The position numbers and the translations under genes were made by a program. Below are positions 1 to 38,542 of a stretch of DNA of 38,542 nucleotides, piece after piece; positions within the stretch are counted from its first letter, which is position 1; the number at the start of each line of letters is the position of its first letter. The stretch is from Legionellaceae bacterium (GTDB taxonomy: Bacteria > Pseudomonadota > Gammaproteobacteria > Legionellales > Legionellaceae). The notes under the pieces are model-generated. The model made no database searches and was not told the DNA's origin. It worked only from the letters and a program-made list of their open reading frames with translations. The DNA lies in the NCBI GenBank assembly GCA_947470005.1, contig CANISA010000001.1:1-38542 (forward strand), given 5' to 3'.

Positions 1-171
1 AAAATATCCAACAATGCCACCTATTGTTTTTTGATTCTCCTGAGCATAAATAGTGTGCATTTTGGGTCCGCCTATAAAGCCAGTAAGTCTTTCAAGACAG
101 GCCATTAAGCCTTGGTTCATTTCCGTACTAAATTTTTCATTTGGTGTTGTTGTGAAATCAATTTTAAGCAT
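1..171 (-). CDS. GNAT-family acetyltransferase-like protein, N-terminal 57 codons only (runs off the window edge)
   Basis: Hand translation from ATG 171-169 gives MLKIDFTTTPNEKFSTEMNQGLMACLERLTGFIGGPKMHTIYAQENQKTIGGIVGYF with no stop to position 1. The layout resembles N-termini of small GNAT enzymes. It is not in the ORF track. Confidence 0.35.
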   Translation of the reverse strand, partial: MLKIDFTTTPNEKFSTEMNQGLMACLERLTGFIGGPKMHTIYAQENQKTIGGIVGYF

Positions 172-210
172 AAATAATCCGTTATATTTTAAAGCAGCAA
201 TGTTCGTTAT

Positions 211-879
211 CTAAAGAGTAAAAGATACTTCCAATTGTTCGCGCTCTGATATGTCAATAATTGATGAAATACCATTCCAAGCTTCCATAAATTTAATTGG
301 CTCTGTTCGATAAATATCGTTTAAAAAAAACGCACGGTCATCTGGATTCATATGTGGAAATAAAATCTCCATCATCTGTATCATTTGCTCTGACGTCATC
401 AGAGCATAGCTCTTGGCATCAATTTTCTGCAATAACTCTTCATTTGTATAAAGGCGCTGTAATTCCGGCATAATCACCGTTTCTTCATATATTTGATGCA
501 GCAAATTTTCAGCTTCAAAGCGCTGAATTTCCAGATAAAATTGGTGGCCTAGATCTATTTTTCGAGCAACATCGGTTTCTTCAAGAATGCTCATTAATAG
601 TTGATTCAATTTTTCAAAAGTATCTTCATGAGCATCATGATCGGCTTCAGTTTTCTCATGTACCAGAGAATCTTTATCCCTTAATAGTGCATGAATGCTA
701 TCATTCTCGTGTGATGCATGCCCATGCATCAGTGCAATGATTTCAGAAAATTGTTCTTTAATACGATTCACATTCTCATCTAAGCTAAAGTCGATTTTTG
801 CAACCTCAGCACTAAAAGAAGACAACATAAATGATACATATTTATGCTCACGGTAAAGTCTATATCTAAATTGACTCAT
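211..879 (-). CDS. Hemerythrin-like (HHE cation-binding) domain protein
   Basis: His/Glu-rich helical motifs HGHASHEND, DHDAHEDTF and HQIYEETVIMPEL...NEELL match the H..HxxxE / H...EE..P pattern of hemerythrin-like domains. The track ORF starts at a TTG (909). The ATG at 879 is preceded by AAAAGGTG and is preferred. Confidence 0.5.
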   Translation of the reverse strand: MSQFRYRLYREHKYVSFMLSSFSAEVAKIDFSLDENVNRIKEQFSEIIALMHGHASHENDSIHALLRDKDSLVHEKTEADHDAHEDTFEKLNQLLMSILEETDVARKIDLGHQFYLEIQRFEAENLLHQIYEETVIMPELQRLYTNEELLQKIDAKSYALMTSEQMIQMMEILFPHMNPDDRAFFLNDIYRTEPIKFMEAWNGISSIIDISEREQLEVSFTL

Positions 880-960
880 TGAATACACCTTTTGAACTGT
901 TATTGACAATCACTCTGTTGTTTGTCTATTTTTTGATATTATATTTGATATTCATGAGAC

Positions 961-1272
961 TTAACATCTTTCGTTTTTAATGCAAAGCAACTCATTGTGT
1001 TTTTTCTCGGCAGCCTGCCTCAGTTTTTCAAAATCCTCATGTGAGAATTTTAAAAACTCCGCGGCCATGTTTTTGACCAATACATTGGTTTGGATCGATA
1101 ATTGATGACAATGCTGTTCTGCATGACGAAATGCACGATTTTGATCGGCATGCTCCATACCAATTTCAATCAATTGATTCATGATGTTTGACATTGAATC
1201 GTTGCACTGTGCTGCCATTGCTGTGATTCGGTTATAGGTTCCTTTGGGTAATGTCATTGTAAATCTTGGCAT
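961..1272 (-). CDS. Ribbon-helix-helix (CopG/TrwA-like) DNA-binding protein, possible relaxosome accessory factor
   Basis: N-terminus MPRFTMTLPKGTYNRITAMAAQCNDSMSNIMNQLIEIG has the beta-strand/helix/helix pattern of RHH proteins, followed by a helical tail. A GGAGGAG site lies 7 nt upstream of the ATG at 1272. The alternative ATG at 1287 overlaps the traI stop. Confidence 0.55.
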   Translation of the reverse strand: MPRFTMTLPKGTYNRITAMAAQCNDSMSNIMNQLIEIGMEHADQNRAFRHAEQHCHQLSIQTNVLVKNMAAEFLKFSHEDFEKLRQAAEKKHNELLCIKNERC

Positions 1273-1286
1273 ATTGCGCTCCTCCA

Positions 1287-4265
1287 TTAATAGCGTTCTA
1301 ATTCTTTATTTTTCTCAATAGGGCTCAAATTTTTATTTGGAATAGCATTCTTAAAATACTCAAGATCTTGGGATTTATAGCCAGTATCATGATCTTTGAA
1401 GCCCGCACGTTCTTCGAAATGCTTCTTTCTATCAATTACGGACTGCATTGAAATTGAATTTTTATTTTTAAATTGAGCCGCATGCATTTTTAATTGGTCC
1501 CTTGATACAATATCCAATGATGCCAATTTCTCATCTTTATTACGCTTAATGGCTGCTATCAAGTGTTCTTTATTGTCTGTCACCAACGTCATTTCGTGTA
1601 CCGCTCGAGAAATTTGCACGTAAAAATTTTTCAAGGTGGCACTGAATCGATGTTGAGATTCCATAAGCCCTACAGCATAGGCCGCATCTTTTCCTTGCAC
1701 TTTATAATTCGTTAATACATAGCCATGATCGAGATGCTTTAAAGCTAGGTGCTCCTTGGGAAGCGTCATATCCTGATTGTCTTCTAATTTAAAGCAAAGC
1801 TCTTTCTCATGAATGGCTGTAAGTGTCGCGCGTTGTCCGTTACAAATTCCTTCCTTTTTAACATTGCGATTCCATAAAACTTTATCGCCTACTTTCAGCT
1901 CTAGCGCCTGTGGACGATATATTTCTAGTATTCGTTCAAATGCGGCCGTATGTGTTTTGTATTGTGGTAAATGCTTTAAAGCAAACGAGTATGTTTTGCC
2001 TTTTTCATCGATGAGAGGCAAGATGTTGTCACGATATTGTGACTTGGATATTTGACCTACTGTGTAGTAATGTTCACGTTTGGTTTTATTCTGATGGAAA
2101 TCCTGGTTAAAACGAATCACATCGCCTTGTTGATAATATGCTACGAAGCGTTGTTGTACGGCTTCTATGGTTTTTACTTTTAATGTTTGCTGCATATAAC
2201 CCGCACCCGTTAGTGTGCCTTCATTTTCTAAGCCGCCTCTAATCAACGCGGTAATGTCAGCTCTGTCTCTATGAGTTGGTGCAAACAGTAAGGTTTCTTC
2301 ACGACGTTGGGCACTTTGTGATAACCAATAACTGGCTATCCATTTGATGCGTTCATGATGAGATTCAATCTCTTCAACATGATGTAAATTATCGATAGAC
2401 TCTTTAATTTCACCGCGCGTGGCATGAACAACCGATTGCAACGCTTGTTTGTTTTTTTGACGGACAATCTCATTCATAACGACCGTCTCAATACAATACT
2501 CCTGAGTTAAGCCAAATAGACGGCCATTATTAACGGTAGGCAGTTGTGCTTTATCTCCGACAAAAACAAGGCGAGCTTGTGTGTACTCAATCCGTTTAAT
2601 GAGCTCATGTCCTTGAGAAGAGGACAGCATAGAGGCTTCATCTACAATAAATACCGTTTTTGACAGAGCGCCACGTGCAGCAGCTTTCAATTCTTGATGC
2701 ACGATTGGAAATACATCTGAACGAATCCCAGCCTTGACTTGAAGCTCTTCTGCCGCAGAACTCGCCACTGTTATACCTCGAAGCTTAAACCCTTTGCTTT
2801 CAATTAAACTTTTAGCTTCAGCAAGCATGGCTGTCTTTGCAACTCCAGCATATCCTTGCACGGCTAAGTAACGATCTTTACTGGTCAGAATCGTTAAAAT
2901 CGCTTCTTTTTGTGATCCAGTCATTTGACAGGTACGTTGTTTATCAATTTGGTCTTGGAAAACCTGGACCTCTCGACGGCTGGCAATGGATGGCATCGTT
3001 CCTTTGTTTCGTTCTATTCGTGCAAGACTTTCTGCCTCCAGCGTCAATAACCAAGGTGTGGTCAACATGGTTTGATTGGTATCGGCACAATATGTTTCAT
3101 ACAACTGATTTGTTTTTTTCTCATGTAATATTGCATGTGTGATTGCTTCTTCAGAAACCACCGCATCATAGATAAGGCTGTGTTTTAAACTTTGTGCTTT
3201 TAATGCTCTGTCACTAAATACAGAATCCCGTTGACTCAGTGTTTCAATAGCTACTTGAACACAGGCCGCAGCGATTTCTTCTTCTGTTGGTTCTTTATCG
3301 TTCAATGAAAAGAATGATTTCAACTTGTCTTTAATCAGTGCGAAAACTGAGTTTGAAGTTTCTTTTTGTTGTGAACGATTTTGCATAAATGCTTCAGCAT
3401 CAAACCCAAGCTCGAATGCTCGTTCTTTCCATGTGTGTTTGAGTTGCGTTAAATTTTGTTCTTCCTTATTTTGACGTGTAATGAGGGCGGCTTGTGATGC
3501 GGCTTTAGCGCCTTCCCAGCCATTTTTATCCATACACCCGACAATATCTTGACGACGGGTGGAAAATTCTCGTAATAATTCCTCGGGAACGCCATTAATT
3601 TCGAATAAGCCATCGCCCACCATGCGCAATGAAAAGTTGGCAGTTTTCAAACTATTCGCTAAATGATGGCGATATAAAAGACCACAGTAATGTGCATTAT
3701 TTTGAATCTGTTCGACCACCCCATGGACGCGACGTTTATCACTGGCGAGCGATTTTACTTTACCATCACAAAAGGTTATGTTCATTGTTACACAGTGCGT
3801 ATGTAAAGCGGGTTCGTTTGCTCTAGAGCTTGGTTGTCTGAACGTGGCGGCCAATAGATTTCCCGTTTTTTGATAGTAAATTTCACCATCCCGAACAAAC
3901 CGTGCCTCAGTAAATTCAGCTTCAATCTGTGAAAGGGTATATTTCACTGCCTCATCATGAAAATGCACAAGCTCAGGAGCAGCATCAAGCCCCACTAAAA
4001 TTGAAACACTTTTGGGTGCTGAAAAGGTCATATCAAACCCTGGGCGATGCTCACCTCGATTATTTTGAAGTTTATCTCCATTAGGCAAAACACCTTCTAA
4101 AAGGCGTAGCATGGTTGTTTGTTCTACCTCATCTTTAAGATTTAAATAATCTTTACCTTTGCCTAACCATGTAATCGCTGTTGAATCCCCTTGATAATAA
4201 TTAAATGCTGCAAGGTAGTAGTCACAAGCACTTTTAGCTGATTGTAATGGTTTGATGCTTAACAT
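1287..4265 (-). CDS. traI: MOB-F relaxase/helicase (TraI/TrwC family)
   Basis: The N-terminus MLSI...DYY...NYY carries paired catalytic Tyr motifs. Also present are HRPGFDMTFSAPKSVS, the His motif LHTHCV, a RecD-like helicase P-loop VQGYAGVAKT and Walker B FIVDEAS. Collinear similarity to F TraI residues 1-300. At 992 aa it is TrwC-sized. Confidence 0.93.
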   Translation of the reverse strand: MLSIKPLQSAKSACDYYLAAFNYYQGDSTAITWLGKGKDYLNLKDEVEQTTMLRLLEGVLPNGDKLQNNRGEHRPGFDMTFSAPKSVSILVGLDAAPELVHFHDEAVKYTLSQIEAEFTEARFVRDGEIYYQKTGNLLAATFRQPSSRANEPALHTHCVTMNITFCDGKVKSLASDKRRVHGVVEQIQNNAHYCGLLYRHHLANSLKTANFSLRMVGDGLFEINGVPEELLREFSTRRQDIVGCMDKNGWEGAKAASQAALITRQNKEEQNLTQLKHTWKERAFELGFDAEAFMQNRSQQKETSNSVFALIKDKLKSFFSLNDKEPTEEEIAAACVQVAIETLSQRDSVFSDRALKAQSLKHSLIYDAVVSEEAITHAILHEKKTNQLYETYCADTNQTMLTTPWLLTLEAESLARIERNKGTMPSIASRREVQVFQDQIDKQRTCQMTGSQKEAILTILTSKDRYLAVQGYAGVAKTAMLAEAKSLIESKGFKLRGITVASSAAEELQVKAGIRSDVFPIVHQELKAAARGALSKTVFIVDEASMLSSSQGHELIKRIEYTQARLVFVGDKAQLPTVNNGRLFGLTQEYCIETVVMNEIVRQKNKQALQSVVHATRGEIKESIDNLHHVEEIESHHERIKWIASYWLSQSAQRREETLLFAPTHRDRADITALIRGGLENEGTLTGAGYMQQTLKVKTIEAVQQRFVAYYQQGDVIRFNQDFHQNKTKREHYYTVGQISKSQYRDNILPLIDEKGKTYSFALKHLPQYKTHTAAFERILEIYRPQALELKVGDKVLWNRNVKKEGICNGQRATLTAIHEKELCFKLEDNQDMTLPKEHLALKHLDHGYVLTNYKVQGKDAAYAVGLMESQHRFSATLKNFYVQISRAVHEMTLVTDNKEHLIAAIKRNKDEKLASLDIVSRDQLKMHAAQFKNKNSISMQSVIDRKKHFEERAGFKDHDTGYKSQDLEYFKNAIPNKNLSPIEKNKELERY

Positions 4266-4274
4266 AGTGACCTC

Positions 4275-6113
4275 TTAAGCTATATATTCATTAATGCAAA
4301 CTACACTATCTATTTTCGGCATCATTTTAGATTTTGAATCTGTCTCACATTTAAGCGTCATTTCTTCATTCCTATCTGTGTGCAGACTCTGCTCGGATAC
4401 CGGTATTTTTCTTGATACCAATGCTGTAGCCGCTATATCACGTTTTTGATGTTTTAATTGCAATTTAGTGACTGGATAACTGCCAGGAAGGCGTACAAAA
4501 CATGTTAAGTTTGGCAGCTCCAGAATTTCAGGGTACGAGACAATAGGGCGATTCACGCGTTGATTACCTAATGAAATCCCATCTCGCACACTGTTCGCAC
4601 CATAAGAATATTGTTCACGCGATTCATCGACATCCTCTTCCCCTAATTCACGCGACACAAGACGTGCCATGTCACTGCTTGGGCTTCTGAAGAAAAATCG
4701 AGTATTGAGTAAATCAAAAATTTCAGCGGCACCGCTGCGACCATAAACTTTTTCCAGTTGTGAGAAACTTTGCATGCCTAACAAGAAGCAGCCACCAAAT
4801 TTGCGCACTTCAGCAATGGTTTCACCTAATAAAGGAAGTTTGTGGAGGCTGGGTAATTCATCACAAATAAACCAGATACGGCGTTTTGAATCAGGCTCGA
4901 GACTTAACATTGTCAAGGATGCCATCGCTAGCCACATCGACATCAAGGGTTTTAATGATTTGTGTTGTTCACCATTGCTTGATATAAAAAGCCAACCGGA
5001 CTGTCCGTCATTCAACAAATAATCACGAATGGAAAAAGTTTTGCCTTGTAAGCCGACGAGTGATTGCAAAGATTTAAGATAGGTTGTAATAACAGAGCGA
5101 ATTGAAATGGCTGTTTTTTCGATCTTCGAGCTCACAAGTGTTGCGGCTGGTGTGCCAACAAGGTAATTCTCTAATTGAGAAAAATCACTGGTTAACAACA
5201 GTTGTAATAATTTCTCTAAAGAACGATCTTTATCGTGACGCATCTTACTTGCCGTTGATACAAATACTGTGCGTGCAGCATTCACCCAAAATGGATCAGA
5301 CTCTCCTTGCGTGGGAATAAGGCTTTCTGCCATGTTTTCCAGATCAGAATCATTTGGTGCTTCACACCACAAATCCCAGGTCGCACATCGCTCATCAAAA
5401 GGATTTAACACCACATCACTATTATCATCAAAATAATGCGGCATAAACGCACAACCTTTGTCATACACAATCACACGATCACCGCGTTGACGTAGCGTAT
5501 CTAAGATCTTCATCATCAATTGACTTTTACCAGTGCCTACGGTTCCATGGACTAACAAATGCTGTACTTCGCTGTCTTTGATCAATGGGAATCCATCGAT
5601 GCTGATATCCGAATGCATTTTGTTTTTGATGATTTGCCGTTTGACCATGTTGGAATCGGCGAGGATGCTTCCACGAATAAATTGGTTTTTTGACTGAAAC
5701 CTCCCTTTTTTAACAAAATACCAAGATAGTAATACAGCCATTGCCAATGAAACACCCAATGCCATCCAGGCGCATTGAATGATTTTATTTAAACACATAG
5801 CCGCTATCTTTGGATAATAGGAATGTGTCGTTAACGCATGTACTGATTGCTTCAAAACGCCGCCAGGGTAGGGAATGTTAAACACGTGCTCCTTTCCCAC
5901 TAACTTTAAAACAGTTGCTGCCTCATAGTCCGCCACTTGAATGAAGATTTCTTTGGGAATGAAATACCAGACCAGTGCCGCACAGATGACTACCCAACTG
6001 ATGCAATGCACAGTAAACAATGCTTTGTTGATCTGAAAGAGCATGCGTAAATTGTGAAAGGCAATTTGCCCGCCACGAGTGAAGTGTTTATGATTTGGCG
6101 TATGCGTGGTCAT
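4275..6113 (-). CDS. traD: Type IV coupling protein TraD
   Basis: N-terminal TM segments, Walker A HGTVGTGKS, WFICDELPSLHKLP and EVRKFGGC. Near-collinear similarity to F TraD. Confidence 0.93.
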   Translation of the reverse strand: MTTHTPNHKHFTRGGQIAFHNLRMLFQINKALFTVHCISWVVICAALVWYFIPKEIFIQVADYEAATVLKLVGKEHVFNIPYPGGVLKQSVHALTTHSYYPKIAAMCLNKIIQCAWMALGVSLAMAVLLSWYFVKKGRFQSKNQFIRGSILADSNMVKRQIIKNKMHSDISIDGFPLIKDSEVQHLLVHGTVGTGKSQLMMKILDTLRQRGDRVIVYDKGCAFMPHYFDDNSDVVLNPFDERCATWDLWCEAPNDSDLENMAESLIPTQGESDPFWVNAARTVFVSTASKMRHDKDRSLEKLLQLLLTSDFSQLENYLVGTPAATLVSSKIEKTAISIRSVITTYLKSLQSLVGLQGKTFSIRDYLLNDGQSGWLFISSNGEQHKSLKPLMSMWLAMASLTMLSLEPDSKRRIWFICDELPSLHKLPLLGETIAEVRKFGGCFLLGMQSFSQLEKVYGRSGAAEIFDLLNTRFFFRSPSSDMARLVSRELGEEDVDESREQYSYGANSVRDGISLGNQRVNRPIVSYPEILELPNLTCFVRLPGSYPVTKLQLKHQKRDIAATALVSRKIPVSEQSLHTDRNEEMTLKCETDSKSKMMPKIDSVVCINEYIA

Positions 6114-6706
6114 GTGATGCTTCTTTCTGATTTTTCATTTTTGTTAAATAAAGCAGAAACCGCTTCCAATAACACCCCAACTCCGACGCGCGTTAATTCC
6201 ATGCCAATCAAAAATTGACTAGCAAGTGCCGTAAAGATGAAAGCGCCTAATGCCGCGAATAGCGTTACATCCGGATCACAAAACAACGTGCAGGGGAAGA
6301 TGAAAAAAGCAAATAACCCATAAAAAACACATGCCATTTGACGCATTTTTCGAGTTAATAATAGACCTGTTTGTAAAGAATCACGAATTTGATGCTTGAA
6401 TATCACGTAAAGTTTAATCCGTGATAACAAAAACAAACTAATGACGAAAGATGATACGATGCATCCAAGCCACATTTTGCCGATGATGGATGACTCATGC
6501 TCTGCATAACGCTGAAAATAATCTTGCCAAACGCCCATTGTGTTGATAGCCTTGGCGGCTATCAACTGCACACTCAAAAAGCTACCCCACAGTATCGTAA
6601 AAAGCTTCAGCATCTCGCTGTAATAAATCCTTGCAGGCAAGATATCTAAATCCAGTGACTTTAATGTTTTTAGATCCGCTTGAACTTGCTGCTTTAAGTG
6701 ACTCAT
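6110..6706 (-). CDS. Polytopic inner-membrane protein at the TraS (entry-exclusion) position; no recognisable family
   Basis: 198 aa with several long hydrophobic segments. ATGA-type overlaps join it to the traG stop (6703-6706) and the traD start (6110-6113). F has traS/traT between traG and traD. Confidence 0.6.
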   Translation of the reverse strand: MSHLKQQVQADLKTLKSLDLDILPARIYYSEMLKLFTILWGSFLSVQLIAAKAINTMGVWQDYFQRYAEHESSIIGKMWLGCIVSSFVISLFLLSRIKLYVIFKHQIRDSLQTGLLLTRKMRQMACVFYGLFAFFIFPCTLFCDPDVTLFAALGAFIFTALASQFLIGMELTRVGVGVLLEAVSALFNKNEKSERSIT

Positions 6707-9504
6707 TCTTCTTTCTCCTTTTTAAGATGTAAAAATTCTAAACTACGGTCGACGGCATGCCCTGGAATAACGCCATTGGTTGCCTTGTTTTTTATATGTG
6801 CTATTGTTTGCGCGCCTTCTGCATGCAGATCCAACGACGCTTCAGCGATATGATCTGCGCCATCAATTAATCCATGACGTGCCTCTGTAATTTCATGCTG
6901 AATATTTTGCGCCAAATGATCGCCATTAGATTTTATACCGAGTTGTGGCTTTATGTTTGAATGAAGGGCGTTTGCTTCTTTCGCATAACGATCTCGTAAT
7001 TCAATATTATGTTCTAAATCATGAGATGCCTGCCGATACATTGCATCCACTTTCTCACCTTGATCTTTACTTCCAAATTCGGTCAATAACGTTTCACGTT
7101 TCTGCGCCACGAACTCACTACCTAATGTTTCAAGAGCCTGCAATGATGCCGTGTCCCCTGGGTGCGAAAATAATTGATCGCGTTTAGCGTGACCAACCTG
7201 ATTATCCACAAATTTAGGAAAAGCCTGATTCATATCCGTATTAATTTGTGCTGAATGTGATTCCACATAATGCTTGGCAGAACTGATACGTGCTGAACAA
7301 GCAAGCGATGCTTCCATATTGTGACTTGCTGTTTGTGCGTCACGTAAATCCGCACCCATTTGTTTGGAAAGGCTCGCGCTTTGGGACGCATTTTCATCAA
7401 AATGATGCGTTTGTGTAAAATGCTGCACATGATTTAATGCGGAATTAAAATCACGCGCAACTCTCGCGGATACGCCACTATCTGTACCCTCATGATAGCG
7501 ATCTTGGCTTGTTGAAGTTCTATCAAATCGACCATGAACATCGGCGCTACCATGAGCGCCTATGGTGACTTTAGCGAGCGTGCCTAAGATACTACGATCG
7601 CTTGAAACACCTGCCTGCCAATGAGCACCCGCGCCAGTTAAGTGAGCTAGCGCGTCCTCTTGACTCACGCCCAAACGTTTTGCGACATCATTGGAAATAT
7701 TAGTCATGGTTGATAATGCTTGACTGTATTGGCTAGATTCACTGTCTGAAACTCCCGTGCCGAAACGCATGTCATGACCTTGCAGTTTAGATAATTGCAC
7801 TGCTCGATGAGCAAAATTGGAAAGTGACGTTTGATAATGCGTGCTTTCATTCTGCGTGGCTTGTTTTGACTCTTCAAAAGCTTGATTCAGTGAGCCACTT
7901 AAAGCTTTAGCAGTATTGATGGATACAGCACCTCTAGTCATCCCGGGTGAGACATCAAATACTGTATCACCACTGGCGGTGTGTGTTTTAATCACGCCTG
8001 TTGCTAATTGTTCGCTTCGCATGCCATGCATGTGTGTCCAATTATTATCATGCTTATTAGCTGAGAAGGAATTCGCATTCGTATTATAAAAGCCAGTCTG
8101 TCCGAAGCTAAAACTCGCACTCGCCGCATCATTAGCCACACTCATGGCAGAACCTTGTAAATGGCCGGTCATGCTGGTTGCCAAGTTGCTAAAGGCATCA
8201 CTTAAGTTCGACACCAATCCCTTCGCCAAGAAAGGGATCATCAACATTAAATAACCGGCTACACCTGATAAATCCGCATGGAGTTCATCGATTTTATCGA
8301 TATTGACCATGGTGATACCGCCATATTGAGAGGATTGACTACTTCCATACATCGTCATTGCCGCATTAAGAATAGCAAACAACACCGGCCAAAATTGCAA
8401 CGAGATAAAAAACTGTAAATAGCCCCTAAAAATTGCCACGCCATTCGGAAGCGTCGACATGGCAATGATGACAGGAAATATCCCAAACAATAAAACGGTT
8501 AAGAGTGTGTGCAGAATTGGCAGCGACCACGCTGCTTTTTGACCCATGATGGCCCACGACCAACGGTGTTGCACTTGCGATTTCGTCACCTGATTATTCA
8601 CAACCCCCGCGGTGCTATCGGTAAACGCTTGGTAATCTTTAATCCCATCACCGACAGCATTTATCATCATGGATTGTAGAAAAATGTCAGCGGATGTATC
8701 AGTCATCTTCTGATAATAGTCAAAACTGGATTGAAGGTGCGTGTCAAATAGCTTTTCATAGTTACTTTGACGTGCATGACTAAACAAATTAATACCAAAA
8801 AAGGTGTACGCTTTTTTAATCTCCGCATTTAATTTCGCGCGCAGACTATACCCACCACTCCGACTTGCTGCTGTTTGGCAAGTAACGCTCATGCCATTCA
8901 CCGCTGTTCTTCGCAAAGGGGAGGCGTCTTTACTGATTAAATCCCAAATGTTTTTGCTGGTACTTAAATCACTGACACTGTATTTGTGATTCAGGCGAAT
9001 ATCGCCCACCACACAATTACGCAGGTATTCATTCATTTCCGCTTTAAGTTGTGGATCCATGATGCGAAAATCACGGGACGCCTGAATGATTTTCGAACCA
9101 AAAAGACTGCCTGTTTTGGTATAGGTCAAATCATCGGGTAACGACAGCAGTGAATCATAACTCTCAGCTAATCCAACACCTACTGTGGTAATCAAACTCG
9201 CGGTCACCGCAAACACCACCGGCACATTTGCCACGGGAATCGAGCGTTGTGCAGAAATATCATAAATTTCCACCAGTGTTTTGGGTGTAATCACCAATTG
9301 CAACACCAGCACGTACCCCATGACCCATTTAGCGTAGATCATCGGGTCACGTTGTTTAATATAGCCAACGGATGCCATGATGATGCCCATGAGAGCAGTT
9401 AATTTTAAAAAACTTGAAAAAAACGACTGCCCCATCATGGCAGCTACGGCATTCAATAGTTGTTGATACAACTCACCAAACCCTAATACGTGAATAGTAA
9501 TCAT
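6703..9504 (-). CDS. traG: F-type mating-pair stabilisation protein TraG
   Basis: 933 aa (F TraG is about 940 aa). The N-terminus MITIHVLGFGELYQQLLNAVAAMMG parallels the F TraG N-terminus. It has a polytopic N-terminal half, a long soluble C-terminal half and the correct synteny. Confidence 0.9.
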   Translation of the reverse strand: MITIHVLGFGELYQQLLNAVAAMMGQSFFSSFLKLTALMGIIMASVGYIKQRDPMIYAKWVMGYVLVLQLVITPKTLVEIYDISAQRSIPVANVPVVFAVTASLITTVGVGLAESYDSLLSLPDDLTYTKTGSLFGSKIIQASRDFRIMDPQLKAEMNEYLRNCVVGDIRLNHKYSVSDLSTSKNIWDLISKDASPLRRTAVNGMSVTCQTAASRSGGYSLRAKLNAEIKKAYTFFGINLFSHARQSNYEKLFDTHLQSSFDYYQKMTDTSADIFLQSMMINAVGDGIKDYQAFTDSTAGVVNNQVTKSQVQHRWSWAIMGQKAAWSLPILHTLLTVLLFGIFPVIIAMSTLPNGVAIFRGYLQFFISLQFWPVLFAILNAAMTMYGSSQSSQYGGITMVNIDKIDELHADLSGVAGYLMLMIPFLAKGLVSNLSDAFSNLATSMTGHLQGSAMSVANDAASASFSFGQTGFYNTNANSFSANKHDNNWTHMHGMRSEQLATGVIKTHTASGDTVFDVSPGMTRGAVSINTAKALSGSLNQAFEESKQATQNESTHYQTSLSNFAHRAVQLSKLQGHDMRFGTGVSDSESSQYSQALSTMTNISNDVAKRLGVSQEDALAHLTGAGAHWQAGVSSDRSILGTLAKVTIGAHGSADVHGRFDRTSTSQDRYHEGTDSGVSARVARDFNSALNHVQHFTQTHHFDENASQSASLSKQMGADLRDAQTASHNMEASLACSARISSAKHYVESHSAQINTDMNQAFPKFVDNQVGHAKRDQLFSHPGDTASLQALETLGSEFVAQKRETLLTEFGSKDQGEKVDAMYRQASHDLEHNIELRDRYAKEANALHSNIKPQLGIKSNGDHLAQNIQHEITEARHGLIDGADHIAEASLDLHAEGAQTIAHIKNKATNGVIPGHAVDRSLEFLHLKKEKEE

Positions 9505-10859
9505 GCAGCCCCCACTGTATTTAAGCTCGCCGCCAATTGTTTCTCGACCCGTGCCACGTTTTGAATCAAGGCAAGCTTTTCCGTTAATTTACGTCCCACC
9601 TGAGGCTCAATGGCAGCAATTTGTGTATTGGCTTTTTCAATGCGATGACGCAGGTCACGTAATAAATCATCAGGCAACGAGCTGCCCATGGCAGCCATCG
9701 AAACTGCTTGTAGTAAATGACTTAAATATTGTTGTAGCAGGTCGCTTGCAATCAGAGTGGAATAGCCTTCAATGTCGACTGCCGCATTACCATACTGCGT
9801 GCTATTCAGCACGAGTAAAAACTTCAATACTGGCAGCGACGTCATCTCCAAAAATCCTGCTTCCATCGGTGATAATTTCACGTCACTTTTAAGTTTTTCA
9901 TCAATGGAACGAATCAGGGTGCGAATGCGTCCACTTAATGCATGTGTTTCTGGAATCGTTATTGTGCTCAGCCGCACATTCAAGCAGTTTTTGGACTCAT
10001 CACAACGCCAAATTTGTGCTTGATTAGAACCTGATGTACCCAATAACGCGCGAATAAGTTCCCCGTTATCAGCCATGGAAGGCACTTGCGTGACTTTGCC
10101 ACTTTTATCAACAATAATCGTGCCCGTTAAACTCATCATGAGTTCTGCAAGTTCTGTGTTATCGCCCACAAACGGGGATGATTGCAACATCGACCACACC
10201 AGATTTTTGTTAATCACCACTTGTTTTTCACGCGCAGGATCTTTTGAAGCATTGTCCATCGTTTCACGATAGGCATCGCCTGAGCATGCCATCCGTGCAT
10301 CCACGTAATCATGTGACCAGCCACCTTGTCCCATTCGTCGTTGGTCGTTACAAATCTTTTGTTGACTCGCTACCGTTTTCGGCCACACGCCGCCCACCAG
10401 ATTTTGCGCCATTTCACACGAATTGATGCTGGATTGATTGACCTTTTGAACGGTGGCTTGCAGAAAATCACGCACCTGTTTTAATTCAGGTACAGTCGTC
10501 GCCAACATCACATCTACCGCATATGCACCACCATTCGTCATGATTTGTTTACCTAAATTGCTAAGCTTTTCACCACTAATGTAGCTCAAACTGCCAGTAA
10601 ATAAATCGATGCCCGCGCACCCCGCACGATAGTCCGGCATATCTAGTGTTACCAATTCATATTGGCGAACCGGAGCTCGTGCATAAAGCGAGCCGCCACC
10701 AAAGAAACCAGAGGCTTGAGATTCATAGGCTTGAACGTTCGTGGTATTGGATGCATAACCCACGTTATTAAAAAACGTATCCAAGTCAGTACTCACATCG
10801 GCTAAGGTCTGCATGGACAAACTTGCAAGGCCAAGCATCCACATGAATCTTTTTTTCAT
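9501..10859 (-). CDS. traH: F-type conjugal transfer protein TraH
   Basis: Signal peptide, the TraH motif AGCAGIDLFTGSLSYISGEKL and 452 aa, in the syntenic position. Confidence 0.9.
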   Translation of the reverse strand: MKKRFMWMLGLASLSMQTLADVSTDLDTFFNNVGYASNTTNVQAYESQASGFFGGGSLYARAPVRQYELVTLDMPDYRAGCAGIDLFTGSLSYISGEKLSNLGKQIMTNGGAYAVDVMLATTVPELKQVRDFLQATVQKVNQSSINSCEMAQNLVGGVWPKTVASQQKICNDQRRMGQGGWSHDYVDARMACSGDAYRETMDNASKDPAREKQVVINKNLVWSMLQSSPFVGDNTELAELMMSLTGTIIVDKSGKVTQVPSMADNGELIRALLGTSGSNQAQIWRCDESKNCLNVRLSTITIPETHALSGRIRTLIRSIDEKLKSDVKLSPMEAGFLEMTSLPVLKFLLVLNSTQYGNAAVDIEGYSTLIASDLLQQYLSHLLQAVSMAAMGSSLPDDLLRDLRHRIEKANTQIAAIEPQVGRKLTEKLALIQNVARVEKQLAASLNTVGAA

Positions 10860-11353
10860 GAATGGCCTCCTTGTTCATAGGCAATAATTTTAGGAACAAG
10901 CGTTTGCATGCGCGTACTCAATTCATCAAGCGTCATGCTACCGATTGCTACCGGATAAAGTGCGCCAGAGGCTGGGTTCATCACAAAAAGCGCCGGATAG
11001 CGAATACTGTTTCCTCTAAACGCTGTTTCCACGAGTGATGCGGTTGCCGTGGTTGCAGTTGGAAATTCGGGCAAAGGCTTGTCATCCAAAGTACGCGCAT
11101 CAACAGTAACGCCATGGTTATTTGCCCAGTCTTTTAAAATAGGTGCCTGGTGATGACAATGCGGACAACTGCTTGCAAAGAAAAATAGAAGCACATGATT
11201 TTTGAAAAAAGGCGTGCTCGCAGGTGTTGTTGTCGTTTGAGTAGAATGCGACTCATGCGAAGCAATCTGTTGCGTCAAAACGTCACGGCTAGATTCAGCG
11301 CACACATGACCCATTGATAAAAGTAAACAACCCCATACCAACATCTTGCTCAT
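10856..11353 (-). CDS. trbB: F-type thiol:disulfide isomerase TrbB (thioredoxin fold, CxxC)
   Basis: Signal peptide plus FFFASSCPHCHHQAPILKDWA, resembling F TrbB GHCPYCHQFDPVLKQLA. It lies between traF and traH as in F. Confidence 0.82.
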   Translation of the reverse strand: MSKMLVWGCLLLSMGHVCAESSRDVLTQQIASHESHSTQTTTTPASTPFFKNHVLLFFFASSCPHCHHQAPILKDWANNHGVTVDARTLDDKPLPEFPTATTATASLVETAFRGNSIRYPALFVMNPASGALYPVAIGSMTLDELSTRMQTLVPKIIAYEQGGHS

Positions 11354-12090
11354 ATTGCCTCTCCTTCAAATTGTTTTGCCACTAACATCAAATGAGCCGT
11401 CAACACATCTTGCGTAGTTAACCCATAGGCTACCGGTAGCGTTTGATGTGTTTTCGGATTCACCAATAACACCGCTGGGAAATAACGCACATGCAAACTA
11501 TCGGCCTGTCCCAAATCGCGCCGAGAATTCGGCAAATCTGGTGATGTTGTTCCATCCACACTGATGGGAATGAGGGAAAAATGATGCGTCTTACAAAAAT
11601 CACGTAAAATTGGAATTTGTTGTTGATCGATGGGATTCTTTGCTCGATAGAAAAATAACAAGCCTGCATTATGCGCGAGTGTTCTCAACGTCTTGCGCTG
11701 TGCAGCATACTCGATAGAATCTTGTAATTTTGTGCCTAAATTTGAGGTAGGATGCGTCACCGAGAAATCATATTCCGGATATTGCAATAAAGCTTGTTGG
11801 TTTATGCGCCCATGAAGGGACGCCTCACGCAACCAATAGTCTTGTAGCGCTAAAAATATCCGCTCATCTTCCAGGCTATGTGTGAAGCGTACTTTATGCA
11901 GGGCTTCCATGGTGTAAAAGCGTAATACGGCATCCTTGTCTGTGTAACTTAATTGATGAAACGCAACGCCTGCGTGCTTTTTCTGCCGCTCTACTTTAGG
12001 TACGTTATACCAAAGAAATCCAGCCGGTGTTTCAGCATAAAGACCCTGTGTCATCAAAATAAGGCTTAAAAACAACACTCGCTTAATCAT
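11350..12090 (-). CDS. traF: F-type pilus assembly protein TraF (thioredoxin-like, no CxxC)
   Basis: The start at ATG 12090 (MIKRVLFLSL..., preceded by AAGGGG) gives 246 aa with a signal peptide and the GFLWYN motif. The upstream extension in the track (to 12153) overlaps traN and is probably not used. Confidence 0.85.
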   Translation of the reverse strand: MIKRVLFLSLILMTQGLYAETPAGFLWYNVPKVERQKKHAGVAFHQLSYTDKDAVLRFYTMEALHKVRFTHSLEDERIFLALQDYWLREASLHGRINQQALLQYPEYDFSVTHPTSNLGTKLQDSIEYAAQRKTLRTLAHNAGLLFFYRAKNPIDQQQIPILRDFCKTHHFSLIPISVDGTTSPDLPNSRRDLGQADSLHVRYFPAVLLVNPKTHQTLPVAYGLTTQDVLTAHLMLVAKQFEGEAI

Positions 12091-13042
12091 GTGCGCGCCC
12101 CTTATCATGCATGGCATTAACATGCGCGGCGTTGGCCGCATCCATTGCAGCATCTTGTGGGACGTTTTTTTTACCGATGAGTTCCGCCACCATCTCGCTT
12201 AAATTAAGCGATTTAAAATTAATACGTTCAAGCTCCTCCGGCGTCACACCGCGACAATCAGGGTGCCATACACTACCAAATCCAATACCTAACTGCGTAT
12301 AACGCCCTTGAATTTGTACAATTCCTGCAAGCTTGGTTGGGAATACGCAATACCCATAATGAGTTGCACTAAATCGATGCGGTTTATAATGCCCCAGATA
12401 AACTGCACGCTGTTCAAGCTTAGCCTTTTGTAACTGTTGCAATTGCCATGGGCAATGAATCACCCAATCAAGAGAACCTGAATCTGTACAACAGTCACGA
12501 AAACCTAACGGATACTTTTCACATTCTTGATATACACCTCTAAAGATCGCTGCTTGGTGTGAGTTCACTTGGTTGGCGGCTACTTCTTGAGCAGTTCCTG
12601 AGACGGCGCCTAAACGACTAACCCCTTCATTGATATCATCACTCACATCTGGAGATGTCAGATCACATTTCCCATCAGCACACCCCACTGCAGGAGTTTG
12701 CGTTTCACTATGCTCTATCAAACGATCAGAAGCTGATATTTCCATTGGGTTTGGTGTCAATTTGACTCGATGTTGTTCTTCAGAAATCAAAAATCGTGCG
12801 GTGTCTTCTTGATTGAGACGCGCGCTCGCTTCTTGTTGTAATAACTTATCGTTATCACCAGAATTCGGTTGCAAACTTGATTCACGTGGGGTTGGCGTAA
12901 AGTTAGAGATGACATCCTGTGGATGAAAGGCCTGCATGGATTGCATCGCTTGTGTTCTAGCGACAATTGCACTGTCTGTCGAAGGGCTAGCGTAAGACTT
13001 GTCCTGATGCGTTAATAAGAGAAGCAGTAGAAAAGCCTTCAT
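12083..13042 (-). CDS. traN: Short TraN-like mating-pair stabilisation protein
   Basis: Signal peptide MKAFLLLLLLTHQDKSYA. The Cys-rich C-terminal region (GCADGKCD, ECEKYPLGFRDCCTD, YCVFPTKLAGIVQIQGR, PDCRGVTPEELERINFKSLNLSEM) matches the conserved TraN C-terminus. The ATG at 13042 forms an ATGA overlap with the trbC stop. Confidence 0.78.
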   Translation of the reverse strand: MKAFLLLLLLTHQDKSYASPSTDSAIVARTQAMQSMQAFHPQDVISNFTPTPRESSLQPNSGDNDKLLQQEASARLNQEDTARFLISEEQHRVKLTPNPMEISASDRLIEHSETQTPAVGCADGKCDLTSPDVSDDINEGVSRLGAVSGTAQEVAANQVNSHQAAIFRGVYQECEKYPLGFRDCCTDSGSLDWVIHCPWQLQQLQKAKLEQRAVYLGHYKPHRFSATHYGYCVFPTKLAGIVQIQGRYTQLGIGFGSVWHPDCRGVTPEELERINFKSLNLSEMVAELIGKKNVPQDAAMDAANAAHVNAMHDKGRAHD

Positions 13043-13458
13043 TGCACACCATCCTTGCATTCGCCGCGGCGCTTGATCCGGTCCAATCCTTCCGCTAGTG
13101 GCAATGTTCCATAAATCACATCAAAACAATCACCTTGTTCCACCACCAATGCAGGTACTTGATGGATGTTAAAGCGCTCAAATGCGGTGGGGTCAATTTG
13201 CAACGATAAATTAGGTATCTGAGTAGACATCGCCATAACTTTTTTTGCGGTTTCCGGCATAGAGTTTTGGTATAAACCATTTAAGATCGCCGGAATATGT
13301 AATCGCTCACACTCTTGCAACGTTTCAATCATCAATGTTTCAGGCATAGAAAAACTCACGAAAACATACGTATTTGCCGCCTCGGACACAAACGATATAC
13401 ATATACTAATCAATATCATCAAAGCTTTGCCTAAAATACGCAATTTCGTTTCCTCCAT
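13039..13458 (-). CDS. trbC: F-type pilus assembly protein TrbC
   Basis: YVFVSFSMPE...IPAILNGL...QIDPTAFERFNIHQVPALVV...CFDVIYG matches the TrbC core. The start is ambiguous: ATG at 13458, or TTG at 13443 preceded by GGAGGA. Confidence 0.83.
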   Translation of the reverse strand: MEETKLRILGKALMILISICISFVSEAANTYVFVSFSMPETLMIETLQECERLHIPAILNGLYQNSMPETAKKVMAMSTQIPNLSLQIDPTAFERFNIHQVPALVVEQGDCFDVIYGTLPLAEGLDRIKRRGECKDGVQ

Positions 13459-14402
13459 ACTAAAAACCCATATTGATCAGGTGTGTGAGGTTTTATTTTG
13501 TTGGTTTCCCAATCAAGCGTCGTGTGCCCTGATGGATAACAATGCTTGCCATCTGCCACCTGATTCACCATCTCATAGCGATAACGTGACTTCGGCAGCA
13601 CCGGCAAATGCAGTTCGCGACAAGGTGACTTACCGCTTGAATCAGTAATCAACGATGGATCGCGATGTAACTTGTAATTCATGCGCTCAGCTAATAGGAG
13701 TGCTGTTTGCACAGGTGAGAGCGGTGCATTGACATGTCCTGTTAATGGATAATGGCTACCTTGGGAGCCCGCGCACCAAAATAGGCTATCCATGGGTTGA
13801 TTGCGTAATGACGATGACAAGCTATCAGCAGCACAGGAGCTCGCGGCTAATGGATTGCCAAACAAGGTGGCTTCAGGATTCAGCACAAAACTCATCTCTG
13901 AATCATTCCAGGTTGGATCCAGTTCGGTGAGATAGGCAATGTCAAAATCACCACCTTGCTGACAACCAGCGCTGGTTATCAAATTGAGCCAGGTAATCAA
14001 CGGGTATTTGTACCAATGCACATGAAAAAACGCATGGGTTTGACCAAGACCGACGACATGCCGTCCACCTCGACGGCTCTGTGAACCTAAAGGCATGCGA
14101 TGCCCGCCCAAGTTGACGAGACAATAGGGCGTATCCGTCACATCAACCAACGCAATGGGTTCCCAGTAACCGATATTCAGTCCCACGCGCGAGCCTACGG
14201 TCATTGGGCAAACACCGATGGGACTTGCAGCATTGTCCGTATCCGGCAAATGGGAATTCACAACTTGACCACGTCCAATGGATAACGGAAATAAACACCG
14301 CCAACAAACATCAGTGATGGGATTCACGAAATGCCCCGTGCATTGAGCACCAAAGACCGTACTCGTGATTAAAAATAAAAGTCCTGTGAGGATGTGCTTC
14401 AT
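13431..14402 (-). CDS. traU: F-type conjugal transfer protein TraU
   Basis: CTGHFVNPITDVCWRCLFPLSIG, HVHWYKYPL, FWCAGSQGS.YP and a WRKRNCVF C-terminus are near-collinear with F TraU. Confidence 0.92.
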   Translation of the reverse strand: MKHILTGLLFLITSTVFGAQCTGHFVNPITDVCWRCLFPLSIGRGQVVNSHLPDTDNAASPIGVCPMTVGSRVGLNIGYWEPIALVDVTDTPYCLVNLGGHRMPLGSQSRRGGRHVVGLGQTHAFFHVHWYKYPLITWLNLITSAGCQQGGDFDIAYLTELDPTWNDSEMSFVLNPEATLFGNPLAASSCAADSLSSSLRNQPMDSLFWCAGSQGSHYPLTGHVNAPLSPVQTALLLAERMNYKLHRDPSLITDSSGKSPCRELHLPVLPKSRYRYEMVNQVADGKHCYPSGHTTLDWETNKIKPHTPDQYGFLVWRKRNCVF

Positions 14403-15040
14403 GATGAACCGTCCTCGCGAATTACAACTTCCATAATACGTAAGTTATTACCCTCGCGTGACACAAGTGCAGGCATGCGCCTGATTCCCATTTGATGGGT
14501 AATGCGACCGGCTTGATCGAAATAAATGGGGTGATTTAATTCCTGCTCCATTTTTCCCACTTCACCACCGGTTAAAATCACTTTAGCGTCGAGGTGCCGA
14601 CGTAACATACGCTTCGCCCAACGCACTTGCGCCACATCATCCGCATCTAATAATAACCAATGGGGTTGATAAGTTGGCATGCTCTCTAATGCATTCACTC
14701 GCGTGCCTTTTGTCCATAACACACGGCCATCAGCATCAAGAATATCTTGAGACAACACAATGGCAGGCGTATATCGATGTGTGTTATTTTTGGTAGCACG
14801 CTTCAGTCCAACCGGTGTTGGACGATTGGCGTGTGCGGATACGATTGATACCCACCGTTCTTCAATGGCGGCCATTTCGCCTGATTTAACAAGCGCATTT
14901 AACCGTGATTCAATCAACTTCATGAAACTCAACTCCGAAACAGGGAATATCTCACCCACCACACCTAAATTGGCCGCATGAGTAAACCCACATAAAACAC
15001 AAAGCATCAACGCGGTTGTGAACCGTTTCGCGCTCATCAC
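14399..15040 (-). CDS. traW: F-type conjugal transfer protein TraW
   Basis: Signal peptide, LGVVGEIFPVSE, VYFDQ-like IYFDQAGRI and 213 aa, in the syntenic position. Confidence 0.87.
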   Translation of the reverse strand: MMSAKRFTTALMLCVLCGFTHAANLGVVGEIFPVSELSFMKLIESRLNALVKSGEMAAIEERWVSIVSAHANRPTPVGLKRATKNNTHRYTPAIVLSQDILDADGRVLWTKGTRVNALESMPTYQPHWLLLDADDVAQVRWAKRMLRRHLDAKVILTGGEVGKMEQELNHPIYFDQAGRITHQMGIRRMPALVSREGNNLRIMEVVIREDGSS

Positions 15041-15381
15041 TTAAGACCCCGCATATTCGCCGCCACCAAGTTTAAGATGGTCGGCGTTACATCACGACGA
15101 CCCGCCAGCACGGTCGATGCGTCCAAAATAATGACCTGATTCGTCATGGCATAAGTATTCAAAGCGTCTTGCAATGCTTCCCCAAATCGCGTTGTTTTTT
15201 CGGTTAATTCAGCATCGGTTAAGGTCAAATGACTCACTTGACCCACAAAACGAGCCACTACCGCTTTTTTATCCACCGTCACTACAGAGGCTTTTAACGC
15301 GTAATGGGCATTCATAAGGCTCCATCCCAGCAAGAGGATAATGGCCAACCACTGCATTACTATGAGTTTTTGACGCATCAT
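15037..15381 (-). CDS. trbI: F-type conjugal transfer protein TrbI
   Basis: A single N-terminal TM segment. LTDAELTEKTTRFGEALQDAL...VIILDASTVLAGRRDVTPTIL...NMR parallels F TrbI. It lies between traC and traW as in F. Confidence 0.78.
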   Translation of the reverse strand: MMRQKLIVMQWLAIILLLGWSLMNAHYALKASVVTVDKKAVVARFVGQVSHLTLTDAELTEKTTRFGEALQDALNTYAMTNQVIILDASTVLAGRRDVTPTILNLVAANMRGLK

Positions 15382-17963
15382 GCTTTCTCCTGCAAAACTT
15401 GATGAATCGCATCAGACAATGTGCTACCTGCTGAAAGCTTGGCTTCAATCGCCCCGAATTCTTCACCACTGGATGAAAACAAAAGACGCGTATACGGATC
15501 GGCAAAATAACGATGAAAGCTATACGTATTTCCAGTTTCAATCATGAGATTAGAAAAACCAGCACCCACCACATCACCAAAGGATTCAATCATCTTTTGT
15601 TGAAACGCATTAAAGCGATTGGGATAAGCCGCAACATAATCTTTAAAATTACCCTGACGCATAATAATTTTGATGTCACTACTGGCGGCAATCGCTTGAC
15701 CTTGAATGGTCTTTTCCGTATCCAACAGGTATTGGGTAATCACGCCAAAACCACCATTGTGCTTGCGTGCAGTTCGAAAACCTTGCTCGATAAAATTAGC
15801 CGCAATGGGGTTGCTACCTTCGGTTAAAAAACGCCAGGCTTCATCAATAATGCAGCGCTTTTTAAGCCGTCTATCCGTTTGATAAAATTGACCCTGGATG
15901 ATGACAATCATTACGAACATCACAATCGTCAATAAATCAGGGTTGTTTTGAAATCCACCCATTTCAAACACCACGAGCTTTGATTGGTTCACGAAAGGTG
16001 TCTCGCCATTAAAAAGATGACCATACAACCCATCACGGCCGTATTTTTTGAGTAAAATGACTAAGTCATTAAGCCGTGCATCATCTTGTGATTCACGCGT
16101 TGCAAGACGTGCACGCAAAGCATCCAACACATCATCCATGCAGGCTTTCCTACCTTTTTCTTGCCAGCACGTGGTTGCTGCATCCAGTAAATAAGACTTC
16201 TGAACGTCACATATGGGCACATGCGGACTTGCCATGATGGCTAGCAAATTGCGAATTTGAATGTTATCGGCCACCTCATCCAGCCGCCCATCACCCGTTT
16301 TTAGCTCCGTTTTTCCATCAAAATCAAACAACGTAAAAGGATTCAAGGTAATGTTGGCCACATCAATGTAGGTGCCGCCCACCAATTCACATAGGTGTTT
16401 ATAGGACTGACCTAAATCAATCACATAAGTGATTTCACCCAGTGCTAAGCCACTTAAAATTTGTGCCTGCTGAAACATCGACTTACCCGCGCCTGAGGAG
16501 CCGACGGTAAGAAAATTGAAATTGGTAATCGGCAGGCTCTTGTTATCAAACGTATCGAGAAAGAAAAGTTGGTGACGATGAGTAGGCAATAACAAACCAG
16601 CCCTAGAGCCTTTCATATCAGCCACAATCGGCATTAGATTTGCAATGTTATAATGCGTCATCGTTTTGATGAGGCCTAAGGCTTCGAAATCCTTGAAAAA
16701 TCCCTCGGTCATGAAAAAGGGCAAGCTTGCCAAATAACGCACCCATTGCGTCGCACGCGATTGCTGCAACTCAAAACCCAATTGACGATAACTGCCAATG
16801 GCTTTCGCCACCACTTCACGTTCTTTATCAGGTGTTGTGAACAACATGAGATTATAAAACGTTGGTAATAGACTTAAATTATCGCGACTGCTTTCTTCAT
16901 GAATCAAATTCCAGGCTTGCCCTTCATCGCGCGCACTCGGGTTTAAAAAGAGTTGAATTGCGTTGGCATTGGCGTTTAAGGATTTAGCGCGACTTTTGGC
17001 AAGCGCCACCATTTTCTCTTGATTCACCCCTCGAATGGTCAGACTCACTAAAAACGAACAGGGAATGCCATGCTCAGGTCGCAAGAGATTTGCAAATAAA
17101 TCGGGTGTTTGCCACAACGCCAATTCGTCCGGCCACTTTTCGATATGACAATTGATGATACGTGTTTTAAATGGATGCCCATCTGCATCACTGCCTTCAC
17201 AGTCAACACTCAAATCATGCGCTGTGAATAAGCTGTTGCCGGAGGGGATAGCGTGGCTTAACGGAGATGACGCGTCCAGGTGAAATTCAGGCCAATCCAT
17301 GTTCTCTAATTGCGGGCATAAGAGCGTTCGCATCAACACTAAAAAGTCATTCCGTTCAAGACGTGCGTGAGCCAATCCAGCCACGTTCAGTTCCGATTCA
17401 ATGTTACTGCGAAGGTTATTTAAATGAAGCGATGCGTCAGCACCAAGTCGCTGTGAGAAGAATAAATACACGCGATAATCAGACAACTTTGCAGCAATAT
17501 TACGTCCATTGGGATAACCTTCAATGGCTGCCTTCAATTGATACTTTTCACTCATCTGTGCCAATTGTTGATAGATGCCGCCTTGGTTCATCATGGGGTC
17601 AAATCCATGTTCAATCATGCTACTTACATAATGGTGTTTGTGCAGCATCACCGTGCAATCAACACCTACCGGTAGTTTATTTTTAATAAGTTCTGCCATG
17701 GATTTCACAAGCGTCTCATCAGCACCAGCGGCAGGCATCACATGCAATCCAAACCCCATGGAGCGCTTATTAATAAATAACAAATCCTCATCCACCGATT
17801 CATAGGGCAATAAACTCACTATGGATGGTAAATCCAGATTGATGGATGCTTGAGCCAGACGTTCTTTTTTAAGTGATGCAGGCTGCATATGGCCGCCCTC
17901 ACCCAGTCGATGTGTAACTCGATACAAAACTGCCCTTGCAACATCGACTAATTCAGCCCACAT
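15378..17963 (-). CDS. traC: VirB4-family ATPase TraC
   Basis: Walker A GSSGAGKS and Walker B-like CIIDEAW, about 860 aa. The preferred start is ATG 17963, preceded by GGAG. The track ORF extends to 18035 inside traV. Confidence 0.92.
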   Translation of the reverse strand: MWAELVDVARAVLYRVTHRLGEGGHMQPASLKKERLAQASINLDLPSIVSLLPYESVDEDLLFINKRSMGFGLHVMPAAGADETLVKSMAELIKNKLPVGVDCTVMLHKHHYVSSMIEHGFDPMMNQGGIYQQLAQMSEKYQLKAAIEGYPNGRNIAAKLSDYRVYLFFSQRLGADASLHLNNLRSNIESELNVAGLAHARLERNDFLVLMRTLLCPQLENMDWPEFHLDASSPLSHAIPSGNSLFTAHDLSVDCEGSDADGHPFKTRIINCHIEKWPDELALWQTPDLFANLLRPEHGIPCSFLVSLTIRGVNQEKMVALAKSRAKSLNANANAIQLFLNPSARDEGQAWNLIHEESSRDNLSLLPTFYNLMLFTTPDKEREVVAKAIGSYRQLGFELQQSRATQWVRYLASLPFFMTEGFFKDFEALGLIKTMTHYNIANLMPIVADMKGSRAGLLLPTHRHQLFFLDTFDNKSLPITNFNFLTVGSSGAGKSMFQQAQILSGLALGEITYVIDLGQSYKHLCELVGGTYIDVANITLNPFTLFDFDGKTELKTGDGRLDEVADNIQIRNLLAIMASPHVPICDVQKSYLLDAATTCWQEKGRKACMDDVLDALRARLATRESQDDARLNDLVILLKKYGRDGLYGHLFNGETPFVNQSKLVVFEMGGFQNNPDLLTIVMFVMIVIIQGQFYQTDRRLKKRCIIDEAWRFLTEGSNPIAANFIEQGFRTARKHNGGFGVITQYLLDTEKTIQGQAIAASSDIKIIMRQGNFKDYVAAYPNRFNAFQQKMIESFGDVVGAGFSNLMIETGNTYSFHRYFADPYTRLLFSSSGEEFGAIEAKLSAGSTLSDAIHQVLQEKA

Positions 17964-18294
17964 GACGGACTCCTTGTGTTGATGATGAGGCGTCAGCGAA
18001 TAGCGTATCATTGGTATGACGCACACCTTGTTCATCTGTCCATGGTGCTATCCAGATCGTTTGAGTACGAGCTAAGCGTGCGTGATTTTGGCTTAAAGCG
18101 CGTCTAGCTGGTATTCGCCTGACATGGATAGGTTTTTTTACCTCATCCACTTCCGTCATGGCATTCACTTCCTCGATACTTAGACACCGATCACCCGCCG
18201 TTGCATTGCAACTAAATTGGGTGTTAATCGGTGCACACGCACTGTTCAGCATTACCACACCAACAAAACTTAATTTCATAAAGAGATGTTTCAT
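17953..18294 (-). CDS. traV: Lipoprotein TraV
   Basis: Lipobox LNSAC. FSCNATAGDRCLSIEEVN and IWIAPWTDEQGV match F TraV FECNATSGDTCMTMEQAN and LWIAPYIDNQDV. Confidence 0.87.
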   Translation of the reverse strand: MKHLFMKLSFVGVVMLNSACAPINTQFSCNATAGDRCLSIEEVNAMTEVDEVKKPIHVRRIPARRALSQNHARLARTQTIWIAPWTDEQGVRHTNDTLFADASSSTQGVRHVG

Positions 18295-19601
18295 TGCGCG
18301 TCTCCATTGGATTGTGCATACGTTTTATCAATACGGCTTAAGACTTCATGAGGAACCGTAAAATCAGGATTACCCTCTGCATCCGATTCAAGCGACGCAC
18401 TGGCTTGTCGATGCTTGCCGCGCTCAATCACCGCATCATCAGGCTCCAGGTAAAATCCATCTTTAAATACAATCGTCACCAAGTTGCCTGAACCGACTTG
18501 GATTACCGGATGATATTGCTCAGCGCGTTTTACGTAATAACTGGAAAGAACTTCAGCGGCTTTGGATGCACCACCGTAAGCGGCATAAGGTGCAATACTG
18601 CCTGACGGTACAGTTGTCGCTGAACCTAACGCACTGATGCTTTGCACGGATTGTGAATATTGAGCCGCTGAGGCAATACCAGACATAGCACCACTAATAC
18701 CGGCCCATTGCATAACCTTGTTATCGCGCATTAAGGGCTGGCCTTTAATACCGACTTTGCCACCAAAAAACGCCCAACCAGTGACCGTCTTATCAATAAT
18801 CGGCATGCCTTTTTGCGCACACGATAATTTATCCAAGACCACATAGGCGCGTTCACTGGAGATATCGCCATAGGAACTAGCGGTAACAAAACAGCCTTGC
18901 AAGTGAGAGTGTTGACCATTAGGCAATGTGCCGGGTTGCAGGAGTTTGAATAACATCACACCATTGTTTTTTGCCTGTCCATTCACCGACGCATCGGCAT
19001 CAGCGCCACCTAAAACAACAGCCCGCACAAAGGTACCGCTGGGGACATAATGATCTGGATTTAAATGATTATCTGAGGATCGCAGGCGGTGCCCATAATG
19101 AAACGAAACAGCGTGAACACGCGGTTGTGAAACTATTTGCATGCCTAAGTTAGCGCTATTTCTTGCTTGATTAACCATCGCCGTTTGCCATGGAGATGCC
19201 GCATCAGTTAGTGATGTGTTTGAAGCATTATCCGCCACTTGAACCGGTGTGTTGGTAGGTTTTATCGCGCTACTAACCATAGAAGCAAGATTTGCGGTGT
19301 CCTTCTCACGCGCCTTTTCACCTTTATCCATCGCTTCGCGTAGTTGAATCATTTGTACTTTTAAACTTTCCAATTCCGCTTGTTGCGCGGTCAACGCACT
19401 TTCAGCATTAGCTTCACTAAAACTTGCATCCACCACACCAGTTAAATTGGTTGAATCAACGCCTTTCTTTTGATTCCGCGGCTTATCGTGCGAAATCAGT
19501 AGAATGCTTGCCCCTGTGACCAACACACAGCCTAAAATCACCGCCATCAAGGTTCGTCGTTGCGTACGTGCCATCAGTTGATTGATTGAAAAACTAGCCA
19601 T
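18291..19601 (-). CDS. traB: VirB10-like TraB
   Basis: N-terminal TM segment, a coiled-coil/low-complexity linker and a conserved C-terminal beta domain, in the syntenic position. The ATG at 19601 is preceded by GGAG. The track start at 19628 lies inside traK. Confidence 0.85.
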   Translation of the reverse strand: MASFSINQLMARTQRRTLMAVILGCVLVTGASILLISHDKPRNQKKGVDSTNLTGVVDASFSEANAESALTAQQAELESLKVQMIQLREAMDKGEKAREKDTANLASMVSSAIKPTNTPVQVADNASNTSLTDAASPWQTAMVNQARNSANLGMQIVSQPRVHAVSFHYGHRLRSSDNHLNPDHYVPSGTFVRAVVLGGADADASVNGQAKNNGVMLFKLLQPGTLPNGQHSHLQGCFVTASSYGDISSERAYVVLDKLSCAQKGMPIIDKTVTGWAFFGGKVGIKGQPLMRDNKVMQWAGISGAMSGIASAAQYSQSVQSISALGSATTVPSGSIAPYAAYGGASKAAEVLSSYYVKRAEQYHPVIQVGSGNLVTIVFKDGFYLEPDDAVIERGKHRQASASLESDAEGNPDFTVPHEVLSRIDKTYAQSNGDAQ

Positions 19602-20304
19602 GAGCACGCTCCAACACCCGATACACATAAGCCTTTTGTTTAGGCGCTAATGTTGTTGCAGACAAAGACACTGCTTTAACATCGTTATTAGCAAACCAGG
19701 CCTCATTCAAGTCCAATGGCAATTTGCCGCCGTTATAGATTTCCATCACTTCACCGTTTAATTGCAGTCCTTGATAGGTTGTTTTCGGCGTCAACATCAG
19801 CCCTTGTTGCAAACGAATCACACGACCATAGTGATGTTTTTCATCAAAGCCCGTGGGTTTATCTTTGCTTATCATGCTCGTCATGAGGTGGGCGATGGCA
19901 TCACCCATCGGTAGCTTTGCTGACGGATTCAGTGTTGCTTTGACTACTGTAGGATGTACTGCAACAGTCGTTTGTGGCACAAATTCGATTGTTTTACCGA
20001 GGGATGCTTCTGCATTCACCGTCGCTGAAAAATGATGCCCTGATTCCGTGGTTAAAAATAGCGTAAACGGCTCATGACTGACTAACATCACATACAGGCT
20101 GCCATCTTCTTCATTTCGAATCGCCATGCGACCTTCAGGGAAATGCGCTTGGGTAATTTTATCGCCTTTAACCACCAACCGATTATAATTGGAGTCACTC
20201 AATGCGACTGGAATGTCCGTATTATCACGAAACGATTGTGTCGTGAGCGCTTGTGCTGAGGCGGCTGTTAGCAACAAACATATTGCATGAATTAATTTAG
20301 GCAT
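19594..20304 (-). CDS. traK: VirB9/secretin-like TraK
   Basis: Signal peptide, 236 aa, NRLVVKGDKI...PFTLFLTTESG pattern like F TraK, and correct synteny. Confidence 0.82.
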   Translation of the reverse strand: MPKLIHAICLLLTAASAQALTTQSFRDNTDIPVALSDSNYNRLVVKGDKITQAHFPEGRMAIRNEEDGSLYVMLVSHEPFTLFLTTESGHHFSATVNAEASLGKTIEFVPQTTVAVHPTVVKATLNPSAKLPMGDAIAHLMTSMISKDKPTGFDEKHHYGRVIRLQQGLMLTPKTTYQGLQLNGEVMEIYNGGKLPLDLNEAWFANNDVKAVSLSATTLAPKQKAYVYRVLERAHG

Positions 20305-20866
20305 GAGTCTCTTCCTTTACATGAGTAAACTGGGTCACCGTCAATCGACCAAAACGATAACGATATTGCAACGTGTACGTCAGCCGCTCGTCGCGTAAAT
20401 CACGCAGCCCCACCGAGCGCTTTAATACACCGGTTATCATGCTTTGCTGTTTTCCGTTGTCTGCACGAATATCTGAAATCTCAAAATGGCTGGATATCTT
20501 TTTATCCATGATGACTTTGGCTTCCTTTTCGAGTTGAGCTGAAAATGCTGCAAAATGAGCACTATCCACAAAAGCCAACAAGCGCTTATGGTTAGCACGT
20601 ACCGTTTCGGGGGTAACGTTCAACCGTGAGTAGATAAAGTTCTCACTCATCAGCGATAAATAATGCGTATCCACCATCGCATCACTTTTCATATAACTTG
20701 ACCCACCAAAAAATGGCGTGATTTCTACCCGTTGGTGAACACTTGTGTAAAGTGCCAAACCACCCATCAAGACGTTTGTGATGAGAAGCCCAAACACGAG
20801 TGCGACCATTAAATTAAAGCGTGCGGCCAATTGGCTGAATCGATGTTGCTGTGCATTAAAATTCAT
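20297..20866 (-). CDS. traE: F-type pilus assembly protein TraE
   Basis: 189 aa (F TraE is 188 aa) with an N-terminal TM anchor. It lies between traL and traK. Confidence 0.85.
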   Translation of the reverse strand: MNFNAQQHRFSQLAARFNLMVALVFGLLITNVLMGGLALYTSVHQRVEITPFFGGSSYMKSDAMVDTHYLSLMSENFIYSRLNVTPETVRANHKRLLAFVDSAHFAAFSAQLEKEAKVIMDKKISSHFEISDIRADNGKQQSMITGVLKRSVGLRDLRDERLTYTLQYRYRFGRLTVTQFTHVKEETHA

Positions 20867-20875
20867 GTGGTTCTC

Positions 20876-21175
20876 CTACGCCCGCCAGACTCGACGACAT
20901 GAAGCCGGTAAGTGCGATACAATCAATTGCGTGATGCATCGCGGCATATGCCAATAAAGCAACACCAATAAATACCGTGGTCCGTGACCTTGCTTTAACA
21001 CTTTTAAGATCCCGTACAATCCAAAACATAAACACCCCACCAAAATCTTGTGATTTGATGCCACGAGCAACATTAGTCCCAATAAGGCCACCAACAACTC
21101 ATCGAGGGTTAAACTCATGTAGCGTTTCGGCGCATCCAAATGGCTTATCACTCGATACAAGGTGGGGTTATGCAC
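20876..21175 (-). CDS. traL: F-type pilus assembly protein TraL
   Basis: HLDAPKRYMSLTLDELLVALLG motif followed by TM helices. GTG start with GGAGG 7 nt upstream. Confidence 0.8.
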   Translation of the reverse strand: MHNPTLYRVISHLDAPKRYMSLTLDELLVALLGLMLLVASNHKILVGCLCFGLYGILKVLKQGHGPRYLLVLLYWHMPRCITQLIVSHLPASCRRVWRA

Positions 21176-21178
21176 GAC

Positions 21179-21472
21179 TCATCCTCCAAATACGAAGGTG
21201 TTAATCAGGAAAGCAGGCAATAGTGCTATCGCAAAAACGCCCACAAACACCATCGGGTTTTTGGTCTTTACCGCCATTGCGGCTGATAAAATAATGTCGA
21301 CTAAAATAAAGACCTTCCAAAACGTGCCTTGTCCACCCAGCATGTCTTGCACGTCACCCGCCATGGCCCCAGCCAATTTATCGGTGGCATAGACTTGACT
21401 GGCCAAGAGTGCACAAGACAATCCAATGCCTATTTTCTTGATACCACTCACTAAGTTTTTATTAATTTTCAC
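21179..21472 (-). CDS. traA: F-type propilin TraA
   Basis: A leader ending VYA/TD is followed by two hydrophobic helices. FWKVFILVDIILSAAMAVKTKNPMVFVGVFAI parallels F pilin VKWVVLAEVLVGAVMYMMTKNVKFLAGFAII. GTG start with AGGAGA upstream. Confidence 0.8.
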   Translation of the reverse strand: MKINKNLVSGIKKIGIGLSCALLASQVYATDKLAGAMAGDVQDMLGGQGTFWKVFILVDIILSAAMAVKTKNPMVFVGVFAIALLPAFLINTFVFGG

Positions 21473-21486
21473 GCGTCTTCTCCTTA

Positions 21487-21981
21487 TTATGGTTTTATGT
21501 TTAACATGGCTTTTATTTTATTAAGATGCATATGTGCCACTGCCGGATCGGCTTTTTGTGATTCTTCTTTTGATTGAAAAAACACATCTGGTTTATGGTA
21601 TGCCTTGCAACATTCAATAAAGTACGGCAACGTCGGAGGAAAAGGGCATTTCTGCAAGCAAAGTTGCAATGCATGTTCAAGACTCTTGTCTTCAAATCCC
21701 ATCAATCCCTCCAACCAAGCTTTTTTGCTATAATCTAAAAATTCGTCCGTTTTATAGATGCTACGCCAAACGTGGCCATACATCGCTGAAAAACGCAGAA
21801 ACAGCCTGTCAATACGCTTTTGATGTCTTGCGACGCTCACTGAATTGGATGACGTTTCTGGAAGATTGGATGCTGTCATCGGCAATGGTCTCGCAGTCTG
21901 GGATATAGTCGACTCCGCCTTTACAGCTCTCCCAGAAAAAATCGACGGGTTGTTTTGTAGCACGTGTTTTATGGGTTGCAT
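21487..21981 (-). CDS. Lambda P-like (replication/helicase-loader N-terminal domain-like) protein
   Basis: KKAWLEGLMGFEDKSLEHALQLCLQKCPFPPTLPYFIECCKA resembles lambda P QWVLAFRENGITTMEQVNAGMRVARRQNRPFLPSPGQFVAWCRE. The ATG at 21981 has AGGAG 7 nt upstream. Alternative starts are 22029 and 21879. It overlaps the upstream ORF. Confidence 0.45.
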   Translation of the reverse strand: MQPIKHVLQNNPSIFSGRAVKAESTISQTARPLPMTASNLPETSSNSVSVARHQKRIDRLFLRFSAMYGHVWRSIYKTDEFLDYSKKAWLEGLMGFEDKSLEHALQLCLQKCPFPPTLPYFIECCKAYHKPDVFFQSKEESQKADPAVAHMHLNKIKAMLNIKP

Positions 21982-22732
21982 TTGTTTTCTCCTGTAATTT
22001 GCTTGTGTTGATATCATCTTCCCAGCCACGTTGAGCTAGCCAATTCGCAGGGTATCGCCAATGTGGTACCCAAAGCCCTGCGGATTGTTGTTGCTGGTGA
22101 TGGTTGAGTTGCGTGTCCAATGCCATCATGATTTTGGAAAATAAAACCTCATCAGGATTTAGTTTTTGAAACTCATTCCATGTGTGGGTTTTGTTTTGTG
22201 GTTGAGGGTAGCTTTCCCAAAAATTTTCGAAAAATTTGCTTAAACAAATATACTTATTTTCTGAGTTATGAGGTGTGTCGGCCTGAGCTGTTTTTCTTAT
22301 GCCGGCCTGTTTGTTGGTATTTTTGTAAGTAGTTGATTTTACATCTGTATAACATACATTTTGCGTGTCGACTTCAGATGTCGGCCTTGTGCCTGCCTTG
22401 TTTTGGACGGAGTTATTCGTTTCAGCTAATAAGCATTTTAAAATCAAATTCTTTTCAGTTGATTGAATCGCGACAAGGCCAGCTCGCTCAAGCGATTTTA
22501 CAGCACGCCTCGCTTGTTGATGACTGGGATATTCGGCTTTTACACCAGGAATAGGTGCTACATACAAGACCTCACGTAATGACTGATAACTGATCTTACG
22601 TTTGATACCAACGAGACAAGTTTGCAGATCCATGTAAGGACGGATCCCCATGATATAAGTGACTCGTTGGATCAAAGGTAGCTCCATCAGTGCTGTTAAC
22701 TCTTGAGAGTTGATAAACAAAAAATCCATCAT
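21809..22732 (-). CDS. Winged-helix replication-initiator-like (phage O/DnaD-like) protein
   Basis: The N-terminal about 100 aa (LTALMELPLIQRVTYIMGIRPYMD...ISYQSLREVL...ARRAVKSLERAGLV) look like the wHTH of phage/ICE replication initiators. The C-terminal FENFWESYPQPQNK...ANWLAQRGWEDD motif is common in phage replication-associated proteins. Confidence 0.45.
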   Translation of the reverse strand: MMDFLFINSQELTALMELPLIQRVTYIMGIRPYMDLQTCLVGIKRKISYQSLREVLYVAPIPGVKAEYPSHQQARRAVKSLERAGLVAIQSTEKNLILKCLLAETNNSVQNKAGTRPTSEVDTQNVCYTDVKSTTYKNTNKQAGIRKTAQADTPHNSENKYICLSKFFENFWESYPQPQNKTHTWNEFQKLNPDEVLFSKIMMALDTQLNHHQQQQSAGLWVPHWRYPANWLAQRGWEDDINTSKLQEKTNATHKTRATKQPVDFFWESCKGGVDYIPDCETIADDSIQSSRNVIQFSERRKTSKAY

Positions 22733-22826
22733 CTTATTATTAATCCCGCTCGTTTTTATTTTCTATTTATGGTAAATTAATCATGGAATACAATGTTAAC
22801 TTACTCTTTACGTGTAAATAAATCAC

Positions 22827-22854
22827 ATAATAGCACTAAAAGAGTAAATTGCAA
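22827..22854 (-). promoter_or_regulatory. Predicted sigma70-type promoter driving the O/P-like + tra operon
   Basis: On the minus strand: TTGCAA (22854-22849), a 16-nt spacer, then TATTAT (22832-22827). The 9-bp inverted repeat TTACTCTTT (22801-22809) / AAAGAGTAA (22839-22847) brackets the -10 element. Confidence 0.4.
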
Positions 22855-22885
22855 GTGTGTAAACGACAAATATTGGAAATTTCTA

Positions 22886-23563
22886 ATGAATCTTAAAGAA
22901 GAAATTGGTCGGCGTATTTTAGCGGCACGTAAAGGTAAAGGATTAACGAGAAAAGCGCTCGCTGACCTTACTGATGATCTGAAACAATCAAGGATTAACA
23001 ATTGGGAGCGAGGTGAACGAACCCCCGGGCCTGAAGAAATAAAACAGCTTGCAAAAGTACTGGATGTTTCTGCGGCGTATCTAATGTGCCTCACGAACCA
23101 ACAACAAACAGACCCACTTAAGAGTATTCCAGGGCTTGGCGCTTTAATTCCATTACTCGACGCTAAACAAGCTTCTGATCCCATTGCAACTACAACTGCA
23201 ATCAAAAATATGCTCGATCACAAAGATGTAATGTTTATTCCTCTTGGTACTGCAGTGAGCGGGCAATTGGGTAAATATGCATTTGCGTTAAAGATGCAAG
23301 ATGACAGTATGGTTCCTGAGCTTAAATTGAATGATGTATTAATCATTGATCCAGACAAAAGACCACATCCAGGGCAGTTTGCCGTTGCTCGAATCGGAGA
23401 AAACAGCGACGTTATTGTTCGCCGCTATAAGCAACTTTCAGCCTCAACAGACAACCAACAGTTTGAGTTATTGGCTGAAAATAAACACTGGGCTGACGTT
23501 AAAGATAGTACTCAATGTCAATTAGTTGGTACTGTGTGTGGGTTAATTAGGGCATTGGAATAG
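22886..23563 (+). CDS. HTH(XRE)-S24 peptidase-fold repressor (CI/LexA/SetR-like), copy 1
   Basis: HTH EEIGRRILAARKGKGLTRKALADL...INNWERGERTP and C-terminal S24 fold MQDDSMVPELKLNDVLIIDPD...GQFAVARIG. The likely start is the MNLKEE ATG at 22886; the track starts at 22793. It is divergent from the tra operon. Confidence 0.82.
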   Translation: MNLKEEIGRRILAARKGKGLTRKALADLTDDLKQSRINNWERGERTPGPEEIKQLAKVLDVSAAYLMCLTNQQQTDPLKSIPGLGALIPLLDAKQASDPIATTTAIKNMLDHKDVMFIPLGTAVSGQLGKYAFALKMQDDSMVPELKLNDVLIIDPDKRPHPGQFAVARIGENSDVIVRRYKQLSASTDNQQFELLAENKHWADVKDSTQCQLVGTVCGLIRALE

Positions 23564-23575
23564 CATATTACAACT

Positions 23576-23604
23576 TTGTAACCGATATGTGAGTTTTTTA
23601 AAAT
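23576..23604 (+). promoter_or_regulatory. Predicted promoter of the serine-hydrolase gene
   Basis: TTGTAA (23576-23581), a 17-nt spacer, then TAAAAT (23599-23604), about 20 nt upstream of the GTG start at 23626. Confidence 0.3.
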
Positions 23605-23625
23605 AGTGTCAAAAAGTGAGCTTAC

Positions 23626-24729
23626 GTGAAAAACAAATTATTTTTGACTCTCATCTTACTAGCACCAGCTGTTTTTGGAGCAAAAGCTGAAAGTCTACAA
23701 AATGAATTGAATATTTGGAGAACCGAAAATCATATCACCAGTGTGATAGTGAGCGTGCAAGATAGCACGGGAAAAATAACAGATCTTGTTAGTGGAACAA
23801 CCGTGTTAAATGGAAAAACGCCTATAAGTGCGAAGAATTTGTTTGGGGTAGGTAGCATTACCAAAACGTTTGTGTCCGCAACTATTTTGCAACTACAAGA
23901 AGAGCATAAATTAAAATTAGATGATCGACTGAAAAACTACTTTCCAGAATACCCGCTTTGGAAAAATATTACGATTCGTCAGCTTCTCAATATGACCAGT
24001 GGAATTTATAATTATAATGATTCATTGGTGTATCAAAAGCTAAGAGATGCCGAGCCTAAAACGGTGGTTCCATCTAAAACACTTATTGATATTGCCTATC
24101 AAAGCACGCCTTATTTTGCTCCGACTAAAGGCTGGCATTATTCAAATACTAATTATCTTTTGTTAGGTCTAATAATAGAAAAGGTGACCCATCAACCGTT
24201 ATCCGAAGTGCTTAAGCAACGAATTTTCAACCCCTTAAAACTCAACAACACCTTTTATAGTGCTGGTTTTTATCCTGCTAATGTTACTAAGCGTATGGCG
24301 CATGGATATTACAAAGGTAAAGATATGAGTCATTTTAATGCAAGTATAGTTGGGGTAGGTTCGGCTGGGGCAATGGTAATGAATAGTCATGATCTTCTTA
24401 CTTGGGCTCACGCATTATTTACTCCAGGCATTATTTTAAGTAAAAAGAGCATACATGATCTTCAGAAAACTGCCCCTGACAAATACTCCAAAGCGCCGTT
24501 TCCTATTGGTAGTCATTTTGGACTTGGCGTCATTTCGCTTGACGTACCCGAATTGGGAATCATTTGGTTCTATACAGGCGTGATAAATGGATATACAAGC
24601 GTTTTTATTTGGTTGCCTTCTCAGCATAAAAGCATAGCGGTACAAGTGGCTACTTGGCCCGCACCTCATTTTAAAGTGGTATTTCCTAACCAGGATATTA
24701 TGAAAAAAATATTACGATTTGCCGCTTAA
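23626..24729 (+). CDS. Secreted serine hydrolase of the class-C beta-lactamase / DD-peptidase fold
   Basis: Signal peptide MKNKLFLTLILLAPAVFGA. SxxK motif GVGSITKTF, YxN motif HYSNTNY and a later GVGSAGAMVMNSHDL segment typical of the beta-lactamase-related family. Confidence 0.85.
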   Translation: MKNKLFLTLILLAPAVFGAKAESLQNELNIWRTENHITSVIVSVQDSTGKITDLVSGTTVLNGKTPISAKNLFGVGSITKTFVSATILQLQEEHKLKLDDRLKNYFPEYPLWKNITIRQLLNMTSGIYNYNDSLVYQKLRDAEPKTVVPSKTLIDIAYQSTPYFAPTKGWHYSNTNYLLLGLIIEKVTHQPLSEVLKQRIFNPLKLNNTFYSAGFYPANVTKRMAHGYYKGKDMSHFNASIVGVGSAGAMVMNSHDLLTWAHALFTPGIILSKKSIHDLQKTAPDKYSKAPFPIGSHFGLGVISLDVPELGIIWFYTGVINGYTSVFIWLPSQHKSIAVQVATWPAPHFKVVFPNQDIMKKILRFAA

Positions 24730-24759
24730 TTTAGCTATTTAATCACAAAAGGTTAATTA

Positions 24760-26214
24760 TTATTTTAGCTTTGTTTTTAGATGTGAAGCAGACTCTTCTT
24801 CATCGCCACCGAGGTCATCCATTGGAGTATGGGTATCAATAATCGTCTTATCTTTTTCATGGTCAACACTATCTTTGTAATACTGCACCATGCGTTTTTG
24901 GTTGATCCAGACTAATCCATCAATTAACTTATCTTGCCATTCAGCAAAACAATGGTCACCGTGATAAATATCGAAATGGCAAGATAAGTTTCTGTCTTTT
25001 AAAAAAGCGGCGAAATGTTCACTTGCATCTACCTGAGTAACACCGACATCAGTTATTTGTTTTCCTGACGGAGCTTGAGAATAGACTCCCGTTTCCAGCT
25101 GTCCCACATTTAAATAAAAGCATTGTTGTTGAGCGAATTCATTATGAGGATAATGTTTATCTTCGAGTTTATGCTGTAGCCCTTCTGTAGCTTCAAATCC
25201 ATGCGATGTCATACTACCCATCCAGTAAGAACCAGATTGACTGATAATATTACCAAAAACTTCAGGATGTCTGGTTGCGATATGCGTAGCTCCATTCCCA
25301 CCCATACTAAAACCAGCGATTGTAACATCCGATGGATCTGTGGATGCTCTAGGATAGTCCCGGCGTATTTTCGAAACGAATTCATCTGCTACAAAATCAG
25401 CAAACAATTCGGCCTCTCTACTACAACCATATTCGATATCCCGATCTTCCGAATTAAGATAGACCGTTATTGTCGGTTTGATTTTACGCTCTTTCATGGC
25501 CTGCTCCATAATGGCAGGTGCTTTCATACGTTTAATTGTTTCATATCCGTCAAGATGAATGAGTAATTTGTATGGCCCCGTATAACTAGGATCAGTTGGA
25601 GGTATATGGATCCAGTAACTTCTTGATTTATCTTGATAAGAGGGGACATGACTCGACAAAGCAGATTCATTAAAATTGAATTCTGCTGAGATCAATCGTT
25701 GCGATCTGTCTAGAGACTCCATAATACCAGGCAATGAAGTTTGCTCAACATGTTGACGTGGCCTTGCTCTGGGCATTTCAGCAATATATTGGGCATCATC
25801 ATCACCCCATCCATCTATTTTGTAGGAAGAAAAAGGAGGTGAGACCAGATTACCTATATATTCACCTGTATCTAATTTTTTACCATTTTCCAAATATTGA
25901 AAAGATATCCTTGCATCACTGGGGGTATGTTTTATTGGCATGATCCAAATGTCATTTTCTATTTGGCTAAATTGACCGAAGCTCTGCATAGAGGGATCAT
26001 ACACTGAACTAATTAGTTCCACTTTTTTGGTATCGGAATTTCCACGATAAATAAAAATTAAATCGCAAGACCCATCTGGTTGTATTGAGACGAATGGATT
26101 GTCGACCTTAGACCAAATTTCATTCTGTTCATTAATATCAGCGGCATTACTTAAGGCGTCAACTAACGTTTCTAGGGTCGTAATTTCAGGATATTGAGGC
26201 AACTTTACCTCCAT
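24760..26214 (-). CDS. Enterochelin-esterase (Fes)-like alpha/beta hydrolase
   Basis: An N-terminal beta-rich domain (DLIFIYRGNSDTKKVELIS...DIWIMPIK...ISFQY) is followed by an esterase domain with the nucleophile elbow IAGFSMGG and a distal HGDH. The start is either ATG 26214 or TTG 26202 preceded by GGAGG. Confidence 0.68.
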   Translation of the reverse strand: MEVKLPQYPEITTLETLVDALSNAADINEQNEIWSKVDNPFVSIQPDGSCDLIFIYRGNSDTKKVELISSVYDPSMQSFGQFSQIENDIWIMPIKHTPSDARISFQYLENGKKLDTGEYIGNLVSPPFSSYKIDGWGDDDAQYIAEMPRARPRQHVEQTSLPGIMESLDRSQRLISAEFNFNESALSSHVPSYQDKSRSYWIHIPPTDPSYTGPYKLLIHLDGYETIKRMKAPAIMEQAMKERKIKPTITVYLNSEDRDIEYGCSREAELFADFVADEFVSKIRRDYPRASTDPSDVTIAGFSMGGNGATHIATRHPEVFGNIISQSGSYWMGSMTSHGFEATEGLQHKLEDKHYPHNEFAQQQCFYLNVGQLETGVYSQAPSGKQITDVGVTQVDASEHFAAFLKDRNLSCHFDIYHGDHCFAEWQDKLIDGLVWINQKRMVQYYKDSVDHEKDKTIIDTHTPMDDLGGDEEESASHLKTKLK

Positions 26215-26230
26215 TATTCGGCTGTATTCA

Positions 26231-26731
26231 CTAAGAAAATTGCAGTTTAGGTTTTAAGTATATATATAATTCATGAAATAATTCACAACATTCTTCATAA
26301 ATACCCGGACAACTTGATTCGCGAGGTCCCCCGATATTGAGAGTATGAATGTTATTTTCTGTGCACCAATTCAATATAGTTTCTGCAGTACCTTCTTTCT
26401 CAGCCAAACTAATAATAAGATGAGGCCTTTCTAGCCTCAGAGCTTCATCTATTGTTAACTGTGTCCCGTCTTTTATTGCTTCTGGTAGTGGTAAAGATGG
26501 CACAATAATCAAAGTGCCATCTGAATCGCGAACATTTAATTTGGTTCTTTCGGAAGGGACAGATGTAGTTGCTTCTATCAACGAGGCATGCATCTCTAAG
26601 ATATTCCGTCCATTTTCATCCAATCCCCCCCTGGGGCACCAACCACCAATAGAAATACCACATTCAACTGCCATATCCAGGGCGGCTTGATCAACACCTG
26701 TTTGACCACCTGAAACAATTTTTTCAATCAT
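26231..26731 (-). CDS. SLOG-superfamily 'putative molybdenum-carrier'/YpsA-like protein
   Basis: MIEKIVSGGQTGVDQAALDMAVECGISIGGWCPRGG...RTKLNVRDSDGTLII...LNIGGPRES matches the hallmark GGQTG.D.AAL...GGWCP.G...N..DSDGTL...AGPR layout. The ATG at 26731 overlaps the upstream stop by 8 nt. Confidence 0.8.
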   Translation of the reverse strand: MIEKIVSGGQTGVDQAALDMAVECGISIGGWCPRGGLDENGRNILEMHASLIEATTSVPSERTKLNVRDSDGTLIIVPSLPLPEAIKDGTQLTIDEALRLERPHLIISLAEKEGTAETILNWCTENNIHTLNIGGPRESSCPGIYEECCELFHELYIYLKPKLQFS

Positions 26732-27461
26732 AAGACAAATCCTGGTTCGTTTTTGCATACTTAAATGGTGTAAATTTATTGGGGAAATCGTAAATATCAA
26801 TTCCCGTTAGGTTTTTGAGGTAGTTTACTAAAAAACTTGCCGGTGCTGCCAGCAAAATGCTGTAAATGGCCTTAATTGAGAAACTAATGGCCACGACTTT
26901 CATAATATTGTGAAGAGGAATGGATGAGATTTCCATCATCACAATCGCTACAAAAGAATAAAGGGCTTCTGAAAATGTTGATGAGCCTAGACTCCTTAAC
27001 CAAAAGTAACGCCCCTTAAGCAGTATTTTCCAACGGGATAACACATACGAATTGGTTAAGTTCGCAACAATATAAGCGATGAAGCCACTAATATTGATAC
27101 GTAGCAATGATAAACCAAGAACATAACTGTATGACTCTTGCTCTTTAAAAAACGAAGGATGTGGTGCTATCAACGCTAGCTGACAAATAACAACAAAAAA
27201 TGTTTGCGCTAAAAATCCGGTGATAATCACAGAACGCGCTATTTTATAGCCATAAATTTCCGTAATGATATCATCAAAAATGAATATCAGTGGCGATGTA
27301 AATGTACCGCCTAAAACAAAAAACGCATCAATTCCGATATAACGGTTGGTTAAAACAGCATTACAGAGCATGATGCTCATGTAAAACATGCTGATCAAAA
27401 TAAGAACTTTATACCCGTGTAGATTTTCAATTACGTTCTGCTTGTTATGGTGCTCATTCAT
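26724..27461 (-). CDS. VUT/YhhQ-family transporter (queuosine-precursor transporter family)
   Basis: A polytopic membrane protein with SPLIFIFDDIITEIYGYKIAR and FWLRSLGSSTFSEALYSFVAI, matching the DUF165/YhhQ signatures. The ATG at 27461 lies 7 nt after the upstream stop. Confidence 0.75.
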   Translation of the reverse strand: MNEHHNKQNVIENLHGYKVLILISMFYMSIMLCNAVLTNRYIGIDAFFVLGGTFTSPLIFIFDDIITEIYGYKIARSVIITGFLAQTFFVVICQLALIAPHPSFFKEQESYSYVLGLSLLRINISGFIAYIVANLTNSYVLSRWKILLKGRYFWLRSLGSSTFSEALYSFVAIVMMEISSIPLHNIMKVVAISFSIKAIYSILLAAPASFLVNYLKNLTGIDIYDFPNKFTPFKYAKTNQDLSYD

Positions 27462-27468
27462 TGCAGTC

Positions 27469-28056
27469 TCATTTTTCAACTAGTCGGAGATGGGGGGCTT
27501 TTGTTTTAGATAAACCATTTTCTTCAATTTTTGGGTTCGCTAATTTAAGCCCAGCTAGCACACCAATACAAAAAGCCTGTACCGCATCAAATTCTTCGAT
27601 GAGCGACCTGGATAATGCAATATCTCTTGGATCCATCAGAAATTGCTCACCTGTAATTTTAGATTCAAATCCCAATAAACCATTTCGATTTTGGTACAGA
27701 AGATGATTATTTCCATACCTAGAGACGGAATATTTGGAGAACACGCTTCTAGGTTTCACTTGCGCCTTTACGTTCTGAGTATCAAATTGAGTGGTTTTCT
27801 CATACTCAATTCCAATATAGCAGCCTTGAATCGGGTGTAATCCGTATAAGATATCCTCATCAAATACAATATCTTGAATGACTGCATCAAAAACGGCTTT
27901 TGTATTAATGCATTGCATTTTGAAATACTCCACCTGGCCTTTAGTACAGAAATCAACAATTTTGTATAAAATAAAGTCGTTTAAATCCACTTTATTCGTC
28001 GTCCTAGACATGAAACTTGCAACCATCTTTTTAAATGGCAGCGCATACACATTCAT
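27469..28056 (-). CDS. Hypothetical protein (ORFan) with an apparent internal duplication
   Basis: 195-aa ORF. Its ATG abuts the stop of the upstream repressor gene (TAAATG), with GGAGGG 4 nt upstream. I recognise no family motif. Confidence 0.6.
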   Translation of the reverse strand: MNVYALPFKKMVASFMSRTTNKVDLNDFILYKIVDFCTKGQVEYFKMQCINTKAVFDAVIQDIVFDEDILYGLHPIQGCYIGIEYEKTTQFDTQNVKAQVKPRSVFSKYSVSRYGNNHLLYQNRNGLLGFESKITGEQFLMDPRDIALSRSLIEEFDAVQAFCIGVLAGLKLANPKIEENGLSKTKAPHLRLVEK

Positions 28057-28752
28057 TTATCCCTCCGTGTGCAAAGGTCGCATCTTCCTGTTATAAAAAA
28101 GAGTTAAAAAAACCACACCTAATATTTCGTGTTCCTCTTTAGAAAATTTCAATATTGGAGAGCCTTGATTAATAGGATGTAATTGCCATTCTGGTGGATC
28201 AACAAATAGCTCTCTTAATGTCAATTCATTATTCTGGCGCAAATTAATGAGAACAAGATCACCGTCTGTGGCTGATAAATCAGGATCCACAATAAAAAGA
28301 GTACCTTGTTGAAAACGGGGATGCATGGAAGGCCGGCTTTCTAACGCGAATGATCGTGGGCTAACGTTTTCGTTTTTTCCAACGGTCACAGGTACCCATT
28401 CTTGCCATTGGCTTAGGTCAATCGCATCTATATTTTTAGCTGATTCCCAATCTAATGCAGGAATAAATAAAGGTTTGGTTTGACCGATAACGCCGAAATG
28501 AGCTACTTCCTCAGTTGCAATAAGATTATCAATTGAGACTTTAAAATAATCAGCAATGGCTTTCAACGTCGATATTCTTGGATCTGTTGTTTCCCCAGAT
28601 AGTAACCGCTTTATCGAAATTGGTGGAATATTAAGATCTTGAGCCACTTTATTTTCAGTTGTTTTCTTTAACGCGATAAAGCGTGCCAGATTTTCGGCAA
28701 TACTGCATCGTTGCGTTAAGTCTAAATTTAGGTGTTCTGCATTCACGTGCAT
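28057..28752 (-). CDS. HTH(XRE)-S24 peptidase-fold repressor (CI/LexA-like), copy 2
   Basis: HTH IAENLARFIALKKTTENKVAQDLNIPPISIKRLLSGE and C-terminal S24 fold ALESRPSMHPRFQQGTLFIVDPD...GDLVLINL. It is divergent from the Cro-like/Xis-like genes. Confidence 0.8.
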   Translation of the reverse strand: MHVNAEHLNLDLTQRCSIAENLARFIALKKTTENKVAQDLNIPPISIKRLLSGETTDPRISTLKAIADYFKVSIDNLIATEEVAHFGVIGQTKPLFIPALDWESAKNIDAIDLSQWQEWVPVTVGKNENVSPRSFALESRPSMHPRFQQGTLFIVDPDLSATDGDLVLINLRQNNELTLRELFVDPPEWQLHPINQGSPILKFSKEEHEILGVVFLTLFYNRKMRPLHTEG

Positions 28753-28778
28753 TCTTAGTCAGTTGTTATGAAGAAATG

Positions 28779-28903
28779 ATACATCAATGTATTAAATAAA
28801 AAAACAATAATATTAAATTTATTTAAAAATACAAAATTAACAAACAACATTGTTGACTTTATCAAACATTATTGTTTATATTCGTGACTTAATTGTTTGT
28901 GAC
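28779..28903. promoter_or_regulatory. Divergent promoter/operator region of a CI/Cro-type switch
   Basis: Palindromes: ATACA-N4-TGTAT (28779-28792), CAACA-T-TGTTG (28845-28855) and AAACA-N4-TGTTT (28864-28877). Plus-strand promoter: TTGACT (28853-28858), 18 nt, TATATT (28877-28882). Minus-strand promoter: TTGTAT (28834-28829), 16 nt, TATTAT (28812-28807). Confidence 0.5.
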
Positions 28904-28949
28904 GATTAATTGGCCTCATTAAATAATAAAACTAAATGTAAGGAACACA

Positions 28950-29189
28950 ATGATGATGCATCACCACTCGAAATTGCAAATCTACAAAGGAATTATTCAA
29001 TACTTGCTGGATTCTACCAACTACACAATCAAAAATATTGCCGAGGTTACTAACTCCTCAGTTAAAAATATCCGCACTATCTATTGCGAGGATCAGATCC
29101 CAGCACATTTCTCAGAGATCAATTTAGTAAAACTCTATCACATGATGCTTGAATTAAATTTACATGAATTCAATGACTCAAGGAATTAA
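28950..29189 (+). CDS. Small HTH protein (Cro-like candidate)
   Basis: 79 aa. YTIKNIAEVTNSSVKNIRTIY looks like a helix-turn-helix. AGGAA lies upstream of the ATG. It is the first gene divergent from the repressor. Confidence 0.5.
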   Translation: MMMHHHSKLQIYKGIIQYLLDSTNYTIKNIAEVTNSSVKNIRTIYCEDQIPAHFSEINLVKLYHMMLELNLHEFNDSRN

Positions 29190-29233
29190 ACAGGTGGCAA
29201 CGGCAAAACGAAATGGAAATAATAGAGGATCGA

Positions 29234-29449
29234 ATGATGCAAAATACAACTTCTTATGAAATTACACAGCAAATTTTTTTTATTAACGATCTTGAACGAT
29301 TGATTGGGCGCAACCGAGTTACGCTTCGCAGGTGGTGGTTAATCGGAAAATTTCCAAAGCCCGTAAAATTAAATCATTCCACCTTGGCTTGGCATCGTGA
29401 TGCTATCGAACAATGGATTAATCAAAGTATTAAGCTTGGTGAAATCTAG
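29234..29449 (+). CDS. AlpA/Xis-family excisionase-like transcriptional regulator
   Basis: FFINDLERLIGRNRVTLRRWWLIGKFPKPVKLNHSTLAWHRDAIEQWI fits the AlpA/prophage CP4-57 regulator pattern. The ATG at 29234 is preceded by AGAGGA. The track start is 29213. Confidence 0.75.
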   Translation: MMQNTTSYEITQQIFFINDLERLIGRNRVTLRRWWLIGKFPKPVKLNHSTLAWHRDAIEQWINQSIKLGEI

Positions 29450-29496
29450 AACCTACCATTCAATATGACTTATCGTCAGTACCTTTTATAATTTTT

Positions 29497-29521
29497 AGCA
29501 GGCCGTGAGCCTGCTTTTTTT
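29497..29521 (+). terminator. Rho-independent terminator after the xis-like gene
   Basis: AGCAGGC (29497-29503), loop CGTGA, GCCTGCT (29509-29515), followed by a T run to 29521. Confidence 0.7.
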
Positions 29522-29674
29522 GTCTTCATATAAAAAAATATAACGCTCATTGCAAGAAATAATAAATTGAATCTGATTTTTAAAGTACCCTGCAAAGTGC
29601 CCATTATTCATTAATTCGGCCGTTAGCCAATTCTAACCAGAGGTGTAACGCCATTGATTTTTAAAGGATTTAAC

Positions 29675-29751
29675 TGGTCGGGACGGAAGGATTTGAACCT
29701 TCGACCACTAGCACCCCATGCTAGTACGCTACCAGGCTGCGCTACGCCCCG
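29675..29751 (-). tRNA. tRNA-Pro (anticodon GGG), 77 nt with encoded CCA
   Basis: The reverse strand folds by hand into a cloverleaf: acceptor CGGGGCG/CGTCCCG (C1-G72), D arm GCGC-AGCCTGGTA-GCGT, anticodon arm CTAGC-AUGGGGU-GCUAG (U33, GGG, G37), variable TGGTC, T arm GAAGG-TTCAAAT-CCTTC, then ACCA. Confidence 0.93.
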
Positions 29752-29762
29752 ACTGCGGACGA

Positions 29763-29791
29763 ATCATAGCGCACCTGGCCTTAAATCACAA
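29763..29791 (-). promoter_or_regulatory. Predicted tRNA-Pro promoter
   Basis: On the minus strand: TTGTGA (29791-29786), 17 nt, TATGAT (29768-29763), then a GC-rich discriminator (TCGTCCGC) ending 11 nt before the tRNA 5' end. Confidence 0.45.
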
Positions 29792-29821
29792 GCAGTGAGC
29801 GGCCCAAATTGCAAGCGTGTA

Positions 29822-30208
29822 TTACGTCGCGGTGCAGCTGGCTACAATGGTTGTTGACCCTTGATTAAGTAGTTCAACTTTAGCACCTGGAAGTGCGGTG
29901 ATGTAGACCACCTCTCTAGGCTGGAGAGTCAACGTCATGACATCGCCGGAAGACAAGTTCCTATTATTGATTGAGCCCGTTTTACGTAACACTTTGAACG
30001 AAACAATGTTGTTTGCTTCAGTGCTTTTAATGGTGCAACTGGCCTTGACTGTCCACATGAATACGTTAGAAAAAACTTGAGGGTCATTTATCGGCAGTTC
30101 GTAATCGACGGCTGGCCCGATTTGAAACGTGTGTTGCGTTGCTGAAAAAGCATGGGTCGCCAGTAGGCATCCCAGTCCCAAAAGTACCACTCCGATGTTT
30201 CGTTTCAT
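29822..30208 (-). CDS. Small secreted protein of unknown function
   Basis: Signal peptide [23 protein letters not shown] and two Cys in the mature part. GGGGA lies 6 nt upstream of the ATG at 30208. The track start is 30235. Confidence 0.55.
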
Positions 30209-30312
30209 TGATGTCCCCTTAATGAGCCGTTGCATTTTTTTTAAACTATTATGATCATCTATAAGATGTCTACAAGGAGAGGCATTGTATCATACATGTT
30301 GCATTAAGGTAT

Positions 30313-31329
30313 CTAAACAATCGAGGCGCGCACAAAGTCACCATTTGAAAGGTGTAATAAGTCAGCGGTGAGTGGGCTCAAGTGGCATGTCTGCTCGGCG
30401 GTGTTTAGTGTTGCTGAGCTGATTGTGGCACGAAAATCGAGCTGCGTATTCGCGAGGAGGACGTGGTGATTGTGGAGTTCCTCCGTAGTGATGGTGAGGG
30501 GCATGAGCTGACTTCTGGCTAGCGTACGTATTTTATCTCGCGCAACCTCTAAGGTTGGACCTGCATCAAAAATATGAACCGTTTGGTTATGCTTAAACCC
30601 TTCTCGGAGCAGAATCGTCATCGCCGGAACGGTTGATGCATGCGTGTGCCCAATCACCTCTTGAGCCGCCTGTGGGAGGAGGTTCAGGTAGATAGGGTGA
30701 TCAGGCATTAAGTCAGCGATAAATTGCTTGTTGTTGGAGATCGTCAGTTGATCGGCTTGTGTGAATGACATGTGAAAAAAAGGGTACCCTACGGCATCCC
30801 AGAAAGGAGAGTGACCTTGATCATCGGAGATGCCCCTCATCTCAGCAATGACTGTCGGTGCGAAACGTGCAGGGTACTGGGCCATAAAGAAAAATCGTGC
30901 AAGTGAAAGCAATAACCCATTCCCATGTCGTCGATAAGCTGGATCTAAATAGAGGGTGCAAATTTCAGTACGGCCTTGGTTATCATGAACCAGGCTTAAA
31001 TAATCTTGTTTGTTTTGAATACCAAGCGAGGAACATGTTTTGATACAGGTTTGCCGTTTATATGAATAAAAAGGAGCGTCTATTCCGGTCATCGCTTCAA
31101 TCGCTGCGGTGCCTGCCACGTGGCCTGTGGCAGGATCTTCTAATATAAATAGATAATATTCATTGCCAGGAGAGATGATGGAGGGGTTAAATGAGGCCTG
31201 AGACTGGGCCAGACGCTTATTTAATAACGCCCGATCTTTTGGAAGTGTCGTTATGCCAATGCCACTTCCCATGGCCAGCGCATTAATTTCCTGTAAATCG
31301 CGCGCGCACGCCGGGCGAAATAACATCAT
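30313..31329 (-). CDS. astA: Arginine N-succinyltransferase
   Basis: MMLFRPA..DL..I..LA...GIGITTLPKD...L, CTLYLDPAYRRHGNGLLLS, AEMRGISDDQGHSPFWDA and IFDAGPTLE are collinear with E. coli AstA. Confidence 0.88.
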   Translation of the reverse strand: MMLFRPACARDLQEINALAMGSGIGITTLPKDRALLNKRLAQSQASFNPSIISPGNEYYLFILEDPATGHVAGTAAIEAMTGIDAPFYSYKRQTCIKTCSSLGIQNKQDYLSLVHDNQGRTEICTLYLDPAYRRHGNGLLLSLARFFFMAQYPARFAPTVIAEMRGISDDQGHSPFWDAVGYPFFHMSFTQADQLTISNNKQFIADLMPDHPIYLNLLPQAAQEVIGHTHASTVPAMTILLREGFKHNQTVHIFDAGPTLEVARDKIRTLARSQLMPLTITTEELHNHHVLLANTQLDFRATISSATLNTAEQTCHLSPLTADLLHLSNGDFVRASIV

Positions 31330-32570
31330 AATAATGGACCTGGATTGAGAGAGCGATGATCATCAAGGCCGCCGTTTGCCAAATCCAACAGCAATAGTGT
31401 ACTTAAAGCCGCACGTTCAACGAGACTGTCGAGGAGAATAAATTCGTTGGCGCTGTGGATAGCACCACCACGTACGCCCAGTGTATCGATAACGGCTAAG
31501 CCCTGTGCGGCAAGGTTGTTTCCATCACAACATCCACCGCTGTCTTCCCAATCTAGATTTAAGCCCAATGCACGACCTAGGTGTTGCACACGCTCAAACA
31601 GACGTGTTGTGGCTGCATTAATGCGTTTCACGGGTCGACTAAAATCGCCGTGGAGGGTGAGCGTGTAATCTGTGCGCTGTAGTTTTGTGATGATGTGGTT
31701 CAGTTGCTCTCGAACCCAGTGTTCGTCATCGGGCAGGCTGATCCGGACATCGAGTTTGGTGACAGCAAGTGCAGGAACCACGTTGAGGGCCTCTCCACCA
31801 GCGATGTTGCCGATGTTGAGGGTGACTCCTTCGCGTTGACCGTTTAATGCATTTATTGCGACAATTGCTTCGGCAAGGTAGCAAATGGCATTTCGCCCTT
31901 CATCAAAGGCGCGGCCCGCGTGGGCCGATTTTCCGGTAGCCACGAGGGTTAATTTACCACTTCCTTTACGGTTTTTGGCGAAAGTCCCTTCACGTGTCAT
32001 GGCGGGTTCGTAGACTAACGCGGCGAAGTAATTTTTTGCGATGGCATTAAAAAATAAACGAGAACCAGGGGAGCCTATTTCTTCATCCGCATTAATCACG
32101 ACATCCCAGCCCAGTGTGCCAGCAAGAGGAGAGTCTTCGAATGCAGTGAGGGCGTGGAGCATGACAACTAGCCCACCTTTCATGTCCGCAACACCAGGGC
32201 CATTGAGCGTGTTTTTATTGAGGGTATGCAGGGTTTGAAAGGGGTTTTGTTCACCATACACGGTGTCCATGTGTCCACTGAGTAAAATTCGTCGCTTAAG
32301 ATGAGGTCGTTTGCGGATGAAGAGAAGGTCGCCATACGGTTCATTCTCGCGATCGCCTAATAAATTAATGACTTGGTTTGATGGCATGACATGCGTTTCT
32401 ATTTGATCAGCAAGTGGAGTGAACGCGGTGTGCAGCGCTTGGTGGATGCGGACTAGGCCTGGCAGATGGGTTGTGCCTGAGTTAATACCACACCATTGGT
32501 GAAGTTGTTCAATCATGGCCCCTTCGCGAGCGAGGAGTGAACGCGTGAGTTCTTGTGCCTGTTGCTTCAT
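31326..32570 (-). CDS. M20-family metallopeptidase (carboxypeptidase G2 / ArgE / DapE-like)
   Basis: LLSGHMDTV, GPGVADMKGG, NADEEIGSPGS and GKSAHAG motifs. The ATG at 32570 is preferred over the TTG at 32582. The stop overlaps the astA start. Confidence 0.85.
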   Translation of the reverse strand: MKQQAQELTRSLLAREGAMIEQLHQWCGINSGTTHLPGLVRIHQALHTAFTPLADQIETHVMPSNQVINLLGDRENEPYGDLLFIRKRPHLKRRILLSGHMDTVYGEQNPFQTLHTLNKNTLNGPGVADMKGGLVVMLHALTAFEDSPLAGTLGWDVVINADEEIGSPGSRLFFNAIAKNYFAALVYEPAMTREGTFAKNRKGSGKLTLVATGKSAHAGRAFDEGRNAICYLAEAIVAINALNGQREGVTLNIGNIAGGEALNVVPALAVTKLDVRISLPDDEHWVREQLNHIITKLQRTDYTLTLHGDFSRPVKRINAATTRLFERVQHLGRALGLNLDWEDSGGCCDGNNLAAQGLAVIDTLGVRGGAIHSANEFILLDSLVERAALSTLLLLDLANGGLDDHRSLNPGPLL

Positions 32571-32637
32571 CTGGCTAACCAACTTACCCTGAGTGGTTTA
32601 TTATATGACCTTATCTGAAATGACAAGGGTTCACAAG

Positions 32638-33378
32638 ATGACAACCCGACACACAGCGCTTCTTATAAACGTGCACCCTGAGTGGCGTGAATTACTGAGT
32701 GATGCGCTGGATGCGATGGATCCAGGCTATCTTCATGGCTTGACTAGCTCGTCTGATTGGTTGCCCGGAAAGGCGTTACTCTTGGCGGCTTTTAGAACGC
32801 CGTTGTCTCAAGCGCGGTATATTTTGTTTGGTGAATCGCCCTATCCACGGCAAGCGTCTGCCAATGGGTATGCTTTTTGGGATGCGGCAGTCGAGTCGCT
32901 TTGGAGTAAACGTGGTTTGAGTAAGGAAATTAATCGAGCAACCTCGTTGCGTAACCTCATGAAAATGTTTCTTTATGCCCGAGGCAGTCTTCAGGATGAC
33001 AGGACGCAGGACGTCATAGCAAAATTGGATCAATCCATTTATTATCAAACCGCAGACAGCATGTTTACAGGGTTGCTGGAAAAAGGATTTATATTGCTCA
33101 ATGCCTCGCTTGTTTATCATGAGGGAAAAATCCCTTATCATGCGCGGATGTGGCGTCCATTTATTCGAGTCCTATTAGACCGACTGGTGGCTTATAACCC
33201 GTCGTTTCAGCTGATTTTATTTGGCCGAATCGCAGAACAAATACCTGAGCGCGAGCGATTCTCTTGTCTCATTGCGGAACATCCATACAACCTCAGCTTC
33301 ATCACCAATCCACAGGTGGTGGACTTTTTTAAACCCTTGGATATATTGGTTGATCATGATAAAAAACACCACGGTTGA
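32638..33378 (+). CDS. Uracil-DNA glycosylase superfamily (UNG-like) protein with divergent active-site motifs
   Basis: [22 protein letters not shown] aligns to UNG [29 protein letters not shown] aligns to the UNG HPSPLS motif. The start is uncertain (32593, 32605 or 32638). Confidence 0.6.
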   Translation: [246 protein letters not shown]

Positions 33379-34051
33379 TCCCGTTGAAGTCGCTAAGTTT
33401 GCCCAGCATGCAACGGCATGGTGGGATAGAGATGGCCCATTAAAGACCCTGCATGATATTAATCCTGTTCGACTTGAATTTATCAGAGAATATGTTTCTC
33501 TTTCAGGCATTCGAGTGCTTGATGTGGGATGTGGCGGGGGAATATTATCCGAGAGTTTAGCGCGTGCTGGGGCCGTGGTGACAGGCTTAGATGTTGAATC
33601 GGATGCACTGCTTACCGCACGCGCACACGCAGAGGGTTCAAACCTTGCTTTAGACTATGTCTGTCAGCCCATTGAGTGCTTTGATGCGGAACCGTTTGAC
33701 TGCATCACGTGCATGGAACTGCTCGAGCATGTGGCAAATCCAGACGTTGTCATTGAGCACGCGGTCCGCTTGTTAAAGCCAGGGGGCGTGATCTGTTTGT
33801 CAACGATCAACCGAACGGTCAGCGCTTATGCCACGGCTATTTTTGCGGCTGAATATGTACTTTCCTTGCTACCGCGTCAAACGCATGATTTTGCCAAGTT
33901 CATTCGACCCAGTGAATTAGCACGTGTGCTCCGGACGTTTGGTTGTGATGTCCTAGGATTGTCTGGCATGTCGTACAATCCCTTTACGCGAACGGCATCC
34001 TTGTGTGAACAGGTTGATGTTAATTATCTTTTAGTGGCTCGACGGGTTTAG
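33356..34051 (+). CDS. ubiG: Ubiquinone biosynthesis O-methyltransferase UbiG
   Basis: VAKFAQHATAWWDRDGPLKTLHDINPVRLEFI, SAM motif VLDVGCGGGILSE, CMELLEHV and VDVNYLL are collinear with E. coli UbiG. The ATG at 33356 overlaps the upstream gene by 23 nt. Confidence 0.9.
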   Translation: MIKNTTVDPVEVAKFAQHATAWWDRDGPLKTLHDINPVRLEFIREYVSLSGIRVLDVGCGGGILSESLARAGAVVTGLDVESDALLTARAHAEGSNLALDYVCQPIECFDAEPFDCITCMELLEHVANPDVVIEHAVRLLKPGGVICLSTINRTVSAYATAIFAAEYVLSLLPRQTHDFAKFIRPSELARVLRTFGCDVLGLSGMSYNPFTRTASLCEQVDVNYLLVARRV

Positions 34052-34406
34052 GCTTGTCTTTTCGTCCGGTATATCTGTCTTGGAACCGTTGGTACGCATA
34101 CTTGGCTTGTTCTTCGGTTACGATATCCACTTCGTTTCCATATAAATCGACACGTGCCGTGTCTGTTTTTTGGCTGTTTAAGTACGCGGGCGAAGAGCTA
34201 TAGTAATTAAGCGCCTCACGTAGCTTTTTTTTGCTGAAGGGTGGGGTTTCTAGTCGATCATAGAAAGCAATGATTTCGTCAAAAATACCGATTTTTAATG
34301 GCTTGATGTTTTTTGATTGTTTAAAAAAAGCTGCGGGGAAATATTCGATGAGCCAATCAATGGTTTTTAATCGTTCTTTTTTTGCTGTGTCATGTTGCTC
34401 GTTCAT
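34020..34406 (-). CDS. Minimal ProQ/FinO-domain RNA-binding protein
   Basis: 128 aa. WLIEYFPAAFF...KPLKIGIFDEI...LREALNYYSSSPAYLNS...ARVDLYGNEV fits the ProQ/FinO domain pattern without a C-terminal Tudor-like extension. Confidence 0.8.
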   Translation of the reverse strand: MNEQHDTAKKERLKTIDWLIEYFPAAFFKQSKNIKPLKIGIFDEIIAFYDRLETPPFSKKKLREALNYYSSSPAYLNSQKTDTARVDLYGNEVDIVTEEQAKYAYQRFQDRYTGRKDKPKPVEPLKDN

Positions 34407-34524
34407 GGTAAACCGCCCTCATCCGCTTTCGGCACCTTCTTTCATGAGCGAGAGAAGGTGAATTATTTATCGTGGTTATTCTGCGGTTGAGATTATCACA
34501 ATTTTATTTGATGTTCGATGTTCG

Positions 34525-35199
34525 TTAAATAACATATCCTGAATGGGACAAATAATTTCGATCCGGATAATATGCAAACACAACTGATCCGCCTTTGATT
34601 GTATTAATCACGGGCCTTGCCAGGGTTTTTGCAATGGACGGGCAGCCCCAACTACGGCCAGCACGGCCTGATCGTTTAATAAAGTCGGGCTCAACATACC
34701 ATGCGCCATGGATAACCACCCGACGCTCAAATGCATTGTCGTTAAATCCTTTCTCTAGGCCTTGTAAATTCAATGAGTAGCCGTTTGATCCAATGTAGGA
34801 ATCTTTTGTGACGTAAGTGCCTAAACTGGTTTCTTTACTGGAAAACTGGTTTGAAAAATGATGGGGTGTGTCTGAACCAGAGTTTTTCCCATGAGCCACA
34901 TAGGTGTTGTATAATAGCCGCTCTTTGTTCATGTCAAAAATCCACATGCGTTGTTGAGAGGACGGAAGAGAGTAATCAATCACGGTCAGTACGGGTTTTT
35001 TCACAGCACCTCGTGATCGCGCTTTTTGATACGCAGTGAGGGCCATCTTAAGTACTTTTTTGCTGAGTTGAGGAGCCTTTTGGCTGAGATGATTCACTTT
35101 GGTGCTCATGTCGACGGCTGGTTTCACAAAGTTGGCGTTACTGGTTGTCATGTTGCCCGTGAGTACGGCCATTGAAATAAGAGTGAGGAAGGTATTCAT
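34525..35199 (-). CDS. L,D-transpeptidase (YkuD-fold) family protein
   Basis: Signal peptide and catalytic motif VVIHGAWYV...GRAGRSWGCPSI (H...G-R-S-x-G-C). Confidence 0.85.
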   Translation of the reverse strand: MNTFLTLISMAVLTGNMTTSNANFVKPAVDMSTKVNHLSQKAPQLSKKVLKMALTAYQKARSRGAVKKPVLTVIDYSLPSSQQRMWIFDMNKERLLYNTYVAHGKNSGSDTPHHFSNQFSSKETSLGTYVTKDSYIGSNGYSLNLQGLEKGFNDNAFERRVVIHGAWYVEPDFIKRSGRAGRSWGCPSIAKTLARPVINTIKGGSVVFAYYPDRNYLSHSGYVI

Positions 35200-35344
35200 A
35201 ATGCTCCGTTTTTGTAGTTAAGTTACCCTTGTCAGCGGCCACGAAAAAACGATCATTATATCGACAACTAACTAAAATGTAAATCAAATCAGGATGTTTG
35301 TTGATCAGGTTCAAATTAAAACAATCAAATCATAGGGTTAAATC

Positions 35345-38300
35345 ATGCTAGAACAGCGAACAATAATAGCTCCAAAAGGTCTTCGTGCACGGATCAATGA
35401 GGCGTACCGCCCGGTTGAATTGGACAGTGTGGCGATGCTCATTGAACACGCGAAATTGGATGAAACTCAGCTGGCTTTGGTTAGCTCGCGTGCGACACAA
35501 TTGGTTGAAGCGGTGCGAGCAGGACGTCAAAAAACAACGGGAATTGATTCTTTTTTAACGGAGTATTCGTTATCCAGTGAAGAGGGAATTACGTTGATGT
35601 GTCTTGCCGAAGCCCTTTTGCGTGTGCCCGATCAAGGGACTATTGATAAGTTGATTAAAGATAAGCTTGCCAATGTGGATTGGACATCACACCGTGCTCA
35701 AAGTGATTCATTTTTTGTGAATGCAACGACGTGGGCATTGATGATCACAGGTAAAGTCTTGAGTCCTGAGCGCGCAGGTTCAGTGCTTAGCCGAGGGGTG
35801 ATGAGCCTTGTGAATCGTAGCAGTGAAGGCCTGATTCGGAAAGCTGTGGATACGGCCATGCGCATCATGAGCAAACAATTTGTGACGGGACGAACCATCG
35901 AAGAGGCGTTGATGCGTTCAAAGAAAAAAGAAGCGGTAGGGTACCGATATTCTTATGATATGTTGGGCGAGGCGGCATTGACGGCACAGGACGCCGCGCG
36001 CTATTTAGAGGCTTATCGTCATGCGATAGAAGCGATTGGAGCGGCGACTAGTTTGGACGTGAATATGGTCCAAAAACCAGGGATTTCTATTAAGCTCTCT
36101 GCACTGCATCCGCGTTACCAAGAAGCTCAGCACGCGCGCGTTTTAGCTGAATTGACGCCAAATTTGTTGATGCTTGCGCAACTCGCCAAACGGTTTGATT
36201 TGTCACTGACCATCGATGCAGAGGAATCCGAGCGTTTGGATCTATCCCTTGATGTGATTGAACGCGTGTTCAACGATGACTCCTTGTCAGGCTGGAATGG
36301 GTTTGGTTTGGCGATACAATCGTATCAAAAACGTGCGTTTTATCTTCTTGATTGGGTTGCGGCGTTAGCACGAGGCAAGTCGCGTCGCATGATGGTTCGC
36401 CTGATCAAAGGCGCGTATTGGGACAGTGAAATTAAAAAAGCCCAAATGCAAGGCTTGTCTGACTACCCTGTTTTTACTCGAAAAGTGTTTACTGATTTGT
36501 CGTTTCAAGCCTGTGCAAAAAAATTATTGACCATGACCGATGCGATTTATCCGCAATTCGCAACGCATAATGCTTACTCGGTAGCGCTCATCCTCGGCTT
36601 GGTTGGTGATTACCGTGATTTTGAATTCCAATGTTTGCATGGCATGGGAAATGAGCTTTACGAACAAATTGTTCCGGCCAACAAAGAGGGGATCCCCTGC
36701 CGAATTTATGCTCCGGTGGGAAGTCATGAAGATCTTTTACCATACCTTGTGCGTCGCCTTCTTGAAAATGGAGCGAACTCATCGTTTGTTAATCGTATTG
36801 TGGATAGTACAGCCCCCATCAGCAACTTGGTTGAGGATCCTGTTGAAAAAGCACGTCGCCAATGCCTTAAAATAAATCAAAACATCCCCTTGCCGGCCTT
36901 TATTTTTCCGGCCGATCGAGTCAATTCGACGGGGTTTGATTGGAGTAATCGAGGCGCGCTTGCAGAACTTCAGCAGCAATTAGTTGACCAAAATGCGTTG
37001 GCATGGATTGCGGCCCCTCGGCTTGCCGGGAAAGCGAGCGCCTCGACGTTGAGTCATGGGTTAACTGCGCCACACGATAGAAATAGGTCTGTTGGAACAG
37101 TGACAGAGGCCATTGCAGAAGATATTGAGTGGGCCTTGACGTCAGCATGTGCGGCTTTCCCCGCGTGGAGCAACACGCCCGTTGCTGAGCGCGCTGCGTG
37201 TTTACGTCGATTGGCTGATTTACTGGAGGAGCATCAAACCACCTTGTTGGCTATGGCGTGTCTTGAAGCGGGCAAAACCTGGCAAGATGGCTTGGCTGAA
37301 ATTCGAGAAGCGGTAGATTTTTGTCGTTATTACGCGACAGAAGCCGTACAAATCATGGGATCTCCTCGGCGCTTGCATGGATACACGGGGGAGATCAATG
37401 AGCTCAGCTTGCATCCTCGTGGGGTTGTTCTTTGCATTAGCCCTTGGAATTTTCCCTTGGCCATTTTTACAGGGCAAGTGACGGCGGCGTTGGTTACCGG
37501 CAATTGCGTGATTGCAAAACCTGCGGAACAAACGCCAATGATAGCGTGTTTTGCAACGGATTTGATGTTGAAAGCGGGGATCCCAGCCGGTGTCATGCAA
37601 TTGTTGCCGGGTCGCGGTGAAACAGTTGGCGCTGCATTGGTTGCCGATCAGCGAATTAAGGCCGTTATTTTCACAGGATCAACACAAACAGCCACGTTGA
37701 TCAACCAAGCGCTAGCGATTCGAGGGGGTGAGCTCATTCCGTTTATCGCAGAAACCGGTGGGCAAAACGCCATGATTGTTGATTCATCGGCGTTGTTGGA
37801 GCAAGTGGTGGTTGATGTCATTTCCTCCGCGTTTGGAAGTGCGGGTCAACGCTGCTCCGCACTTCGCGTTCTTTATGTTCAGGAGGAGGTTTATCCTCGC
37901 GTGATTGAATTGCTTCAAGGTGCGATGGCAGAGCTTGATGTGGGTAACCCGTGTTGGCTTACAACGGATGTGGGACCTGTGATTGATCAGGATGCGTTGG
38001 CCGGCCTTAAACAACACGTCACGACCATGAAAAAAAGCCACACGCTTATTTACGAATGTATACTTCCAGCGGCCTGTGCCGATGGGTATTTTATGCCTCC
38101 AACGGCGTTTGCAATCGATAGCATTTCTGCCTTAAAACAAGAGGTATTTGGACCTGTTTTACACGTGATTTGTTTTAAACAAACCGCGTTGGATGACGTG
38201 ATTGATCAGATAAACGGCACACAATATGGCCTAACATTAGGCATACATAGCCGCATCAATCAAACCGTTGAGATGATTCGTCAGCGCGTACACGTGGGCA

Positions 38301-38497
38301 ACTGTTATGTGAATCGTAACATGGTTGGTGCGGTGGTTGGGTTGCAACCTTTTGGGGGAGAAGGCCTATCTGGCACGGGGCCTAAAGCAGGTGGCCCGAA
38401 CTATTTGCAGCGGCTCTGTCATGAACGAACCTGCACCATCGATACCACGGCGGCTGGCGGCAATGCGAGCTTAATGGCTATTCCTGAGGAGGAGTAG
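35345..38497 (+). CDS. putA: Bifunctional proline dehydrogenase / L-glutamate gamma-semialdehyde dehydrogenase PutA
   Basis: 1050 aa. The PRODH barrel region (YSYDMLGEAA, RLIKGAYWD, LLENGANSSF) is followed by an aldehyde dehydrogenase domain (FTGST, ETGGQNA, CSALR, PFGGEGLSGTG). Confidence 0.95.
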   Translation: MLEQRTIIAPKGLRARINEAYRPVELDSVAMLIEHAKLDETQLALVSSRATQLVEAVRAGRQKTTGIDSFLTEYSLSSEEGITLMCLAEALLRVPDQGTIDKLIKDKLANVDWTSHRAQSDSFFVNATTWALMITGKVLSPERAGSVLSRGVMSLVNRSSEGLIRKAVDTAMRIMSKQFVTGRTIEEALMRSKKKEAVGYRYSYDMLGEAALTAQDAARYLEAYRHAIEAIGAATSLDVNMVQKPGISIKLSALHPRYQEAQHARVLAELTPNLLMLAQLAKRFDLSLTIDAEESERLDLSLDVIERVFNDDSLSGWNGFGLAIQSYQKRAFYLLDWVAALARGKSRRMMVRLIKGAYWDSEIKKAQMQGLSDYPVFTRKVFTDLSFQACAKKLLTMTDAIYPQFATHNAYSVALILGLVGDYRDFEFQCLHGMGNELYEQIVPANKEGIPCRIYAPVGSHEDLLPYLVRRLLENGANSSFVNRIVDSTAPISNLVEDPVEKARRQCLKINQNIPLPAFIFPADRVNSTGFDWSNRGALAELQQQLVDQNALAWIAAPRLAGKASASTLSHGLTAPHDRNRSVGTVTEAIAEDIEWALTSACAAFPAWSNTPVAERAACLRRLADLLEEHQTTLLAMACLEAGKTWQDGLAEIREAVDFCRYYATEAVQIMGSPRRLHGYTGEINELSLHPRGVVLCISPWNFPLAIFTGQVTAALVTGNCVIAKPAEQTPMIACFATDLMLKAGIPAGVMQLLPGRGETVGAALVADQRIKAVIFTGSTQTATLINQALAIRGGELIPFIAETGGQNAMIVDSSALLEQVVVDVISSAFGSAGQRCSALRVLYVQEEVYPRVIELLQGAMAELDVGNPCWLTTDVGPVIDQDALAGLKQHVTTMKKSHTLIYECILPAACADGYFMPPTAFAIDSISALKQEVFGPVLHVICFKQTALDDVIDQINGTQYGLTLGIHSRINQTVEMIRQRVHVGNCYVNRNMVGAVVGLQPFGGEGLSGTGPKAGGPNYLQRLCHERTCTIDTTAAGGNASLMAIPEEE

Positions 38498-38542
38498 CCC
38501 TGGGCAGGTTGATTTTATCCCTTGCAATTGAATTTAAAGGAG

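Follow-up and report, generated by a model that had tools for sequence, protein, structure and literature searches.

A conserved repressor-led four-gene operon in Legionellales integrative elements: a possible lambda-like switch with a small-molecule uptake cassette

Introduction

What is a tightly packed, repressor-led operon doing beside the excision genes of a Legionellaceae mobile element? The element in the window (the whole 38,542-nt stretch of DNA analyzed) ends at a tRNA-Pro gene, and the initial annotation described near this end five minus-strand genes forming one operon in a variable cargo slot, in a combination matching no known system. All five genes are present as described, and the combination is indeed absent from PADLOC and from the literature searched. 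The unit that is conserved, however, has four genes, and it lies outside the cargo slot.

Structure of the operon and its surroundings

The operon and the features that surround it are as follows:

28057..28752, minus strand: S24rep, CI-like HTH and S24-fold repressor, first gene of the operon (Pfam HTH_26/HTH_3 and Peptidase_S24)
27469..28056, minus strand: DUFx, 195 aa, two predicted beta3-alpha3 repeats and a conserved C-terminal LRLVK tail
26724..27461, minus strand: VUT/QPTR (YhhQ-family) integral membrane permease (PF02592, Vut_1, E 8e-33)
26231..26731, minus strand: cpYpsA, SLOG-fold, "putative molybdenum carrier" (PF12694, E 9e-45)
24760..26214, minus strand: esterase (PF00756), cargo 16 nt behind cpYpsA
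23581..26267: window-specific cargo insert between cpYpsA and lvrR (beta-lactamase-like gene and esterase)
23626-24729: beta-lactamase-like gene within the insert
22793-23563: lvrR
21487-22732: lvrA/B-like genes
29675..29751, minus strand: tRNA-Pro(GGG), integration site at the right end of the element

The packing is close throughout, and each junction first reported was confirmed from the sequence. The repressor stop abuts the DUFx start (TAAATG, 28059-28054, with GGAGGG just upstream), 7 nt separate the DUFx stop at 27469 from the VUT ATG at 27461, the VUT and cpYpsA frames share 8 nt (26731-26724), and a 16-nt gap leads from cpYpsA to the esterase ATG at 26214. An alternative VUT start (TTG, 27479) would give an 11-nt overlap with DUFx, as in relatives, whose module junctions are also tight or overlapping. 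Profile searches upheld the domain calls (HTH-S24, VUT/YhhQ, SLOG YpsA-like, esterase). S24rep matches the PHROG 4 transcriptional repressor (E 5e-20), and cpYpsA is homologous to PDB 3IMK (E 4e-25). The esterase belongs to PF00756, but its likeness to Fes is distant only (NF007758, 77 bits against a cut-off of 222).

The element has an F-type tra region (TraC, TraG_N, TraH, TraE, TraL, TrwC relaxase, TraD-type coupling protein). GC content is 35-40% between 22 and 29 kb; the tra region has 43-48%, and the chromosomal flank, where astA, putA, and proQ lie past the tRNA-Pro gene, has 47-50%. In blastn comparisons of the window with L008 and L022, homology ends at 23580 and resumes at about 26235-26268; lvrR directly follows cpYpsA in L022, and this gap is filled by different inserts in the window and L008. 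The true cargo slot is therefore the interval between cpYpsA and lvrR. The esterase does not recur beside the module at other loci and is unrelated, lineage-specific local cargo. Thus the five genes and their packing stand as first reported, with the esterase outside the conserved unit.

Conservation of the four-gene module

The order S24rep, DUFx, VUT, cpYpsA is conserved across 61 distinct loci, and its recurrence in dozens of independent loci is more than chance. The refuting case named in the initial annotation, homologues that never co-occur outside this locus, does not hold. S24rep is directly upstream of DUFx in 38 of 48 loci, VUT adjoins DUFx in 43 of 49, and cpYpsA follows VUT in 36 of 42. 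The link of DUFx with VUT (47/49 loci) is closer than that with S24rep. Six of the 48 loci with enough upstream sequence have no S24rep within 3.5 kb of DUFx, DUFx-VUT-cpYpsA is still present in L012/L042, L037, and L083, and at several further loci the repressor is downstream of DUFx and convergent.

A tRNA or tmRNA gene lies 1-5 kb from the module in 11 of 22 loci scanned, as well as in L003 and the window, and the same tRNA-Pro adjoins it in L008, L022, and L028. The carrier elements have different T4SS types (F-type in the window, P-type in L003). The four-gene unit is conserved element backbone rather than cargo, because it is kept at the tRNA/tmRNA-proximal end of islands that differ in T4SS type.

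The cpYpsA position is exchangeable. Variants carry an asparaginase, an M19 dipeptidase, an FAD oxidase, an enolase-superfamily (MR/MLE) enzyme, or a threonine-aldolase-like (Beta_elim_lyase) enzyme, while retaining S24rep, DUFx, and VUT; in L059, the threonine-aldolase-like gene comes after a VUT that belongs to the same clade (61% identity). Neither S24rep nor DUFx diverges more in modules with a different enzyme, which makes it less likely that either of them senses the substrate of that enzyme.

DUFx, first labeled an ORFan, has at least 137 close homologues and belongs to a sizeable family of about 400 clusters at 50% identity, all stand-alone proteins of about 180-200 aa from Legionellales-type bacteria. 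It has no match in Pfam, NCBIfam, PADLOC, PHROG, or PDB, and these comparisons mark it as a new, Legionellales-restricted protein family. No gene of the module evolves faster (mean pairwise identity 48%), and DUFx is the one module part without nucleotide homology between the window and L022. The internal duplication proposed earlier appears in the predicted structure as two beta3-alpha3 units (AF2 pLDDT 76 for the whole protein, 89 for domain 1), but is weak in sequence (hhalign E 0.002, probability 14%). The predicted structure has no significant Foldseek neighbor. As DUFx has no recognizable fold, any role for it is a guess.

The operator region and the repressor

Between S24rep and the divergent cro-like and xis genes lie three candidate operators of the form ACA-N4-TGT:

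28780..28791: O3, TACATTGATGTA on the minus strand, 63 nt from O2, overlapping the putative repressor-operon -10 (TATCAT)
28843..28854: O2, AACAACATTGTT, 22 nt from O1, abutting or overlapping the -35 TTGACT of the rightward promoter
28865..28876: O1, AACATTATTGTT on the plus strand, putative operator in the spacer of the rightward cro-like promoter
28853..28882, plus strand: sigma-70-like promoter for cro-like/xis, TTGACT-18-TATATT (10/12 matches, consensus match only)
28950..29189, plus strand: Cro-like small protein, divergent from the repressor
29213..29449, plus strand: AlpA-type excisionase/regulator, xis (PF05930, E 1e-4; PHROG 66 excisionase, E 4e-7)
29497..29515, plus strand: terminator-like hairpin and T-run closing the cro-like/xis unit

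The three-site layout with its 22-nt and 63-nt spacing is found in the window and in L001, L003, L007, L008, L015, L016, L018, L022, and L028. ACA-N4-TGT palindromes occur upstream of S24rep at 7.7/kb versus a background of 0.34/kb, and the AACA-N4-TGTT class is present in 24 of 26 upstream regions (5.2/kb versus 0.11/kb). O1 and O2 lie on the promoter-like site facing the cro-like gene, in a region where promoter-like consensus matches are in total not above chance; the repressor-operon promoter has a poor -35. The operon and the divergent genes do share a structured operator region, as had been proposed. The Cro-like protein has no family match in Pfam or PHROG, and no integrase adjoins xis in the window. 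Cro-like, xis, and integrase genes lie beside the module in 10-14 of 37 loci; the cro-like/xis match, with the Cro-like homologue divergent from S24rep, reaches only 14 of these 37 clustered loci, several of the others being on short contigs.

S24rep of the window has Ser142 but carries Arg180 at the catalytic Lys position. Across the family, the LexA K156 position is Arg in 42 of 46 members, and the catalytic Ser is kept in 41 of 46 (Ala or Phe in the other five). The family linker is unconserved and lacks an Ala-Gly cleavage site. With Arg at the Lys position and no such site, S24rep is probably not RecA-cleavable.

A possible lambda-like switch with an uptake cassette

The leading explanation, tentative and somewhat short of probable, is that the block represents the repressor arm of a switch like that of lambda, combined with a small-molecule uptake and processing cassette in the backbone of Legionellales integrative elements. 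S24rep, its S24 domain serving as a non-catalytic dimerization or sensing domain, would bind the three operators. At O1 and O2 it would shut the rightward cro-like/xis promoter and keep the element integrated, and at O3 it would limit its own operon. DUFx (predicted to be a two-repeat cytoplasmic protein), the permease, and cpYpsA would then be co-expressed in the integrated state. The permease would import a small metabolite, and cpYpsA would bind or hydrolyze that metabolite or a nucleotide derived from it. Release of the switch would come through the cassette ligand or DUFx rather than RecA, as expected of a repressor without the LexA-type Lys and cleavage site. The esterase would be later cargo, possibly expressed by operon read-through.

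That the four-gene operon takes up and processes a small molecule is probable; the family matches of VUT and the SLOG protein are strong, and the enzyme position is exchangeable while the other three genes stay. The cassette can exist without excision genes, and the excision link may be secondary, because six of 48 loci have no nearby S24rep and most of the 37 have no cro-like/xis match.

Alternative explanations

The permease might instead import preQ0, preQ1, or queuine as queuosine-precursor salvage cargo, which is possible but unlikely. Here cpYpsA, possibly with DUFx, would act on queuosine nucleosides or nucleotides to free or convert their base, in the manner of QueK, Qng1, and QueL in other systems; S24rep would be a local regulator only, its proximity to xis incidental. 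VUT exceeds the cut-off of the "queuosine precursor transporter" model TIGR00697 (78 bits against 51), and its orthologues carry the same NCBI name. N-glycosidases such as LOG belong to the SLOG fold, the hosts are Legionellales with an intracellular lifestyle, and the loci without a nearby S24rep also speak for this reading. Known QPTR/YhhQ members take up preQ0/preQ1 (E. coli) or queuine (Chlamydia), and a glycosidase is required in salvage routes (PMC5372724, PMC11130926, PMC11570991). However, the COG1738 family is heterogeneous (PMC5372724), and VUT reaches only 35 bits on PRK11212, the E. coli-type equivalog model (cut-off 252). No preQ1 riboswitch or other Rfam match was found, the module contains no que or tgt gene, and the ligand suggested by family annotation has no support in sequence context. 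None of the variant enzymes, whether threonine-aldolase-like (L059) or acting on asparagine, dipeptides, or hydroxy acids, fits 7-deazaguanine chemistry. Cargo is not usually kept on elements that are about 50% diverged and differ in T4SS type.

A nucleotide-centered conflict or defense system, as the initial annotation suggested, is improbable. The SLOG protein would sense or generate a nucleotide signal, with the other genes as effectors. In lambda, rexAB lies in an operon expressed with the repressor, a position that the block shares on its own mobile element, and DUFx evolves rapidly. Members of the SLOG/YpsA group are known from predicted conflict systems based on nucleotide signals and from Thoeris ThsA (PMC6459960, PMC7272460). 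Yet PADLOC has no match for DUFx, VUT, cpYpsA, or the esterase, no DUFx relatives were found in IMG/VR viral contigs, and effector-type domains (nuclease, TIR, SIR2, pore-forming) are absent. Moreover, cpYpsA is replaced in variant modules by ordinary amino-acid- or peptide-metabolizing enzymes, and its stand-alone paralogues in L. micdadei and L. cardiaca lie in housekeeping contexts.

A toxin-antitoxin (addiction) pair of S24rep and DUFx stabilizing the island, with permease and SLOG genes as passengers, would suit an HTH gene placed first, a translationally coupled second gene, palindromic promoter sites suggesting autoregulation, and a position at the island end, but it is highly improbable: an unguarded toxin should not persist where S24rep is missing or convergent downstream, DUFx keeps closer company with VUT, and it resembles no known toxin family (Pfam, PADLOC, PHROG).

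Comparison with known systems

As in SLOG conflict systems and ThsA, the Rossmannoid fold of cpYpsA, with GGQTGVD and GGPRE-type motifs, is expected to bind a nucleotide or ligand. In contrast to those systems, no signal-generating enzyme or effector is near cpYpsA; its partner is a permease, and its gene is interchangeable with metabolic enzymes.

The module shares with queuosine salvage (E. coli YhhQ, C. trachomatis QPTR, C. difficile QueK/QueL) a COG1738/PF02592 permease passing TIGR00697 and an intracellular host lifestyle, and its pairing of a permease with a possible glycosidase is reminiscent of how indirect queuine salvage is laid out. It differs in lacking a riboswitch or que/tgt link and in having a permease far removed from the E. 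coli equivalog model; neither cpYpsA nor any of its variants is a known queuosine-salvage enzyme, and the module is under a CI-like regulator on mobile elements.

The lvrRABC regulatory module, specific to Legionella and found on T4SS islands, has an HTH-S24 regulator as its first gene (PMC3864950). The present module is likewise HTH-S24-led on Legionella T4SS islands, and the window carries both. However, S24rep lies at the att/xis end, and the genes it heads are DUFx, VUT, and cpYpsA instead of lvrA, lvrB, and one of CsrA type; lvrR and S24rep are only remote paralogues (22% identity over 63 aa).

In the lambda CI/Cro region and in SetR of SXT-type ICEs, an HTH-S24 repressor is divergent from a Cro-like gene and excision functions. 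The module has the same arrangement, with three spaced palindromic putative operators between two promoters, and its accessory genes would share the repressor's transcript while the element is integrated, as rexAB shares that of cI. Unlike lambda and SetR, S24rep has Arg for the catalytic Lys and no Ala-Gly site, making RecA induction unlikely, and the repressor operon is also found without cro or xis. In place of exclusion genes it carries a permease, a SLOG protein, and a member of a new family as passengers.

Opine-regulated Ti-plasmid transfer through AccR/OccR is a substrate-inducible uptake operon gating conjugation. If the switch-and-cassette model is right, the repressor of an import and processing operon would similarly control transfer or excision genes, here with an HTH-S24 repressor and a VUT transporter, presumptive ligand sensing, and no quorum-sensing layer seen; an imported metabolite would then time element mobility.

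Organization and Conservation of the Module

The gene block runs along the minus strand from 28752 to 24760 and comprises five genes with the junctions that were first noted, all of which are confirmed: TAAATG at 28059-28054, a 7-nt gap, an 8-nt overlap, and a 16-nt gap. Family searches upheld each of the domain assignments in the initial annotation.

28057-28752, minus strand: S24rep, a CI-like repressor (HTH and Peptidase_S24)
27469-28056, minus strand: DUFx, the former "ORFan" (no family match)
26724-27461, minus strand: VUT permease (PF02592, E 8e-33; TIGR00697 over its cut-off)
26231-26731, minus strand: cpYpsA (PF12694, E 9e-45; homologue of PDB 3IMK)
24760-26214, minus strand: esterase (PF00756; only distantly Fes-like)

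The permease scores 114 bits against PF02592 (cut-off 27) and 77.7 bits against TIGR00697 (cut-off 50.95). cpYpsA aligns to positions 1-143 of the 145 in PF12694 and matches PDB 3IMK with an E-value of 4e-25; we know of no established biochemical function for this SLOG family. The esterase does not reach the cut-off of the Fes equivalog NF007758 (77 bits against 222), the alignment is restricted to the esterase domain, and family searches found no Fes N-terminal domain. Terminator-like matches inside the VUT and cpYpsA genes were dismissed as chance (4 found, 3.5 expected).

The gene combination recurs outside the window for S24rep, DUFx, VUT, and cpYpsA, but not for the esterase, which has no counterpart beside the module in the other loci compared. 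Pooling 35 genome loci and 41 metagenome loci yields 61 distinct DUFx loci, in which neighbors were scored only where the contig extends far enough. S24rep lies directly upstream of DUFx in 38 of 48 scorable loci and within 3.5 kb, in either orientation, in 42 of 48; VUT is adjacent to DUFx in 43/49 and within 1.8 kb in 47/49; and cpYpsA follows VUT in 36 of 42. DNA homology between the window and the closest element, L008, extends over 18943-23580 and 26268-29752, so that 23581-26267, which holds a beta-lactamase-like gene and the esterase, is a window-specific segment. These boundaries rule out the proposed five-gene unit in favor of one of four genes. In the related element L022, cpYpsA is followed directly by lvrR, the gene of a second HTH-S24 regulator, with nothing between them. 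The block had been read as cargo in a cargo slot; the limits of homology to L008 and the gene order in L022 instead place the variable slot in the gap between cpYpsA and lvrR and make the four-gene block part of the element backbone.

The beta-lactamase-like gene of the insert encodes a PF00144 beta-lactamase/PBP-like serine hydrolase (23626-24729, plus strand) with a signal-peptide-like N-terminus, and is convergent with the esterase gene. The esterase C-terminus (window 24760-24830) is acidic and Glu-rich, ending ...PMDDLGGDEEESASHLKTKLK. An E-block is a signal of Dot/Icm-translocated Legionella effectors; by analogy, the resemblance of this stretch to an E-block might mark the cargo esterase as a secreted effector.

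Sequence identity varies from gene to gene within the module. The window and L008 share 95-98% identity in S24rep, DUFx, and VUT (DUFx 95%), but only 71% in cpYpsA; relative to L022, cpYpsA reaches 83% and DUFx falls to 48%, the DUFx gene being the sole part of the module without nucleotide homology between these two elements. This mosaic (26231-28056) suggests gene-by-gene recombination between related elements.

The DUFx Protein Family

DUFx is not an ORFan, as at least 137 close homologues exist. A library-wide profile search recovers 400 clusters at 50% identity, all of them stand-alone proteins of about 180-200 aa with no domain fusions hinting at function; where named, the homologues come only from Legionellaceae, Coxiellaceae, or unclassified gammaproteobacterial MAGs, and none of the viral contigs scanned carries a relative. 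The predicted structure consists of two beta3-alpha3 repeats, with a pLDDT of 76 overall and 89 for repeat 1. The family has several invariant residues (Tyr, Gln, Asp, His, Cys, Glu, and Arg), and its LRLVK C-terminus is conserved. Foldseek searches with the full model gave no significant neighbor (best E 0.07 in PDB and 0.0016 in BFVD, TM <0.2), and repeat 1, modelled on its own with high confidence, likewise had none, its best matches being chromo/PX-like (TMq 0.45, E >0.4). Neither the family profile against PDB sequences nor Pfam scans of individual members (E up to 1) gave a consistent match; a weak match to DUF3023 was rejected because it is absent from other family members. DUFx is thus a genuinely new protein family without a known fold relative; at about 400 clusters, it is compact and testable.

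The Repressor and Its Candidate Operators

S24rep has the layout of LexA/CI-type repressors, with an HTH_26/HTH_3 domain at residues 21-80 and a C-terminal Peptidase_S24 domain at 141-215, and matches the PHROG 4 repressor family. In an alignment to a LexA reference sequence, S24rep keeps the Ser (Ser142) but has Arg180 opposite LexA K156, leaving the Ser/Lys pair (S119, K156) incomplete; the spacing from Ser to the basic residue (38 residues, 37 in LexA) agrees. Among 46 family members, the K156 position is Arg in 42, Lys in three, and Gln in one, and the S119 position is Ser in 41, Phe in three, and Ala in two, so that five of the 46 lack the Ser. In S24rep, the linker (residues 81-100) contains no Ala-Gly or Cys-Gly dipeptide, and the segment is unconserved in the family alignment. 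The Arg in place of Lys156, the loss of Ser, and the want of a conserved Ala-Gly together point to a non-autocleaving pseudo-peptidase domain, and hence to no RecA-type induction. Judged from these residues, S24rep appears to be a CI-like repressor that has lost the SOS-type cleavage chemistry.

Palindromes of the form ACA-N4-TGT occur upstream of S24rep genes at 7.7 per kb, compared with 0.34 per kb in a 634-kb background and 0.32 per kb in composition-matched shuffles, and the stricter AACA-N4-TGTT form is found in 24 of 26 upstream regions. The window has three such candidate operators between S24rep and the divergent cro-like and xis genes.

28865-28876: O1, candidate operator palindrome
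28843-28854: O2, candidate operator palindrome
28780-28791: O3, candidate operator palindrome overlapping the likely -10 of the repressor operon

Their spacings (22 nt and 63 nt) are both repeated in nine loci besides the window. O1 and O2 are placed on a promoter-like TTGACT-18-TATATT site facing the cro-like gene, and a terminator-like hairpin (29497-29515) closes the cro-like and alpA-type xis genes. The layout of O1-O3 follows the logic of lambda OR, with a putative assignment of proteins to sites. The window contains five AACA-N4-TGTT sites in all (1.4 expected by chance). An additional exact operator-type palindrome, AACAATGTTGTT, lies at 30002-30013, just beyond the element, inside an ORF (29822-30235) that encodes a small secreted-looking protein.

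Position within Integrative Elements

The module resides in an integrative conjugative element whose F-type transfer genes extend across 1-21 kb (TraC, TraG_N, TraH, TraE, TraL, TrbI, a TrwC relaxase, and a TrwB/TraD coupling protein). Conjugation machinery, relaxase, coupling protein, an AlpA-type xis, and insertion at a tRNA gene are all present, and the nearest relatives are uncultured Legionellaceae MAGs.

21.5-23.6 kb: lvrR/lvrA/lvrB-like module (cf. PMC3864950)
29675-29751: tRNA-Pro, with the chromosomal genes astA, proQ, and putA beyond it

The window does not reach the left end of the element, and no integrase lies between the alpA-type xis and tRNA-Pro (29450-29675). The element's integrase must therefore be encoded at the far end, beyond the window, or be supplied in trans. 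The tRNA-Pro relatives L008, L022, and L028 likewise have no integrase in this interval; an integrase-xis-cro-like order is present in the related islands L001 and L003.

The segment 21179-23563 is the known Legionella lvr module: an lvrR-like HTH-S24 regulator gene (22793-23563, plus strand) diverges from lvrA/lvrB-like genes, which are followed by TraL/TraE. This regulator is a remote paralogue of S24rep (22% identity over 63 aa) and likewise has Arg at the aligned Lys position.

The module is typical of island ends. Of 37 loci, 14 have a cro-like gene diverging from S24rep, about 14 have excisionase-like genes, and 10 have an integrase. Of 22 loci scanned for a tRNA or tmRNA gene, 11 have one 1-5 kb upstream, and so do L003 and the window. 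The accompanying T4SS is F-type in the window and P-type (TrbC/VirB3/VirB4) in the L. impletisoli island, L003, and chromosomal-looking loci also exist (e.g., the Coxiella MAG locus L005). Cultured carriers of the module include Legionella impletisoli, L. rubrilucens, L. quinlivanii, and Legionella sp. MW5194. At L024 and its JGI twin, smpB and tmRNA lie upstream of the module, two CsrA plus response-regulator pairs precede it, and a Bro-N protein and a bacterial-microcompartment cluster (BMC/EutN, aldehyde dehydrogenase) come after it; this locus is probably another island with unusual cargo.

An Exchangeable Enzyme and the Possible Role of the Cassette

At several loci the position of cpYpsA is taken by a different enzyme.

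L005, L061, L066: FAD-linked oxidase
L030: asparaginase
L071: M19 dipeptidase
L040, second module: MR/MLE enolase-superfamily enzyme (the gene at the DUFx position is not a confirmed family member)
L059: Beta_elim_lyase (threonine-aldolase-like)

In these variants, VUT identity falls to 30-38%, save in L059 (61%), and S24rep and DUFx keep their usual 45-49%. The exchange of enzymes and this pattern of identity define a constant core of repressor, DUFx, and permease with an exchangeable processing enzyme, which is the design of a regulated uptake/utilization operon. The second module of L040 (2186-5342, minus strand), which shares its contig with a DUFx-VUT-cpYpsA module, is highly divergent and runs from an S24rep-like gene (23% identity) through a 191-aa protein and VUT (38% identity) to the MR/MLE enzyme; the 191-aa protein bears a faint FKIVE...IIQITNKHTIL likeness to DUFx (hhalign E 0.019).

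We tentatively favor the reading that the locus is a lambda-like, non-SOS switch whose repressor shares its operon with a cassette of genes for taking up and processing a small molecule, with the esterase as appended cargo. SLOG proteins bind or cleave nucleotides (PMC6459960), and a 7-deazapurine or purine-like base is therefore the best-fitting candidate ligand for the cpYpsA type.

It is possible, though unlikely, that the cassette is plain cargo for queuosine-precursor salvage, since VUT exceeds the curated cut-offs of PF02592 and TIGR00697 for QPTR/YhhQ queuosine-precursor transporters. However, TIGR00697 is the sole basis of that label, VUT falls far short of the E. coli-type equivalog model, and its family is a heterogeneous one (PMC5372724). 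At none of the loci examined does the module contain a que or tgt gene (a TGT in L042 is 8 kb away), and Rfam searches at the gathering threshold returned only tRNAs, and no preQ1 riboswitch, in the window, L003, L005, and L042. The label may over-reach, because the partners of these VUT genes in Legionellales range over various amino-acid and peptide enzymes. Were the cassette plain salvage cargo, the result would be a useful annotation and no surprise. The tRNA-guanine transglycosylase of L042 (1588-2772), in a Legionella MAG bearing DUFx-VUT-cpYpsA, has GGETVGF where the substrate-pocket motif of the Zymomonas TGT is GGLAVGE, and an insertion near the zinc site; these differences hint at altered base specificity. 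A eukaryote-type Val233Gly was dropped as evidence, the alignment being ambiguous and the Val apparently retained.

A still more doubtful proposal is a metabolite-gated excision switch, with DUFx as a ligand-dependent co- or anti-repressor of a new class. A small molecule from the host (purine or 7-deazapurine-like, or derived from an amino acid) would enter through the VUT permease and be processed by cpYpsA, and the product would derepress the cro-like and xis genes by way of DUFx, the pseudo-peptidase domain of the CI-like repressor, or both. Excision and transfer of Legionellales ICEs would then be timed by intracellular nutritional state, not by DNA damage.

The nucleotide-centered conflict or defense role first envisaged for the block is improbable: PADLOC-DB 2.0 has no match for DUFx, VUT, cpYpsA, or the esterase (its matches are confined to weak generic HTH ones for the repressor and xis), the module contains no effector domain, and viral contigs lack DUFx relatives. 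Least credible is a toxin-antitoxin pair, which is rejected because DUFx exists without S24rep within 3.5 kb in 6 of 48 loci; in others, S24rep is convergent downstream.

The initial view that the combination matches no described system holds, in that no description of the module was found in the literature searched on cpYpsA, YhhQ in Legionella, and the molybdenum carrier in Legionella. To our knowledge, little is known of what triggers excision or transfer of Legionella islands beyond the lvr/CsrA layer. The module places a candidate input, a permease and a ligand-handling protein, in the operon of the switch repressor. On the favored reading, it would be a switch of the same kind as the CI/Cro-type switches of other elements, with an accessory operon.
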